Shown in pieces: positions 1 through 64,000 of a stretch of 64,000 nt of DNA. The stretch lies in the NCBI GenBank assembly GCA_964644695.1, contig CAZXWN010000001.1:766805-830804 (forward strand), read 5' to 3'. The DNA comes from an uncultured bacterium. Lineage in GTDB: Bacteria; UBP4; UBA4092. The notes below the pieces were generated by a model, which saw nothing but the letters and a program-made list of their open reading frames with translations, made no database searches and was not told the origin of the DNA. Position 1 is the first letter of the stretch. Every line of letters starts with the position of its first letter. Position numbers and translations under genes: made by a program.

Positions 1-1
1 C

Positions 2-343
2 AATAATCGACAACCCGCCGGAGATTTATATATTACTTTCAGAGTAAAAAACGATTCACCCTATACTCGTAAGGGTAATGATTTGTATATGGATGCACAA
101 GTTAATGCCCTGGATGCCATCCTTGGGACAACTCTTGAGGTACCTACATTAACAGGCAAAGCAAAATTAAAAGTCCCCCCAGGGACTCAGCCTGATGTCC
201 AGCTCCGGTTAAAGGGGCAAGGGGTTCCTTCCCCTAAAGGTTATGACAAAGGGGATCTGTTTGTTAGAATTAAAGTTGTTATTCCAAAGGACTTAACGGA
301 AGACCAAATAAAACTGGCCCGGAAGTTGGCCGATACTTTATAA
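2..343 (+). CDS. DnaJ/CbpA-family co-chaperone, C-terminal part (5' truncated by window edge)
   Basis: Frame open from position 2: PAGDLYITF...RKGNDLY...LGTTLEVPTLTG...VPPGTQP..LRLKGQG...GDLFV, typical DnaJ_C motifs. Confidence 0.9.
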   Translation, partial: NNRQPAGDLYITFRVKNDSPYTRKGNDLYMDAQVNALDAILGTTLEVPTLTGKAKLKVPPGTQPDVQLRLKGQGVPSPKGYDKGDLFVRIKVVIPKDLTEDQIKLARKLADTL

Positions 344-365
344 ACCTAAAAGGCGAATCATCTTT

Positions 366-1856
366 ATGAAGATTAATCTGTCATCATTAAGACGTGGTAA
401 TGTACAAACTGTTTTATTGATACTCATTGTCCTGGTACTTGGAGGCTTGGCCGGGGGTGGATTAGTTTATCTTTCAAGCAGTCGCAGCAAGAGCAGTGGC
501 ACAGGTCGTCCGGCGAAACTCTCCTATCCCCCAGGAACAACATTACCCACCTTTGCACCTATCGTTGATGTTATAAAGCCCTGCGTAGTAAACATCTATA
601 CAGAACAACATGTTATCAGTCCCTTCGGCAAACAAGGTGAAGGGAATCCCGGCCCTTTGAATGATTTGTTAGGGGATGATATGTTCAACTTTTTCTTCGG
701 ACAACCACAGCGGGATATGACTATGACCAGTCTTGGTTCTGGAGTGATTGTTGATCGTGAAGGATATATCATCACCAACAATCATGTTGTTGAAAAAGCC
801 GACCGAATCAATATCAAAACAAGTGATGGCCGGGAGTATAAAGCAACTTTAGTTGGACGAGACTCCAAAACAGACATTGCTGTCTTGAAAATAGCCAGTA
901 AAGATAAATTTAATTATGCTGTTCTGGGAGATTCCGACGCTGTCCAGGTTGGAGATTGGGTCCTTGCAATTGGGAATCCGTTTGGATATGCCGAGAGTGT
1001 CAGTCACGGTATTATCAGTGCCTTAGGCCGACATGTGGGAGTTACGGAATATGAAGACTTCATACAGACAGATGCCGCAATCAATCCCGGCAATAGTGGT
1101 GGACCACTCGTTAATTTGAGGGGTGAAATTATTGGTATCAATACGGTCATTGCCACCAAAACAGGGACAAACATTGGAATTGGATTTGCGATTCCCTCGA
1201 ATTTGGTTCGGACCATTTATAGTGAGCTAAAGAGCAAAGGCAAAGTCGTCCGGGGGTGGCTGGGTGTTGGTCTTCAAGATCTTAACCCGGACCTGGCAGC
1301 CAAGTTCGGAGTTCAAAAAGGGGTTCGGATTACAGGTGTTATCAAGGGAAGCCCTGCAGAAAAAGGAAATATGAAGGTAGATGACATTGTCATTGAATAC
1401 AATGGAAAGAAAATTACCCGAACCGAACAATTACGACAATTAGTAGGCGCAACAAAAGCAGATTCAACAGTTAAAGTGGTAGTTGTTCGAAATAAAGCAA
1501 CCGTATCGCTCAGTATCAAAGTATCTGAAATGCCATCGGATTCAGCTCGAATGTTTAGTGAAATTCCCGGGAGTAACACCTTGGGATTGGAAGTTGATGA
1601 TGTGACAGAACCTCTGGCAAAACGTTTAGGCCTCAATAAAGCAGCCGGTGTCATTGTCACCAATATAACTAAAGGGTCTGCTGTTGACAGTGCTCAGGTT
1701 CGAAGAGGCGATGTAATTCTAGAAGTCAATGACCAACAGATACATAACGTTTCTGACTTCAACACAGTAGCCAATTCCATCGAATCCGGCAGTAAAGTCT
1801 TCCTGAGAATTTATCGGGGAGGGTATATAATATATATAAACTTCGTGGCTGATTAA
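366..1856 (+). CDS. degP: DegP/DegQ (HtrA, Do) serine protease with N-terminal TM anchor and two PDZ domains
   Basis: TNNHVV, DIAVLK, DAAINPGNSGGPL catalytic motifs; RGWLGV and two PDZ-like repeats. Confidence 0.92.
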   Translation: MKINLSSLRRGNVQTVLLILIVLVLGGLAGGGLVYLSSSRSKSSGTGRPAKLSYPPGTTLPTFAPIVDVIKPCVVNIYTEQHVISPFGKQGEGNPGPLNDLLGDDMFNFFFGQPQRDMTMTSLGSGVIVDREGYIITNNHVVEKADRINIKTSDGREYKATLVGRDSKTDIAVLKIASKDKFNYAVLGDSDAVQVGDWVLAIGNPFGYAESVSHGIISALGRHVGVTEYEDFIQTDAAINPGNSGGPLVNLRGEIIGINTVIATKTGTNIGIGFAIPSNLVRTIYSELKSKGKVVRGWLGVGLQDLNPDLAAKFGVQKGVRITGVIKGSPAEKGNMKVDDIVIEYNGKKITRTEQLRQLVGATKADSTVKVVVVRNKATVSLSIKVSEMPSDSARMFSEIPGSNTLGLEVDDVTEPLAKRLGLNKAAGVIVTNITKGSAVDSAQVRRGDVILEVNDQQIHNVSDFNTVANSIESGSKVFLRIYRGGYIIYINFVAD

Positions 1857-1883
1857 GCCATAAAATAAGGCAAAAAAGAGAAT

Positions 1884-2459
1884 ATGAGCAATCCGTTTAA
1901 AGACTGTTACAAGATCCTTGGTATTTCCAGAGATGCGGAAATAACTGAGATTGAAACTGCTTACAAGAAATTGTCAAAGAAGTTAAAACCGACAAAATCT
2001 TCAGAAAATGCAGAAAATAACACTCAATTTCAGGAAATTCAGGAGGCTTACGACACCCTGAAAAACCCACAACTCCGGGAACAGCATGACCAGGAGCTCC
2101 AGCAACAGGAAAAAACAAGAGATAATCAGACCTTTCTGGACATCAATATGTTTCGTGATTTAGCGATGGAACCTGATGAATCAGATTGGATTGATACCTT
2201 TTTCTCACTGGATACTCTTCCACCTCACCAGTTGGATGAAAACTTAAAAATATTCCTTACACAGAGGGAATCTTCAAAAGGTGGAGTCATATCGATAGAC
2301 CTTCCATCCTATTTTGGATTAGGATTTGGGTTTAATTTCCAACCTCGCCGCCGATTTAATCTTCGGGTCCCTGCGGGCGTAAGTCATGGCGATGTAAAGG
2401 ATATCTATGTCCCCGAACTGGACTTTTGGATTCGTGTTCAGTTCTCAATTTTCCATTAA
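1884..2459 (+). CDS. J-domain-like protein lacking the HPD motif
   Basis: DCYKILGISRDA..EIETAYKKL...FQEIQEAYDTLKNP..R..HD matches J-domain; KLKPT at the HPD position; DnaJ_C-like LRVPAGV near C-terminus. Confidence 0.8.
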   Translation: MSNPFKDCYKILGISRDAEITEIETAYKKLSKKLKPTKSSENAENNTQFQEIQEAYDTLKNPQLREQHDQELQQQEKTRDNQTFLDINMFRDLAMEPDESDWIDTFFSLDTLPPHQLDENLKIFLTQRESSKGGVISIDLPSYFGLGFGFNFQPRRRFNLRVPAGVSHGDVKDIYVPELDFWIRVQFSIFH

Positions 2460-2472
2460 CAAATAAATACAC

Positions 2473-2510
2473 AAAGAACGGCTTGGATTCCTCCAGGCCG
2501 TTCTTTTTTA
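2473..2510 (+). terminator. Intrinsic terminator after dnaJ-degP-J-like cluster
   Basis: aaagaacggc...gccgttcttt stem followed by T tract. Confidence 0.75.
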
Positions 2511-2561
2511 TTTTAGTGTAAAATGACAGGAATAAATTCATTCACAATGGGAGCGCTACAC

Positions 2562-3866
2562 ATGAACATTCCAACTCATTTTACTCTTACGCAAAATGAT
2601 ATCCCGACCCAATGGTATAACATTGCAGCAGACTTTCCCCAACCTATGGCCCCTCCGCTAAATCCTGCCACCAAACAACCCGTTACCTTACAAGAAATGT
2701 GTGCCATTTTTCCAGAGAGTATCGTCAAACAGGAAATGTGCACCGAAAAATATATAGATATTCCAGATGAAGTCCGCCAAATATATGCTTTATGGAGACC
2801 GACTCCCCTATTGCGGGCGATTCGATTAGAGAAGGCCCTGGATACACCGGCTCATATTTATTATAAATACGAAGGTGCCAGTCCTGCAGGAAGCCATAAA
2901 CCAAACACTGCCGTACCACAAGCCTATTACAACAAGCAGGAAGGCGTTAAGCGGTTGGCAACGGAGACAGGCGCTGGACAGTGGGGTGCATCTCTGGCAA
3001 TGGCGTGTACTCTTTTTGGACTGGAATGTACCATTTACATGGTGCATATGAGCTATCAGGCCAAGCCCTATCGCCGCATGTTGATGCATACTTGGGGTGC
3101 AACTGTTTATTCAAGTCCCAGTGAACAGACAGAATTTGGCCGAAAATTATTAGCAGAAGACCCTAACTGCCCCGGTAGTCTGGGCATTGCCATCAGTGAA
3201 GCGGTTGAAGACACCGTGACTCATCCAGGAACCAAGTATTCTCTCGGAAGTGTATTAAACCATGTCTGTCTTCATCAAACTGTGATCGGTGAAGAGTCTA
3301 TTAAGCAGATGGAACTCGCGGGAGAGGCTCCAGATGTCATCGTAGGATGTGTTGGGGGCGGAAGTAATTTCAGCGGATTAGCATTTCCTTTCCTGGAACA
3401 GAAAATTAACCATGGGAAGAATTATCGGATTGTGGCAGTTGAGCCTGCATCCTGTCCCTCATTGACGAAAGGCGAGATGAGATATGACTTTGGAGATACG
3501 GCAGGAATGACTCCCATGTTAATGATGCATACGCTGGGGCACGAGTTTATGCCGCCCAGCATCCATGCCGGCGGGCTCCGATATCACGGTATGGCACCCA
3601 CCATTTCCCATGCATATCACTCTGGCCTCATTGAAGCACAGGCATATCCTCAGACAAAAGTCTTTGAAGCCGCCGCATTGTTTGCCCGCAGTGAAGGAAT
3701 TGTCCCTGCTCCCGAATCCTCACATGCCATTTGTGGTGCCATACAGGAAGCGCTTAAGGCAAAAGAATCCAATGAAAAGAAAGTCATCGTTTTCTGTTTA
3801 AGTGGTCATGGATTACTGGATTTGGCCTCTTATGAAAGCTATTTTTCTGGGAAACTAAAAGACTAA
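2562..3866 (+). CDS. trpB2: TrpB2 (stand-alone tryptophan synthase beta-like PLP enzyme)
   Basis: GSHKPN PLP-lysine motif, [29 protein letters not shown]; start at 2562 chosen for GGAG upstream. Confidence 0.9.
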
Positions 3867-3888
3867 AGAAACGAATTGACACCATTTT

Positions 3889-3923
3889 AACAGGGATAGT
3901 TATCGATACTATCCCTGTTTTTT
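3889..3923 (+). terminator. Intrinsic terminator after trpB2
   Basis: aacagggatagt / actatccctgtt stem plus T tract. Confidence 0.8.
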
Positions 3924-3937
3924 ATTTGATTCTGTAT

Positions 3938-3982
3938 CGAATCATCCACGGAGCAGCTCGGAGCAGGTCCGTGAATGACTCG
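3938..3982. repeat. REP-like palindromic repeat, copy 1
   Basis: tcatccacggagcagctcggagcaggtccgtgaatga; near-identical to copies at 12031, 23152, 41701, 53366. Confidence 0.85.
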
Positions 3983-4014
3983 TTTCGAACTGGAACTATT
4001 TTCATTTCACCGAT

Positions 4015-4031
4015 GTTACAAAATATGTAAC
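4015..4031. promoter_or_regulatory. Inverted repeat GTTACA-N5-TGTAAC, candidate operator upstream of peroxiredoxin
   Basis: Perfect 6-bp arms about 80 bp upstream of the ATG. Confidence 0.35.
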
Positions 4032-4106
4032 GCAACAGTTGAAATCTCAATCACATAATGATAGGTTGAGAAAATAACAAACATATCAAACATAGGGGTA
4101 ATATTT

Positions 4107-4757
4107 ATGGAAAATACAACGCCTGCAATCGGAATACCACGACTGGGAATGCCCGCACCACAATTTGAAGCCCCGACAACTCATGGAGTCCTGAAATTAT
4201 CGGATTTCAAAGGGTCATGGCTCATTATGTTCTCTCATCCAGCCGACTTCACCCCAGTATGTACCACAGAGTTTGTTGCTTTCGCACAAATTCATCCCAA
4301 ACTTCGGGAAATGAATTGTGAGTTGATGGGTCTGTCCATCGACAGTGTTTATTCACACATTGCATGGGTACGAAACATTGAAGAGAAACTGGGAGTTAAA
4401 ATTCAATTTCCCGTCATTGCTGATTTGAATAAAGAAGTGGCTTCATTGTACGGCATGATAATGCCTGGTGAAAGTAAAACGGAAACCTCCCGTTGTGTTT
4501 TTGTCATTGATGATAAACAAATTCTCCGCGCAATGATTTATTATCCACTGACTACCGGCCGCAATACTGAAGAGATATTGAGACTCATCACCGCATTACA
4601 GACAACAGATGCAAACAAGGTGGCAACCCCGGCCAATTGGAAACCCGGTGATAAAGTCATTATCCCGGCACCGAACACACAGGAAATGGCAGAAGAACGT
4701 GTGAAAGAAAAAGGTCTTGAGATCACCGACTGGTATTTGTCTAAGAAATCACTTTAA
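4107..4757 (+). CDS. Peroxiredoxin (Prx6 / 1-Cys type)
   Basis: FSHPADFTPVCTTE, YYPLTTGRN..EILR, TPANWKPG. Confidence 0.93.
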   Translation: MENTTPAIGIPRLGMPAPQFEAPTTHGVLKLSDFKGSWLIMFSHPADFTPVCTTEFVAFAQIHPKLREMNCELMGLSIDSVYSHIAWVRNIEEKLGVKIQFPVIADLNKEVASLYGMIMPGESKTETSRCVFVIDDKQILRAMIYYPLTTGRNTEEILRLITALQTTDANKVATPANWKPGDKVIIPAPNTQEMAEERVKEKGLEITDWYLSKKSL

Positions 4758-4772
4758 GCGGGAGGTTAATTT

Positions 4773-4991
4773 ATGGCTTGTATTACAGCAGATGGTCGGT
4801 TAACAGCAACCGCAAAGAATCTTTTAACGGTTCTAATGGAAGAAAAATCAATCGAGGAGATACGACAGTCGTTCCCAAGACCAACCTATATTTTACGGAG
4901 TATGCTCCGTGAATTGATGGAAGCAAATCTTATTTCCGAAAAGGGAGATAAGTATCGTACGACCGCTGACGGTATCGCTAAAATGGGCTAA
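4773..4991 (+). CDS. Small winged-helix-like protein downstream of peroxiredoxin
   Basis: GGAGG RBS; LRSMLRELMEANLI..KGDKYRTT..G resembles a wHTH wing; N-terminal MACI. Confidence 0.65.
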   Translation: MACITADGRLTATAKNLLTVLMEEKSIEEIRQSFPRPTYILRSMLRELMEANLISEKGDKYRTTADGIAKMG

Positions 4992-5009
4992 AACCCTGAT
5001 ATTTACTGG

Positions 5010-5040
5010 AAACTCCGCTCATTCTGAGCGGAGTTTTTTT
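5010..5040 (+). terminator. Intrinsic terminator
   Basis: aactccgctca / tgagcggagtt stem plus T tract. Confidence 0.85.
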
Positions 5041-5103
5041 ATATTCAATTTTCAAAAACCATCAATTTGCCCGATAATATATAAATAAAGGAGTTTTTCT
5101 TAT

Positions 5104-6405
5104 ATGTTAAATATTTATGATTATCAAGGGAAAGAGTTCACCTGTCCCGAATGTGGAGAACTTCATCGGCTCCCCATCAAGAAAGTTTCAGCCTCTCCAA
5201 ATGCCATCAGTGAAATCAATCAATTTCTTCAATCTGTTCCAGTCGAAGGAAAGAAAGTTCTCATCCTTTGTGACAACATTACCGTTGAAATTGCTGGAAA
5301 CAAGCTGGAAGCTGAATTAAAACAAAACTATCAAACCAAGATGCTGGTTCTAAAGCCTCTCGGTTATAAGGCAGTCCATGCTGAAGAAGCCTATTTCCCA
5401 TCCATCATTGAAGCGGCTTCAGACTGTGACTTTATTTTGACGGTTGGTACTGGCAGTGTGACTGATATGGGAAAACATTCTGGAACCGTATTAAATATCC
5501 CGGTCGTTTCTTTTCCAACAGCACCTTCCATGAACGCCTACACTTCCACCGTGGCCGCATATATTGCGGGGGGCGTTAAACAAACCAATGTCATCAAGCC
5601 TTGTATAGCTGTCACCATAGATAAAAAAATAAACGCTGAAGCTCCCATGATTTTGATTCAGGCTGGTTTCGCTGACAGTCTGGCAAAAGCGTTTGCAAAC
5701 GGCGACTGGAAAGTAAACTCTATCCTCGCGGGTGAATCCTATTGCGGATTACCCATGCAGATATCCGGAAACTCTGAGCGCATGTATAAAGACAAGGGTG
5801 ATTTAATACAGGCTCGTGACCTGGATGTCATTGAAGCCTTGATGGAAGGATTAACCATGGGTGGATTCTCCATGGTTCTGGCAGGTAAATCCTCTCCTGC
5901 TTCCGGAGGCGAACACCTTATTTCCCACTCTCTTGATATGTATGCCCATCGGCACCACCAGGAAGTATTTTCCTATCACGGTATCCAGGTGGGAATGGGA
6001 TATCTCTTCACCGCTTTAGTTTCGGAAAGACTTCGTACCATCACATCACCGGTACTCGCCAAGATCGATCATGAAGCTGAAATTAGGAAGTATTTCGGAG
6101 ATGAAGCGCCCAAGTTTACAAAGGCCTATGCCCAAAAAGCCGCTGCAATGAATGAAATCCCGGCCAAATGGGAACAGTTACATGAAGTTGTTTCGCAAAT
6201 CCCCACCTATGAAGAAATGAAGGGGTATTTGACGAAAGCAGGATGCCCCATCAATTTCAAGGACATTAATGTTTCTGAAGAATTGGCTCACTACATTGTC
6301 AGGTCTGCCCGATACATTCGTAATCGAATCACAGTGCTTGACTTGGCGGATGAGTTAGGTGTCCTGGACGATATATTCCAGCAAAATAAATACCGAATCC
6401 TCTAA
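5104..6405 (+). CDS. sn-glycerol-1-phosphate dehydrogenase (AraM/EgsA family)
   Basis: N-terminal CPECGELH, VGTGSVTDMGK, PTAPSMNAYTS, SSPASGGEHLISH, HGIQVG. Confidence 0.85.
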   Translation: MLNIYDYQGKEFTCPECGELHRLPIKKVSASPNAISEINQFLQSVPVEGKKVLILCDNITVEIAGNKLEAELKQNYQTKMLVLKPLGYKAVHAEEAYFPSIIEAASDCDFILTVGTGSVTDMGKHSGTVLNIPVVSFPTAPSMNAYTSTVAAYIAGGVKQTNVIKPCIAVTIDKKINAEAPMILIQAGFADSLAKAFANGDWKVNSILAGESYCGLPMQISGNSERMYKDKGDLIQARDLDVIEALMEGLTMGGFSMVLAGKSSPASGGEHLISHSLDMYAHRHHQEVFSYHGIQVGMGYLFTALVSERLRTITSPVLAKIDHEAEIRKYFGDEAPKFTKAYAQKAAAMNEIPAKWEQLHEVVSQIPTYEEMKGYLTKAGCPINFKDINVSEELAHYIVRSARYIRNRITVLDLADELGVLDDIFQQNKYRIL

Positions 6406-6406
6406 T

Positions 6407-6443
6407 AAAAACCGGACTAATCCACTGATTAGTCCGGTTTTTT
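6407..6443 (+). terminator. Intrinsic terminator
   Basis: aaaaccggactaatc / gattagtccggtttt stem. Confidence 0.85.
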
Positions 6444-6585
6444 CTACTTATATTTTACTTAAAACCTAATAATATACTAAAATAGTAAAGAATAGGCAGA
6501 AAGATTATCCCGAGACATACAAATCTTGATACATATCAATGTAATAGAAAAGATTAACAGGGATAATAAAAGTAGATAAAACATT

Positions 6586-8562
6586 ATGGAATGCCATCAG
6601 CCCAAAACCAGTCATGCACCATCTTCCGAAGGGATTATCCTTATCGGCAATCCCAATGTAGGGAAGAGTGTGATTTTCGGGCATTTGACTGGGAATTATG
6701 CTACCGTCTCCAACTATCCGGGAACGACAGTGGATTATACGGTGGGCACATGCCATATTGGAAATAAACACCGGGAAGTCATAGATACTCCCGGCACCTA
6801 CAGTCTTATTCCAAAGTCTGAAGACGAAAAAGTCGCTCGGGATGTTTTATTATCACGAAATCCCTACTGTGTCATTCAAGTAGGTGATGCTAAGAATCCC
6901 CGAAGAACTTTGGATCTGACATTGCAATTATTGGAAACGGGCTTACCCATGATTCTGGTCCTCAATATGATTGATGAGGCCCAAGAACGTGGAATAACCC
7001 CGAATGCAAAGAAACTCAGCGATATTCTGGGTATCCCGGTTATCACCACCTCCGCAATTACGGGGATGGGTATCCCGGCCCTGAAAAAAGCTCTTCATCA
7101 AGTAAATCCACCCAACATCAAAACAGAATATTCTCCGGCGGTTGAAACCCTTTTATTTGAAATTGAATCACGGCTCCCTGAAGACCTTGGTGAAAAAAGA
7201 TCCATCGCAACCATGTTGATGTGTGGGGATGAATCGGTACATGAGGTCTTCCCTGATATTTTAGACAATGAAAGTTCTCTCCAGATTCGAAAAACTCTTC
7301 AACAACATCAATCTCGTTTTTCTAAACCTATTCATGCAATTCTGGTCGAGGAACGATTATCGCAGGCGGATTGTATTATTAACTTGACATGGACTTTTCA
7401 AGAACAGGTTAAATCCCCATGGCGTGAGAAACTCAGCCGCTTATCCACCCACCCCTTTTGGGGTCTTCTTGGAGCTCTGGGCGTCCTTTATTTGATGTAC
7501 CTGTTTGTCGGGCAGTTTGCCGCTGGCACCGTGGTAGGATTCCTGGAAAACAATCTTTTTGGACAACATATCAATCCATTTGTTTCCCATTGGGCTCAAC
7601 GACTCATCCCATGGACACTCGGTCAGGACCTGCTGATTGGGGAGTACGGAGTCTTTACCATGGCACTCACTTATGCTTTGGCACTGATTCTCCCCATCGT
7701 CACCGCATTCTTCCTCTTCTTTGGGATCCTCGAGGATACCGGTTATCTCCCGCGTCTCGCCGTCGTCATGGACCGTTTCTTCCGCACTATGGGGCTCAAC
7801 GGAAAGGCTGTACTTCCTATGATCTTAGGGCTGGGTTGCGATACCATGGCCACCCTCACGACTCGCATTCTCGAATCGAAAAAAGAACGATTGCTTACCA
7901 CCCTGCTCCTGACTCTCGCAGTTCCCTGTTCGGCTCAGCTGGGTGTCATCATGGGTATGCTTGGTAACCTCTCCCTTTATGCAACGTTAATCTGGCTGGG
8001 ATTTGTCCTTGGCTCTATGTTAGGCGTTGGATACCTCGCCAGTCGTGTTTTGCCTGGCGATAAGTCCCCCTTCGTTTTAGAAATCCCTCCCTTTCGTATC
8101 CCCAGCGTAAAGAATTTGGGCATAAAAACAATTGCACGTCTTGAATGGTATATCAAGGAAGCAGTTCCTATGTTTGTGGTCGCTACGCTTTTCTTATTTG
8201 TTTTGGACAAGACAGGAATCCTTACCATGATTGAACGGTGGGGAGAACCCATCGTCGTCTATTTATTAGGCTTGCCCAAAGAAGCCTCCGAGGCATTTCT
8301 TATTGGATTTCTGCGAAGAGACTACGGAGCGGCAGAGCTATATAATCTTGGACAAAAGAATCTATTATCGCCGGTTCAAGTAGTCGTCTCCCTGGTTACG
8401 ATGACGTTATTTGTTCCCTGCTTCGCTCAATTTCTGGTTAATATAAAAGAACGGGGCCTGAAATCTGCAATCGTTATCAGTATCTTTGTTTTTGGATTTG
8501 CGTTCGCAGCAGGTGGGTTATTAAACTTTATATTGAAGATGTTTCCGGTACCCTTAGGATGA
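6586..8562 (+). CDS. feoB: Ferrous iron transporter FeoB
   Basis: GNPNVGKS, NYPGTTV, DTPG, NMID GTPase motifs; LEDTGYLPR, GLGC, VPCSAQ membrane domain. Confidence 0.95.
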   Translation: MECHQPKTSHAPSSEGIILIGNPNVGKSVIFGHLTGNYATVSNYPGTTVDYTVGTCHIGNKHREVIDTPGTYSLIPKSEDEKVARDVLLSRNPYCVIQVGDAKNPRRTLDLTLQLLETGLPMILVLNMIDEAQERGITPNAKKLSDILGIPVITTSAITGMGIPALKKALHQVNPPNIKTEYSPAVETLLFEIESRLPEDLGEKRSIATMLMCGDESVHEVFPDILDNESSLQIRKTLQQHQSRFSKPIHAILVEERLSQADCIINLTWTFQEQVKSPWREKLSRLSTHPFWGLLGALGVLYLMYLFVGQFAAGTVVGFLENNLFGQHINPFVSHWAQRLIPWTLGQDLLIGEYGVFTMALTYALALILPIVTAFFLFFGILEDTGYLPRLAVVMDRFFRTMGLNGKAVLPMILGLGCDTMATLTTRILESKKERLLTTLLLTLAVPCSAQLGVIMGMLGNLSLYATLIWLGFVLGSMLGVGYLASRVLPGDKSPFVLEIPPFRIPSVKNLGIKTIARLEWYIKEAVPMFVVATLFLFVLDKTGILTMIERWGEPIVVYLLGLPKEASEAFLIGFLRRDYGAAELYNLGQKNLLSPVQVVVSLVTMTLFVPCFAQFLVNIKERGLKSAIVISIFVFGFAFAAGGLLNFILKMFPVPLG

Positions 8563-8768
8563 AAACCAAGAAACAACAATGTCCACTTTGTGGCCACAAG
8601 TTTTTAATAACGGATGCCAAGCAGGCCTGTATTTCATGCCCTTTGAATCAGGGGTGTACCGTTTATTGTTGTCCCAACTGCCATCACCAGTTTTTGTTAG
8701 AATCGAAAGTAGTCAATCTCTATAACAAAATCAAAAACAGTATAATGAGACATCATGAAAACAAGTGA
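8559..8768 (+). CDS. Small Cys-rich protein in feo operon
   Basis: ATGA overlap with feoB stop; 8 Cys (CPLC, CISCP...C, CCPNC). Confidence 0.75.
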   Translation: MKTKKQQCPLCGHKFLITDAKQACISCPLNQGCTVYCCPNCHHQFLLESKVVNLYNKIKNSIMRHHENK

Positions 8769-9471
8769 TAAAACTCGACTCACCGATGTATTAGAAACCT
8801 ACTCGACGCCCGGAAATCCCGTAGATTATCGGACCGACCACGGATTACGACTTATCTGGCATCAAATCGAAAACAATAATGTTTCGGTATCGTCTACGAG
8901 AAGCCTGTTATCAGAAAAGATTGATTCCACAATACTAGATGATTTAGCAAGGGATGGGCTGATTGAGATCAGTGGCGATACATTGAACTTGAGTAAATAT
9001 GGTCATGCTATTGCAAAAGATATCGTTCGGAGGAAACGGCTGGCAGAACGGCTTCTGCATGATGTGTTGAATGTTGCATTTAAGGAAGTGGAAAGCCAGG
9101 CCAACGAGTTTGAACATATCCTGGATAAGAATGTCGAAGAATCTATTTGCACCCTGTTAGGACACCCCCGTGAATGTCCTCACGGGTATCCAATACCTCC
9201 CGGCGAATGCTGTCTGGAAAAAGAATCTGAATTACACAGTATAGTTTCGTCGCTGGACCAATTCAGTCCTGGAGAGTGTGGAAAAGTGGCGTATATCCTG
9301 ACTCGAGACCATCCGTTACTCCATAAGTTAATGTCTTTAGGAATTGTGCCGGGGACCGCCATTCATGTCCATCAAGTATCTCCTTCTTTCATTATCAAGG
9401 TGGAGGAGACTCAACTCGCTCTTGAAAAAGAAGTGGCGGGACAAATATATCTCCGGAGAATCCAAGAATAA
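8755..9471 (+). CDS. DtxR/MntR-like regulator with C-terminal FeoA/SH3 domain
   Basis: RLAERLLHDVL, FEH, LGHPRECPHGYPIP; KLMSLGIVPGT FeoA-like tail. Confidence 0.85.
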   Translation: MKTSDKTRLTDVLETYSTPGNPVDYRTDHGLRLIWHQIENNNVSVSSTRSLLSEKIDSTILDDLARDGLIEISGDTLNLSKYGHAIAKDIVRRKRLAERLLHDVLNVAFKEVESQANEFEHILDKNVEESICTLLGHPRECPHGYPIPPGECCLEKESELHSIVSSLDQFSPGECGKVAYILTRDHPLLHKLMSLGIVPGTAIHVHQVSPSFIIKVEETQLALEKEVAGQIYLRRIQE

Positions 9472-9555
9472 GATAGAGACTCTCACCACAACAGACTCAA
9501 TTTCCCTTATAATTTTAATCATTGATTAATTTGACTTAGGGAAGGGTTTCACCTC

Positions 9556-11985
9556 ATGAAACGGGTATTATTAATCGCACTGCTGTTTTGTTTAATATCT
9601 TCTGTATTTGCATCAGATTTGACGTTAGTTCCTCAGCCCAGAGAAATATCTCAACAAAAGGGACAAATCAAACTCAGTTCACAGTGGACCATTCTTACCA
9701 CAGGACTCGATCAAGATGACTTATATGCCGCCGGTTTGATTCAAGAGGAAATAAAGAAGGACCTGGGCATCACCATTTCTTTTGAGTCCAATCTTGAAAG
9801 GAAGAAAACCATTCAATTAAAGCACCTGAACCTGAAAGGTGATGAACCGTCCTTATTCCAAACTCAAGGATATAAGATTCAAGTCAATAAAAATACCATT
9901 CTGATTGAAGCATCCACCGCACAGGGCCGTTATTATGGTGCACAAACCCTTCGACAATTAGTTCGAACCTCCACAAAAGGCACCCTGCCACTTCTATCTA
10001 TTACCGACTACCCTTCACTAGAGATTCGTGGTGTATCTGACGATGTCAGCCGTGGCCAAATATCCACTGTCGAAGACTTCAAGGAAATCATTCGAGAACT
10101 GGCCTACTACAAAAAGAACATCTATATGCCCTATATCGAAGATTCTTTTGAGTTCAAGACTGATCCAATTATCGGGCGAGCCCGTGGGCATATAACCCAA
10201 AAAGAAATGGCCATGATGCAGGAAGAAGCGAAAAGAAATCATATATACTTGAGCCCCGTATTTGAATCCCTTGGACATCAGGATCGCCTTTTGAGCCTGC
10301 CTCAAAATAGACAGTATGCCGAAGTAACCGCTCTCGACAAAGCACCATGGTCCTTCTCTCCAGTAAATCCAAAAGCATTTAATTTCGTCACTCAATTAAT
10401 TGATGATATGGCGGAGGCTACTCCTAATCCCTACTTCCACATTGGAGGAGACGAGTCTTTCGATATTGGAGAGGGAACCAGTAAGGAATTAGTTGATAGT
10501 ATCGGCATTGGCAAGGTTCACGCACGCTATTTTAACAAGGTCATTGATTACCTTGGAAAGAAACATAACCGCCAGGTTATGCTTTATGGAGATATGCTCC
10601 TGCGTCATCCGGAAGCATTGGAGGAGATGAGCCGGGACTGTATTATCGTAGATTGGCATTATTATCCTCAATCAGAATACACAACTCTTCGAGTCTTCAA
10701 AGAAAATGGATTTAAAAAAGTCGTTGCATGCCCTGCCGTCTGGGGCTTTGCAAACTTCTATCCCAATCTGGTATTTGCTTTTGCCAACATATCTACCTTT
10801 ACCGAAGAAGCCCGAAAGTATGATACTTTGGGCTCTATCGTTTCCTCATGGAGCGATGACGGTGCCGAAAATCTTCGTGAAAACAATATCGTTGCGTATG
10901 CCTATTCTGCCGCCTGCGCATGGGAACCCAAGAGTCCTAATCCGGATGAATATTTGAATCGGTATGTTCCCGTTAGATACGGTATAAAATCTCCGAATTT
11001 AGTTCGTGCTGAGAAATACCTGGGAACAGTGAATTTTCCTGATACAGCGTATTCAGCACGAATCTTCCACTTGGAACCCAAAATCAACATTGCCACGGAT
11101 ACCTCGATTGTTTTGATGAAGCAATTTAAAAGTAATATGCTGGATGTCCAAAAAACCGTTGCAGAATATAGGGGGAAACTACCCTACCATTCTGACCATC
11201 TGGATGTCATGAATCATATCGCCAAAAGATTTATTTACCTGGCAGATGCGCAACTCGGATTAGACACAATCGCCCGTCAAATGGATTTCAAACCTATAGC
11301 CAGCCTGGACACTGCCACACAGCAGGATATTCAGAATAGATTGACGGGATTACGAAATGAGCTGGCGGAGATTTGTGGAGAATACCCTGGACTCTGGCTC
11401 AGACGAAACAAAGCACCCGGACTTTTATACCACATCAATCGCCTGACAACTGAGTTATCACAACTTCAAAAATTTATTCAGAACTGCCAGACGAAAGATT
11501 TGATACCTTCACCTCCATTAAAAGGGACTTGGATGTGGTATCCAGAAACGGATAAGGAAATGAAAACCACAATGGTGAATGTCTGGTTTGCCCGTGAAAT
11601 CAATTTGAAGGGACAACCGGTGGAAGCTCATCTACGGTTCTGGGCAGATGATAATGCTATTTTCTTCATCAATGGAGTGAAAGCCTTGTCGGCCTCATAC
11701 AGAGAAGATTCCTTCCATGCTGAAGTGGGCAGCCGACTTAAAAAGGGTTCCAATATCTTAGGAATTTCTGCTGTAAATAATTGGGGAGTCGCCGCACTGG
11801 TATTTGAACTTGAAGTAACCTATGCGGACGGTTCAAAAGAATTTTTCACGGCTGACAACCAGTGGAAATCCCGTGCAGATGAAATTCCTGGATGGAATAA
11901 AACCGCACCCACAGGTGAAGGATGGCTTGATGCCTGGTTACTGGGCAGTGGCACCTTAAAAGGGTATGAATTCCTTCGGTGGTAA
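9556..11985 (+). CDS. Secreted GH20 beta-N-acetylhexosaminidase with C-terminal accessory domain
   Basis: Signal peptide; LVPQP, DYPSLEIRG..DDVSRG, HIGGDE catalytic motif. Confidence 0.88.
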   Translation: MKRVLLIALLFCLISSVFASDLTLVPQPREISQQKGQIKLSSQWTILTTGLDQDDLYAAGLIQEEIKKDLGITISFESNLERKKTIQLKHLNLKGDEPSLFQTQGYKIQVNKNTILIEASTAQGRYYGAQTLRQLVRTSTKGTLPLLSITDYPSLEIRGVSDDVSRGQISTVEDFKEIIRELAYYKKNIYMPYIEDSFEFKTDPIIGRARGHITQKEMAMMQEEAKRNHIYLSPVFESLGHQDRLLSLPQNRQYAEVTALDKAPWSFSPVNPKAFNFVTQLIDDMAEATPNPYFHIGGDESFDIGEGTSKELVDSIGIGKVHARYFNKVIDYLGKKHNRQVMLYGDMLLRHPEALEEMSRDCIIVDWHYYPQSEYTTLRVFKENGFKKVVACPAVWGFANFYPNLVFAFANISTFTEEARKYDTLGSIVSSWSDDGAENLRENNIVAYAYSAACAWEPKSPNPDEYLNRYVPVRYGIKSPNLVRAEKYLGTVNFPDTAYSARIFHLEPKINIATDTSIVLMKQFKSNMLDVQKTVAEYRGKLPYHSDHLDVMNHIAKRFIYLADAQLGLDTIARQMDFKPIASLDTATQQDIQNRLTGLRNELAEICGEYPGLWLRRNKAPGLLYHINRLTTELSQLQKFIQNCQTKDLIPSPPLKGTWMWYPETDKEMKTTMVNVWFAREINLKGQPVEAHLRFWADDNAIFFINGVKALSASYREDSFHAEVGSRLKKGSNILGISAVNNWGVAALVFELEVTYADGSKEFFTADNQWKSRADEIPGWNKTAPTGEGWLDAWLLGSGTLKGYEFLRW

Positions 11986-12021
11986 ACACCCGAAGTACCT
12001 CTCAAATAAACTAAAATCATT

Positions 12022-12070
12022 AACAAAGAATCCACGGACTTGTTCGGAACAGCTCCGTGGATTCTTCGTT
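12022..12070. repeat. REP-like palindromic repeat, copy 2
   Basis: gaatccacggacttgttcggaacagctccgtggattc, intergenic after GH20. Confidence 0.85.
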
Positions 12071-12156
12071 TATACTAATCTTCATAGTTAACCTGATATC
12101 ACTACACTGACACCGGGTATGGGTTCGATTTATACTGATAATTAGAGAGGTTAATC

Positions 12157-13227
12157 ATGTCTGCTTTAACCAAAATCTATCTAACCATCGGGGTAATTCT
12201 CATGAATACACTTTCCTCATATGCAGCGGTTCATGCTCCAGAATTTCCACCTAACCATATCTGGATAAACAGTCCTCCGATGACTATGGCTCAGCTCAAA
12301 GGAAAAGTTGTCCTGATAGATATATGGGACTATACCTGTGTAAATTGTATTCGAACCCTCCCCTACATTCAGGAATGGCATCGCCGGTATGCTCCTTATG
12401 GATTCACTGTTATAGGTGTACACACTCCCGAATTTGATTTTGCCCGACAAAAAGACAATGTCGCCACTGCGGTCAAATCATTCAAACTGACCTACCCCAT
12501 CGTTTTGGATAATGAGTATAAAATCTGGGACTCGTATGCGAATCGTTATTGGCCTCGAAAATATCTCATTAACCAGGATGGAATCATCGTCTTTGACCAT
12601 GCTGGGGAAGGCGGATATATCGAGACCGAGAAAAAGATTCAAGAACTCCTCAAGAAGAATCAACCGGGATTGAAATTTCCGGCACCCTATATCCACCCCG
12701 GGCCACCCGAATCTGGGGGCTTATGTTATCCCACAACACCTGAAACGTATGCCGGATATTTACGAGGGAAACTGGTTAATCCGGGTGGATATCAGGCTGG
12801 CAAAGTGGCTGCATATACTGACCCCAAGGGATATACACCTTATGGACATCTCTACCTCCAGGGAACATGGGAAAGCCATGCAGAAGGGTTAAGACATGGA
12901 AGAAAATCAAATTTAACAGAAGACTATGTTGCCCTGCCCTATCGAGCTATTTCAGTCAATGCTGTTATCAAGCCGGCTCGTGAAAAACCCTATCGTGTGT
13001 ATGTACGACAAGACGACCAATGGGTATTGAAAGAGGACCGCGGGAAGGATTTGAGGGTAGATGAAAAAGGAAGAACTTATCTGTTGATTGAAGACTCTCG
13101 GATGTATCAAATCATTAAGAACAAATCGTATGGACAGTATGTATTGAAGTTATCCAGTGATTCAGAATCTTTTGATTTATATGCTTTCACCTTTGGCTCA
13201 TGCTTAATATCTGATGGAAAGCCATAA
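12157..13227 (+). CDS. DipZ-like thioredoxin/redoxin (no CcdA membrane domain)
   Basis: WDYTCVNCIRTLP, GVHTPEF, NRYWP, GEGGY, TPETY, YAFTFG. Confidence 0.85.
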   Translation: MSALTKIYLTIGVILMNTLSSYAAVHAPEFPPNHIWINSPPMTMAQLKGKVVLIDIWDYTCVNCIRTLPYIQEWHRRYAPYGFTVIGVHTPEFDFARQKDNVATAVKSFKLTYPIVLDNEYKIWDSYANRYWPRKYLINQDGIIVFDHAGEGGYIETEKKIQELLKKNQPGLKFPAPYIHPGPPESGGLCYPTTPETYAGYLRGKLVNPGGYQAGKVAAYTDPKGYTPYGHLYLQGTWESHAEGLRHGRKSNLTEDYVALPYRAISVNAVIKPAREKPYRVYVRQDDQWVLKEDRGKDLRVDEKGRTYLLIEDSRMYQIIKNKSYGQYVLKLSSDSESFDLYAFTFGSCLISDGKP

Positions 13228-13237
13228 TCACCGGGAA

Positions 13238-15235
13238 TTAAGGGGTGGCGGTTATTGTGGTATCAGAAGATACCGGAGAACTCTCCAGATGGAGATGAAG
13301 AATCTTCTTAACCGACCTGATGATTTTGGCACTATCCAAACTCCGGTGGTCAGTACGGAATATGACATTTTCTGATTCCACATTTTCTTGATGAGAACTA
13401 CTGTAAGGGACATACCCATCCGTTCCTTTGGATAATACGGTTTGGTTATAAGTTCCATCAGGAAGAAGAACTCCTTTTTCTTTCCGTAAGTCGGCAATAA
13501 TGGAATGGTACTTCACTTCAGGATTTCTTTTCATTAAATCTAATTCCGTGAGAATTATATTATTGGGGGATAAAGACGCCACGCTGGATGTCATATTGGG
13601 GGATTGAATTTTATATTTAAGTATGTCGGGATTTTTAGTAAAAATATCATTATACACATCGACCAGTTCACCGGGTAACTTAATCAGAGCAATAGCCAGT
13701 CTTCCAATAAACTCCACACTGGCCTTACTTCCTCGATGCGGGGTACAAATATAAACCACTCTTTTAACTTCCGGGAGAGGCTCATATACGAAGACTTCTT
13801 TAATCAACTCCCTGTCTTTGGGTTTAGCATCAATATCCTCAATCGGCTTGGTCATAAAACTGTTCCAGAATTCTTCTCCACCCGAAGATGTGGTCATCCT
13901 TTTTGAAAGTAAACCTCCCATACTGTGTCCCACCAAAACCATTTGGTCGAACGAAGGATCTTTCTTCTCAGGGTCAAAGGTGTTCCGGATTTCCGTTAAC
14001 GAACTGTATAACTGGCTGGCAGATAACAGATATGGATTCCCAGTGGGATATTGAAAGAACCAGAACTGGTAATGTTCCCGTAATACAGGATCACCCCTTA
14101 ATTCGTTCACCATTTGCATCCAGGCCATGGGGCTGGATATTAAACCATGGATAAACACGACTGGGATTTTTTCCGGATCATAGGGCTCAAGCATATAAAC
14201 GCCGGTTCGATGTTGGACCTTTTCTGCTTTAAGTAATCCCGAAAGACTGATACTGTCTATGGCAGGATTCCGAGAAAGAAAATAACCCAGCGGTGTGGTT
14301 AAGTCAGACTCCAGGGGGACACTTTGTCCGTTAATGGTAATCGTCTGGATCCGAAGTGGATTATACAATTCCATGACCATCGCCCCACGGCCTGTACGGT
14401 CAATCTGGCGATGACATAGACTGTCTTCAACCCGGAGAAAAGCCGTCGCCGAAAAACTGGGTGTTGAAGTAAAGTAATACTTCCGATGTGAATTAACCGG
14501 ATTCGTTTTCCCATTTATATTTCCCTGAACAATAATGGGAACCCCTAATCCAAAGGTTCGATATTGATTAAAAAGCCCTTTTACCTCGTAGTCTGTTGCC
14601 AACTGATAACTGCCAAAATCTTCCTGGTTCCAGAGGAATCCATTTCGCTTGATTCGGACACTGACCTCCTGATCAATCAGGCTGATCGTAATACGGTCAT
14701 CGCTTAAGGAACGGACAGAAGTCATAGAAAATAATTTGGCGAGACCATAGTTATACAGATCACAGGACATTCTGAAACGAGGGTCATACGTATTAGGGAG
14801 GGGGCCTAACTCATCATCAAACAAATAGAAATAACTGTACCGAACAGTACCCATATACAGATCAAAAGCACGGGCTTTATTTCTCTTCTCAAGCTGATTT
14901 GCAGTCAAATAGGAAAGTTCCGATAATGCAAACAAAGTGCTTCGGTCACGGTCCTGACATACTTCCCGATCCAGACGCCGGAGAACATTGAGTGGGTCTT
15001 TCTGAAAATCTCTATCCAACCCTTTTTGTCGTAATACCTGAAGGGAGATCTGGCTGGGTTCTTTATCTAAAATTGCATTCTGCTGCCATTTCCGATATGA
15101 GAACTCCGAACTGACTTCATTAATACTCACTTTGATTTTCTTAGCTTCGGCGGACACAGAACAAAGAAGCAACATCACTGTTATAAACAGTGTCACAATC
15201 CCATATCGTGAATACAAATTCTTCATCAGAGTCAT
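13238..15235 (-). CDS. Secreted alpha/beta hydrolase (lipase/esterase)
   Basis: Signal peptide; PVVFIHGL, GHSMGG nucleophile elbow, TPHRGS, DGYVPY. Confidence 0.82.
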   Translation of the reverse strand: MTLMKNLYSRYGIVTLFITVMLLLCSVSAEAKKIKVSINEVSSEFSYRKWQQNAILDKEPSQISLQVLRQKGLDRDFQKDPLNVLRRLDREVCQDRDRSTLFALSELSYLTANQLEKRNKARAFDLYMGTVRYSYFYLFDDELGPLPNTYDPRFRMSCDLYNYGLAKLFSMTSVRSLSDDRITISLIDQEVSVRIKRNGFLWNQEDFGSYQLATDYEVKGLFNQYRTFGLGVPIIVQGNINGKTNPVNSHRKYYFTSTPSFSATAFLRVEDSLCHRQIDRTGRGAMVMELYNPLRIQTITINGQSVPLESDLTTPLGYFLSRNPAIDSISLSGLLKAEKVQHRTGVYMLEPYDPEKIPVVFIHGLISSPMAWMQMVNELRGDPVLREHYQFWFFQYPTGNPYLLSASQLYSSLTEIRNTFDPEKKDPSFDQMVLVGHSMGGLLSKRMTTSSGGEEFWNSFMTKPIEDIDAKPKDRELIKEVFVYEPLPEVKRVVYICTPHRGSKASVEFIGRLAIALIKLPGELVDVYNDIFTKNPDILKYKIQSPNMTSSVASLSPNNIILTELDLMKRNPEVKYHSIIADLRKEKGVLLPDGTYNQTVLSKGTDGYVPYSSSHQENVESENVIFRTDHRSLDSAKIIRSVKKILHLHLESSPVSSDTTITATP

Positions 15236-15266
15236 TTCATCGGAAAAGGTTATTATCCATTATAGT

Positions 15267-15300
15267 AAAAAAAACGGCCAGGGTTTTAATCCCGGCCGTT
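15267..15300 (-). terminator. Intrinsic terminator after amidase
   Basis: aacggcc / ggccgtt stem with A run on + strand (U tract on -). Confidence 0.7.
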
Positions 15301-15320
15301 CTTATCAAAATCATTTCGGA

Positions 15321-17090
15321 TTAACGATACTTCAGAACATGGTCGATAATCCCTTCACCAATCGCCTTGGCAATTTCCCCTCGACCCGAGGAAATAGATA
15401 ATAACATCTCATCTTCTGGATTTGACATATATGCACATTCCACCAACACTTCCGGCATATCTGTATGCTTAACCAGACTGAAATTAAAGGAACTGACCAA
15501 ACCACCATTGTATAGATTGGGGATTTTAGACATCCGAGTCTGGATAGCTTCAGATAGAGGACGGTCAATGTCGTGACGGTAAAGTGTCAAAGACCCTTTC
15601 CACAGGAGAGGATCACTAATCTCACCGGTGGAGTTATTATGGATACTGACCAACATTTTGGCACTACTGTCAATCGCAATTTGCCGGCGAGTATTCATAT
15701 CTATGTCCGAATCATCCCCACGGGTTAAAACTATGTTGGCACCTTTATGTTCGAGGAAAGATTTTAACTGGAGAACAATATCCAAATTACAGTCTTTTTC
15801 AAGAAGACGCGTTGCACCCAAAGCGCCCGAACTGCGGCCGCCATGCCCCGCATCCAAAGCAATAGTCAAACCCTGAAGAGGATACTTCTTATGCGTTGAT
15901 AATACCGGCGGATGTTTAACGATAACTCGAAGTCCATTACTACTGGCTGGGTATGTCGCATCATATCCCCACACCGGCGGTCGATCCAAAGTTATATCCA
16001 GGACCAGGTGACCATCAGCAACTTGTTTCCAGTCAATACTGCGGATCACTTTTAAGGGAGTTCTGTTGGTTATCCAGGTAAGATTGGAGGCAGCTCCAAA
16101 GATATGCACTTTCATTTTATTATCAAGTCCAGAGGCTTCCACTAAATAGGGCAGTCTTTCCGGTGTCCCAATAAAAATCTGATCATAGCCTGTGGTTGAA
16201 CTTTCCAAAGTGGCTCCACCTATAGTGGCGTTAGGCAAAGCTGCTCCCGGAATCACCGACAAATTGGATTCATGGGTCCAGGCGTGAAGGTCCTTTGTCA
16301 GCCGGATACGATACATATTTCCGATTTTCCCATCTAATACCAGCCTTGTACTTTCGGGTAACATACATAGTAAAGCACCGCCAAGTCTGGCAGTTCCCAG
16401 GCTGGCGTAGATATTGGCTGAACTCTCCGTAATAACAGCCACAGTCGGATAGTTCTCGGAATCATAAGAGACATTTCCCGGAGATACTTCACGAACAGTG
16501 TCATCACCCAGCGTCATCTCATATCGGACTTTTAGATTTTGATTCTTCAGTACAGTGGGGATCTGATAAAGCCCATTATATCTGGCGACTTTGGCGTCTG
16601 GGACACTGGGTTGTTGATGTAGAAGGACTTCATCGGAACCGATAAAAGCCTTCACTTGAGCTGAAGGAGAGCCTCGTAGAGACAGGTTTAATATTTCTCC
16701 GGCACCTAGCCATATATCCTGGGAAGGTTCTACGGTTGAACCAAGAATCCGCAACGTAGTTGATAAATCCAGTTCATCACTTATGGTTCGATTGATGGTA
16801 ATAACCACAGTGGTTGATTCATACTGTTTATTGGTTGCCACAAACTCCCAGATATTCACTCCAGGAGACAATGCAACTAACCCAGCAAATCCACCTGTCG
16901 GATAAACCCGGATAGTCTCACCATTAAAGGTAACTAGATTCTCAGATTCAGTCACTCCCCCATAACGATATTGGGCATAAGGTGTGCTAATCTTTGAGTT
17001 TTCTGGGACTGTCAACCTAAGTGTCGGAACCGCAACACTCACAGATGCCATAAATATGCTAAAACACCATAAGAGCATTTTATTTAACAT
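15321..17090 (-). CDS. N-acetylmuramoyl-L-alanine amidase (Amidase_3), secreted
   Basis: LDAGHGG, EKDCN, LTR, SIHNN, VLVECAYMSN. Confidence 0.9.
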   Translation of the reverse strand: MLNKMLLWCFSIFMASVSVAVPTLRLTVPENSKISTPYAQYRYGGVTESENLVTFNGETIRVYPTGGFAGLVALSPGVNIWEFVATNKQYESTTVVITINRTISDELDLSTTLRILGSTVEPSQDIWLGAGEILNLSLRGSPSAQVKAFIGSDEVLLHQQPSVPDAKVARYNGLYQIPTVLKNQNLKVRYEMTLGDDTVREVSPGNVSYDSENYPTVAVITESSANIYASLGTARLGGALLCMLPESTRLVLDGKIGNMYRIRLTKDLHAWTHESNLSVIPGAALPNATIGGATLESSTTGYDQIFIGTPERLPYLVEASGLDNKMKVHIFGAASNLTWITNRTPLKVIRSIDWKQVADGHLVLDITLDRPPVWGYDATYPASSNGLRVIVKHPPVLSTHKKYPLQGLTIALDAGHGGRSSGALGATRLLEKDCNLDIVLQLKSFLEHKGANIVLTRGDDSDIDMNTRRQIAIDSSAKMLVSIHNNSTGEISDPLLWKGSLTLYRHDIDRPLSEAIQTRMSKIPNLYNGGLVSSFNFSLVKHTDMPEVLVECAYMSNPEDEMLLSISSGRGEIAKAIGEGIIDHVLKYR

Positions 17091-17188
17091 TTTCTTTACC
17101 TCACGGGTAGTTTTGGCTGAATTCTACCACATTCTTCAAGACATCCCGTGATATGATGAAAAAGATTTTATAGATACCAGGTGACTAA

Positions 17189-19345
17189 ATGATTGAGATT
17201 AAAAACGGACAATTATTTATTGATAAAAAGCCGACTCCCATGTTGAGCACAGATTATCCCTACTATCGAGATTCTGCTGAACAATGGGAAATAAAGTTAG
17301 ATGCCCTAAAGGAATTGGGTGTGAATGTTCTTAGTTTTTATGTGCCATGGAGACATCATCACATTAAAACAAATACCGGGTGGATTTATGATTTTACTGG
17401 TAAAACACAGGGAAACAGAAATCTCCAACAATTCATGAAGCTGGCATCAAACAAAGGGTTTTATCTATTAGTTAAGCCAGGACCGTTTATCCATGCCGAA
17501 ACAGATGCAGGAGGACTCCCGAATTTTGTTTTAGGTAAAGATGACAATGGCATCCAGCCTTATACATCCGCTGAGGGTAAACCTCAATACTGGGGTGAAT
17601 GGATATTGCCAAGTCCTGTGGATTCTGTTTTCAAAAAGCATTTCCATAATTGGTGTAAAGCTCTAATTAAGGACGTTCTTAAAAAGCATATTTATCCAAA
17701 AGGTAAAATTATTGGTTTCCAAACAGGTAATGAAGGGATTTATTCTGATTCATGGGGAGCCATAAATCGGGCGGATTATTCCCCATCAGGATTAAGTCTC
17801 TATCAGAAATTCCTGAAAACCAGATATGAATCAATTAAAGTACTTAATACTGCATATGCGACCCAATACAAGTCTTTTAGTGAAATAGATGCACCACGGT
17901 CCATCGACAAAATTTCTTCGTCCGCTGTCCTTGCCCAGCTGCAGGATTGGGGAGAGTATCAGGCTTTTTATTTCAAATCGGTGATGTTTGATTTTGCACA
18001 GGACTTCCAATGTTTTGGATTACCGATTCTTAACAATCTAAATCCACCTTGGGAAGACAAAAATATTTATTGGGATTCCTGGATATCTCGTATAGTTCCC
18101 CACAGCTGGGAAGGTAAAATTCATTATGGGACAACGAACTGGATTGGAACCGTTCCAGGTAAACTGTCCTCCAGGCAAAGATATGATCTTCTAATTAAGC
18201 GACATCCAGGCCCTAATCTTGAAGAGAATTGGGGATTCGGACTGTTATATGACAAAGACTATGTGTCTGCGGTTGCACCTTTCAGTCAATCCCTTTATGC
18301 TTTGGCTTTAGGTGCTACTGGATACAATATTTATACAGGGGCCAACACCTCTGGATGGGATGTACATATTGACTCCAAACATCAGGCACCCTATCCAGAC
18401 AGTGCCCCAATCAATGCCCAGGGAGAATTAACGGAGAAAGCCCGCGTTGCTGCTTTACTTAATGAATTCCTCTCTTTCCAGGGAAAATCACTTTTGCAAT
18501 CCAGCCCTGTGGCATCCATAGGATATTTGATGTATCGGAGTTATGCTCATATTTCAGCCTGGGATAACAATCGAAAGTCATTCTGGAAGCTTGAGAATTT
18601 TGATAAACCCATTAGTCAAGGCGTTACGCTTCGTTCCTTCAGCGATTTATGCAGAAAATGGGCCACTGATTATAAGATTGTTGAATTGGATCATTTTGAG
18701 GATTATTCATCACAGGATATACCTGAAGTCCTCTACCTTTCTTCGTGTAATTGGATGAAGAAAAAAGACTATCAAAATTTAGTCAAGTACCTGAAAAAAG
18801 GTGGAATTATATTGCTGGAAGGGTCCTTCCCTACCAAAGATATTTCTGGTGAGCCTTTACCCGCTTTTGGCATATTAGAGCAGGACGGCTTTTTCCAATG
18901 TGAAAAAGGATGGATTATTCCCGTATCCCATACCGAAGTAGAAGAGTGGGTGGAGAAGTTATCTCGTACCAAACGTGTGGAACGGCAAAAGAATACAACA
19001 CTTGTGGTTCAGAGATATAACTCCAAAACTTCCGATAGATATTTCTTTATTTTCAATACCGCAAAGAATTCAGTAAAGGAAACCATCCAATCGGGGAATA
19101 TCTCATTCACCCTTAAAATGGGGCCAGGCTGTAGTGGGATTATTCACTACAATAAAGACAATTTCCGAGGACTTCTGTTAAAAAACTTAAACGACTTAGT
19201 TAAAAAGGGAACCAATGTCTTTTTTGAGACGCAAGCAGGCTTCAAAATTAACAGTCCCGCTCCCATTGATTTACTAATCATATGGGATACAAAAGAAAAG
19301 AATTTCCTGATTCGAGGAAATCCAGACATCTTCCTGAAAGAATAA
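17189..19345 (+). CDS. GH35/GH42-like glycoside hydrolase
   Basis: YYR..W...L..LKELGVN...YVPW, KPGPFIHAE..GGLP, GNE acid/base motif. Confidence 0.8.
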   Translation: MIEIKNGQLFIDKKPTPMLSTDYPYYRDSAEQWEIKLDALKELGVNVLSFYVPWRHHHIKTNTGWIYDFTGKTQGNRNLQQFMKLASNKGFYLLVKPGPFIHAETDAGGLPNFVLGKDDNGIQPYTSAEGKPQYWGEWILPSPVDSVFKKHFHNWCKALIKDVLKKHIYPKGKIIGFQTGNEGIYSDSWGAINRADYSPSGLSLYQKFLKTRYESIKVLNTAYATQYKSFSEIDAPRSIDKISSSAVLAQLQDWGEYQAFYFKSVMFDFAQDFQCFGLPILNNLNPPWEDKNIYWDSWISRIVPHSWEGKIHYGTTNWIGTVPGKLSSRQRYDLLIKRHPGPNLEENWGFGLLYDKDYVSAVAPFSQSLYALALGATGYNIYTGANTSGWDVHIDSKHQAPYPDSAPINAQGELTEKARVAALLNEFLSFQGKSLLQSSPVASIGYLMYRSYAHISAWDNNRKSFWKLENFDKPISQGVTLRSFSDLCRKWATDYKIVELDHFEDYSSQDIPEVLYLSSCNWMKKKDYQNLVKYLKKGGIILLEGSFPTKDISGEPLPAFGILEQDGFFQCEKGWIIPVSHTEVEEWVEKLSRTKRVERQKNTTLVVQRYNSKTSDRYFFIFNTAKNSVKETIQSGNISFTLKMGPGCSGIIHYNKDNFRGLLLKNLNDLVKKGTNVFFETQAGFKINSPAPIDLLIIWDTKEKNFLIRGNPDIFLKE

Positions 19346-19516
19346 GAAGCCTCAATATAACTTAATCATGAATCAAACCGGCTCTATTTGAGTTTAGCCA
19401 TTATTTCGGGGTGCTATAATATAAAATAGATACGAATAACTTTAGTTTATATATGGATATCTTTTTGTGATGAACAGGTCACATGAAATTAATCAGATGA
19501 GAAAGGGCATATTTTT

Positions 19517-20377
19517 ATGCCAGTTATCGTAGAAAAACGTCTCCTCGCTCCTAAAACACATTATTTGAAATTAAAGACTCCCCTTATCGCTCTTCATGCC
19601 CAAGCGGGCCAATTTGTAATCGTTCGCGTCAATGAAATGGGAGAGCGCGTTCCCTTCACCATTGCGGATGTGGATGCGCAAGCTGGAACAATCTCACTGG
19701 TAGTACAGGAAGTGGGTAAAACCAGCACCGAGGTAGGGGAACTTAAGCAAGGAGATTCCATTCGGGATGTGTTAGGCCCCTTAGGTGCGCCTTCTGAAGT
19801 TGAGAAGTTCGGCACTGTTGTCCTTATGGGGGGTGGATTTGGAAATGCCGCCATCCACTTACTAGCTAAAAAACTGAAATCCCTGGGAAACCATGTTATT
19901 ACAATCATCGGAGCCAGAACTAAGGAATTACTCATTATGGTTGATGAACTCCGTCAAGCCTCTGATGAAGTAATTGTCATGACAGATGATGGATCACTGG
20001 GTCGTAAGGGACTTGTGACTGAGCCCTTAAAAGAATTAATGGAAAAACAGACTATCGATAGAATCTTCGCTGTCGGACCAATCCCCATGATGCGCGCTGT
20101 GGGTGAGACCTCCCGCCCCTTCGGAGTTAAAACGATTGTGAGCCTGAATCCAATCATGGTGGATGGAACGGGGATGTGTGGGGGATGCCGGGTAACAGTA
20201 GAGGGAAAGACTTTATTTGCCTGTGTAGATGGGCCAGAGTTCGATGCACATTTAGTTGATTTCAATGAACTTATACAACGAACCCGAATGTATCGTCCAC
20301 AGGAAGCCTGTGCCAAAGAAAGCTGTAAAATGGAAGCCCAGATTCAACAAGCTGCTGCCGAAGCAGCTTCCAAATAG
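19517..20377 (+). CDS. nfnA: NfnA (NfnS), small subunit of electron-bifurcating transhydrogenase
   Basis: GQFVI..GERVPFTI, GPLG, MVDGTGMCGGCRV, ACVDGPEFD. Confidence 0.88.
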   Translation: MPVIVEKRLLAPKTHYLKLKTPLIALHAQAGQFVIVRVNEMGERVPFTIADVDAQAGTISLVVQEVGKTSTEVGELKQGDSIRDVLGPLGAPSEVEKFGTVVLMGGGFGNAAIHLLAKKLKSLGNHVITIIGARTKELLIMVDELRQASDEVIVMTDDGSLGRKGLVTEPLKELMEKQTIDRIFAVGPIPMMRAVGETSRPFGVKTIVSLNPIMVDGTGMCGGCRVTVEGKTLFACVDGPEFDAHLVDFNELIQRTRMYRPQEACAKESCKMEAQIQQAAAEAASK

Positions 20378-20388
20378 GAGTATTCTCT

Positions 20389-21792
20389 GTGAACCCTCAA
20401 GAGAAAATGAAAATTGCACGCCATGATGTTCCCACCCAAAATCCGGATATTCGCAGGACAAATTACGCAGAGGTGGCTGAAGGTTATGACGAAAAACTAG
20501 CCGTCGAGGAAGCTCAACGCTGTTTAATGTGTAAAAACCCCTTGTGTATGCAAGGATGCCCTGTATCTATAAATATTCCTGGGTTTATTGCAGAAATGGC
20601 CAAAGGAAATTTTGAGAAAGCGGCCAGTATCATAAAAGAAACAAATAGCCTTCCCGCCGTATGTGGTCGTGTCTGTCCTCAGGAAAATCAATGTGAGAAA
20701 TACTGTATTGTTGGTAAAAAGAGTAAACCCGTCGCAATTGGTGCTTTAGAGAGATTTGCCGCCGATTATGACAGACTCAGTGGCAAGACCCCCGAGATAA
20801 TCATTCCCCCCTCTACAAAACACAAAATAGCCGTTATTGGTGCTGGACCTGCGGGATTAACAGCGTCCGGTTCTCTGGCCAAGATGGGACATCAGGTCAC
20901 TGTTTTTGAAGCATTCCATGAAGCCGGCGGAGTGTTAATCTATGGAATCCCTGAATTCCGTCTTCCCAAGGGTATTGTGCGTTCTGAAATCCAGCTTTTA
21001 GAGAAACTGGGCGTTGAATTCGCATTCAATACATTGATTGGGCGGACCACAAATGTTGAAGAATTGATTGCTGCCGGATATGAATCAATTTTTGTTGCTC
21101 CAGGCGCAGGACTACCCGTATTTATGCATCTTCCCGGTGAAAACCTTTGTGGGATTTATTCTGCCAACGAGTTCCTGACACGAGTGAACTTGATGAAAGC
21201 CTATCAATTCCCCAAATATGACACCCCCATCTATTGTGGTAAGAAAGTGGCGGTTATTGGTGGAGGAAATACGGCAATGGATGCCGCCAGAACCGCAGCG
21301 CGTATGAATCCTGAAGCCGTCTATATCATCTACCGTCGGTCTGAAGAGGAAATGCCAGCCCGGTTGGAAGAAGTTCACCACGCCAAAGAAGAGGGAATAC
21401 AATTCCTGACGCTACATAACCCTGTTGGTTATCAGGGGAATGATAATGGATGGGTCACTGGAATGGAATGCGTCCGAATGGAACTGGGTGAACCAGATGC
21501 TTCTGGCCGCCGCCGTCCAGTTACAATTCCCGGTTCGAATTTCATGCTGGATGTGGATACGGTGATTGTAGCAATTGGCGCCAAATCCAATGACTTGATT
21601 ATGAAGACCACCCCCGGACTGGAAGTTAATAAATGGGGTTACTTGGTGGTTGATCCTGTGACCCAAATGACCACTCGCCCAGGAATTTTCGCCGGCGGAG
21701 ACATTGCATCCCAAGAAGCCACGGTCATTTCTGCCATGGGACAGGGTCGAAGAGCCGCCTGCCATATGGATGAATATCTCCGACAAAAGTAA
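20389..21792 (+). CDS. nfnB: NfnB (NfnL), GltD-like large subunit
   Basis: RCLMC..P.C..GCP, CGRVCPQE.QCE, GAGPAG, GGGNTAMD; directly after nfnA; no gltB adjacent. Confidence 0.88.
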   Translation: MNPQEKMKIARHDVPTQNPDIRRTNYAEVAEGYDEKLAVEEAQRCLMCKNPLCMQGCPVSINIPGFIAEMAKGNFEKAASIIKETNSLPAVCGRVCPQENQCEKYCIVGKKSKPVAIGALERFAADYDRLSGKTPEIIIPPSTKHKIAVIGAGPAGLTASGSLAKMGHQVTVFEAFHEAGGVLIYGIPEFRLPKGIVRSEIQLLEKLGVEFAFNTLIGRTTNVEELIAAGYESIFVAPGAGLPVFMHLPGENLCGIYSANEFLTRVNLMKAYQFPKYDTPIYCGKKVAVIGGGNTAMDAARTAARMNPEAVYIIYRRSEEEMPARLEEVHHAKEEGIQFLTLHNPVGYQGNDNGWVTGMECVRMELGEPDASGRRRPVTIPGSNFMLDVDTVIVAIGAKSNDLIMKTTPGLEVNKWGYLVVDPVTQMTTRPGIFAGGDIASQEATVISAMGQGRRAACHMDEYLRQK

Positions 21793-21827
21793 ATAAATAA
21801 GCTATACTAAAAATAGACACTCACAGT

Positions 21828-21859
21828 TAAAGACCGGACAATATTTAACCGGTCTTTTA
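21828..21859 (+). terminator. Intrinsic terminator after nfnAB
   Basis: aaagaccgg / ccggtcttt stem. Confidence 0.65.
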
Positions 21860-21879
21860 CTGTATCTGGAAACCAGACG

Positions 21880-23115
21880 ATGATAGATATTACAAAACTA
21901 TATACCGGATTAAATACAACTGGTGATCCCCTCCGTTATGGACACAAAACCGGTCCCGACCATGGAAATCCTCACGCGACGGAGACCAAAGCTCATCATG
22001 TCCCTAAATCGGCATCAGACAGACGACCCGTCGTTGTCTGGAATATCACCCGCCGCTGTAATCTCCATTGTATCCACTGCTATTCAGACTCCCACAATCA
22101 GGATTATCCTGGAGAACTCACTACTTCAGAAGCCAAGACAATGATAGATGATTTGGCAGGTTTTAAAATCCCGGCTCTATTACTGTCTGGGGGTGAACCC
22201 CTTATCCGACCGGACTTTTTTGAAGTTGCGGAATATGCCCGTTCTAAAGGATTACGACTGACGTTATCAACTAACGGCACCCTTATCACTCCGGAAACAG
22301 CTCTTAGAATAAGAGAAACGGGGTTCAGTTATGTTGGGATTTCCTTTGATGGCTTAGGTCTAATAAATGATAAATTCAGAGGAGTGCCCGGTGCTTTCGA
22401 TTTAGCTCTCCAAGGGTTAAGAAACTGTAAAAAGGCGGGGCAAAAGGTCGGACTTCGTTTTACACTCACTCGCAGAAACTTTGAAGCTCTCCACCAGATA
22501 TTTGATTTTATCGAAGCAGAAGATATCCCCAGAGCTTGTTTTTATCATTTGGTTTACAGTGGCAGAGGGAGTTCACTTTCCAAAGATGACCTTACCCATG
22601 AGGAAACTCGTCAGGCCCTGGACATCATTGTTGATAGAACAGTGGACTTCATTAAAAGAGGATTACAAAAGGATATACTGACCGTTGATAACCATGTTGA
22701 TGGACCCTATATATACCTTAAATTATTAGAGTTAGATAATATTCGTGCAAATGAAGCTTTAAGTTTGATGAAATGGAATGGAGGGGGCGCTAACTCCTCA
22801 GGCGTTGGAATTGGTCAGATTGATATGTATGGAAATGTCCATCCCGATCAGTTCTGGCAAGACCTCCATTTAGGAAATGTAAAAGAACGACCTTTCAGTG
22901 AAATTTGGCAGGATACGACTCATCCAGTGTTTGCCGGACTTAAAAATCGTCTTCCGTTACTAAAAGGTAAATGTGCCGCATGCGTCTGGAAACCTGTCTG
23001 TGGGGGAAGTTTCCGAGTCCGGGCATTAAGAGTATATGATGACCCTTGGGCTCCCGATCCAGCATGTTACCTGACTGATGAGGAAATCCATCAATCCGTG
23101 GATGGCTTATCATGA
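21880..23115 (+). CDS. ahbC: Radical SAM/SPASM protein, AhbC (NirJ1)-like
   Basis: RPVVVWNITRRCNLHCIHCY, CFYHLVYSGRG, TVDNHVDG, VHPDQFW, DPACYL. Confidence 0.8.
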   Translation: MIDITKLYTGLNTTGDPLRYGHKTGPDHGNPHATETKAHHVPKSASDRRPVVVWNITRRCNLHCIHCYSDSHNQDYPGELTTSEAKTMIDDLAGFKIPALLLSGGEPLIRPDFFEVAEYARSKGLRLTLSTNGTLITPETALRIRETGFSYVGISFDGLGLINDKFRGVPGAFDLALQGLRNCKKAGQKVGLRFTLTRRNFEALHQIFDFIEAEDIPRACFYHLVYSGRGSSLSKDDLTHEETRQALDIIVDRTVDFIKRGLQKDILTVDNHVDGPYIYLKLLELDNIRANEALSLMKWNGGGANSSGVGIGQIDMYGNVHPDQFWQDLHLGNVKERPFSEIWQDTTHPVFAGLKNRLPLLKGKCAACVWKPVCGGSFRVRALRVYDDPWAPDPACYLTDEEIHQSVDGLS

Positions 23116-24320
23116 AAAACCACCCCCATAACAAAAAAAGTGAAAACGAACCACCCACGGAGCTGCTCGAGCAGGTCCGTGAGTGCTCCGTTGATAGTAC
23201 TCTCCCGAAAACAGAAAAGACACATCCTGAAATGGACTCCAATACCTCCCCTGCACTTCGATTGGTATTTTGGGAGACAACGGCTGGATGTAACTTAGAG
23301 TGTGTCCACTGTCGCCGTCTTGATGTCAGCCGTGAATTGATGAAAAATGACCTGAACACGGAACAATCTTTCAAGTTGATAGACCAAATATGTGCCGTAG
23401 GACAACCCATTTTCATCTTATCCGGGGGAGAACCCTTGATAAGACCAGATATCTTCGATATCGCCAAATATGCAGGAAATAAGGGCCTTCCAGTAGCTCT
23501 GGCGACAAATGGGACACTGATTTCCAACGATATTGCCGAAAAAATTGTAGCAGCCGGCATCCGAAGAGTTTCCATCAGCATTGATGGGGCCGATGCAACC
23601 ACTCATGATAAATTCCGAAAACAAGAGGGTTCTCTGGAAAAAGCCCTTGATGGATTTAGAAGACTAAAAAAGTTGGGGATGAGTATGCAAATCAACTGTA
23701 CCATCACCCGTCATAATGCTCACCAGATGGATGAGTTGTATCAAATGGCACTTCATGAGGGTGCAGATGCTTTACACCTGTTTATGCTGGTTCCGGTTGG
23801 ATGTGGTGTTCAGATTGCCGAATCCAATATGCTTTCCTCTGATAAATATGAAGAAATCTTGAATTGGGCCTATGACCGAAGTAAAGAAGGTAAAATTCAA
23901 ATCAAACCCACCTGTGCTCCCCATTATTTCCGAATCGTTCGGCAACGGGAAAAAGTGGCACCTCTGCATACCGTTTCAAAAGGACATCCCGGTGGCGCCA
24001 TGCACACCCTGACTAAGGGATGTCTTGCAGGTTCGGCTGTCTGCTTTATTTCACACCAGGGAGAAGTATTCCCCTGTGGTTATCTTCCCGTTTCAGCTGG
24101 AAATATCCAGCAAACAGATTTAGTAGATATTTGGAATGGAGCTCCAGTATTCCAATCCCTGAGAGATATTTCATTATTAGAGGGTAAGTGTGGGGCTTGT
24201 GAGTTTTCAAGAATATGTATGGGTTGCAGGGCGCGTGCCTATTATGAACATGGGAATTATATGGCAGAAGAACCCTATTGTGATTACCAGCCTCTGAAAT
24301 CACGCCATAAAAATCAGTAA
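23112..24320 (+). CDS. ahbD: Radical SAM/SPASM protein, AhbD (NirJ2)-like heme synthase
   Basis: LRLVFWETTAGCNLECVHCR, HLFMLVPVGCG, PTCAPHYFR, GCLAG, PCGYL, GCRARA; ATGA overlap with ahbC. Confidence 0.8.
   Translation: MKNHPHNKKSENEPPTELLEQVRECSVDSTLPKTEKTHPEMDSNTSPALRLVFWETTAGCNLECVHCRRLDVSRELMKNDLNTEQSFKLIDQICAVGQPIFILSGGEPLIRPDIFDIAKYAGNKGLPVALATNGTLISNDIAEKIVAAGIRRVSISIDGADATTHDKFRKQEGSLEKALDGFRRLKKLGMSMQINCTITRHNAHQMDELYQMALHEGADALHLFMLVPVGCGVQIAESNMLSSDKYEEILNWAYDRSKEGKIQIKPTCAPHYFRIVRQREKVAPLHTVSKGHPGGAMHTLTKGCLAGSAVCFISHQGEVFPCGYLPVSAGNIQQTDLVDIWNGAPVFQSLRDISLLEGKCGACEFSRICMGCRARAYYEHGNYMAEEPYCDYQPLKSRHKNQ
23152..23185. repeat. REP-like palindromic repeat, copy 3 (inside ahbD 5' region)
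   Basis: cacccacggagctgctcgagcaggtccgtgagtg; core 1 nt shorter than other copies. Confidence 0.8.
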
Positions 24321-25123
24321 GTATTTAATTCATTCGCTAAATCAGCACAGGCAGGTATCCAGGAAACAGGTGTCACATCCCCTTTTCGAATAGTCAGATT
24401 CAAATAAGGACTCGTTATAATTACTTCACCCGTTTCTGAAGATACGATTTCCAGTCGAATCGTATGAGCTCCTGAGGGTAATGGAAGTTTAAAGTATCCA
24501 CGATTAGAAGGATAAAAATCATACACGCCATTATCTTCCGTCTGGGCCAGACTTAAGAGGGTACCTGTGGAATCTTTCGCCATGACCAACAAACCCGAAG
24601 TAACAGACATTGTCCCTTCCAACCATCCACCATTTCGAGTTGAATCCAGAGCAATAATCGACTTTACCGCTAATTGGCCCGATTGTGATACATCAATAGA
24701 AGTCGAATCATTCTTTTTATAAAAACGAATACTGACAGAACACTCACCAAACACATTACTGGTGCTGGAACGGATATACAGCCATCCAGAAACCGTAGAA
24801 CGATTAACCGTCAAAGGCATTAACTGTATCGACACCGCTGAATCACGATTCCATGCACGATTTGTAGTACTCCATGACTGAGCATTATTCCATAAGGAAG
24901 AATTCCCTGGCACATTCAAGCGGGCTTTGGTGAATACATAGGAAGAGGAAGATAAACTGCTGCTTGAAGCACAAAAGTGAATCAATAATGGAGTTCTTCC
25001 ATCCATCATCATATACTGAGGAACGATATCCAAAGTCCCGGGACACATTGATTGAGCAAACAAAGGTCCTCCACACCATAACCCTAATAAAAAAATGAGT
25101 CCCAACTTCATCATTCGTAACAT
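24314..25123 (-). CDS. Secreted hypothetical protein, Ser/Thr-rich
   Basis: 269 aa ORF with signal-peptide-like N-terminus; no recognised motif. Confidence 0.65.
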   Translation of the reverse strand: MLRMMKLGLIFLLGLWCGGPLFAQSMCPGTLDIVPQYMMMDGRTPLLIHFCASSSSLSSSSYVFTKARLNVPGNSSLWNNAQSWSTTNRAWNRDSAVSIQLMPLTVNRSTVSGWLYIRSSTSNVFGECSVSIRFYKKNDSTSIDVSQSGQLAVKSIIALDSTRNGGWLEGTMSVTSGLLVMAKDSTGTLLSLAQTEDNGVYDFYPSNRGYFKLPLPSGAHTIRLEIVSSETGEVIITSPYLNLTIRKGDVTPVSWIPACADLANELNTY

Positions 25124-25168
25124 CTCATTAACCTGTTTTGTTTATTTTGATGTCATTATATCCATAAA

Positions 25169-25209
25169 TAAAACCGGAGACAATGTGTATAAACATTGTC
25201 TCCGGTTTA
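25169..25209 (-). terminator. Terminator after HU
   Basis: aaaccggagacaatgt / acattgtctccggttt long stem. Confidence 0.75.
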
Positions 25210-25226
25210 TATATGATGCTGAATGA

Positions 25227-25529
25227 TTACTTTTTAGCGCCGATGACCGCATCTTTCAGAGCTTTTGCTACACGAATCTTAACGGTAGTTTTAGCTTTAA
25301 TCTGAATGGGTTCATTGGTGGCAGGATTACGGCCCATCCGGGCTTTGGTTTTCACCAATTTAACAGCACCGAAATCCGGCAGTTTACATTCGCCTTCTTT
25401 CTTTGCAGTCTTTGCAATAGTTACCAGAAGATTTTCATAAATCTCTTTGGCAGCTTTCCGGGTCACCTTGGTTTCCAGAGCTTTTCCGGAAATCTCGGCA
25501 ATCAGGTCATATAATTCAACCTTAGTCAT
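25227..25529 (-). CDS. hup: HU/IHF family DNA-binding protein
   Basis: MTKVEL..., DFGA, ARMGRNPATNEPIQI; GGAGGTG RBS before ATG 25529. Confidence 0.92.
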   Translation of the reverse strand: MTKVELYDLIAEISGKALETKVTRKAAKEIYENLLVTIAKTAKKEGECKLPDFGAVKLVKTKARMGRNPATNEPIQIKAKTTVKIRVAKALKDAVIGAKK

Positions 25530-25559
25530 TGTGTCACCTCCTAACAATATGAAAAGTAA

Positions 25560-26816
25560 TTATTCTTCCAGGCGACTTACATAATCCAGGCATAATAATG
25601 CCGCATCCCGTATTATGTGTGTCTTCTCCCGGACAGTTATTTCTGGGTGGATATAAGGGTTACGAAAGTGCTGAAGCCGTATCAACTGGTGAGATAATAT
25701 CAAGATATCGTCATCATTATCCAACCCTTTTAAGGTTAATGGATTATTAATATCCATCTTGGCTTTGCTGGTCATTAAATTATAATTTCTACCAAAACAA
25801 AGAATTAATACACCCATGGCTTTTAATCCATCTGGTTTGTATCGATCCTTGTGCAATATCAACTTTTCTAAAACTTGTTTGATTTTATCAACCTGAAAAT
25901 CCAGTTGTTTGATTTGCTGCAACCGTAATAAATATTGTTGAAAGAATAAATCAATATTTTTCATCCGATTGTCATACAGGCCGCTGAGAATATCATAGGT
26001 ACTGGCTGTTTTCAGGAATTTGGGTAATCGATGTCTAAACTTCGATTTCACTTCATTTTCAATGGCAAAGCAATAGGAAAAACCAATATTCCGGCTGAAA
26101 TCATAACCTTCAGGAACCGATTCCTGATAACGATATAGAAATTCGGCCGTACGAAGTGAATCCATGGATTCTTCCTGCAGGAATTGAAACCGTTCCAAAT
26201 CACGATCAATATTGATTTCCATTCGTTCGGAAGCTTGAGTGGCCTGAACAAGGGCATTTTTGGATTCTTGAATGACAGTGGACGGTTGCAGATTGTAATA
26301 GACTTCCAATGCCTCGCCTTTTATATAAGGTGAAGAATCCTCACTCACCATCATCTCACGCAATTTAGTGAGCGCTTCCACATCCGGATTATCCATTGAA
26401 CGAATCTGATCAATGATATCGAAACGTTTCCGGTTACTTTCCCTTTGATTCAACGCCTTCTTTAGAAGAGTATCCAGTGATTCACCCTGTTTCGCCAGCT
26501 GTCCCTTGCTGAGGACTGACATTGCACCATATTCCTTCGCCAAGGCACCTTCATCAAATCCGCCTACTGCCGAAATTAGAATAATGGGAATCAAAGGATA
26601 GTTTTGGGTTACTTGTTTGATAAGCTCCAGACCCTCGGTTCGAGTCCGCATATCCAAATCTGTTACTACCACATCTGGTTCCTGTTCAGCCATAATTTCC
26701 AAAGCATGCCGGCTGTCTTCAGCTTCCAGTACGGTGTAGTGTTTAATCTCCAGATTACGTCGGAGAGATCTCCGATACATTGGATTATCATCTACAAGTA
26801 AAATTGTTGGGGACAT
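25560..26816 (-). CDS. Response regulator: REC domain plus HEPN-like C-terminal domain
   Basis: REC: LVDDN, VTDLDM, ISA, LSK (firm); C-terminus SLRTAEFLY..DFS..YCFAIENEVK and FRNPYIH (HEPN call inferred). Confidence 0.8.
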   Translation of the reverse strand: MSPTILLVDDNPMYRRSLRRNLEIKHYTVLEAEDSRHALEIMAEQEPDVVVTDLDMRTRTEGLELIKQVTQNYPLIPIILISAVGGFDEGALAKEYGAMSVLSKGQLAKQGESLDTLLKKALNQRESNRKRFDIIDQIRSMDNPDVEALTKLREMMVSEDSSPYIKGEALEVYYNLQPSTVIQESKNALVQATQASERMEINIDRDLERFQFLQEESMDSLRTAEFLYRYQESVPEGYDFSRNIGFSYCFAIENEVKSKFRHRLPKFLKTASTYDILSGLYDNRMKNIDLFFQQYLLRLQQIKQLDFQVDKIKQVLEKLILHKDRYKPDGLKAMGVLILCFGRNYNLMTSKAKMDINNPLTLKGLDNDDDILILSHQLIRLQHFRNPYIHPEITVREKTHIIRDAALLCLDYVSRLEE

Positions 26817-26917
26817 ATTAAGTAAATACCCATTCTTTGTCGTAAGTAAATCATGCTAACACGAAGCCGAAGCCGCGTCTATATTGACTTTATTGCAGGT
26901 TGTATCAGGTAAATGAC

Positions 26918-28702
26918 CTATTTTTGCATGGGCAAACTAATTTTAAATTCAGTACCACCCTGGATTCGATTGCAGGCACTAATGGTTCCACCATGGATGG
27001 AAGCAATAATTATCTTCACCCAGGCTAACCCCAACCCGCCACTCTGCTTCTTCGTTGTATAGCCCTGTTCAAAGATATGATTTATGCTGTCCTCATCCAG
27101 GAGAGCTCCATTTGCCGAACGCAATCCAATACCATTATCCCGTATGTAAAATATCACCGCAGTCTGCTCCGGATTCGTAGCCGCTTCTATCTCAATCTCA
27201 CCATTTTCCGGGCGCGCTACAGGCAGTTTTTTGATTGCATCAAGAGCGTTGGTCAGTAAATTGAAAACAGCCAGTCGAATCAAACGGGTGTCAACATAGA
27301 CCTGTGGAATATTTTCTCCATATATCAAGGTCATCTTAATATGATACGTTGTGGAACGTTGAAACAACTCCAATAAACGGCTTAAGACAGGTTCCAGACT
27401 GACTTTCTCAAATTCAGGTTTTTCTACAAACATAAAAGATCGGTAGATTTCAATTATTTCCTGAAGCAGTTCAGTGCTATGGCCCAAACTCTCCATAGAC
27501 TCCTGAAAAATAGTTTGTCTTTTTTGTTGATCCGAATCACTGGCTTCAATAGTTGAACCCGCCAACACAGTCTGAAGAGTATCCAGGTCCCATCGAATTC
27601 CAGCTAAAATATTCGTCACATCATGCCCCAAACTCCGTGCCAGATGAATACTGACCTGGGACTTCTCCTGTTCAACATATCGCCGTTGTAATTCACGCGT
27701 TTGAAGGCCCAATTGGATTTGTTGTGCAAGAGAACTTAAAGCCTGATCATCATTTATATTCCAGAGAAATCCTGTCGCAATAGGTACATAAAGATACAAC
27801 TCATCCTCATGTGTTTTTTCAATCAAAGCAATTCCTTTATCTGGCAAAGATTTTCCTTCTCTGCGGACAAGATAATCTACAGAAGGATACACTTCGCGAC
27901 ATAACCCTAACAAAGCCGTCAGCAATTCGTCTCGATTCATTTCTGGATTACTGATGACACAGTCATTCATCTCTTTATTTATTTTCAGGATTTGGGTGTT
28001 TCTAGCCATCCGATTGTAGGCATCCTCAAGGAGTGTCCGAGGATTTTTTATCGGCAAAGAACTGTTATCTTTAATTCCTTCCAACTTATCAATGACCCGT
28101 CTGACAGGAAGGATAAACCACCGTAAACTCCCCACATAAATAAACACCAGTCCCAGAAGAACCGGCAAGAAACGCCAGCGATAACGAACCACAATATCCT
28201 TCAGAGATTTAACAGACTCAGGAGAAGTATACGTAATAACAAGTTCCGCTTTATTTTCCTGCGACACATCAAATAGCACAGTATTGGTTCGGGCAAATGA
28301 CCTTACAAAAAGACAGTTATCATAAGTATTCATAAGTCTTTGTTTATTGTAATTACTGACTTTCAACAAAACTTTACCATTATTTTTTGACCTGAATTCC
28401 ATATCAAAAATAATGCTTTGCGGGTCATTTACAATAGCTGTGAACTGGTTTTCCATCACCTTCAAAACAGAAGATGAATCAGTCGTAAAGGCTAATAAAG
28501 CTTGTGAAGGTAAGTCTTGATTGAGAATGTAAACCTCAGTAAAAAATTGATCTTTATTCTGAATAATGAAACGATTTTTCTCATTCCGGAACGATTGTTC
28601 TGCATAGTAAAAGATAAGCCCTATCGATAAAATTAAACCGAAGGTAACTGTAATTAATAGAGAATTTTTTCGGAAAGCATGCCGGATATTATTAAGATTC
28701 AT
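26918..28702 (-). CDS. Membrane sensor histidine kinase
   Basis: Two TM segments; H-box SLGHDVTN, N-box NLLTNA, DNGIG, FEQGYTTK, GGLGL. Confidence 0.9.
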   Translation of the reverse strand: MNLNNIRHAFRKNSLLITVTFGLILSIGLIFYYAEQSFRNEKNRFIIQNKDQFFTEVYILNQDLPSQALLAFTTDSSSVLKVMENQFTAIVNDPQSIIFDMEFRSKNNGKVLLKVSNYNKQRLMNTYDNCLFVRSFARTNTVLFDVSQENKAELVITYTSPESVKSLKDIVVRYRWRFLPVLLGLVFIYVGSLRWFILPVRRVIDKLEGIKDNSSLPIKNPRTLLEDAYNRMARNTQILKINKEMNDCVISNPEMNRDELLTALLGLCREVYPSVDYLVRREGKSLPDKGIALIEKTHEDELYLYVPIATGFLWNINDDQALSSLAQQIQLGLQTRELQRRYVEQEKSQVSIHLARSLGHDVTNILAGIRWDLDTLQTVLAGSTIEASDSDQQKRQTIFQESMESLGHSTELLQEIIEIYRSFMFVEKPEFEKVSLEPVLSRLLELFQRSTTYHIKMTLIYGENIPQVYVDTRLIRLAVFNLLTNALDAIKKLPVARPENGEIEIEAATNPEQTAVIFYIRDNGIGLRSANGALLDEDSINHIFEQGYTTKKQSGGLGLAWVKIIIASIHGGTISACNRIQGGTEFKISLPMQK

Positions 28703-28973
28703 TCAAAGGTTCCGGATCCAGGATCTTTAAGACGATTTCTTTTTGCAGTCCATGTAGAACTTCAAGGGTTTCCTTATAAAAATCAGGAGCAATCCACAAC
28801 CGAACGATTCCTTTTTTGGGGTCTTCTGCCCGGATCAAGGCATATCCTGGATATGCCTCAAAAATCGCAGATAAATAGGCTACTTCACGAGGATTAATCA
28901 AGAGCCGTAAAGATAGAGTATCTTTAGGGGGGGGAGGTAACATTGATAAGGCTTTTTTCAGGTTTTTGGACAT
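28692..28973 (-). CDS. DUF4911-like small protein
   Basis: INPREVAYLSAIFEAYPGYALIRAEDPKKGIVRL pattern; packed between pilT and the kinase. Confidence 0.7.
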   Translation of the reverse strand: MSKNLKKALSMLPPPPKDTLSLRLLINPREVAYLSAIFEAYPGYALIRAEDPKKGIVRLWIAPDFYKETLEVLHGLQKEIVLKILDPEPLNES

Positions 28974-28980
28974 CGGATGA

Positions 28981-30081
28981 TTATTCTCCTCCCTCACGGA
29001 CACCTGAAGCCCGAACACCTGAGGCGATTCCCTGAATAGCCAAACGCAACTCATCGGGATTACTCGATGCGAGAATAGCTTCTTCGAAGGTAATCAAATT
29101 CGCCAGATAGAGTTTGGACAAGGCTTGATTGAACGATTGCATCCCATAATGTCCACCCTCTTCAATAAATTTACCTAAAGAAGTTGATTTTCCTTCCATT
29201 AATAGTTTCCGAATTGTAGAAGTATTAATCATAATTTCCAATGCGGGAACTCGCCCTACTCCACTGGCTCTGGGTAATAGTCGCATGGAAACAACACCTT
29301 TTAAACATAAAGCTAATTCCATTCGGATTTGTTGATGAAGATAGGCTGGGAAATAATTGATGATACGCTCAACGGTAGTTGAAGCATCAATAGTATGTAA
29401 GGTAGAAAGAACAAGGTGTCCTGTTTCCGCTGCTGATATGGCGGTTTGAATAGTTTCTAAATCTCTCATTTCACCAATCATGATGACATCGGGAGCCTGT
29501 CGAACAACATGCCGCAACGCTTCTGCGAAAGACAGGGTGTCCAGTCCCACTTCACGTTGATTAATTACAGACATATTGTCTTCATGCAGGAACTCAATGG
29601 GATCTTCAATCGTCATGATATGACAACGACGAATATTATTTATGTGGTTGATCATGGCAGCCAGAGTCGTCGATTTACCACTACCCGTAGTTCCTGTTAC
29701 TAATACTAAACCACGCGTTAATTCAGCTAATTCACGAATAGTGGGTGGAAGATTCAATTCGTCAAAGGTGAAAACAGGCCGTTTGACCAGACGCATAACC
29801 AATCCAATCAGACCCCGCTGCTTAAAAATATTTATACGAAACCGACCCACAGACTCCATTCCGAAAGCCATATCCAGTTCCATAGTCCGATGAAACCGAA
29901 TTCTCTGCTCATCACTCATCAACTCGGAAGCCATCTGTTCCGACTCTTCGGCAGTTATGGGTGGCTTATTCATCGGATGGGTTTTGCCATCGATTCGTAG
30001 AATGGGGGGACGACCTACTTTTATATATAAGTCAGATGCGTTTGCCAACGCCATTTTCTTTAAAAATTCTTCAATCAACAT
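28981..30081 (-). CDS. pilT: PilT/PilU type IV pilus retraction ATPase
   Basis: ASDLY, GRFRINIF, GTTGSGKST, IEDPIE, QREVG, GEMRD, AETGHLV.STLH. Confidence 0.9.
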   Translation of the reverse strand: MLIEEFLKKMALANASDLYIKVGRPPILRIDGKTHPMNKPPITAEESEQMASELMSDEQRIRFHRTMELDMAFGMESVGRFRINIFKQRGLIGLVMRLVKRPVFTFDELNLPPTIRELAELTRGLVLVTGTTGSGKSTTLAAMINHINNIRRCHIMTIEDPIEFLHEDNMSVINQREVGLDTLSFAEALRHVVRQAPDVIMIGEMRDLETIQTAISAAETGHLVLSTLHTIDASTTVERIINYFPAYLHQQIRMELALCLKGVVSMRLLPRASGVGRVPALEIMINTSTIRKLLMEGKSTSLGKFIEEGGHYGMQSFNQALSKLYLANLITFEEAILASSNPDELRLAIQGIASGVRASGVREGGE

Positions 30082-30167
30082 AAGAATCTTATCTCCTGAT
30101 TCCTGAAAGTGACTACAATTAACATGTTAATATGCAATGGTTGAGGTTACAAGATAATTCGTAAATG

Positions 30168-30953
30168 TTACCTTAACATGATAAATGATGCTAATCGGCC
30201 CGCGGAAGTGTTATCACGTCGATGAGAATAAAAATCTACCTTATTTTCATAAGTACACTGTTTCGTCATGCTTATATTTTCAGGGATAACTCCTGATTCT
30301 ATAAGTTGTATTTGATTTACTCGTGGGAGATTAAGAAGTCTGCCATTAACCACTCTATCACCAAACTCATTTTTGAATGTATCCGCCAATTCGGGACTTA
30401 CTTCATAACAACGGCTACAAATCCCCGCAGCTATCCACACCCTGCAATCTTTGGCTTCTGTCCCATATTTACGGTTCATTTCATTCAGGGTTATGGCCGT
30501 AATCCGACCAAAAGATCCTTTCCAGCCTGCATGGACTGCACCAACAGCCCTTGATACCGGATCATAAATAATCACGGGAATACAATCTGCTGTTAATATG
30601 ACTAGAGGCACATTTCTTAGGTTGGTAATAAGTGCATCGGTTTGGTGGGAAAAACGTATTCCAGATTCGTAATGCTCTGCATCTACAGATTCGACATGAG
30701 TACCATGGACTTGTCCTGCATAATAAACACTATCGAAAGAAAAACCCAGAGAAGATGACCATACAGCGCGATTCTGAAGCACAATTTCACGATCATCTCC
30801 GGTATTAAGCCCAAGATTAAGACCTTCATACCCTCCAGTACTAAAACCACCCTTACGTGTAGATTGCCCATGAAGAATTTCTGGATAAGAAGATAATAAA
30901 GAAGACTGTAACAGATTTATCCCGTGAGGATAATTAGTCATTAAATCTGTCAT
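30168..30953 (-). CDS. pgeF: PgeF/YfiH family protein
   Basis: STRKGG, QVHG, TADCIP, HAGWKG, CYEV, FYSHRR. Confidence 0.9.
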   Translation of the reverse strand: MTDLMTNYPHGINLLQSSLLSSYPEILHGQSTRKGGFSTGGYEGLNLGLNTGDDREIVLQNRAVWSSSLGFSFDSVYYAGQVHGTHVESVDAEHYESGIRFSHQTDALITNLRNVPLVILTADCIPVIIYDPVSRAVGAVHAGWKGSFGRITAITLNEMNRKYGTEAKDCRVWIAAGICSRCYEVSPELADTFKNEFGDRVVNGRLLNLPRVNQIQLIESGVIPENISMTKQCTYENKVDFYSHRRDNTSAGRLASFIMLR

Positions 30954-30964
30954 GGATATAATTT

Positions 30965-31138
30965 CTAACGAGCCGTCAGGAAATAGACCACAAGTCCAAT
31001 AGCCATAAAACTACCTACTAATTGGATAAATACCCATCCTGCTCTTTGAAATCCTTCACCAGACTTTCCTGGAGTAACCAGATAAACCGTGCCTGTAATA
31101 GCAAGAACCAAGACAAAGAAGTAAAGGATATTAATCAT
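30965..31138 (-). CDS. Small two-TM membrane protein
   Basis: Hydrophobic 57 aa ORF overlapping the upstream stop; start inferred. Confidence 0.55.
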   Translation of the reverse strand: MINILYFFVLVLAITGTVYLVTPGKSGEGFQRAGWVFIQLVGSFMAIGLVVYFLTAR

Positions 31139-31622
31139 GGTCTTGCTCTCCAGTATTCTCATAATATCCAAATCGGTAGGCATCCCAAGCATGAAATAAA
31201 ACAAATACATTCAAACCGGAAGATACAACCATAAACAAAGTCCCTATTTCATACGTGGAAGCAGTAATATCCCCCTGATGCAGTCCAGGGATCATATTGA
31301 TAAACGTCATTAGGACATTACCTATTCCCATAATAAAAACAAGTATATTGACCAAATTAAACTCATTAGAAGTAGTATCTAATACAGGAAAGGCAATTTC
31401 ACCTCTTAATGCCATCCCCCACAAAAACAAACCATTTAAAATCAGAAATAGAGATACCGCTCGCATCTTCTGCCTTAAAAACAAATACCCTGAACCTGGA
31501 ATAAGCCATCCACAAAGAGACATATAAAACGCATATGTTTTTTGAGATTCAGACAACACCGGCATAATCACATGTTCCGTTAAACTATCTTGCTTATTTT
31601 CATTATTCGAATTATTCTTCAT
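31131..31622 (-). CDS. Membrane protein, DUF6677-like
   Basis: WLIPGSGYLFL, YEIGTLFMVVSSGLN...DAY. Confidence 0.65.
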   Translation of the reverse strand: MKNNSNNENKQDSLTEHVIMPVLSESQKTYAFYMSLCGWLIPGSGYLFLRQKMRAVSLFLILNGLFLWGMALRGEIAFPVLDTTSNEFNLVNILVFIMGIGNVLMTFINMIPGLHQGDITASTYEIGTLFMVVSSGLNVFVLFHAWDAYRFGYYENTGEQDHD

Positions 31623-31623
31623 C

Positions 31624-32598
31624 TTAATTAAAGTCTACTTCCGAACTATCTCCTACATTAAGTTTATGCATTAATCCATTCACCATTGCATTTTCACCAA
31701 CTAATGATTCATGAAGAAGGATATTCTTCACAATAGCATTCTTATTGATAATTGTATCTTTTATTATCGCATTAGATATCACAGAATTGGCAGCAATTGA
31801 TACATATGGCCCAATTACAGCATTGTGGATTGTCACTGAAGGATCAATGCAGACCGGAGGGACAATGATAGCGTCAGATGTATTATACTTACTTGCATGC
31901 AAGTCCAGTAAGAATCGGTTCGTTTGGAGTAAAGTCTCAAGTTTTCCACAATCATACCAACCATCAACTAAAAAGGATTGAATTTTCTCTCCCCGATTTA
32001 TCATTTCCTGGAAAGCATCGGTTATCTGATACTCACCCTTGGTTTTTATATTATTCTTAATTACATGTTCAAGACAGTTAAAAAGAAGTTCAGAGTTCTT
32101 TATGTAGTTAATTCCAACTATGGCTAAATCAGTTGGAGGGTTATCTGGTTTTTCCACTAATCGGCTTATGAATCCATCTTTTATTTCAACGATACCAAAT
32201 CGTTTAGGATCACGTACACTCTTCACACCAATTCCACTGTACTTGCCCTTCACTACACTCTGAAGATCGGCTTTAAATATAGTGTCACCATAAATAATTA
32301 ATATCGGCTTATTCTTTATAAATTCACGGGTCAAATAAACAGCATGACCTAAACCCAATAATTCTTCCTGCTTAACAAAATTCGCCCGGAATCGATAGGT
32401 TTTGGTGACATAATCTTTAATCATATCTCCCAGATAACCGATAATAAAGGTTACATCCTTAACACCTAACTCTTCCAATTCGTCCAAGATGTGACCCAAA
32501 ATTGGTTTACCTGCTACATAAATCAAAGCTTTAGGTACTGTATGTGTATGTGGTTTTAAACGGGTACCGGCTCCCGCCACAGGAATTATTGCTTGCAT
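31624..32598 (-). CDS. Sugar-phosphate nucleotidyltransferase (glucose-1-P thymidylyltransferase-like)
   Basis: IPVAGAGTRLKPHT...PK, GLGHAV, EKP, GEYQITDA, WYDCG; hexapeptide-repeat tail. Confidence 0.88.
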   Translation of the reverse strand: MQAIIPVAGAGTRLKPHTHTVPKALIYVAGKPILGHILDELEELGVKDVTFIIGYLGDMIKDYVTKTYRFRANFVKQEELLGLGHAVYLTREFIKNKPILIIYGDTIFKADLQSVVKGKYSGIGVKSVRDPKRFGIVEIKDGFISRLVEKPDNPPTDLAIVGINYIKNSELLFNCLEHVIKNNIKTKGEYQITDAFQEMINRGEKIQSFLVDGWYDCGKLETLLQTNRFLLDLHASKYNTSDAIIVPPVCIDPSVTIHNAVIGPYVSIAANSVISNAIIKDTIINKNAIVKNILLHESLVGENAMVNGLMHKLNVGDSSEVDFN

Positions 32599-32645
32599 AA
32601 TATCTCCATTAAATTAGTTTTATCCATTTGATTACAAATGCTATA

Positions 32646-32996
32646 TCAACCTGGGGGCCATCCAAAATTACGACCACCCATCAAGTGGAGATGAATATGA
32701 AAAACTGCCTGGCCAGCGGATTCTTTACAATTAAAGACAGTTCGGAAGCCTTTATCATCAAGACCATGCTCACGAGCCAATTTATTTGCAGTCATAAACA
32801 AATCACTCAACAACTCCCGGTCTTCCATTCCCACTTCTAAAAGAGTGGGAATATGCTTCTTAGGGATGATAAGTATATGGACTGGTGCTTGAGGATTAAT
32901 ATCATGAAACGCCATTATGTGATCATCTTGATAAATGATATTTGCCGGGATAGCTCCTCTGGCAATTTTACAAAAAAGACAATTATCATCAATCAT
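32646..32996 (-). CDS. hinT: HIT-family nucleotide-binding protein
   Basis: CLFCKI, DINPQAPVH, GQAVFHIHLH, WPPG. Confidence 0.92.
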   Translation of the reverse strand: MIDDNCLFCKIARGAIPANIIYQDDHIMAFHDINPQAPVHILIIPKKHIPTLLEVGMEDRELLSDLFMTANKLAREHGLDDKGFRTVFNCKESAGQAVFHIHLHLMGGRNFGWPPG

Positions 32997-33155
32997 ATCA
33001 ATTCCTCTCATCTATTCTGTCCTCAAATTTATCACGATTAACTGGTTTCTACAATGGAATAACCTGCCAAAGATCCCAGAAAACACAGGAATGCTGGTTT
33101 ATCTGCATTTATAGCATCTAACTGGTACAATTCGAAGGAATAAGGGATATTCACG

Positions 33156-33184
33156 TTGACAAGGCAGGTGTACAATGGTAATTT
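33156..33184 (+). promoter_or_regulatory. Putative sigma70 promoter
   Basis: TTGACA-N17-TAATTT upstream of DUF948 gene. Confidence 0.5.
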
Positions 33185-33221
33185 GAAAGTGGATAACATA
33201 CTTAAAGTGGGGTTATTAAAT

Positions 33222-33692
33222 ATGGTCATACAAGTCTGTCTCATTGTTTTAGCTCTAACTTTTGTAGTAATCGCAATTTATCTTATACCATTGTTGATAC
33301 AAGCAAAAAAAACTGCTGAACAAGCCCAAAAAACATTGGCTGATTTAAATGAAAGAACTAAACCATTAATAGATCAGCTCCAAGCAACTGCGGCTAAAGT
33401 AGAAAAAACTTTGGATGATGTAAACAGCCGAACCCAACCCATTCTCGAACAAGCTGAAGCTTCCATGAACGATATTCGCGTCATGATTTCTCAAGCGAAA
33501 AATGAAGCAACAAAGATTGAATCAACGGTTGAAAACTATCGAATGTTAGCTGACCGTGGGCATCAACTGGCAAATGTGGTTTACGGCTTACTTGAAATGC
33601 CAATATTTAAAATTGCATCAAATTTAACGGCCCTACAGGCCGGATTTGGAATTTTCTTCAAATCTCTGATAAACAAAAAAAAGGAGGGATAG
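33222..33692 (+). CDS. DUF948 (YoxC/YtxG-like) protein
   Basis: N-terminal TM plus coiled coil; precedes ytxH. Confidence 0.75.
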   Translation: MVIQVCLIVLALTFVVIAIYLIPLLIQAKKTAEQAQKTLADLNERTKPLIDQLQATAAKVEKTLDDVNSRTQPILEQAEASMNDIRVMISQAKNEATKIESTVENYRMLADRGHQLANVVYGLLEMPIFKIASNLTALQAGFGIFFKSLINKKKEG

Positions 33693-33695
33693 ACA

Positions 33696-33989
33696 ATGGC
33701 AGATAAAGATTCTTGCGTAGGTTCACTTTTACTAGCATTTACCGCTGGAGCATTACTTGGAGCTGGAATAGCTTTATTGTATGCGCCACAATCTGGTGAA
33801 GAGACACGCCGCCTGCTTGCAGAAAAAGCAGAAGACTTGAAACGGTCCGCAAAAGATGGATTAGATCAAGGAAAAGAATACATCCGTAGCAAACGTGATC
33901 AGATCGCTGCTGCTTACGAAGCGGGACGCGATGGTTACAAAGAAGCTCAAGCTCGTGGTGTAAAAGAATCAGAGGCTCCTCTCGGTTAA
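33696..33989 (+). CDS. YtxH-domain protein
   Basis: GALLGAGIALLYAPQSGEETR. Confidence 0.85.
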   Translation: MADKDSCVGSLLLAFTAGALLGAGIALLYAPQSGEETRRLLAEKAEDLKRSAKDGLDQGKEYIRSKRDQIAAAYEAGRDGYKEAQARGVKESEAPLG

Positions 33990-34038
33990 TTTCAGAAGAG
34001 CCCCACTAATTTAAGTTTAATGAATGTCGTGCGGGATG

Positions 34039-35142
34039 TTAGACATTAAAACGGAAGTTGATAATGTCTCCATCCTGTACGACATATTCTTTTCCTTCTA
34101 ACCGAACCCATCCTTTTTGTTTAGCTTGCGTAAATCCACCGGCTTCAACAAAGTCTTTAAAATTCACAACCTCAGCTCGGATAAAACCCTGTTGGAAGTC
34201 AGAATGAATAGTACCTGCAGCTTCTGGAGCAACATCCCCTCGGTGAATCGTCCAGGCACGAACTTCATCTTCACCCGCAGTTAAAAATGAAATCAAATTG
34301 CAAGCGCTGTAAGCCGCCTGAAGTAATTTATTACGGCCCGTTTCTGTTATTCCCAAACCACCCAAATATTCAGCGCGATCAGCTTCGGGTAATTCCATAA
34401 TTTCCATTTCCATCTTTCCACAAACACTAATCATGGGGATACCATGCTCAGAAGCATACAGTTCAAGTTTTTTCAGATTTTCTGAAGAATCTGAACCCAC
34501 CTGGTCCTCGCCAATATTTGCAATGTAGATACTGGGTTTCTGTGTTAAAAAACAGAATCCTTTGATAATCTTCTTTTCTTCAGAACTTAAATCAACTTGG
34601 CTAATAAATTGCCCTTCATTCAAGGCTGCCTGCAATCGAAGAAGTATTTCCTTTTCTTTCTCGTCTGTACCAGCATTTCTACCCATCCGCTTAATATTGG
34701 CATCCAGTTTCTCCAATCTCTTTTCTATGGAGATCATATCCGCAATGACTAAATCACTATTAAGGTTTTGTACATCCCGAACCGCATCAATACTGCCGTC
34801 AGGATGCAGAACAGACTCATCATCAAAAAGCCGGATCACTTGAGCCAGAGCATCGACCTGACGCAATTGATTCAAAGATACATTCTCTTTTCCTATATTA
34901 GCTTTCTGATTAGCCAATGCCTGCCCTCCTACATCAATAAAATCGACCTGGGCATAAGTTGTTTTCTTTGGAGAATACACTTTTGTTAAATGATCAATCC
35001 GTGAATCGGGTACAGCTATAGTTGCTAAATGGTCCTCAGAAACACCAAAAGAACCTGTTTTTTCCATCTTTCCCGTAAGTGCATTAAATAATGTAGTCTT
35101 GCCTGATTGGGATAGACCAACTAATCCAATTTTGATAGCCAT
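34039..35142 (-). CDS. ychF: Redox-regulated ATPase YchF
   Basis: GKTTLFNALT, VPDSR, EVRAWTI, AGTIHSDF..GFIRAEV, EGKEYVVQDGD. Confidence 0.95.
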   Translation of the reverse strand: MAIKIGLVGLSQSGKTTLFNALTGKMEKTGSFGVSEDHLATIAVPDSRIDHLTKVYSPKKTTYAQVDFIDVGGQALANQKANIGKENVSLNQLRQVDALAQVIRLFDDESVLHPDGSIDAVRDVQNLNSDLVIADMISIEKRLEKLDANIKRMGRNAGTDEKEKEILLRLQAALNEGQFISQVDLSSEEKKIIKGFCFLTQKPSIYIANIGEDQVGSDSSENLKKLELYASEHGIPMISVCGKMEMEIMELPEADRAEYLGGLGITETGRNKLLQAAYSACNLISFLTAGEDEVRAWTIHRGDVAPEAAGTIHSDFQQGFIRAEVVNFKDFVEAGGFTQAKQKGWVRLEGKEYVVQDGDIINFRFNV

Positions 35143-35221
35143 AAAATTTTTCCTTGTCTATATCTTGAAGGAGATTTAAAGTACATCTTAATATGTAGCA
35201 TATCAAATTTCAGGAGGCATT

Positions 35222-36613
35222 ATGAACCTTCAGTTTTATGGAGCAGCACGAACCGTAACTGGTTCGATGCATCTATTAAGTGTAAATGGGAAGCAAATTC
35301 TGTTGGATTGTGGGCTGTATCAGGGTAAACGGGAAGAGGCTTTCCAAAGAAACAGGCATTTTCCATTTAAGCCAGAATCAATTGATGCGGTAATTTTGTC
35401 CCATGCTCATATTGACCATTCTGGGAATATACCCACACTAGTACGTAAGGGTTACAATGGCCCCATTTATTCCACACCAGCGACCCGGGATTTATGTAGT
35501 GCCATGTTACAAGACAGTGCACATCTCCAGGAAAAAGACACAGAATTTGTAAACAGGAAACGTGCAAAGAAACAACAACCTCTTTTTAATCCTCTCTATA
35601 ATCGAAAAGATGCATTGAATGCCATCCAATTATTCAGGACGGTTGCCTTTGATAAACCCTTAGAAATATCTCAAGGGGTTACCGTTACATTTAGAAAAGC
35701 TGGACATATACTGGGTGCAGCCATGATTGAGCTTCAGTTAAAAGAAGGAGGGCATTCTAAGACATTAGTCTTTACAGGTGACATTGGCCGAAAAGAAATG
35801 CCGGTGCTTCCGGACCCCTATTGTTTCGAGAAAACAGACCTGCTATTAATGGAAACTACCTATGGAAACAGACTTCACAAACCAGAAGAAAATGTAGACG
35901 CCCACTTAGTAGAATTAATGAATGAAGCCGTTAAGAACAAATCAAAAATTATTATTCCAGCCTTTGCGGTAGATAGGACACAAACTTTTGTTTATCGACT
36001 GAACAAGCTCTGTAAAGCCGGGCTTTGTCCGAATATTCCGATTTATGTTGACAGTCCTCTGGCATTGAATGTTACACAAATATATAGGCTTCACCCAGAG
36101 TGTCTGGATGAAGATGCACTCGATTTTCTTGAAAAGAACGGAGATCCCTTTGGTTTCGAAAAGTTACACTATACCCATACCGTAGAGGAATCCATGGCTC
36201 TCAACAACAAAAAAGGGCCTATGATTATCATCTCTGCCTCAGGAATGTGTGAAGGTGGGCGAATTCTTCACCACCTTCGAAATAACATTCAGGATCCGAA
36301 GAATATCGTCCTGATGATTGGGTATGCAGCGGAACACACATTAGGCAAACGAATCATCGAAAAAGACCCGATAGTTAAGATATTTGGTGAACCCGTAGAG
36401 TTGAATGCAAAAGTTGTTGTGATGAATAATTTCTCGGGACATGCAGATAAAAATGAACTCTTGGACTTTTTGAAATGTTTCAAGAAAAAACCCGAAAAGA
36501 TGATTCTTGTCCATGGGGATGAGGCTCAATCACTGTCTTTCGCAGAAACCTTACAAACCCTTGGATATACGGATGTATCTGTCCCTAAGGAAAATGAAGT
36601 GATTAATTTTTAA
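35222..36613 (+). CDS. MBL-fold beta-CASP ribonuclease
   Basis: GAARTVTGS, SHAHIDHSG, AGHILG, ETTYG, ASGMCEGGRI.HH, FSGHAD, VHGD. Confidence 0.9.
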   Translation: MNLQFYGAARTVTGSMHLLSVNGKQILLDCGLYQGKREEAFQRNRHFPFKPESIDAVILSHAHIDHSGNIPTLVRKGYNGPIYSTPATRDLCSAMLQDSAHLQEKDTEFVNRKRAKKQQPLFNPLYNRKDALNAIQLFRTVAFDKPLEISQGVTVTFRKAGHILGAAMIELQLKEGGHSKTLVFTGDIGRKEMPVLPDPYCFEKTDLLLMETTYGNRLHKPEENVDAHLVELMNEAVKNKSKIIIPAFAVDRTQTFVYRLNKLCKAGLCPNIPIYVDSPLALNVTQIYRLHPECLDEDALDFLEKNGDPFGFEKLHYTHTVEESMALNNKKGPMIIISASGMCEGGRILHHLRNNIQDPKNIVLMIGYAAEHTLGKRIIEKDPIVKIFGEPVELNAKVVVMNNFSGHADKNELLDFLKCFKKKPEKMILVHGDEAQSLSFAETLQTLGYTDVSVPKENEVINF

Positions 36614-36621
36614 AATATCGG

Positions 36622-37626
36622 TCAGATGGTGTCGGCTGGTTGGCTGTATGTGTCAACCAGCCGAACATACAGTTGTTTCAGTTCTTCACGTATTTCAGCA
36701 GGCTCTAACACTTCAGCCTTTGTTCCATACGACATCACAAAATACAATATCTCGAATTTCCCACCCGCAGTAAAGGAGACAATAACATCTCCATTTCGTG
36801 TCTTTTTAATTTTTTGTGTTGCATGAAGAGGTCTTCGGATCAAACGCTTTTCAACAGAACCAACAAATCGGATTTTCCACTTCAAGGGAGGGTCATCAAT
36901 AATCCCAAAGTTACGGGAGATATACGCATCAATCACTTCCTGTTTGACAGGAACAAAGGAATCTTCCAAACGATCCAGCTCACGAATCCTGTCATCAATA
37001 GCAAAGCGCCGTAACTCACCATATTCTTCGACAAAGGCCACTAAATAAAAGTTATTATCATAATTTTGAATTCGGTAAGGATGTATTACATATCGCCTGA
37101 TTTGATTATGATTTCGTGAAAAATAAACCAGTTTCATCTTATGGCGATCCATATAGGATTCAGCAAACTCATGGATATACACCATAATGCGATTATTACT
37201 GTTTTTAACTGTGGTCTTATTCTTGAAAAGGTCTGATAATTCATTCATGCTTTCTTTGAGAGGGCTGTGCATGCGATTTTTGATCTTCTCACAAATCTCG
37301 ACCAGATTTTCATAAAGCTCAGTACCCTTAAAAAAGCTTAAAGAATTTAACGCCAGTAATAAACTGATCAAATCCTCATCCTTAAAGGGAACATCAAAGG
37401 TACTATTAGTTTCTTTCATCAGTTTCCAACGAACATCACCCGTCAGGTCGCTATAATTCTGGATAGCAAACCCCAGAACCTCGATACATTCTAAATCTCG
37501 TTGTATCGTACGCTTCGTGACAGAATGTTTTTCCGCTAACTCTTTTAAGGTATATCCCTTATGGGATGAGAGTTCATTAATGATACTGATAACTCTGATG
37601 GTCTGATCGTTTCTCATGGGGCTCAT
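36622..37626 (-). CDS. HTH-WYL-WCX transcriptional regulator
   Basis: ELAEKHSVTKRTIQRDL HTH; IHPY...FYLVAF...RRFA..RI; SYGTKAEVLEPAEIRE. Confidence 0.9.
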   Translation of the reverse strand: MSPMRNDQTIRVISIINELSSHKGYTLKELAEKHSVTKRTIQRDLECIEVLGFAIQNYSDLTGDVRWKLMKETNSTFDVPFKDEDLISLLLALNSLSFFKGTELYENLVEICEKIKNRMHSPLKESMNELSDLFKNKTTVKNSNNRIMVYIHEFAESYMDRHKMKLVYFSRNHNQIRRYVIHPYRIQNYDNNFYLVAFVEEYGELRRFAIDDRIRELDRLEDSFVPVKQEVIDAYISRNFGIIDDPPLKWKIRFVGSVEKRLIRRPLHATQKIKKTRNGDVIVSFTAGGKFEILYFVMSYGTKAEVLEPAEIREELKQLYVRLVDTYSQPADTI

Positions 37627-37733
37627 TTTACCATAGGGAAAATCAGGGTTGTCAACACCCACACAAATCACTCGACAGGGAGTCATAATGCATGTGATTT
37701 TTATAATAAAAAACAGGAAATAACGCTGTTTTT

Positions 37734-37763
37734 TTGACAGGGTTTATTAACATCACTTACAAT
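37734..37763 (+). promoter_or_regulatory. Putative sigma70 promoter for hisG
   Basis: TTGACA-N18-TACAAT. Confidence 0.45.
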
Positions 37764-37798
37764 AGAATGATTAGAAAAGTTGATACGAGGGTATATTC

Positions 37799-38689
37799 AT
37801 GTTAAAAAAATCAAGTAAAAATGTACTGCGGTTAGGCCTTCCCAAAGGAAGTATTCAGGAATCAACCTTTGATTTGTTTCGGAAAGCTGGCTACAAGATT
37901 ACCCCATCTGAGAGATCTTATTTTCCTAAAATAAACGATGTGGAAATTGAATGTGTTTTATTACGCGCACAGGAAATGGCCAAATATGTAGAAATGGGCG
38001 TATTGGATGCTGGACTCACGGGTAAAGATTGGATTGTGGAAAGCAGCTCCAAGGTTCATGAGGTTTGTGAATTGATATACGGGAAAAGCGGCCTTCGCCC
38101 TGTACGCTGGGTCCTGGCGGTTCCCAATGACTCCCCCATTCAATCCGTTAAAGATTTGAACGGAAAGCGGATTGCCACAGAAGTCGTTAATATCAGCAAA
38201 AAATATCTTCGTGCAAATAAAGTAAAAGCTAATATTGAATTCTCCTGGGGTGCTACGGAAGTGAAGCCGCCCATGCTGGTAGATGCCATTATTGAATTGA
38301 CCGAATCAGGGTCTTCCTTAAAAGCCAATAATCTCCGGATTGTTGAAACAGTCTTGGAATCTACGACTCGTTTTATCGTAAACAAGGATTCTTGGAAGGA
38401 TGATTGGAAGCGTTCCAAAGTTGAAAATATTGCACTGTTACTCAAGGGTGCTTTAGCTGCACAGGAAAAAGTTGGGTTAAAACTGAATGTCGAGAAGAAT
38501 AATCTTAAGAAGATTCTTTCAATCCTGCCGGCCCTGAAAAACCCCACCGTCTCCCAGCTCTCGGATGATGGATGGTGTGCTGTTGAAACAATTATTGATG
38601 AATCAGTGGTACGAGACATTGTTCCCAAACTGAAAAGAGCCGGAGCACAGGGAATTATTGAATATCCCTTAAACAAAGTCATTCCTTAG
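37799..38689 (+). CDS. hisG: ATP phosphoribosyltransferase, long form
   Basis: LPKGS, RAQEM, GATEV, TESGSSL, PTVS, GAQGIIE. Confidence 0.95.
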
Positions 38690-38703
38690 TCACAAAAACA
38701 ACT

Positions 38704-38736
38704 GCGGCCGGTTTATAATAAACCGGCCGCTTTTTT
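38704..38736 (+). terminator. Intrinsic terminator after hisG
   Basis: gcggccggttta / taaaccggccgc plus T6. Confidence 0.85.
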
Positions 38737-38739
38737 ATT

Positions 38740-39594
38740 ATGAAATACTATTTTTTCAGGACACTGCAATGGGTCGCCAACCGATTAAGCTGGAGAAACG
38801 CTTACCGGTTCGCCTATCTCTATGCTTGTCTCTGGTACATTGTGGATACATCTCGAAAAAATCAAATTCGTACCAACCTCGAAATTGTGGACCAATACCA
38901 GAACCAATCCACCCCTCCGTCTGAACAAAATAAAAGAGTCTTCAAAACTATGGTGAATTTCTCCAAATACTTAATGGAGATATTCCGGTTACCTTCCATA
39001 ACGACAGACTATCTTCAAGCAGTGAAGTACGAAAATAACCATCATCTAGTCAAGAATGAAAATCTGACGACACAACCCTGTATTATTTTCACATTACACT
39101 ACGGAAACTGGGAACTAGCGGGCATTAAGTTATGTGCTGACCATTATCCTCTGACTTCCGTTGCATTGCCCCACCCTGACCCACGGGAAGAGGCCTTATT
39201 CAATTCATGGAGAAATCAGTTTGGATTAGATATTATTCCTCTGGATGAAAAAGCAGGACATCGATGCTTAAAGGCCATTAAACAGGGCCGATTATTAGCA
39301 CTCCTGGGAGATGAGGACTACAGTGGTTCAGGGATTGATGTTCAGTGGTTGGGCCATTCTTTTCAAATTCCAGCCGGAGCCGCCGCCCTGTCCAGAGCAT
39401 CAGGAGTTCCCCTGCTCCCCGGTGTTTTCCAAAGACAGCCAGACAATTCATTCAAGATGATATTTACTGAACCTGTCTATCCAATCCGAACAGGACAAAG
39501 CGAGCAAGATTTGAAAAACATCACGGAACAATGTTTGAAGTCACTGGAACCGTTTATTCTTGAAGATCCTACTCAATGGTTTCATTTCGGTTAA
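38740..39594 (+). CDS. Lysophospholipid/lipid A acyltransferase family (LpxL/PatA-like)
   Basis: HYGNWE, LLGD, PAGAA, PTQW. Confidence 0.8.
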   Translation: MKYYFFRTLQWVANRLSWRNAYRFAYLYACLWYIVDTSRKNQIRTNLEIVDQYQNQSTPPSEQNKRVFKTMVNFSKYLMEIFRLPSITTDYLQAVKYENNHHLVKNENLTTQPCIIFTLHYGNWELAGIKLCADHYPLTSVALPHPDPREEALFNSWRNQFGLDIIPLDEKAGHRCLKAIKQGRLLALLGDEDYSGSGIDVQWLGHSFQIPAGAAALSRASGVPLLPGVFQRQPDNSFKMIFTEPVYPIRTGQSEQDLKNITEQCLKSLEPFILEDPTQWFHFG

Positions 39595-39611
39595 TCTGAA
39601 CACCCTAAATT

Positions 39612-39658
39612 AAAAAATCCATTCTGGTCAAAACAGGGCCAGAATGGATTTTGTTTTT
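39612..39658. terminator. Bidirectional terminator between convergent genes
   Basis: aaaatccattctgg / ccagaatggatttt stem flanked by A and T tracts. Confidence 0.8.
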
Positions 39659-39670
39659 ATCGAAAGTTAT

Positions 39671-41521
39671 TTAATCTTCAGAGCTCTCTGGTTTCTTATA
39701 GGTCCGTCTTCTATCCAGTGCGGACAGCACCTTTTTCCGGATACGGATAGATTTCGGAGTGAATTCAACCAATTCATCATCGGTAATAAATTCAATCGCA
39801 TTTTCCAAAGTAAGCTTCTTCACAGGTTTTAACTGGATCGCTTCATCTGAGGTGGAAGAACGCATATTCGTAAGATGTTTCTTCTTACAAGGATTCACGA
39901 TCATATCGTCTTCTCGTGAATTTTCACCTACGACCATACCCTCATAGACAGGATCAGTCGGTTCGATGAATAAGAGGGACCGCTCTTGTAAATTCTGAAT
40001 CTGATATCCTGTTGCTACGCCGGCTTCTTTAGCAATCAAAGAACCACTGCGGCGATATTGGATTTCACCCTTATACTCCTGATAATTCAAGAAGCTGTGG
40101 TGCATGATTCCAGAGCCCCGGGTATCCGTGACAAATTCGTTCTGGAACCCGATTAAACCGCGGGCTGGAATGTTGTATTCTAACCGGACATTTCCATTGC
40201 CATCATGGTGCATATTGACCATCTCGCCTTTACGACGACCCAGTTTATCCATGATTACACCCAGATAATCCTCAGACACATCAATAAAGAGCTGCTCCAC
40301 AGGCTCCATTTTCTTTCCATTGATTTGTTTCATTACCGCCTGAGGTTTTGAAACAGCAAATTCGTAACCTTCACGACGCATAATTTCTATCAAGATAGAT
40401 AAATGTAATTCACCACGACCCTTAACCTTGAAGACATCTTCGTTCTCAGGGAAATCGACTCGCAAAGCGACATTGGATAACAATTCTTTTTCCAGACGGT
40501 CTCGAAGATTCCGTGAGGTAACAAAGGTTCCTTCTTGACCTGCAAATGGACTGGTATTAACCATGAAACACATTTCCAGAGTAGGCTCTTCAACAGTAAT
40601 AGCAGGAAGAACATCTGGGTAATCAGGATGAGTTAAGGTTTCGCCGATCTGAACATCTTCTAACCCAGCGAGAGCAACGATGTCACCCGCCTGAGCAAAT
40701 TCAACTTCAATTTTATTCAAACCGAGATAGCCAAACAGTTTGGTCACCTTACCGTTCAACTGATTTCCATCCATATCAATTCGCTTGATGGACTCATTTA
40801 CTTTTATGACACCCCGGTGAATTCGACCTATAGCCATTCGGCCAAGATAGTCATTATAATCAATCGTCATCACCTGCATCTGGAAAGGAGACTCAATATC
40901 ACCCGGAGGCATGGGTACTTTTTCCAGAATCGTATCTAACAATGGAGTAATGTCATGTTTCTCTTCTGACATCTCGTCATAGTCTGTCATGGCATACCCA
41001 TCACGGGCAGACGCATAAACAATCGGAAAATCTAACTGGGCATCAGTTGCACCCAAATCCACAAACAAGTCAAAGACTTCATTTATAACGGCAGTGACTC
41101 GGGTGTGGGGACGGTCAATCTTATTAATAACAACAATAGGCTGCAAACCCAGTGCAAGTGATTTGGTAAGAACAAACTTGGTCTGTAACATCGGACCTTC
41201 AACAGCGTCCACCAGTAACAAAACACCATCTACCATCCGCAGAACTCGTTCTACTTCTCCACCGAAATCAGCATGGCCCGGAGTATCAATAATGTTGATG
41301 GTTGTATCTTTGTATCGGATAGCTGTGTTTTTGGAATAAATGGTGATGCCGCGTTCGCGTTCCAGATCATTGGAATCCATGACCCTCTCACCCATGGCCT
41401 GATTATCACGGAAAGTACCGCTCTGACGCAGTAAACAATCCACCAAGGTCGTTTTCCCATGGTCAACATGGGCAATAATTGCGATATTTCTTACATCGGT
41501 TCTTAAAATTGAATGACTCAT
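39671..41521 (-). CDS. typA: Translational GTPase TypA/BipA
   Basis: RNIAIIAHVDHGKTT, ERERGITI, DTPGHADF, GRGELHL, RREGYE. Confidence 0.97.
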   Translation of the reverse strand: MSHSILRTDVRNIAIIAHVDHGKTTLVDCLLRQSGTFRDNQAMGERVMDSNDLERERGITIYSKNTAIRYKDTTINIIDTPGHADFGGEVERVLRMVDGVLLLVDAVEGPMLQTKFVLTKSLALGLQPIVVINKIDRPHTRVTAVINEVFDLFVDLGATDAQLDFPIVYASARDGYAMTDYDEMSEEKHDITPLLDTILEKVPMPPGDIESPFQMQVMTIDYNDYLGRMAIGRIHRGVIKVNESIKRIDMDGNQLNGKVTKLFGYLGLNKIEVEFAQAGDIVALAGLEDVQIGETLTHPDYPDVLPAITVEEPTLEMCFMVNTSPFAGQEGTFVTSRNLRDRLEKELLSNVALRVDFPENEDVFKVKGRGELHLSILIEIMRREGYEFAVSKPQAVMKQINGKKMEPVEQLFIDVSEDYLGVIMDKLGRRKGEMVNMHHDGNGNVRLEYNIPARGLIGFQNEFVTDTRGSGIMHHSFLNYQEYKGEIQYRRSGSLIAKEAGVATGYQIQNLQERSLLFIEPTDPVYEGMVVGENSREDDMIVNPCKKKHLTNMRSSTSDEAIQLKPVKKLTLENAIEFITDDELVEFTPKSIRIRKKVLSALDRRRTYKKPESSED

Positions 41522-41601
41522 AAGGGTGAGAAGTTCTCCATAAAAAAATGCCCCTGCCTTTGGGGCGGCTTTAGTTTACATTTCCAAAATTACCTGTCTA
41601 T

Positions 41602-41631
41602 ATTATACCTCAAAACCCCTATCGCTGTCAG
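41602..41631 (-). promoter_or_regulatory. Putative sigma70 promoter for typA
   Basis: CTGACA-N18-TATAAT on minus strand. Confidence 0.5.
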
Positions 41632-41700
41632 ATATTCATGGGTCCTCTGCACCTGTAACCCCCTTTTGAGTTTTTGAACCGGTCCACAGCCGTAAGGTTT

Positions 41701-41735
41701 CATCCACGGACTTGCTCCGAGCTGCTCCGTGGATG
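41701..41735. repeat. REP-like palindromic repeat, copy 4
   Basis: catccacggacttgctccgagctgctccgtggatg between divergent typA and nfeD. Confidence 0.85.
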
Positions 41736-41849
41736 CGTCGATGACCCTATCCATTGAGTTCAAGGTTTTTACATCTATTTTCAACCGGTACAAGGAGACT
41801 GATTAACGCTAATTAATTATGATATGATATGCCATAGAAAGGGGCATCT

Positions 41850-43139
41850 ATGGGAAAGCATATTCGGTTTATAAGATTGTTGACCATCAGTCTGTTTATC
41901 ATGGTCTCCACCTTGGCCTTAAGTGCTGAAAGTCTGGTCTATCGATTAAAAATCAATGGGATTATTGATCCAGTCACTGCGGATTATATTGAACGGGGGA
42001 TCGACACGGGAACCCGTGCTGGAGCAAATGTAATCATCATCGAAATCGATACACCGGGGGGATTGGATTCATCGATGAGGCGAATCACACGATCAATGAT
42101 GAATTCCAGTATTCCTGTTGTAACTTTTGTCAGCCCACGAGGTGCACGGGCGGCATCTGCCGGGATGTTCATTTCACTGGCAGCCCACCGTTCTGCTATG
42201 GCACCAGGTACCAATATCGGCGCAGCTCATCCCGTCTATACATCCGGCGAATCCGCTTCCGATAAAGTAACGGCAGATGCGGCTGCCTATGCAAAAAGCC
42301 TGGCTCAACAGAGAAATCGAAATCCTGAATGGGTAGAACTGTCTGTCACCCGGAGTTCTTCTTTTACAAATGAAGAAGCTCTAAACAATAAAATGATAGA
42401 TTTGATTGCAGATAACATCGATGACCTTCTAAAAAAACTGGATGGGACAGTCATTCCCATGTCGCGGGGAGATGTCATTATCAAAACAGATGGAGCAAAA
42501 GTCTTTGATATTGACATGAGTTTACGAGAATCAATTTTCCATCTTATCTCTAATCCAGATATTGCCTACATTCTGTTGATGATGGCGATTATTGGAATTG
42601 CCATAGAACTGGCAACCCCCGGAATTGGATTCTCAGGCGCCGCGGGCGGTGTTTGTTTTCTGTTATGGTTGGTAGCTTTTGAGGCCCTGCCCTTTAATAT
42701 CGCCGGACTTATTTTAATACTGGCCGGCATGATTCTCTTTATTGTGGAAGCCAAAACACCAACACATGGAACATTAACTGCAGGAGGTGCTTTGTGTTTG
42801 ATTGTAGGTTCCTTTATGCTGTATTCCCCCATAGAACCTTATATCAATATCCGTGTCTCCTGGCCCATCATTATCGTAATGACTTTACTGATGACAGGCC
42901 TGTTTGCCCTTGTCGTTAAAAAAGCAATGGAGGCTATGCGTAAACCCGCAGCATTCGGAACCCATTTATTAATCAATGCTGTTGGAGTCGCAAAAACAAA
43001 TATTGACCCCAAGGGTGTGGTTAACGTTCAAGCGGAGGAATGGAATGCCATCAGTGTGCATGGAGATTTTATTCCCGCAGGTTCTAATGTTCGCGTAACG
43101 AAGATAGACGGATTCACTGTCTATATCGAAAAAGTATAA
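41850..43139 (+). CDS. nfeD: NfeD long-form membrane-bound serine protease
   Basis: IDTPGG, AASAG, PGTNIGAAHP, TM block, C-terminal OB (GVV..AEEWNA). Confidence 0.9.
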   Translation: MGKHIRFIRLLTISLFIMVSTLALSAESLVYRLKINGIIDPVTADYIERGIDTGTRAGANVIIIEIDTPGGLDSSMRRITRSMMNSSIPVVTFVSPRGARAASAGMFISLAAHRSAMAPGTNIGAAHPVYTSGESASDKVTADAAAYAKSLAQQRNRNPEWVELSVTRSSSFTNEEALNNKMIDLIADNIDDLLKKLDGTVIPMSRGDVIIKTDGAKVFDIDMSLRESIFHLISNPDIAYILLMMAIIGIAIELATPGIGFSGAAGGVCFLLWLVAFEALPFNIAGLILILAGMILFIVEAKTPTHGTLTAGGALCLIVGSFMLYSPIEPYINIRVSWPIIIVMTLLMTGLFALVVKKAMEAMRKPAAFGTHLLINAVGVAKTNIDPKGVVNVQAEEWNAISVHGDFIPAGSNVRVTKIDGFTVYIEKV

Positions 43140-43158
43140 ATTAAAAGGAGATATTGCT

Positions 43159-44076
43159 ATGCCCACTACCATTACAGCAAGCTTTGTTATCTTTGTTTTT
43201 TTTATCATCCTGATTGTAATGATGATTGCCACGAACTCCATCAAGATTGTCAGAGATTATCAACGGTTGGTGGTCTTTCGACTTGGTAAATCCGTTGGGA
43301 CAAAAGGTCCTGGTTTGGTTCTGCTGATTCCTTTTATTGATAAACCTATCTGGGTTGAACAGCGAGAAAGTTACATTGAAGTTCCTTCTCAGACATGTAT
43401 CACAAAGGATAATGCTCCTATATCCATTGACTTCCTGATTTACACTAAAGTCGTTGATCCAGAGAGAACCGTCATCCAGGTTTCCAATTATATTGGTGCC
43501 GCTCAGGGTATCGCCATGACCACACTGCGTGCCGTCGTAGGTGATATTATGCTCGATGAAGTGTTGGCCAAGAGAGAACAAATCAATCAGGTCCTCAGAA
43601 CCAAATTGGATGAAGTAACCGAACGATGGGGTGTCAAGGTTACCACGGTTGAAATTCGTGAGATCCAACCGCCTAAAGATGTACAGGATGCCATGACCAA
43701 ACAGATGTCTGCTGAACGCAGCCGTCGTGCCGTAGTCACAGAAGCAGATGGTAAAAAACAATCAGACATCACGGTTGCTGAAGGTGCAAAACAAGCCTCC
43801 ATCCTTCGTGCAGAAGGTGAACGACAGGCCGCCATTTTAAAAGCAGAGGCCGACAGACAAGCCGCCATTCTCCGTGCGGAAGGTTACTCTCTGGCTTTGG
43901 CAAAAATTGCGGAAGTGGCTCGTCAGCTGGACACCAATACCATGGGACTCCAGTATCTGGATACTCTCAAAAACATGGGGTTAAGTCCATCAACCAAGTT
44001 TATATTCCCTATGGAATTTACTCAGTTAATCAAGCCCTTTACTGACAAGCTAAATCAGGATACACCCAAAAACTAA
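43159..44076 (+). CDS. SPFH/stomatin-family protein
   Basis: VVFRLG, GPGL, ITKDN, TTLRAVVG, WGVKV, AERSRRA; follows nfeD. Confidence 0.92.
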   Translation: MPTTITASFVIFVFFIILIVMMIATNSIKIVRDYQRLVVFRLGKSVGTKGPGLVLLIPFIDKPIWVEQRESYIEVPSQTCITKDNAPISIDFLIYTKVVDPERTVIQVSNYIGAAQGIAMTTLRAVVGDIMLDEVLAKREQINQVLRTKLDEVTERWGVKVTTVEIREIQPPKDVQDAMTKQMSAERSRRAVVTEADGKKQSDITVAEGAKQASILRAEGERQAAILKAEADRQAAILRAEGYSLALAKIAEVARQLDTNTMGLQYLDTLKNMGLSPSTKFIFPMEFTQLIKPFTDKLNQDTPKN

Positions 44077-44091
44077 AGAAAACTACATACT

Positions 44092-44138
44092 GAATATGCG
44101 GAAAGCTCAAAGGGAGTTTTCCGCATATTCTTATTTTT
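44092..44138 (+). terminator. Intrinsic terminator
   Basis: gaatatgcggaaa / tttccgcatattc stem plus T tract. Confidence 0.75.
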
Positions 44139-44192
44139 CCATCCATTGCTCATCAAACTTTAATTTGTTACTATTAGAATAATCAAACATTT

Positions 44193-45506
44193 ATGGACCA
44201 AATAGCCCAATATTTCCTTGAATTTGCCGTCATCATCGGCCTGGTTCTTTTAAACGCATTCTTTGTCGCCAGTGAATTTTCCATTGTGAAAGTTCGGCAA
44301 ACCCGAGTCAGTTTGCTGGCCGACAAAGGCGATATTCGCGCGCGCTTTTCACTTCAAATCATCGCTCACATGAATGAGTATCTCTCGGCTTGCCAGGTGG
44401 GTATTACCATTGCATCCCTGGGGCTGGGCTGGCTGGGTGAAGAATATATATCGGGGATTATTCTACGATTGTTTAATTTAACGGGAATCACTCCCGTTTC
44501 CTCTGGGATTATTGCAGGCGTTCTCGGTTTTGGAACTATCACATTTGCCCATATCGTCGCCGGTGAAATGGCACCGAAAGCATTCTCTATCCAGTTTGCT
44601 GAAACGACTATGCTTTGGACCTCCATTCCTCTCAGGCTGTTCTATATCGTTTTTTATCCAGCCATCTGGACTCTCAATGCGGCTTCAAATCTTGTTTTGA
44701 AATTATTCCGCTTGCCTTCGCCCAGTACACATGAATTCTCCCACAGTCCTGAAGAATTAAAGATGATTGTCAAAGAATCTGGTGACAGTGGAATGTTATC
44801 CGCTGACAGTGCTCAGTTGATGCAGAGAGTCCTCACTTTTACCACCCGGACAGTTAAAGACATCATGGTCCCCAGAACAAATGTTGTCGGGTTGGACATC
44901 CACGCTCGAGCGGATGAAATTATGGATATCGCCATTGAAAATGGATATTCCCGTATGCCCGTCTTTGACCAAACACTGGATAAAATAATGGGCGTCGTCT
45001 ATGTTAAAGATTTTCTGGCAGCCAGTGAGAACCGATCCTTAATACACATCTCAGATTTCATGCGGCCGGCTTTCTTTATCCCTGAAGGAATGAAGACTGG
45101 TCAATTATTAAAAGAGTTTCAAAAGCGAAAAATTCATATGGCCATAGTGGTAGATGAGTACGGGATGACTACGGGATTGGTCACTATGGAAGACGTCATA
45201 GAAGAGATAGTTGGTGAAATACAGGACGAGTATGATACTGAGGAAGAACGTATTCAGAGGATGGCTGATGGGTCATTAGTCGTGGATGGGACCATGAGTA
45301 TCAATGACCTGACGCAGTATCACAACATTCATTTTCCTGAAAAGGGAGAATTTGAGTCCATCGGTGGATTTCTTCTTCATCGGCTGGGCCGAATCCCTAC
45401 GGGAGGCGAGTCTGTTACCTTTATGGACCAGACTTTTATTGTTGCGGATGTAGAGCAGCATCGTATTAACAAAGTAAAAATTATATTGAAACAAAAAAAT
45501 CTCTGA
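44193..45506 (+). CDS. CNNM/CorC (hemolysin-family) CBS-domain transporter
   Basis: NAFFVASEF, QVGIT, GEMAPK, MVPR, YSRMPV, VVDEYG, EEIVGEIQDEYD. Confidence 0.92.
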   Translation: MDQIAQYFLEFAVIIGLVLLNAFFVASEFSIVKVRQTRVSLLADKGDIRARFSLQIIAHMNEYLSACQVGITIASLGLGWLGEEYISGIILRLFNLTGITPVSSGIIAGVLGFGTITFAHIVAGEMAPKAFSIQFAETTMLWTSIPLRLFYIVFYPAIWTLNAASNLVLKLFRLPSPSTHEFSHSPEELKMIVKESGDSGMLSADSAQLMQRVLTFTTRTVKDIMVPRTNVVGLDIHARADEIMDIAIENGYSRMPVFDQTLDKIMGVVYVKDFLAASENRSLIHISDFMRPAFFIPEGMKTGQLLKEFQKRKIHMAIVVDEYGMTTGLVTMEDVIEEIVGEIQDEYDTEEERIQRMADGSLVVDGTMSINDLTQYHNIHFPEKGEFESIGGFLLHRLGRIPTGGESVTFMDQTFIVADVEQHRINKVKIILKQKNL

Positions 45507-45568
45507 TTTTATATATCATGCCTTATGATATTATCAAAACGTAAAACTTACCACGAAGAGGATGGGAT

Positions 45569-47305
45569 ATGGCTGCTTCAATTACTGAAACTCCGAACGA
45601 ATTAACTACTGCTATTGATCTTGCCAGTGCATTGGGTATCGTCCGTTTGTTACGGCAAACTGACAGTCAGATTTATAACGGATATCTTGGTTTCCCGGGA
45701 TTTAATGACCGTGAAGTTTTGGAAGCTATTGCAATGACAATCAAACAGACCCGGCAAATTTTTGCTTCTAAGGGTAAAAAGGTTCTGATTATATCCGGAG
45801 CGGGAACGAGTGGTCGTCTGGGTATGTTTGTGGCACGCGCATACAACAGAACGGTCAAACGCCATTATGGAAAAAACAACTCCATCAAGTTCTTAATTGC
45901 GGGTGGAAACCGTGCATTGCTTGCTGCCCAGGAAATATCAGAAGATGACACACAGTTATCTATTGTGGATTTGGAACAAGCAATCGATGACTGCGATACC
46001 GTTGGATATATTGGTATCACCTGCGGATTTTCTGCACCGTATGTAGCCAGCCAATTGGAATGGTTGTTAGACCGTCTTACTCGGAAAGAAATCAAAGGGT
46101 ACGCATGCCTGATGGGATTCAATCCCGTAGAAAGATCTCGTAACATCCCCATTGAAGGGTATGGAAAAACATTCCTTGATGTGGCCAAAATGGTAGAACA
46201 ATCCCCTTATGGGATTATCCTGAATCCTATTGTCGGACCAGAACCTGTTACAGGATCCACACGAATGAAATCCGGTACATCAACCAAACTTCTACTGGAT
46301 ATGGTGCTGGAATTATCGATTCGAAAAGCAGTGAAAGACCCGATTGAACAAATACGTCATTTCCTCGCTCTCTATGAACAAGCCAGAATGGGTGTATATC
46401 AACAGTCAGAAGAATTGGCAACGCTTATTGAGCAATGCTCTAAAACCATTTCGGCAAAAGGTCGGCTTTATTATATCGGGAAAGCCCCTTATGGAATACT
46501 TGGCTTAATTGATGCCTCAGAATGTCCGCCTACTTTCGGAGCTGGGTTTGAAGATATCCGCGGCTTTATTGAAAATGGCTGGGAATCCATGCTTGGTCGT
46601 GGCGGTGATATGAGTCAGGAAGGTAGTTTATACCGGATTGGTATTAATGAATTTGTTCACGAAAAACTCCCGCATTTAACAAATAAAGATACGATTATTT
46701 TCCTTTCCGAAGGAACACCTGCGACCGCTTTAAAAGCAACTACTAAAATTGGCATCAAAAACCACTGGAGCTGGGAAAAGATTCTCCGTGAATCCCAGAA
46801 AAAGGGAGCTTATACCGCGGCAGTCCTTCTCCAAAAAACTAAACCAGCCGCAGTCAAAAATAACGGGATAAATCAAATCATTACCCCCGTGGTACCCTCC
46901 ACACCCTGTTTCCGTGAAATTGCCATGAAACTCATCCTGAATGCTATTACGACAGGTGCTCATATCCGGGTTGGGAAGGTTTATCGTAACCGCATGGTAG
47001 ATTTAAAAATATCCAATAACAAGCTGTTCTTCCGTACCCAGCATATTATCTGTTCCATCATGAAGGTAGATGAAGAAACCGCGCTGGAAGCCATGTTCCG
47101 TTCTATTTATGAAACAGATACGGTGCCAGATTCAATTCGACATAAAAACATCTCTGAGCACATCCAGAATGCCACAGGAAAAGATAAAGTCGTCCCCAAA
47201 GCTCTTTTATTGGCAACAGGCAAATTTACTTATAAACAGGCGCATGATGCCATAAATCGACAGCCCGTTGTCAGACAGGTAATTCAGGAAGTCTTAGCAA
47301 AGTAA
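45569..47305 (+). CDS. Tandem-SIS protein, glucokinase regulatory protein (GKRP)/MurQ-like
   Basis: ITE.PN.LT..ID, GAGTSGRL, IAGG..AL..E..EDD, GITCG.SAPYV, GPE..TGSTRMK.GT.TK, DASECPPTFG, GKVY.N.MVDL..SN.KL. Confidence 0.8.
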   Translation: MAASITETPNELTTAIDLASALGIVRLLRQTDSQIYNGYLGFPGFNDREVLEAIAMTIKQTRQIFASKGKKVLIISGAGTSGRLGMFVARAYNRTVKRHYGKNNSIKFLIAGGNRALLAAQEISEDDTQLSIVDLEQAIDDCDTVGYIGITCGFSAPYVASQLEWLLDRLTRKEIKGYACLMGFNPVERSRNIPIEGYGKTFLDVAKMVEQSPYGIILNPIVGPEPVTGSTRMKSGTSTKLLLDMVLELSIRKAVKDPIEQIRHFLALYEQARMGVYQQSEELATLIEQCSKTISAKGRLYYIGKAPYGILGLIDASECPPTFGAGFEDIRGFIENGWESMLGRGGDMSQEGSLYRIGINEFVHEKLPHLTNKDTIIFLSEGTPATALKATTKIGIKNHWSWEKILRESQKKGAYTAAVLLQKTKPAAVKNNGINQIITPVVPSTPCFREIAMKLILNAITTGAHIRVGKVYRNRMVDLKISNNKLFFRTQHIICSIMKVDEETALEAMFRSIYETDTVPDSIRHKNISEHIQNATGKDKVVPKALLLATGKFTYKQAHDAINRQPVVRQVIQEVLAK

Positions 47306-47310
47306 TCCCT

Positions 47311-47350
47311 AAAAAAAGAGAGGACCTTGAACGGGTCCTCTCTTTTTTTT
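47311..47350. terminator. Bidirectional terminator
   Basis: aaaaaagagaggacc / ggtcctctctttttt between convergent genes. Confidence 0.85.
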
Positions 47351-47360
47351 ATGCCAGTCA

Positions 47361-48278
47361 TTACATCTGATTAATAGCGTTTATATCAACTGTATTTATA
47401 ATCGTCGCTTCCGGCAGAGTCTTTTTAACTAACCCTGACAAGACAACTCCCGACCCTGTTTCAACATACTCTTTAACACCCTGCTGCCACAAATAATTCA
47501 AGGATTCTTCCCAGCGAACAGAGGATACCATTTGTGACATTACCGCAGTTTTCAACTCCACACCATTACATGAGCCAGAAGCAGTCGTATTCGATACCAC
47601 AGGGATAGACGTATTTTTGAATTCCGTTTGCTCCAAGACTTTTTTGAATTCCTCATTAGCGGATTGGATTAAGGGAGAATGAAATGCACCGCTAACCGCC
47701 AGAGGAATAGCTTTTTTCTTCATTTCCTTTAATTTAGAAACTGCGGCCTGGACAGCCTCTTTTTCCCCCGATATGACAATCTGCCCCGGGCAATTATAGT
47801 TAGCAACAACAAGAACCCTCTTCGTTTCATAGGAAACGGCTTCGCAGAGGGAACGAACTTCTTCTGCAGGTAATCCGAGCACGGCAGCCATAGCACCGGG
47901 AACACTTTCACCCACATCATACATTAACTGGCCTCGTTTACACACCAGTTTCAACCCAGTCGCAAAATCAAACGCTCCCGAAGCAGCCAGAGCTGAATAT
48001 TCACCCAGGGAATGTCCGGCAACAAAATCTGGAGTAATCCCTTTTTCCTTCAAAATAGAATAAGCAACATAGCTAACGGTATACAATGCAGGTTGAGAAT
48101 ACCGAGTTTCTTTCAACTTTTCATCTGGCCCGTGAAAACATAAATCACTGAGGGAATATCCGCAGATATCATCAGCAATTTGAAACATTTCTTTGGCGAT
48201 GGGACTCGCTTCATAATAAGATTGCCCCAGGCCAATAGATTGAGATCCCTGGCCGGGGAATAAGAAGACTCTCATCAT
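47361..48278 (-). CDS. fabD: Malonyl-CoA:ACP transacylase
   Basis: FPGQGSQ, QPAL, GHSLGEY, VSGAFHS. Confidence 0.96.
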   Translation of the reverse strand: MMRVFLFPGQGSQSIGLGQSYYEASPIAKEMFQIADDICGYSLSDLCFHGPDEKLKETRYSQPALYTVSYVAYSILKEKGITPDFVAGHSLGEYSALAASGAFDFATGLKLVCKRGQLMYDVGESVPGAMAAVLGLPAEEVRSLCEAVSYETKRVLVVANYNCPGQIVISGEKEAVQAAVSKLKEMKKKAIPLAVSGAFHSPLIQSANEEFKKVLEQTEFKNTSIPVVSNTTASGSCNGVELKTAVMSQMVSSVRWEESLNYLWQQGVKEYVETGSGVVLSGLVKKTLPEATIINTVDINAINQM

Positions 48279-48311
48279 CTTGCACCTCCAAGATAAGTAG
48301 ATATGAAGGGA

Positions 48312-49325
48312 TTACCACTTAATAACGCAGGATCCCCATGTCAGTCCGCCACCAAAAGCCACAAGGACAATATTGTCCCCTTCTTTGATCCGACCCTGCC
48401 GAACCGCTTCGTCTAGGGCGATAGGAATGGAAGCGGCTGAAGTGTTCCCGTATTTCTCAATATTCACCATGACTTTTTCCATGGGGATATTAAACTTTTC
48501 AGCAGAGGCTTTGATTATACGGATATTGGCCTGATGAGGAATCAATAATGCCAGATTATCTGGATGAATATCACAGGACTGCAATGCATGTTCCAGAGAC
48601 TCACCCATAACGCGAATGGCAAATTTATAAACCTCTTTACCATCCATTTGTACACAATTCAACTTTTGTTCAATTGCGAGGGCTGTAATGGGGTTTCGTG
48701 AACCACCTGCGGGTATCCGAATCAGGTCAGCGGCACGGCCATCACTGGCCAGATAATCATATAGAATACCCCGTCCAGGGTTACCATTTCCAAGAACCAC
48801 AGCACCGGCACCGTCACCAAACAGAACACAGGTATTTCGATCTGACCAATCCAGCATCCGAGTCAATACTTCTGAGCCGATGACAAGAGCATATCGATAA
48901 CCATGTCCCAGCATTAAATTTTTAGAAACACTGAGAGCATAAACAAAACCCGTACATGCAGCAGAAAGATCAAAAGCGGCCGCGTTATTAGCACCCAACT
49001 TTTGTTGAACGAAACAAGCAGTTGAAGGTGTTAAATGGTCGGGGGTAAAGGTAGCAACGACTATTAAATCTATTTCCTCAGACTGAATTCCTGCGGCTTG
49101 AATAGCTTGTTCGGCAGCTTTAACCGCCAAATCGGATGTAGCTTCATCTGCCGCCGCAATCCGGCGTTCTTTAATGCCAGTACGCGATGAAATCCACTCA
49201 TCTGTGGTGTCTACTATTTTTTCAAGGTCAGTATTCGTGAGGACTTTTTCCGGAAGGTAAGAACCCGTTCCGATTATAGTAATCCCGCCATTGCGGGAGA
49301 ATTGTAGAGGCTGGAGTTTAGTCAT
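48312..49325 (-). CDS. fabH: 3-oxoacyl-ACP synthase III
   Basis: AACTGF, FGDGAGA, PHQAN, GNTSAAS, FGGGLTWG. Confidence 0.96.
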   Translation of the reverse strand: MTKLQPLQFSRNGGITIIGTGSYLPEKVLTNTDLEKIVDTTDEWISSRTGIKERRIAAADEATSDLAVKAAEQAIQAAGIQSEEIDLIVVATFTPDHLTPSTACFVQQKLGANNAAAFDLSAACTGFVYALSVSKNLMLGHGYRYALVIGSEVLTRMLDWSDRNTCVLFGDGAGAVVLGNGNPGRGILYDYLASDGRAADLIRIPAGGSRNPITALAIEQKLNCVQMDGKEVYKFAIRVMGESLEHALQSCDIHPDNLALLIPHQANIRIIKASAEKFNIPMEKVMVNIEKYGNTSAASIPIALDEAVRQGRIKEGDNIVLVAFGGGLTWGSCVIKW

Positions 49326-49354
49326 ACCGTCTTTCTCAACAGGTTTTGCGGTAT

Positions 49355-49396
49355 AAAAGCAACGGGATAATTATCGTTTGTAAGATAATTATCCCG
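49355..49396 (-). terminator. Hairpin between plsX and fabH (terminator or stabiliser)
   Basis: cgggataattatc / gataattatcccg 13-bp stem with short U tract on minus strand. Confidence 0.55.
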
Positions 49397-49403
49397 CGTC
49401 TTT

Positions 49404-50414
49404 TTAAGATTCCATTACCGGTTTTATCTCATCGGCAATGTGTTGATTTACATTTTGAATGACCGCCTGAGAAGCTAAGCGAATTGCATTAGCAATAGCT
49501 TTTCCATTAGAGCGGCCGTGACAAATAATGATCGTGCCATTAATTCCCATCAAGGGAGCACCACCATATTCAGCGTAGTCTACTTTCTTTTTGAACCGGC
49601 TAAAAGCATCCATCATAGGCCGTGCGGACTCCGCATTAGCCATGACTAAGGGTGCCATTTCAGCCTTCAAGGAGTTCATGATCATTTCGGCAAATCCTTC
49701 ACCAAATTTCAGCAGGATATTACCTACAAATCCATCACAAACCACGACATCCACTTTACCACGCGGAATGTCTTTGCCTTCGACATTACCAATGAAGTTA
49801 ATATCTGCGGCTTCCAGTAATTCATACGTCTTACTGGTCAGGTCATTGCCCTTCTCTTTTTCTTCACCAATACTGAGAAGGCCGACAGTAGGATTTTCCT
49901 GTCCCATGACCCGTTCCGAAAAAACTTTACCCATAATGGCAAAGTGGAGCAAATGTTGGGGGCGGCAATCTACATTGGCACCGATATCCACAACAATGCA
50001 AGGTTTTTGTTCGAGAGTAGGCATTGATCCAGAGATAGCAGGGCGACTGATACCGGGTAACCGTCCTAATGTAAAAAGACTGGCACCCATAACAGCACCA
50101 GTATTACCTGCCGAGACCAATGCGTCTGCTTCACCCCGTTTGACCAAATCCATGGCCACGAGAATGGAACAGTTCTTTTTCTGTTTTAGAGCTTGTGCGG
50201 GTGATTCATCCATTCCAATCACTTCATCCGCATGGACAATAGAGATCTTAGGATGACTCGAAACACCCGCCTTCAGCATTTCTTCACGAATGACAGATTC
50301 TCTGCCAACCAGAATTATCGAATCAATTTCAGGTTTATCGGCCGCAATCAAGGCACCGGCGATTTCAGCGCTCGGAGCCTGATCCGTACCCATTGCGTCT
50401 AAAGCAATTCTCAT
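49404..50414 (-). CDS. plsX: Phosphate acyltransferase PlsX
   Basis: IALDAMG.D, SAGNTGA, DIGANVD, GEEKEKG, DGFVGN, YGGAPLMG, HGRS. Confidence 0.96.
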   Translation of the reverse strand: MRIALDAMGTDQAPSAEIAGALIAADKPEIDSIILVGRESVIREEMLKAGVSSHPKISIVHADEVIGMDESPAQALKQKKNCSILVAMDLVKRGEADALVSAGNTGAVMGASLFTLGRLPGISRPAISGSMPTLEQKPCIVVDIGANVDCRPQHLLHFAIMGKVFSERVMGQENPTVGLLSIGEEKEKGNDLTSKTYELLEAADINFIGNVEGKDIPRGKVDVVVCDGFVGNILLKFGEGFAEMIMNSLKAEMAPLVMANAESARPMMDAFSRFKKKVDYAEYGGAPLMGINGTIIICHGRSNGKAIANAIRLASQAVIQNVNQHIADEIKPVMES

Positions 50415-50448
50415 GTTTGATTTCCCCGGACTAATTCAGGGAACCAGA

Positions 50449-50625
50449 TTAGTCGAGGTCCACAACCTGAACAGATTTGTAAAACCCACAAGAATTACAT
50501 GCCCGATGCGGCATCTTGGCTGTTCCACAACGAGGGCAAGTGGATAATGCTACATTTTTAATCTTATCTTGGGCCTTACGACTGCGTTTTTTGGACTTAA
50601 ATACTCTTCTTTTAGGAACTGGCAT
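50449..50625 (-). CDS. rpmF: 50S ribosomal protein L32 (58 aa, absent from ORF track)
   Basis: My translation: MPVPKRRVFKSKKRSRKAQDKIKNVALSTCPRCGTAKMPHRACNSCGFYKSVQVVDLD; GGAGG RBS; yceD-rpmF-plsX synteny. Confidence 0.95.
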   Translation of the reverse strand: MPVPKRRVFKSKKRSRKAQDKIKNVALSTCPRCGTAKMPHRACNSCGFYKSVQVVDLD

Positions 50626-50649
50626 TTGTTTCTACCTCCAGAATAAGCG

Positions 50650-51171
50650 CTAATTCAATTTAATGTTTTTCAATTGATCAAAAGGATGAGGTTCTTCCTC
50701 ATCCCGGCATTGGCACTGCATAACATTTCTGTTACTACCGCATTGTGGACATAAACCACGACAGGACTCACTACAGAGAGGCTGCATCGGGATACTCAGC
50801 ACTAAACACTCGGCTATTTGCTGATCCAAGTCCAAATCAGCACCCCGATAATACACAACATCCAACTCTTCTTCAGCCAGTTCCTTTTCGTCACTTGAAT
50901 AGTTGACCTGGGGATCTGGCTCATAGTTACAAAGATAATCACCATCCAGCACTGTTTCTACAGGCTCAAGACAACGGCTACAGGATAACATCGCCTTGCA
51001 CTGAATATGCCCCGTAACAGTAATACGGTCATCATGCCGAAATATTTCGATTTTAACCGAAATAGGTGTTGTCAAAGAAGGGATATCTCGATTGCTTGCG
51101 AAGGTATCCGCAGGCAACTGAAATTCCTTTACTGTCTGACCATCTTGAAGGGTCGTTAAATTCAATTTCAT
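50650..51171 (-). CDS. yceD: YceD/DUF177 protein
   Basis: CSRCL, PMQPLCSESCRGLCPQCG; canonical position before rpmF. Confidence 0.92.
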   Translation of the reverse strand: MKLNLTTLQDGQTVKEFQLPADTFASNRDIPSLTTPISVKIEIFRHDDRITVTGHIQCKAMLSCSRCLEPVETVLDGDYLCNYEPDPQVNYSSDEKELAEEELDVVYYRGADLDLDQQIAECLVLSIPMQPLCSESCRGLCPQCGSNRNVMQCQCRDEEEPHPFDQLKNIKLN

Positions 51172-51248
51172 ATTATTCACCAACCGGCTTGTTTTATCAA
51201 TTCACCAACTGGCCAACCCCTTCGGATTAGTTTACATACAGAATTAAA

Positions 51249-51277
51249 ATTATAAATTCCCACGGCTATCCTGTCAA
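51249..51277 (-). promoter_or_regulatory. Consensus sigma70 promoter for yceD-rpmF-plsX operon
   Basis: TTGACA-N17-TATAAT exact consensus on minus strand. Confidence 0.75.
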
Positions 51278-51383
51278 GTTAAGGGGACTCGCTTTGGAGA
51301 ATCCAACAAGCATTTACGACTAAAGAATAACTCGAGTTGTAAATATCTATCTTAAATTATATCAAATATTTATAATTTTATTA

Positions 51384-52130
51384 TCAAGCCATTACACCCA
51401 ATTTTCGCTGGAGGAGTTGTTGCGTCATATTCAACATCTGTCGGGTGCCATTTTCATGCGGCGAAATATCCAGGGCCTTTTTAAAACTTACCATTGCATT
51501 TCCATAATCACGGAGACCTAAATAGGATTCGCCCATTCCTGAATAGGCTCCAAAATGGTCTGGATTCAGATTCACGGCAGAACGGCAATCCGCAATAGCC
51601 TTTACATAATCGCCTTTCAGGTAAAACAAAATAGCTCTTTGGTTATAGGCCTCTGCAAAGCCCGGGTCTTCATGAATGATGAGCGTCAGACGATTGATAG
51701 CTTGGTCAAGTTTGCCTTTTTGAATCAATTTTTGGGCATCATATAATCCCTGGCGAGCCAAGGGACCGGCTTCATTAAACCATAAATCACATAAAAGGGA
51801 AGAGGCCATCGCCCTTTCCTGACTATCCTCAGAACGAAGACTATCATACAAATACTGGTCGTATTCTTTTTTATTATTACGGGTCAATAGATAGGCTGAC
51901 ATTAATCGAACTTCATAATCATTCGAATTGGCCAATTTTGTCAGGAGGTTGGCATGTATGGGTTCAAACTGATCATTCAGGTTATCCAGGGAATTACGGT
52001 TCCGCCAATCCACTTGATGGAGTTTATCGACCAGTACATCCGCCTCTTTTACACCAGAGACACCATGATAAAGATGGACCAGACTGAATATTATTAAGAT
52101 AACCAGAAATACTGGTAACCATTTTCTCAT
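51384..52130 (-). CDS. Exported/anchored HEAT plus TPR repeat protein
   Basis: N-terminal hydrophobic helix; PGFAEAYNQRA, PDHFGAYSGMG TPR motifs. Confidence 0.8.
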   Translation of the reverse strand: MRKWLPVFLVILIIFSLVHLYHGVSGVKEADVLVDKLHQVDWRNRNSLDNLNDQFEPIHANLLTKLANSNDYEVRLMSAYLLTRNNKKEYDQYLYDSLRSEDSQERAMASSLLCDLWFNEAGPLARQGLYDAQKLIQKGKLDQAINRLTLIIHEDPGFAEAYNQRAILFYLKGDYVKAIADCRSAVNLNPDHFGAYSGMGESYLGLRDYGNAMVSFKKALDISPHENGTRQMLNMTQQLLQRKLGVMA

Positions 52131-52221
52131 AATATTTATCCCTTATATCCTTATAATAATAAGACGGCTACATAACTGCAATTGTTTCCTGTTATGTTCA
52201 AATTATTTGTCAGAGGATATC

Positions 52222-52698
52222 ATGTATAGAATAGGTATCATTTCCGATACGCACGGAATTCTTAACGCAAAAACATTGGAAGTCTTTCAGGGAGTCGAGG
52301 CCATCTGCCATTGTGGGGACATTGACAGCCACGGAGTTTTAGTCGAATTGGAAACGATTGCACCCGTATTTGCCATCCATGGAAATGTGGACCCCTATGA
52401 ATTGACCGTCAAATATCCCAAACGACAGATTATTTCATTAAAAGATAAAAACATCCTTCTAACCCACAAGGGAATGGATGGAACAGAAATTCGGCCGTCA
52501 GTCATTCGATTTATGGACAAACAGACTGTTGATATCGTCTGTTTTGGACACACCCATCGCCCCTATTCCGGATTTCATTCGGGGACTTATTTCATAAATC
52601 CCGGCAGCGCCACCATCCCCAGACATGGAGGCCGACCCACGGTCGCCATTCTGGATTTGGACAGTTTACCCTTTAATGCCCAGTTTATTGATTTATAA
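52222..52698 (+). CDS. Metallophosphoesterase (YfcE-like)
   Basis: ISDTHG, HCGD, GNVD, FGHTH, NPGS. Confidence 0.9.
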   Translation: MYRIGIISDTHGILNAKTLEVFQGVEAICHCGDIDSHGVLVELETIAPVFAIHGNVDPYELTVKYPKRQIISLKDKNILLTHKGMDGTEIRPSVIRFMDKQTVDIVCFGHTHRPYSGFHSGTYFINPGSATIPRHGGRPTVAILDLDSLPFNAQFIDL

Positions 52699-52701
52699 CG
52701 A

Positions 52702-53268
52702 TTATTTCTTTTTCTTTAATACGGGTTTAATCCCACCCAGACTATTTAATGCCTGCCGCACTTTATCGACATCTGGTAACTGTTGTGGTTTATCCGAAAC
52801 TTGAGCGTATTTGATTTTTCCATCCTGCCCAATGAGAAAAACGGCCCGTTTTGAAACCCCTTTCAATCCCATAAGGTCAGGGAAATATGCACCATAGCTC
52901 TGAGAGGCTTCCTTATTAAAATCAGAAAGGAGCTTGAACTGGATTTTATTTTCTCCTCTCCAGGCCTTATGTGCAAAGGGCGAATCCACACTGACCCCAT
53001 AGACCTGAAGTTTCATCTGAGAATAATCCTTCTGAATCTTTTCAAAGTCTTCCATCTGACGATGACAGGCTTCCGTAAAATCAAACAAATAAAACACAAG
53101 TAAAACTGGCCCCTTTTTAAGCTCTTCTTGAAGGGTCACATATTTCATATCCTCATCCATCAATTTGAAACCTGGGGCTTTATCGCCGGGTTTCAAAGCT
53201 CGAGCCGCAGCGCCCAGAGTCACTAACACTATTAATGAAAGAATGATACTTATCCATAATTTACGCAT
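52702..53268 (-). CDS. Exported AhpC/TSA-family redoxin
   Basis: Signal peptide; GDKAPGF, FTEAC, GVSVDS, LLSDFN, RAVFLI. Confidence 0.8.
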   Translation of the reverse strand: MRKLWISIILSLIVLVTLGAAARALKPGDKAPGFKLMDEDMKYVTLQEELKKGPVLLVFYLFDFTEACHRQMEDFEKIQKDYSQMKLQVYGVSVDSPFAHKAWRGENKIQFKLLSDFNKEASQSYGAYFPDLMGLKGVSKRAVFLIGQDGKIKYAQVSDKPQQLPDVDKVRQALNSLGGIKPVLKKKK

Positions 53269-53365
53269 TTTAAAATCCTTAACCAATTAAATAGGGGTCA
53301 TATCTATCCAATATAATACCCAATTTCTTTCCAAAGACCAATTCTCACAAACTCCTGTTTCCAAC

Positions 53366-53408
53366 GAATCATCCACGGACTTGCTCCGAGCAGCTCCGTG
53401 GATGATTC
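53366..53408. repeat. REP-like palindromic repeat, copy 5
   Basis: gaatcatccacggacttgctccgagcagctccgtggatgattc between divergent genes. Confidence 0.85.
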
Positions 53409-53505
53409 AGGCACCCCCTGCCCTGTAAATTGTTCTTGCTTTTTAATATTACTTGCTTTAGATTACATCAGTTAATAAGTTTGGCAAATACTGCGGGAGG
53501 GATGT

Positions 53506-54873
53506 ATGCCATCACCAAAAGAATGGTTCCAACGAAATAAAAAGGACTGGCTTTTAAAAGAAATACCCCAGTGGGAAGTCGATGGATTGATTTCACGGGA
53601 TCAGTCCGAACTACTTCGGCAAAAATATCAAACAAGTCCAGAGAATTCACAGTATGGCTTAGATACGATTATTATTTCGGTTATTGGGGCATTATTGATT
53701 GGATTAGGAGTTATCCTGTTTTTTGCCTGGAACTGGAAGGATATGCCCCGCTGGTCAAAAGTATCATTGATACTGGTCAGTATGGTCTCTTCGTACCTGG
53801 GCGGTTTTTATATCAAATATCAAAAGCCTGCAAAAGCATGGCTGGGGGAAACACTAATTTTCCTGGGGCTTGTGATTTTTGGGGCAGGCATCTGGCTGAT
53901 GTATCAGATGTTCAATTATTCCCTGGATACTGAAACAGTGTTCTTTTATTGGGCTATAGGAGCACTTTTGGTCACATTGACGGCAGAATCCATTCCAGCA
54001 TTACTTTCGGCTATCATTCTCGGATTCTGTTGGTTTATATCAAATGGTTCAATATTTATCCCCAGCCAGTATCAATACGCTTCTTATCTGATATTAGTAA
54101 TTCCTTTGATGGGAATATCTTATTATTGGAAATGCCGTTTCCCACTGCATCTTCAGATTATTTTCCTATTGATTGCAACGATATATGAAATATTCAGATA
54201 TTCTGAGAATCTAGCTGCTCTTACAAACCTGACATTTCTGGGATTAATCATCTGTTCGCTGGGTTTACTTTCCCGGTCATGGGATACCACCCATCCAGCG
54301 AATAAACCCTTATTAAACTGGGGAAGATTTATTACTGGACTGGGATTGTTTATTCCTTGCGTCAGTTTAATGGATATAAATAGTGATGTAAATAGCGCCT
54401 TCTTTCGGATGAGAACTATCACTTATGGTTTACTTGGCACATTCATCCTGCTGGCTCTATTGCGTGGCGTACTGTTATATAAAAAGCGACTGCCCTATCC
54501 TGAATTAAAACTATCTCAGAATCATTTTCACTTTATCCCAGATGGGATAGGCATTGCTGCATTCATCATCATGTTTTTATATGCAGGAGTAACCAATGTA
54601 ATCAACTTTTTTGTGATTGTTTTAATTGTTTACTATTATTACCTCCTAATTCGTTGGGGAAATCAGATTCAAAAGATGATATATCTCTATATGGGTACGA
54701 TTGGGATTCTAGCCGCAGCATTTTATCTTTATCATGAATTCTTCAGTGAGACACTGTTAAGCGGGGCCCTGTTTTTCCTGGTTGCGGGTGCGTCCTTTAT
54801 TATGTGCGGCTGGTGGTTAATTCAGAAACGGAGGCAGTTTAAACTATCAGACCAGGTGGAGGTTGTTGAATGA
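53506..54873 (+). CDS. DUF2157 membrane protein
   Basis: W..DGLIS..Q, GALLIGLGVILFFAWNW, GAGIWL..Q. Confidence 0.82.
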   Translation: MPSPKEWFQRNKKDWLLKEIPQWEVDGLISRDQSELLRQKYQTSPENSQYGLDTIIISVIGALLIGLGVILFFAWNWKDMPRWSKVSLILVSMVSSYLGGFYIKYQKPAKAWLGETLIFLGLVIFGAGIWLMYQMFNYSLDTETVFFYWAIGALLVTLTAESIPALLSAIILGFCWFISNGSIFIPSQYQYASYLILVIPLMGISYYWKCRFPLHLQIIFLLIATIYEIFRYSENLAALTNLTFLGLIICSLGLLSRSWDTTHPANKPLLNWGRFITGLGLFIPCVSLMDINSDVNSAFFRMRTITYGLLGTFILLALLRGVLLYKKRLPYPELKLSQNHFHFIPDGIGIAAFIIMFLYAGVTNVINFFVIVLIVYYYYLLIRWGNQIQKMIYLYMGTIGILAAAFYLYHEFFSETLLSGALFFLVAGASFIMCGWWLIQKRRQFKLSDQVEVVE

Positions 54874-55550
54874 AACGCTGGATATTCTTCATTTTAGTTA
54901 TCATCCTGCTGGTGGGGTTCCTCACGGGTACTATCCTTTATAAAGAATGGGAAATCAATACCAGCCCCACCATTTTACTAAAAATCAGCCCTAAAGATCC
55001 TCAAGATCTCCTTATGGGCAATTATTTATATCTGTCTTATGATATTTCCCGGCTGGAAGTTAAAAATCTTACAGGCTTGGACTCCACTTTTAATGAAAGA
55101 AGCTCCGGTTATGACGAGGTGGATCATGCATATTTCGGTAGTGAGGCGGGCAAAACTGTTTATGTCTATCTGGAAGAAACAACCACTCCTCAATGTTCCT
55201 ACTATGTTGCCAAAGAAGTCCGAGCTAAACCGCCCGTCAATCCTAATATCAAGTATGCAACAGGGGTTATCGATCGTTATAACTATATTATCGATTCAAC
55301 AAAGGTCTTGTATGTGTTCGATAGTACGACCACCTATGCTTTATCTACAAAAAAATTCGATTCATTAAACCTGTACTACCCTGACGGTGAACGTTTTTAT
55401 GTTCAGCAAGATAAAGCTAAACAATTAGAACAACTGCTGGCTGACACTGAAAATCATCAGGTGTTTGTAGAAGCAGCCTTAATCAAAAATAAGGGGCTTC
55501 GGGTGGTTAATCTGATGATAGATGGGAAATATTACTATCCAAAGAAGTAA
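54870..55550 (+). CDS. GDYXXLXY-domain protein
   Basis: PKDPQDLLMGNYLYLSY; usual partner of DUF2157; ATGA overlap. Confidence 0.8.
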   Translation: MKRWIFFILVIILLVGFLTGTILYKEWEINTSPTILLKISPKDPQDLLMGNYLYLSYDISRLEVKNLTGLDSTFNERSSGYDEVDHAYFGSEAGKTVYVYLEETTTPQCSYYVAKEVRAKPPVNPNIKYATGVIDRYNYIIDSTKVLYVFDSTTTYALSTKKFDSLNLYYPDGERFYVQQDKAKQLEQLLADTENHQVFVEAALIKNKGLRVVNLMIDGKYYYPKK

Positions 55551-55594
55551 AATATTCTCACCTCATCACAATAAATGTTTTAGAATGACTGATT

Positions 55595-57226
55595 ATGACT
55601 AAGCCAACAGAAATGGATACAACCCCCTGCTGGTTAAGGGAAATCGGCCAGTGTGAAAAGGGATTTGAAGGTAGCTTTCTTGAGAAATTCGAGAATTGCT
55701 ACTTTTGTGAGGTATTTACCCGGGCTTCAGCTGAAATAGGCCAGCCATTTCCTCACTTCATGATCCGCCAGTTAAAGCTCTATGACATCCAGAATATTTC
55801 AAAACTGGAACTCGCGAATCAATCCCTCAAACAAAAGATTGATGAACTGACGGTACTTTTAGATATTTCTACACAGGTTCAGGGCACTTCCAGTCTGGAT
55901 GAGACTTTATATGTCATCATCTCCGGATTAACGGCTGGATTTGCTCTCGGTTTTAACCGTGCCATACTTTTTCTCGTCGATGATAGAAAAAATGAGCTCT
56001 ATGGGAAATTGGGAGTAGGTCCGACCTCTGGAGAAGAAGCCCATGCTATCTGGTCATCCCTGGCCAATGAGCCCAAGTCTCTCTCCCGGATGATTACACC
56101 TGAAGCCATTGAGTCTATGAAAAACTCCAAAATGACTCTCCTGGCCCAGACGATGAGAAAAACTCTGCATCCGAACCAGGGTATCCTGTCCCGCACCGTC
56201 ATTGAGAAAAAATCTTTTCTTGTGACCGACGCTCCCCATGATAAACGTGTTAGCCCTGAAGTCCTTGAACTGTTGCAATGCCCTACTTTCGCCACCGTAC
56301 CCTTGATGGCTAAAGATAAGGCCGTCGGCATGATTTATGTGGACAATCGATTTAATCAGGAACCTATCACTGAAGAGGACATGAATTCCCTCTCCCGGTT
56401 TGCAGCGTTGGCGGGTCTGGCGATTGCAGAATCCATGGCCTATGAACAAATTGAACACTTCAATGAACAATTAGAAGCAGAAGTAGAGAAAGCTCAGGCT
56501 GAATTAAGAGAGATTGAGCGAGAATTCGCCCACCAGGAAAAACTTGTGGCACTCGGACAGATGGCCGCCGGTGTAGCCCATGAGCTCCGCAATCCGATGA
56601 CTGCAGTTCGGGGTTTTGCTCAGCGCATTTTCAGAAGGCTCCCGGATGAAGATGCCAATAAACGCTATGCCGGAATCATTCTGGAAGAAATGGATCGTAT
56701 TAATATTCTCATTCGGGATGTCTTGGAATATGCCCGAAAAGATGCTCCGGTGTATGAAAAGGTCCTTTTACAAGAAGTTGTGGATGAGGTTTTATTTATT
56801 TTTAAAGATACCCTGGCCTCTAATCCAATTACCTTAATCAAGGACTATTCTGATTTGCCGGCGTTCTATATTGACGTTAATCAAATTAAACAGATCGTCA
56901 CCAATATCGTCTCCAATGGAATTGATGTCATTAAAGAAGGCGGCGATTTGAAAATTAAAATTTATCAGGATGGTGAAAATGCCTGTTTGGATATTCAAGA
57001 TTCGGGACCTGGTATCTGGCCAGAAATTCTAAAACACATTTTCAATCCCTTTTTTACAACGAAATCATCAGGAACCGGGTTAGGATTATCCATTGCTCAT
57101 CGGCTGGCCGAACTCCATGGCGGAGATATTCGGGTGAAAACTCAGATTGGTCAGGGAACATGTTTTACTCTGGTTCTTCCCTTTAAAACAACACTGGAAG
57201 AATCAGACCAAACTTTAGAAGACTGA
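55595..57226 (+). CDS. Cytoplasmic GAF-domain histidine kinase with N-terminal Cys motif
   Basis: GFNRA.LFL, VPL, YVDN; LGQMAAGVAHELRNP; DSGPG, FNPFFTTK, GTGLGL. Confidence 0.9.
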   Translation: MTKPTEMDTTPCWLREIGQCEKGFEGSFLEKFENCYFCEVFTRASAEIGQPFPHFMIRQLKLYDIQNISKLELANQSLKQKIDELTVLLDISTQVQGTSSLDETLYVIISGLTAGFALGFNRAILFLVDDRKNELYGKLGVGPTSGEEAHAIWSSLANEPKSLSRMITPEAIESMKNSKMTLLAQTMRKTLHPNQGILSRTVIEKKSFLVTDAPHDKRVSPEVLELLQCPTFATVPLMAKDKAVGMIYVDNRFNQEPITEEDMNSLSRFAALAGLAIAESMAYEQIEHFNEQLEAEVEKAQAELREIEREFAHQEKLVALGQMAAGVAHELRNPMTAVRGFAQRIFRRLPDEDANKRYAGIILEEMDRINILIRDVLEYARKDAPVYEKVLLQEVVDEVLFIFKDTLASNPITLIKDYSDLPAFYIDVNQIKQIVTNIVSNGIDVIKEGGDLKIKIYQDGENACLDIQDSGPGIWPEILKHIFNPFFTTKSSGTGLGLSIAHRLAELHGGDIRVKTQIGQGTCFTLVLPFKTTLEESDQTLED

Positions 57227-57279
57227 TTTCTGATAAAATAAGCACACGACAGGGTTCATGTGAGATTGAGGGTAAAATT

Positions 57280-57684
57280 ATGACAAAAAATGCACAATTA
57301 ATTTTAGTGGTAGACGACGAAAAAAATATTCGTCTTCTTTTCCAGGAAGAGCTCGCTGAGGTGGGTTACCATATCATCTGCGCTGAAAACGGTGAAGAAG
57401 CTCTTCGATTATTCCAGGAACACAAGCCGGACTTAGTTCTGTTAGACTTAAAAATGCCGGGCATGCATGGAGTCTCTGTCTTGGAAAATATTAGGAAAAC
57501 GGATAAAACTACGCCCGTACTTGTCGTGACGGCCCATGGGGCTGGAAGCTCCATCCAAAGGTCTCAGACTGAATACACATTCAAATCCCGTAATCTGAAT
57601 ATTGCAGACTACATCACAAAACCTGTGGATTTGGATGACTTGGTCGCCAAGGTTAAAAAGACAATTGGACCACCCCGGACCTAA
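57280..57684 (+). CDS. Single-domain response regulator
   Basis: VVDDE, LLDLKMPG, VTAH, KP. Confidence 0.92.
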   Translation: MTKNAQLILVVDDEKNIRLLFQEELAEVGYHIICAENGEEALRLFQEHKPDLVLLDLKMPGMHGVSVLENIRKTDKTTPVLVVTAHGAGSSIQRSQTEYTFKSRNLNIADYITKPVDLDDLVAKVKKTIGPPRT

Positions 57685-57701
57685 AGTTTTTACTTCAGTC
57701 C

Positions 57702-57730
57702 TTGACAGACGAAGTGTAATCATATAATTT
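57702..57730 (+). promoter_or_regulatory. Putative sigma70 promoter for carD
   Basis: TTGACA followed by TAATTT at 17 bp (TATAAT at 15 bp). Confidence 0.5.
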
Positions 57731-57774
57731 GAAGTCAGTCCCCATAGTTCCAGTACACTAAGAAGGAGTTCAGG

Positions 57775-58314
57775 ATGTTTAATATCGGTGATCGAGTAGT
57801 ACATAAAACCCACGGAGCTGGAGTAGTTCGTTCAGTGGAAACCCAAAATATAGATGGTGTTGCTCTTGAGTTTGTCCGGGTCCATTTGACCCTTCAGGAT
57901 GGCGATGTGTTGGTTCCCTTGAAAAATGGAACAACGAATGACCTTAGGATTGCTTTGGATGAAGATGGTCTCCAACAGATTGTCAGTATTCTTGAAGGAA
58001 ACAGCGATGTAGTTCCGCCCAATGAAGATGGTAGCTACCCACCGGCTACTGATTTGATTGCATCTGGGAACCCCTTCCAAATGGCTCAAGCTGTCAGGAT
58101 TTTAACCTCCGAAGCAAAGCAGGAAGGCGTAGAAACAGAAATCAAAGATACTTTATCTGCAGCTCGGATGCGTTTAGCAGGTGAGTTAATGCTGACAAAG
58201 AGTATTACCAAAGCCGGTGCTTTATCGCTAATCAATCGTTCCATTCATGGAACAGAGAAATTCCAGAAAGCCGCCGAAAAGCGTCGGAAGAAACAAACCA
58301 AGAAAAAAGAATAA
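57775..58314 (+). CDS. carD: CarD/CdnL-family transcription factor (divergent)
   Basis: FNIGDRVV...HGAG.V, LVP, LR, SGNP...A..VR.L, AR..L..EL. Confidence 0.78.
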   Translation: MFNIGDRVVHKTHGAGVVRSVETQNIDGVALEFVRVHLTLQDGDVLVPLKNGTTNDLRIALDEDGLQQIVSILEGNSDVVPPNEDGSYPPATDLIASGNPFQMAQAVRILTSEAKQEGVETEIKDTLSAARMRLAGELMLTKSITKAGALSLINRSIHGTEKFQKAAEKRRKKQTKKKE

Positions 58315-58326
58315 GCATTGAAACTG

Positions 58327-58989
58327 TTATTCTTCATCTGAAGAAACAGATTCATTAAAACGCGAACCACATTTCCGTCGGAGCAGTCCATAAATGACCT
58401 CCGGCGGAAATCCTTTTTGGGCTAAAAACCGGTATATTTTATTACGCCGCCGCTGAGGGTCCTTTTCTCCAGCATAATCTTTTCGACGAGACAACGCTGC
58501 CTCAGCTAAAGCCATTTGGTCTATATCTTTTTCCAGTGGAGACAGGATTTCCCGAATAATGGAATCTGGAATTCCTTTCCTTTTCAACTCCTGCTTTAGT
58601 AAAGGAATTCCTCTGGGTCTGTTTTGCAATCGTGACGCAACAAACTCTCGGGCATATTTTTGGTCATCCAAATATCCCCGCTGAATAAAAAGTGTAATTA
58701 TAGATTCAATGATGGATTCATCATATTGACGAGTTTTGAGTTTATTCCGGATTTGTTGAATACAATACGCACGCTGCGATAGAAGACGAATCACATAATC
58801 TCTGGCTTGTAATCTATCTTCCTCCAATGCTAATGCCTTCAGGGTTTCTGTCTCAATCTCCATCCCAACGCGTAACCTGAATTTCTTTAGAGCCTCCTCA
58901 CTAACTCCCATAGCAAACTCTTCATCAATAAAGACAGAAAACCGATGTTGCCGTTTTTTTTGCGGTTGAATTAAAGTTATTTTTCCCAT
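58327..58989 (-). CDS. recX: Regulatory protein RecX
   Basis: GYLDD.KYA, RG...LKQELKRKGI, FLAQKGF; follows recA. Confidence 0.9.
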   Translation of the reverse strand: MGKITLIQPQKKRQHRFSVFIDEEFAMGVSEEALKKFRLRVGMEIETETLKALALEEDRLQARDYVIRLLSQRAYCIQQIRNKLKTRQYDESIIESIITLFIQRGYLDDQKYAREFVASRLQNRPRGIPLLKQELKRKGIPDSIIREILSPLEKDIDQMALAEAALSRRKDYAGEKDPQRRRNKIYRFLAQKGFPPEVIYGLLRRKCGSRFNESVSSDEE

Positions 58990-59027
58990 CACATCATCAT
59001 TTTATCTGATTCTGGCTCAATACAAAC

Positions 59028-59059
59028 AAAAAGAGCCGGGTAATTAATTACCCGGCTCT
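59028..59059 (-). terminator. Terminator/attenuator between recA and recX
   Basis: agagccgggtaatt / aattacccggctct palindrome with U tract on minus strand. Confidence 0.75.
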
Positions 59060-59082
59060 GCTGTTTTTATAGATACACAATA

Positions 59083-60129
59083 TTATTCTGCCTCGGGGAC
59101 AGGTACACTTCCACCCACAAGCCCAAGTTTCTGACGAAGCTTTCCTTCCAGATCCTGCCGAACTTCGGGATGCTCTTTAAGGAATTTCCGGGCATTATCA
59201 CGACCCTGCCCTAACCGTTCAGAACCATAAGAGAACCAGGTTCCACTCTTTTCCACCATCTTTTCATTAACGGCCAAATCCAAAAGGTCGCCTTCCTTGG
59301 AAAGCCCTTCGCCATGCATGATATCAAACTCGGCTTCCTTAAAGGGGGGAGCCACTTTGTTTTTGACTACTTTTACACGGTGACGACTACCAATAACGCT
59401 ATCACCATCACGAATAGTTGTAATCCGTCTGATATCAAGGCGAACAGAAGAGTAAAACTTAAGAGCACGTCCACCGGTGGTTGTTTCAGGGCTACCGAAC
59501 ATAACACCAATCTTTTCACGAATCTGGTTGATGAATATGACACAGGTCTTGGATTTACTGATGGCAGCGGTAAGTTTTCGTAAAGCCTGGGACATCAATC
59601 GTGCCTGTAATCCGACAAAACTGTCTCCCATATCACCTTCAATTTCAGCCTGTGGGACAAGGGCGGCAACAGAGTCTATAACAATTAAGTCAACAGCATT
59701 ACTCCGAACAAGAGTTTCTACGATTTCTAAGGCTTGTTCACCTGTATCCGGCTGGGAGAGCCACAAATTATCTAAATCAACACCCATTAATTTGCTGTAA
59801 GAAGGATCCAAAGCATGTTCAGCATCGATAAAGGCCGCAACACCACCTTTTTTCTGGACCTGGGCAATGATTTCCAAAGTCAAAGTGGTTTTGCCTGAAG
59901 ATTCAGGTCCAAAGATTTCAACGACACGACCACGGGGAACGCCGCCGATACCTAAGGCATAGTCCAACGAAATAGATCCACAGGAGATCGCCGGAATTTC
60001 CAGTCTGGAACTGCCTTCCCCCAACCGCATGATAGACCCTTTTCCAAACTGCCGTTCAATCTGAGATACCGCCAATTCCAAAGCTTTGAGTTTCTGACTT
60101 TGGCCCTTTTCATCTACTACACTTGACAT
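59083..60129 (-). CDS. recA: Recombinase RecA
   Basis: [43 protein letters not shown]. Confidence 0.99.
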
Positions 60130-60177
60130 AATCTTCTTTACTCCTTTACTGTCATCACCCTGCCGGGGTTTTGGTAT

Positions 60178-60206
60178 AGATTAATTATTCGTGTTGATTC
60201 TGTCAA
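60178..60206 (-). promoter_or_regulatory. Putative sigma70 promoter for recA
   Basis: TTGACA-N17-TAATCT on minus strand. Confidence 0.5.
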
Positions 60207-60426
60207 TCCTGATTTCGAATTTTTACTGGAACCGATACTACCTAACATTTATTACCCTATCATTGTAACAGAACTTCCATCTGATTCAATTACATTTTTT
60301 TCTGGAATAAATCTATTGTGAATGGAAGGGATGACAGATGGGGTCATGGGTCAGAGAAAGAGGACGAATAGACCCATTTTGATTTATGATGGAAGCAATC
60401 AGCTTCATATTAAAAGGAAAGAAAGA

Positions 60427-61275
60427 ATGTACTTAAAACCAATTGGATACTCACTGTTAGCCGCCTTGATTCTAATGACCACTCCGGTGCCATCACAGGC
60501 TCAAGAGATTGATGGAAAACAAATGATGGAAACAATCAAACATCTCACAGATGAGATTGGAGTCCGTCCTTCAGGTTCGGATAACGCATCAACAACAGCT
60601 TTTTATATCAGTGATAAACTGTCCACAACAGGGTACCATTATCAAATCCAGGACTACCGATTATCTAACAACAGAATCGCCCGAAATATTCAGGCATTTT
60701 ATCCGGGAACATCCGCAAAGGAAATAATACTGATTGGGCACTATGATTCCCCTGTGAAATCACTGGGTGCGCAGGCTTCAGCTTGTGGAATAAGCCTTTT
60801 GCTGGAATCTGCCAGATTAGTTCGCGGACAGACCCTGCCCGACAGTGTCCATTTTGCTTTTCTGGGAGCGGAAGAAAAAATACCTGGAATTGGCGATATG
60901 TACAGCGGTTCTGGAGCTTTGGCAGATTACCAGAAAAAATTAGGAACTTCGCAGTTAGGTGGGATTCTCGTATTGGAAAATTCCGGCTCCGTAAATTCCT
61001 GGATAATCTCAACAACCGCTCAGACTCCCCCCGAGTTAATCACCAGAGTCGAAAATGCCGCATTAAGAACCCGTCAGGCCATAGAATTTCGTACGGCAGA
61101 TGAAAACCAGATTTCATCACCACTGGCAACGGGAAATCTTCCGGTCATCTTTATGAAACAAAATCTTAAAAAGCCTATTTCTTCCGCCAAAGATACCTTC
61201 TCACAAGTATCCCGGAATACACTTGAATCAACGGCACAATTCATTCTGGAATTTATTAAGAATAAACCTGAATAA
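60427..61275 (+). CDS. Secreted M28 peptidase-like protein with degenerate metal site
   Basis: Signal peptide; IGVRPSGS, NI.A, GHYDS, GAEE. Confidence 0.75.
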   Translation: MYLKPIGYSLLAALILMTTPVPSQAQEIDGKQMMETIKHLTDEIGVRPSGSDNASTTAFYISDKLSTTGYHYQIQDYRLSNNRIARNIQAFYPGTSAKEIILIGHYDSPVKSLGAQASACGISLLLESARLVRGQTLPDSVHFAFLGAEEKIPGIGDMYSGSGALADYQKKLGTSQLGGILVLENSGSVNSWIISTTAQTPPELITRVENAALRTRQAIEFRTADENQISSPLATGNLPVIFMKQNLKKPISSAKDTFSQVSRNTLESTAQFILEFIKNKPE

Positions 61276-61288
61276 GGGCAGAAAGACC

Positions 61289-61314
61289 ATCGAACAAGAT
61301 CGATCTTGTTCGAT
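61289..61314. terminator. Perfect 26-bp palindrome between convergent genes
   Basis: atcgaacaagatc|gatcttgttcgat. Confidence 0.5.
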
Positions 61315-61349
61315 TCTTCTTCGTTTCATGTTCGATTGTGATGCGCAGG

Positions 61350-62303
61350 TTAAAAGAGCCGAATCAGATTATCCCAAAATATCTTTTTGATATCCTGATT
61401 TTTATATCCGCGATGAATCAGAACCTCAATCAAATTTGGGTACATGGAGCAATCTTTTAAATCCTCTGGGTAATCAGAGGCGCCGTCAAAATCAGATCCT
61501 AATCCTACATGATCGATTCCTGCTATTTGTACCGCATGGTCAATGTGGTCAGCAACCATTGATGTTGTTACAGGGGTTTTCCCTTCATTCGGTTTTCGGA
61601 TAAATTCACCAAACAAACTGATTCCAATCACTCCACCATTATCTCGAATTTTTCTCAATAAATTGTCACTGACATTTCGGGGATGAGCCACTAAGGCTTT
61701 ACAACAAGAATGAGTAAACAGACAGGGTTTTGTGGAATGTTCCAGAGCCAGCGCTGCAGCTGATTCTGAAGCATGTGACAAGTCAACTCGAATGTCTCTT
61801 TTCTCCAGTTCATGGATAACCCATACACCAAAATCAGTTAAGCCATTTGCTTTGGAACTGTCCTGGGAAGAATCAATCCAATCCAAAGAACGACACCAAA
61901 CCAAAGTCAAATACCTAATGCCACGTGATTGTAACTGGTCCAATATTGCAGTATCTCGAGTCAGGAAATGCCCCCCCTCAACACAAGGAACACAAGCCAC
62001 CCTTCCCGAGTCATAGGCCTCTTGAATACTAATCCGATTGGAAGCTTTTCGTAATAAATCTGGATATCGATTACATTGGGTTTCCAAACTATCCAGTAAA
62101 GCCATGACACGATCAAAACCCGACTGCCCCACATATTTTTCAGGATCCACCCAACATGCAAATCCCATCGCTCCTACGTGACCCTTGCGAAGCCTCGGAC
62201 CATCCACATAAATATCGGGTTGTGATATTCCTATTTCCTTACCACGGTCCAAAACACGTAATAAAGTATCGACATGGGCATCAAACACAGGAATTTCAGT
62301 CAT
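61350..62303 (-). CDS. Membrane dipeptidase family (M19)
   Basis: DAHVDT, VEGG, DLSH, THS, HPRNV.D, GSDFDG. Confidence 0.9.
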   Translation of the reverse strand: MTEIPVFDAHVDTLLRVLDRGKEIGISQPDIYVDGPRLRKGHVGAMGFACWVDPEKYVGQSGFDRVMALLDSLETQCNRYPDLLRKASNRISIQEAYDSGRVACVPCVEGGHFLTRDTAILDQLQSRGIRYLTLVWCRSLDWIDSSQDSSKANGLTDFGVWVIHELEKRDIRVDLSHASESAAALALEHSTKPCLFTHSCCKALVAHPRNVSDNLLRKIRDNGGVIGISLFGEFIRKPNEGKTPVTTSMVADHIDHAVQIAGIDHVGLGSDFDGASDYPEDLKDCSMYPNLIEVLIHRGYKNQDIKKIFWDNLIRLF

Positions 62304-62376
62304 GGAAATATCCTTTATCTATTCATAATTTCTATCCGCTTGATTTTATACTGAACCCGACTGGAAAACACAAAAA

Positions 62377-62408
62377 AACAAAAGGCTCGGTTCTCCGAGC
62401 CTTTTGTT
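62377..62408 (-). terminator. Intrinsic terminator after ferritin-like gene
   Basis: aaaaggctcgg / ccgagcctttt stem. Confidence 0.75.
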
Positions 62409-62435
62409 GAGGTTTAAATTAAATACGCTGTTCTG

Positions 62436-62861
62436 TTACAAGGGCCAATCACGAAGGATTCTTTCGGTCTCTTCAGAATGACCACTTTCGTCCCGTACCA
62501 TGTCTTCCAATTGAACAACCAAACCTTTTTCACCAAGTTCATCAGCTTCTTTGGCGCGAGTAATGTAATCAATGGTTGCCTGCTTTTCAGCTGCTAATAC
62601 CGCTTCAAGCATGGCACGGTTAGTTTGTGCTTGCGGCACCAGTCGCGGTTGTGTTGTAGGTTCACCACCCAGAGCGACAATCTTATTTGCAAGATATTGA
62701 GCATGTAACTGTTCACCCGCCACTTCAGTCAGATAGAACTGTGATAATTGGGGACGATAAGGTCCAGATGCTTTTGCAGCATAAGTCAGGTACTGAATAA
62801 TCGCACTCAACTCTCCAGCCAAGTCCTGATTCAAATGATCAATAAGAGTTTTCTTGTCCAT
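62436..62861 (-). CDS. Ferritin-like (bacterioferritin-related) protein
   Basis: ELSAIIQY, EQLHA, LGGEP, E...Y, DESGH diiron motifs. Confidence 0.85.
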   Translation of the reverse strand: MDKKTLIDHLNQDLAGELSAIIQYLTYAAKASGPYRPQLSQFYLTEVAGEQLHAQYLANKIVALGGEPTTQPRLVPQAQTNRAMLEAVLAAEKQATIDYITRAKEADELGEKGLVVQLEDMVRDESGHSEETERILRDWPL

Positions 62862-63095
62862 CTTCTGCAGTCCTCCTGTGAATAATATATTGGGTTACTT
62901 AACAAATCATTTGCTTTGTTTTTATAACACGATGATTCGCTTTTTAGTTCCCATAGCCTGGTAAGTCATAATTATTCATTATTTATATCATTACAAAAAC
63001 AGGCACCTACAATATAACTTTTCTTCATCACGGGATTGTCAACAGCCATGCGTTTTCTCTGCTTACAAAGCTCAAAATATCAGGACTTGATTTTT

Positions 63096-63125
63096 TTGAC
63101 ATATCCACGCAATTTAAGGTATATT
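63096..63125 (+). promoter_or_regulatory. Putative sigma70 promoter for pckA
   Basis: TTGACA-N18-TATATT. Confidence 0.4.
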
Positions 63126-63220
63126 ATTTTAAGGGTCACAACTAATTCGAGGTCACAGTAAAGAGTCGTTAAGCACTCTACCCTTTGTTCTAAAAATCTT
63201 TAAAAGGCGAGGATACTATC

Positions 63221-64000
63221 GTGGCATTTATTCCCAAATACCCTCTGGAGGAACAAGGCATTATCAACATTGGTAATGTTTATTGGAACCTCCCAGGTGC
63301 CTCTCTGTACGAAGAAGCTGTTCGTCGGCGGGAAGCACTCATTGCTCATATGGGTCCATTGGTTGCTCGGACTGGACACCATACCGGACGTTCCCCCAAT
63401 GACAAATTTACCGTAGAAGAGCCAACCAGTCAGGATAAAGTTTGGTGGGGAAAGGTCAATCGACCCATCTCCGAAGAGAAATTTGATCAACTTCATCGGC
63501 ATATGCTGTCTTACCTGCAGGGTAAAGATATTTTTGTACAAGATTGTTTTGTCGGTGCTGATCCTGAATATCGTGTACCAATCCGCGTCATTACAGCTAC
63601 TGCCTGGCACAATCTGTTCGCCCGTATTATGTTCCTGATTCCGAAACCGGAAGAAGTAAAAGAACATATTCCTGAATTTACCGTCATCAATGCTCCCGGT
63701 TTCCATGCCCGTCCGGACGAAGATGGCACCAATTCTGAAGTATTTATCGTCGTTCACTTTGGTAAGAAACTGGTCCTTATTGGTGGCACCAGCTATGCCG
63801 GTGAAATCAAAAAATCCATGTTCACCATGATGAACTATGTTCTGCCCAGCAAGAATGTTTTCCCGATGCATTGTTCTTGTAACGTCGGCGAAGACGGTGA
63901 TGTGGCTATCTTCTTTGGTCTTTCTGGTACAGGAAAAACCACTCTGTCCGCTGACCCTGAACGTAAACTCGTGGGTGATGACGAACACGGCTGGTCTGAT
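63221..64000 (+). CDS. pckA: Phosphoenolpyruvate carboxykinase (ATP), 3' truncated; absent from ORF track
   Basis: GTG start after GAGG; LYEEA, TGRSPNDKF, GGTSYAGEIKKS, MHCS, FFGLSGTGKTTLS, GDDEHGW. Confidence 0.96.
   Translation, partial: MAFIPKYPLEEQGIINIGNVYWNLPGASLYEEAVRRREALIAHMGPLVARTGHHTGRSPNDKFTVEEPTSQDKVWWGKVNRPISEEKFDQLHRHMLSYLQGKDIFVQDCFVGADPEYRVPIRVITATAWHNLFARIMFLIPKPEEVKEHIPEFTVINAPGFHARPDEDGTNSEVFIVVHFGKKLVLIGGTSYAGEIKKSMFTMMNYVLPSKNVFPMHCSCNVGEDGDVAIFFGLSGTGKTTLSADPERKLVGDDEHGWSD

What the first reader, a model, noticed from the sequence alone, without database searches (positions are those of the whole stretch)
45569..47305. Full-length bacterial homolog of glucokinase regulatory protein with a split MurQ active site
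Seen: 578 aa, about twice the length of MurQ. The first SIS half has GAGTSGRL and QEISEDD but no DASECPPT; the second half has an exact IDASECPPTFG but no GTSGR. Established: MurQ is a ~300-aa homodimer using two glutamates from those two motifs, and eukaryotic GKRP is a fused tandem-SIS relative with one composite sugar-phosphate site. From memory, IVRLL.Q.D..I, GFNPV...RN.PIE, FGA.F.D.RGF and K..LN...TGAH...GK are GKRP-like rather than MurQ-like. Inference: a single-chain pseudodimer keeping both catalytic Glu, either an active etherase or a sugar-phosphate sensor. It could be an intermediate between MurQ and animal GKRP. No sugar kinase or PTS gene is adjacent.
Basis: partly seen in the sequence, partly recalled or inferred. 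Interest (0 to 1): 0.72.

Follow-up and report, generated by a model that had tools for sequence, protein, structure and literature searches.

The report
Bacterial GKRP-type MurNAc-6-phosphate etherase gene
This bacterial gene encodes a full-length relative of the animal glucokinase regulatory protein that most likely still does the ancestral job of splitting a cell-wall sugar phosphate, and it belongs to a sizeable, unstudied bacterial family that bears on where the animal protein's architecture first arose.

Summary
Window 45569-47305 (+) is a 578-aa ORF carrying all three GKRP Pfam domains. It aligns end to end with Xenopus and human GKRP (E 7.7e-91 and 1.4e-81), and its predicted fold matches them (TM 0.86). 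MurQ matches only in pieces. The two halves have decayed in complementary ways, leaving one composite active site with both MurQ catalytic glutamates (E125, E318) and every GKRP sugar-phosphate ligand.

It is not a lone intermediate. At least 411 clusters at 50% identity score E<=1e-30. The fused form occurs in 48 of 75 Sumerlaeota genomes and was never seen together with an ordinary MurQ.

The window's genome has no separate murQ, AnmK, PTS EIIC or MupG. It does have a MurK-like kinase, NagA and NagB.

The best reading is that this is the organism's only MurNAc-6-P etherase.

Trees rooted on MurQ show a single origin of the fusion. In the best tree eukaryotic GKRPs nest among bacterial lineages, but bacterial monophyly is not rejected (p-AU 0.11).

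It is a new member of a known kind, of moderate evolutionary interest.

The parts
45558..45562 (+). Shine-Dalgarno-like GAGGA, 6 nt before the ATG
   Evidence: Read directly from the sequence.
45569..47305 (+). GKRP-like gene, 578 codons plus stop (P0001)
   Evidence: ORF listing and translation. Three GKRP Pfam domains. Full-length alignment to GKRP structures. Predicted fold TM 0.86 to 3w0l_B and 4bb9.
45569..46354 (+). First MurQ-like half (residues 1-262): N-terminal helix plus SIS-1
   Evidence: PF22645 GKRP_SIS_N covers residues 60-166 (E 2.8e-32). Residues 6-253 align to MurQ residues 8-215.
45797..45820 (+). GAGTSGRL phosphate-binding loop (residues 77-84); T80/S81 correspond to human GKRP T109/S110
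   Evidence: Invariant in 30 of 30 bacterial homologues. Correspondence counted from the alignment.
45929..45949 (+). QEISEDD (residues 121-127); E125 corresponds to human GKRP E153 and to the second Glu of MurQ's EGAED
   Evidence: E122, E125 and D126 are invariant. Alignments.
46253..46270 (+). GSTRMK (residues 229-234), the SIS-1 sugar-phosphate loop
   Evidence: G229, S230, T231, R232 and M233 are invariant. It aligns to MurQ GSTRMK.
46355..46918 (+). Second MurQ-like half, SIS-2 (residues 263-450), with a divergent middle part
   Evidence: PF22198 GKRP_SIS_2 covers residues 277-379 (E 3.1e-26). Residues 286-516 align to MurQ residues 51-264.
46508..46540 (+). IDASECPPTFG (residues 314-324); E318 corresponds to human GKRP E348 and to the Glu of MurQ's DASE
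   Evidence: D315, A316, E318, C319, P320, P321 and T322 are invariant in 30 bacterial homologues. E318 is kept in all 131 representatives.
46919..47302 (+). C-terminal lid (residues 451-578), including K454, H465, GK470 and ISNNKLFFR (K485/R489 correspond to human K514/R518)
   Evidence: PF20741 GKRP-like_C covers residues 473-572 (E 1.6e-30). Invariant columns. Correspondence counted.

Best explanation
The gene encodes a GKRP-type (fused, pseudo-dimeric) N-acetylmuramic acid 6-phosphate etherase, and it is the organism's only MurQ-class enzyme.

Two MurQ-like SIS halves and one lid sit in a single chain. The first half supplies the phosphate loop (GAGTSGRL), the acid/base Glu of QEISE125DD and the GSTRMK loop. 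The second half supplies the Glu of DASE318CPPT. The lid supplies K485 and R489. Together they form one active site that corresponds to one of the two sites of a MurQ homodimer. The mirror-image site has decayed.

The inferred pathway is as follows. MurNAc, from the cell's own wall turnover or from scavenged peptidoglycan, is phosphorylated by the MurK-like kinase. This enzyme then cleaves the D-lactyl ether to give GlcNAc-6-P and D-lactate. NagA and NagB pass the product on to fructose-6-P or to amino-sugar synthesis.

Shown here: the architecture, the residue conservation, the fold, the absence of any other MurQ-like gene, the presence of the flanking pathway enzymes, and mutual exclusivity with MurQ across genomes. 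Inferred: the catalytic activity, the substrate and the physiological source of MurNAc.
For: (1) Homology and fold. The protein has three GKRP domains. It aligns collinearly with GKRP at E 7.7e-91. The AlphaFold model has pLDDT 90.1 and pTM 0.91 and matches Xenopus and human GKRP at TM 0.86 over 592-594 columns, against TMq 0.33 for MurQ monomers.

(2) Active site. T80/S81, E125, E318, K485 and R489 align with human GKRP T109/S110, E153, E348, K514 and R518 (counted). They are invariant in 30 of 30 bacterial homologues. E122, E125, D126, S230, R232, D315, E318, T322 and K454 are kept in 131 of 131 aligned representatives. The DASECPPT motif is identical to MurQ's.

(3) Eukaryotic proteins of this same architecture are measured etherases. 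I read this in passages of preprint 10.64898/2026.05.08.723886. Lancelet GKRP has kcat/Km of about 1493 per M per s, against 3140 for E. coli MurQ. That preprint reports the Naegleria and frog activities from Veiga-da-Cunha 2009.

(4) Genome context. The genome is 98.67% complete and its only strong TIGR00274 matches are this gene itself. It has no AnmK, no GH3 NagZ, no PTS EIIC and no MupG. It does have a BadF/BadG-type kinase whose best solved relative is a MurNAc/GlcNAc kinase (8zo3, E 1e-39, full length), followed 20 nt later by a SpoIID/LytB gene. NagA (353 bits, cut-off 225.65) and NagB (303.5 bits, cut-off 236.9) lie side by side, and MurB is present. The kinase is found in 5 of 5 other GKRP-like-bearing genomes tested.

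(5) Displacement pattern. In 75 Sumerlaeota genomes, 48 have the fused form, 14 have only a MurQ-type match, and none has both. Each of the 7 of 41 relatives that carry the fused form gives exactly one match. In a sample of 101 Phycisphaerae genomes, 1 has the fused form with no extra MurQ, and 62 have MurQ-type matches only.

(6) In 4 of 8 distant loci first examined, a peptidoglycan-cleaving enzyme lies beside or near the gene: AmiA-like, Amidase_3, M23, and an RlpA-like DPBB protein together with a beta-lactamase-family protein.
Against: No enzyme assay exists for any bacterial member. The protein scores below the curated cut-offs of the MurQ equivalog models: TIGR00274 181.4 against 302, and NF009222 183.7 against 255. 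It passes only the subfamily model NF003915, 197.4 against 168. The gene neighbourhood is not conserved and is not peptidoglycan-related in the window itself (CNNM/CorC upstream, fabD convergent), nor in the 4 further Sumerlaeota loci whose neighbours could be named: ribosomal/rpoA genes, PEPCK, glycosyltransferases and a response regulator. The usual Gram-negative recycling genes AnmK and NagZ were not found, so the route that supplies free MurNAc is unknown. I did not search for a MurNAc transporter. About 1.3% of marker genes are unaccounted for, so a murQ in unassembled sequence cannot be strictly excluded. The residue numbers for human GKRP ligands and for E. coli MurQ E83/E114 are recalled from memory. 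Only the alignment positions come from my calls.
Confidence: 0.8

Rival explanations
1. It is a sugar-phosphate sensor or regulator, as in vertebrates. It would bind a phosphorylated sugar at the vestigial etherase site and control a partner such as a sugar kinase by protein-protein contact, with little or no catalysis.
For: Vertebrate GKRP has the same fold and ligand site and works this way. The site binds F6P, F1P and S6P in GKRPs (passages of 10.64898/2026.05.08.723886). The gene is not in an operon with peptidoglycan-recycling genes.
Against: Both catalytic Glu and the exact MurQ DASECPPT motif are invariant across bacterial homologues, which points to selection for catalysis. According to that preprint, GCK inhibition arose only in jawed vertebrates and non-vertebrate GKRPs are active etherases. 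The fused form and MurQ exclude each other across genomes, as expected if they do the same job. No kinase gene is adjacent.
Confidence: 0.06
2. It is an active enzyme of the MurQ/GKRP class with a different substrate: another 3-O-substituted or otherwise modified amino-sugar phosphate, or a sugar-phosphate isomerase or lyase reaction unrelated to MurNAc.
For: It scores below the MurQ equivalog cut-offs. The middle of SIS-2 (about residues 340-450) is divergent. The neighbourhood is not peptidoglycan-related in the window. The protein atlas lists bacterial clusters with a GKRP_SIS_N domain in other architectures, automatically named 'sugar phosphate isomerase family'.
Against: All residues that contact the ligand in GKRP and that define MurQ motifs are conserved. 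Eukaryotic proteins of the same architecture use MurNAc-6-P. MurQ is absent while MurK-like, NagA and NagB are present.
Confidence: 0.1
3. Rival on origin: the bacterial fused genes are not ancestral. A eukaryotic GKRP-type etherase was transferred once or a few times into bacteria (Sumerlaeota, some Phycisphaerae, the window's lineage) and displaced MurQ there.
For: The bacterial distribution is patchy: 1 of 101 sampled Phycisphaerae and 7 of 41 relatives. Named eukaryotic members span Amoebozoa, choanoflagellates, animals, an apusomonad and a streptophyte alga. The quick 98-row tree put long eukaryotic rows at the base. Holding the named bacteria together as one clade is not rejected (p-AU 0.897, 0.109).
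Against: In the careful tree rooted on MurQ, bacterial lineages form the unresolved base. Nine of 10 named eukaryotes sit in one 100/98* clade together with a Sumerlaeia protein. The bacteria-one-clade tree is 15.3 log-likelihood units worse. The bacterial proteins keep the exact MurQ CPP motif, whereas many eukaryotic rows have MVD, MPD, CVP or TVP at that position.
Confidence: 0.3

Closest known systems
Eukaryotic non-vertebrate GKRP-type etherases (Naegleria gruberi GKRP homologue, lancelet GKRP)
   Same: Same three-part architecture of SIS-1, SIS-2 and lid in about 580-630 aa. Same composite site with both Glu. The window protein shares 39% identity with the Branchiostoma representative P0142 and 41% with the Cavenderia representative P0138. 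Etherase activity has been measured for these eukaryotic proteins (passages of 10.64898/2026.05.08.723886).
   Different: The host is a bacterium that makes its own peptidoglycan (MurB present), so the likely role is wall-sugar recycling or scavenging rather than digestion of prey. The protein keeps MurQ's exact ECPPT, where many eukaryotic rows vary. No bacterial member has been assayed.
Vertebrate glucokinase regulatory protein (GCKR; PDB 4bb9, 4lc9, 3w0l)
   Same: Collinear full-length alignment (E 1e-81 to 1e-91). Fold TM 0.81-0.86 at 29-30% identity. All ligand-contacting positions are conserved.
   Different: The roughly 25-residue N-terminal extension of vertebrate GKRP is absent: the query starts at human residue 27. 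P321 stands where human GKRP has H351. There is no reason to expect glucokinase binding, which arose in jawed vertebrates according to the preprint. The vertebrate protein has lost most or all of its etherase activity.
Bacterial MurQ (MurNAc-6-P etherase, about 300 aa, homodimer; PDB 4lzj, 4s12, 1nri)
   Same: Same inferred reaction. Each half is 31% identical to a Cytobacillus MurQ. The GTSGRL, EGAED-type, GSTRMK, DASECPPT and lid K/R motifs are all present, but spread over the two halves.
   Different: One chain of 578 aa replaces a homodimer. It has one active site instead of two. It scores below the TIGR00274 and NF009222 cut-offs. In trees it is separated from 16 MurQs by a 100* branch.

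Membership tests
GKRP / GCKR family (three-domain architecture) | N-terminal SIS domain of the GKRP type (PF22645) | tested here: met
   111.3 bits against a cut-off of 27, residues 60-166.
GKRP / GCKR family (three-domain architecture) | Second SIS domain of the GKRP type (PF22198) | tested here: met
   92.7 bits against a cut-off of 27, residues 277-379. Only profile positions 1-103 of 191 are matched.
GKRP / GCKR family (three-domain architecture) | C-terminal lid domain (PF20741) | tested here: met
   106 bits against a cut-off of 27.7, residues 473-572, profile positions 1-100 of 100.
GKRP / GCKR family (three-domain architecture) | Single collinear full-length alignment and shared fold with solved GKRP | tested here: met
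   Residues 4-573 align to 29-601 of 3w0l_B at E 7.7e-91. TM 0.86, 592 columns, rmsd 3.4.
GKRP / GCKR family (three-domain architecture) | Composite sugar-phosphate site built from SIS-1, SIS-2 and the lid | tested here: met
   T80/S81, E125, E318, K485 and R489 align with human T109/S110, E153, E348, K514 and R518 (the human residue roles are recalled). All are invariant.
GKRP / GCKR family (vertebrate function) | Binds and inhibits glucokinase, modulated by F6P/F1P | not testable with these tools
   No assay was possible. The literature places this trait in jawed vertebrates only. I did not run complex prediction because I make no binding claim.
MurQ (MurNAc-6-P etherase equivalog, TIGR00274) | Score over the curated equivalog cut-off | tested here: not met
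   TIGR00274 181.4 against 302 and NF009222 183.7 against 255. The subfamily model NF003915 is passed at 197.4 against 168.
MurQ (MurNAc-6-P etherase equivalog, TIGR00274) | Single SIS domain plus lid, about 300 aa, acting as a homodimer | tested here: not met
   578 aa with two SIS halves in one chain.
MurQ (MurNAc-6-P etherase equivalog, TIGR00274) | Two catalytic glutamates, in the DASE and EGAED motifs | tested here: met
   E318 lies in DASECPPT of the second half and E125 in QEISEDD of the first half. Both are invariant. Their catalytic role in E. coli MurQ (E83, E114) is recalled.
MurQ (MurNAc-6-P etherase equivalog, TIGR00274) | Converts MurNAc-6-P to GlcNAc-6-P and D-lactate | not testable with these tools
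   Inferred from residues, genome context and displacement of MurQ. No assay was done.

The most novel reading that the evidence does not exclude
The duplication and unequal fusion of murQ that created the GKRP architecture happened in bacteria, not in eukaryotes. On this reading, Sumerlaeota-type bacteria and the window's lineage carry the ancestral, catalytically intact form. Eukaryotes, and ultimately the vertebrate glucose-sensing machinery, received it ready-made by horizontal transfer. This gene would then be a living stand-in for the ancestor of animal GKRP rather than a side branch.
Probability: 0.4. Interest if true: 0.6.

Novelty: new member of a known kind. Interest (0 to 1): 0.45.

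Why it matters
GKRP is a textbook case of an enzyme turned regulator and a human metabolic-trait locus. [quoted passage not shown] The phylogenies used there sample only amoebae and Holozoa, with no bacterial sequences.

The fused form turns out to be common in bacteria. It keeps every catalytic residue, and it replaces MurQ genome by genome. This gives that account a concrete, testable outgroup. It offers easily expressed bacterial proteins for ancestral-state and mechanism studies. It also corrects annotation: NCBI records call these proteins 'hypothetical', so peptidoglycan-recycling reconstructions for Sumerlaeota and related lineages would wrongly score MurQ as missing.

For the window's organism, it closes the MurK, etherase, NagA, NagB route.

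Tried and rejected
(1) The related-loci scan of genome contigs with alignment A1 was swamped by ordinary MurQ, because one search pattern was [IV]DASECPPT. Only 2 of the 80 loci kept (L015, L016) carried the fused form. It gave useful MurQ outgroups but no distribution data.

(2) The listing of cluster members on the closest homologues gave no organism names. I did not pursue the window's own lineage name.

(3) Veiga-da-Cunha et al. 2009 is not held. I therefore cannot say whether bacterial fused forms were already noted there.

(4) The search of earlier findings by sequence returned nothing.

(5) Gene-neighbourhood conservation turned out not to exist. Peptidoglycan enzymes are neighbours in 4 of the first 8 loci. 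None was found in the 4 further Sumerlaeota loci with nameable neighbours. In L113 my ORF calls were evidently in the wrong frames (no Pfam hits), so I disregard that locus.

(6) The N-half-only and C-half-only trees left the base unresolved. The quick 98-row concatenated tree was a poor optimum, since both constrained trees scored about 39 log-likelihood units higher. I do not rely on its topology.

(7) The literature search combining GKRP with HGT and Planctomycetes was too broad to be useful.

(8) I considered complex prediction with the MurK-like kinase and did not run it, because nothing in the evidence calls for a binding claim.
Full report
THE OBSERVATION

Window 45569-47305 (+) is an ATG-initiated ORF of 578 codons. 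A GAGGA ribosome-binding site lies 6 nt upstream. The opposite strand is closed by many stops.

BLASTP of the protein against a single ordinary MurQ (Cytobacillus, taken from locus L036) gives two separate alignments. Residues 6-253 match MurQ 8-215, and residues 286-516 match MurQ 51-264, each at 31% identity.

The decay of the two halves is complementary. The first half keeps GAGTSGRLG, the EGAED-type motif (QEISEDD) and GSTRMK, but has MFVARAYNRT where MurQ has IIDASECPPT. The second half keeps LIDASECPPTFG and the lid, but has GKAPYGILG in place of GAGTSGRLG and GRGGDMSQEG in place of EGAEDDSEQG.

WHAT IT IS

Pfam finds the three GKRP-specific domains: GKRP_SIS_N, GKRP_SIS_2 and GKRP-like_C. 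Their E-values are 2.8e-32, 3.1e-26 and 1.6e-30.

Against all PDB sequences, the best matches are the Xenopus and human glucokinase regulatory proteins. Each gives one collinear stretch covering essentially the whole protein (E 7.7e-91 and 1.4e-81). MurQ structures reach only E 4.5e-22 to 4e-19, in two or three pieces.

The NCBIfam MurQ models are hit in pieces. The scores are below the equivalog cut-offs (TIGR00274 181.4 against 302) and above only a subfamily cut-off.

An AlphaFold model built on 30 homologues is confident (pLDDT 90.1, pTM 0.91). It superposes on Xenopus GKRP (3w0l_B) and on human GKRP with fructose-1-phosphate (4bb9) at TM 0.86, 29-30% identity, over 592-594 columns. MurQ monomers cover only one half (TMq 0.33).

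I counted positions along the alignment. T80/S81, E125, E318, K485 and R489 fall on human T109/S110, E153, E348, K514 and R518. I recall these as the ligand-binding residues of the GKRP-F1P structure. That recollection matches the positions, but it is recollection.

E125 and E318 are the counterparts of the two MurQ glutamates. Their catalytic role, as E114 and E83 in E. coli MurQ, is also recalled.

IT IS NOT ALONE

A word-indexed search of 5.8 billion proteins scored 8000 candidates and found 1066 with E<=1e-10. All of the best 120 carry the three GKRP domains and are 561-669 aa long. Apart from the window's own cluster, they are 38-59% identical to the query.

Where a source names them, they come from Sumerlaeota (7), Phycisphaerae (5), Planctomycetota (1) or 'bacterium' (2). 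NCBI calls them 'hypothetical protein' and JGI calls them 'MurNAc-6-P etherase'.

An exhaustive phmmer over 1.84 billion 50%-identity representatives gives 3636 hits at E<=1e-3, 1317 at 1e-10 and 411 at 1e-30.

In an alignment of 30 bacterial homologues, the following are invariant:
- the whole GAGTSGRL loop
- E122, E125 and D126
- GSTRM
- D315, A316, E318, C319, P320, P321 and T322
- K454, N458, H465, G469 and K470
- K485 and R489

Of the 150 best representatives, I aligned the 131 that are 520-850 aa long. All 131 keep E122, E125, D126, S230, R232, D315, E318, T322 and K454. The CPP after the Glu is typical of the bacterial rows, whereas many other rows have MVD, MPD, CVP or TVP.

Twenty representatives were looked up by name. 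Ten are eukaryotic: Cavenderia, Balamuthia, Nolandella, Thecamonas, Salpingoeca, Diaphanoeca, Owenia, Branchiostoma, Mesostigma and an unnamed eukaryote.

FUNCTION: GENOME EVIDENCE

The window's genome is 3.07 Mb in 28 contigs and 98.67% complete. Its only strong matches to the MurQ model are this gene itself. The remaining weak hits are other SIS proteins, one of which (on contig C4) Pfam shows to be GlmS.

The following were not found:
- AnmK
- GH3 NagZ
- PTS EIIC
- MupG

The following are present:
- A 355-aa BadF/BadG-type kinase. Its best solved relative is annotated as an N-acetylmuramic acid/N-acetylglucosamine kinase (8zo3, E 1e-39, aligned end to end).
- A SpoIID/LytB-domain gene starting 20 nt after the kinase gene.
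- NagA above its cut-off.
- NagB above its equivalog cut-off, adjacent to NagA.
- GlmS nearby.
- MurB.

The kinase is conserved in 5 of 5 other genomes that carry the fused gene. A route from MurNAc to MurNAc-6-P, GlcNAc-6-P, GlcN-6-P and Fru-6-P is therefore complete only if this protein is the etherase.

FUNCTION: COMPARATIVE EVIDENCE

Among 41 genomes (the window's genome and 40 relatives), 7 carry a full-length fused gene, and each of these gives just one match. This includes all 5 members of the window's own class-level group. Seven others give only weak, piecewise matches, most of them in MurQ-sized frames.

I searched the 75 genomes in the phylum of G034. G034's protein is identical to a cluster that NCBI labels Sumerlaeaceae. 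The results were:
- 48 have the fused form (E 2.9e-64 or better).
- One (G048) has it in two frames.
- 14 have only MurQ-type matches (E 1e-6 to 1e-10).
- One (G111) is unclear.
- 11 have nothing.
- None has both forms.

In an even sample of 101 genomes from the class of a Phycisphaerae MAG that carries the fused gene, only that genome has it, with no extra MurQ. Sixty-two have MurQ-type matches and 38 have none.

The query demonstrably detects MurQ, so this mutual exclusion is informative. The two forms appear to substitute for each other. Related genomes are not independent, so I give no statistic.

Published assays on the eukaryotic side agree. According to passages of preprint 10.64898/2026.05.08.723886, lancelet GKRP and reconstructed chordate, vertebrate and gnathostome ancestors are active MurNAc-6-P etherases, and rat GKRP is not. 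That preprint reports that Veiga-da-Cunha et al. 2009 found Naegleria and frog GKRP to be active.

WHAT SPEAKS AGAINST, OR IS MISSING

The gene context says little. In the window, the upstream gene is a CNNM/CorC-type transporter 62 nt away. No terminator-like site was found in between, and the nearest lies at 44092-44130, upstream of the CNNM gene. The same CNNM-type neighbour recurs in relative G001. Downstream, the fabD-fabH-plsX genes converge on the gene.

In 8 loci from other genomes, peptidoglycan enzymes lie beside or near the gene in 4:
- an AmiA-like gene overlapping the stop codon in L102
- an Amidase_3/beta-lactamase fusion in L015
- an M23 peptidase in L101
- an RlpA-like DPBB protein and a beta-lactamase-family protein in L016

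In 4 more Sumerlaeota loci with nameable neighbours I found none. In L113 my ORF calls failed.

How free MurNAc is produced or imported was not established. No bacterial member has been assayed.

EVOLUTION

I cut 84 fused proteins at residue 262 of the query and aligned each half with 16 MurQs. These 16 were chosen from 20 MurQ ORFs extracted from the loci. I dropped four of the 20: two near-duplicates, one truncated ORF and one over-extended ORF.

In both half-trees the fused proteins are one group apart from MurQ (100*).

I then concatenated the two parts into 555 columns, with MurQ used in both. A quick search on 98 rows was a poor optimum. Trees that held the 10 named eukaryotes together, or the 15 named bacteria together, scored 39.9 and 38.6 log-likelihood units higher than the free tree (p-AU 0.914 and 0.897).

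A careful search followed (60 rows, LG+C20+F+G4 by PMSF, ultrafast bootstrap and SH-aLRT). I chose these rows after seeing the earlier trees and left out long unnamed rows, so this is a caveat. The result was:
- The fused proteins form one group at 100/100*.
- The base is an unresolved set of bacterial lineages: the window's group with several Sumerlaeota (87/87), Phycisphaerae (100/100*), Sumerlaeaceae (100/100*), the G032 group (100/100*) and others.
- A single 100/98* clade holds 9 of the 10 named eukaryotes together with one Sumerlaeia protein (P0098).
- The tenth eukaryote (P0218) sits on a long branch with P0141 and P0143. These are 56-65% identical to proteins of Sumerlaeota families f51 and f53.

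So the best tree nests eukaryotic GKRP within bacterial diversity. However, forcing the 14 named bacteria into one clade costs only 15.3 log-likelihood units and is not rejected (p-AU 0.109). The outgroup branch is also very long. I regard a bacterial origin of the fusion as the somewhat likelier reading (about 0.4 as stated in full), not as shown.

IS IT KNOWN?

The family is recognised by Pfam and by automatic annotation. The idea that GKRP descends from MurQ is well established.

In the searchable library I found no paper describing bacterial full-length GKRP-type proteins. No paper combines Sumerlaeota with etherase, MurQ or GKRP terms. Only two papers contain 'GKRP-like', 'GCKR-like' or 'GKRP homolog', and both concern eukaryotes. 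The 2026 GKRP phylogeny used 98 sequences from amoebae and Holozoa and does not mention bacteria.

I could not read the 2009 Biochem J paper or the preprints' supplements, either of which may bear on this point.

VERDICT

The gene is a bacterial GKRP-type etherase, the organism's stand-in for MurQ. It is one member of a large, uncharacterised bacterial family: a new member of a known kind. Its interest is moderate and lies mainly in what the family says about where the GKRP architecture originated.

Noticed in passing
G000:C11:17408-19802 (locus L108:8409-10803): A MurK-like BadF/BadG kinase gene is followed 20 nt later by a SpoIID/LytB-domain gene, with a HAD hydrolase gene divergent upstream. 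This looks like a small peptidoglycan-salvage unit. The kinase is conserved in 5 of 5 related genomes tested.
   Followed up: partly
window 41850-44130: An NfeD (429 aa) and SPFH/Band 7 (305 aa) gene pair is followed by a strong terminator-like hairpin (17-bp stem at 44092-44130). The CNNM/CorC gene and the GKRP-like gene lie after it and may form one transcription unit.
   Followed up: no
window 47361-51183 (- strand): A conserved fabD-fabH-plsX-yceD cluster converges on the GKRP-like gene. The same fabD/fabH neighbours recur in relatives G001 and G002.
   Followed up: partly
G000:C4:14971-15801 (L110): The MurB match lies inside a 766-aa open frame, which suggests a fusion with another gene, possibly another Mur enzyme.
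   Followed up: no
L102:9734-10858 and L015:1805-3940: In G032 an AmiA-like amidase gene overlaps the stop codon of the GKRP-like gene. In a Phycisphaerae MAG a 711-aa Amidase_3 plus beta-lactamase2 fusion is divergently adjacent.
   Followed up: no
protein atlas clusters: Several bacterial clusters (Aminicenantota 681 aa, Lentisphaerota 558 aa, Pseudomonadota 521 aa) carry a GKRP_SIS_N domain, but most of their members lack the other two GKRP domains. These may be further architectures derived from MurQ.
   Followed up: no
P0218 (Eukaryota sp. TZLM3-RCL) in the trees: This named eukaryotic protein does not join the main eukaryotic clade. It groups (92/84) on a long branch with the Sumerlaeota f51/f53-type proteins P0141 and P0143. 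This could be a separate transfer or long-branch attraction.
   Followed up: partly
G048:C921:7927-9689: A Sumerlaeota genome has its GKRP-like matches spread over a 483-aa frame and a 201-aa frame at much weaker scores. The gene may be broken or very divergent.
   Followed up: no
G000:C4:127483-128373 (L109:5484-6374): An AbiEii-type nucleotidyltransferase toxin gene lies next to glmS and the nagB-nagA pair.
   Followed up: no
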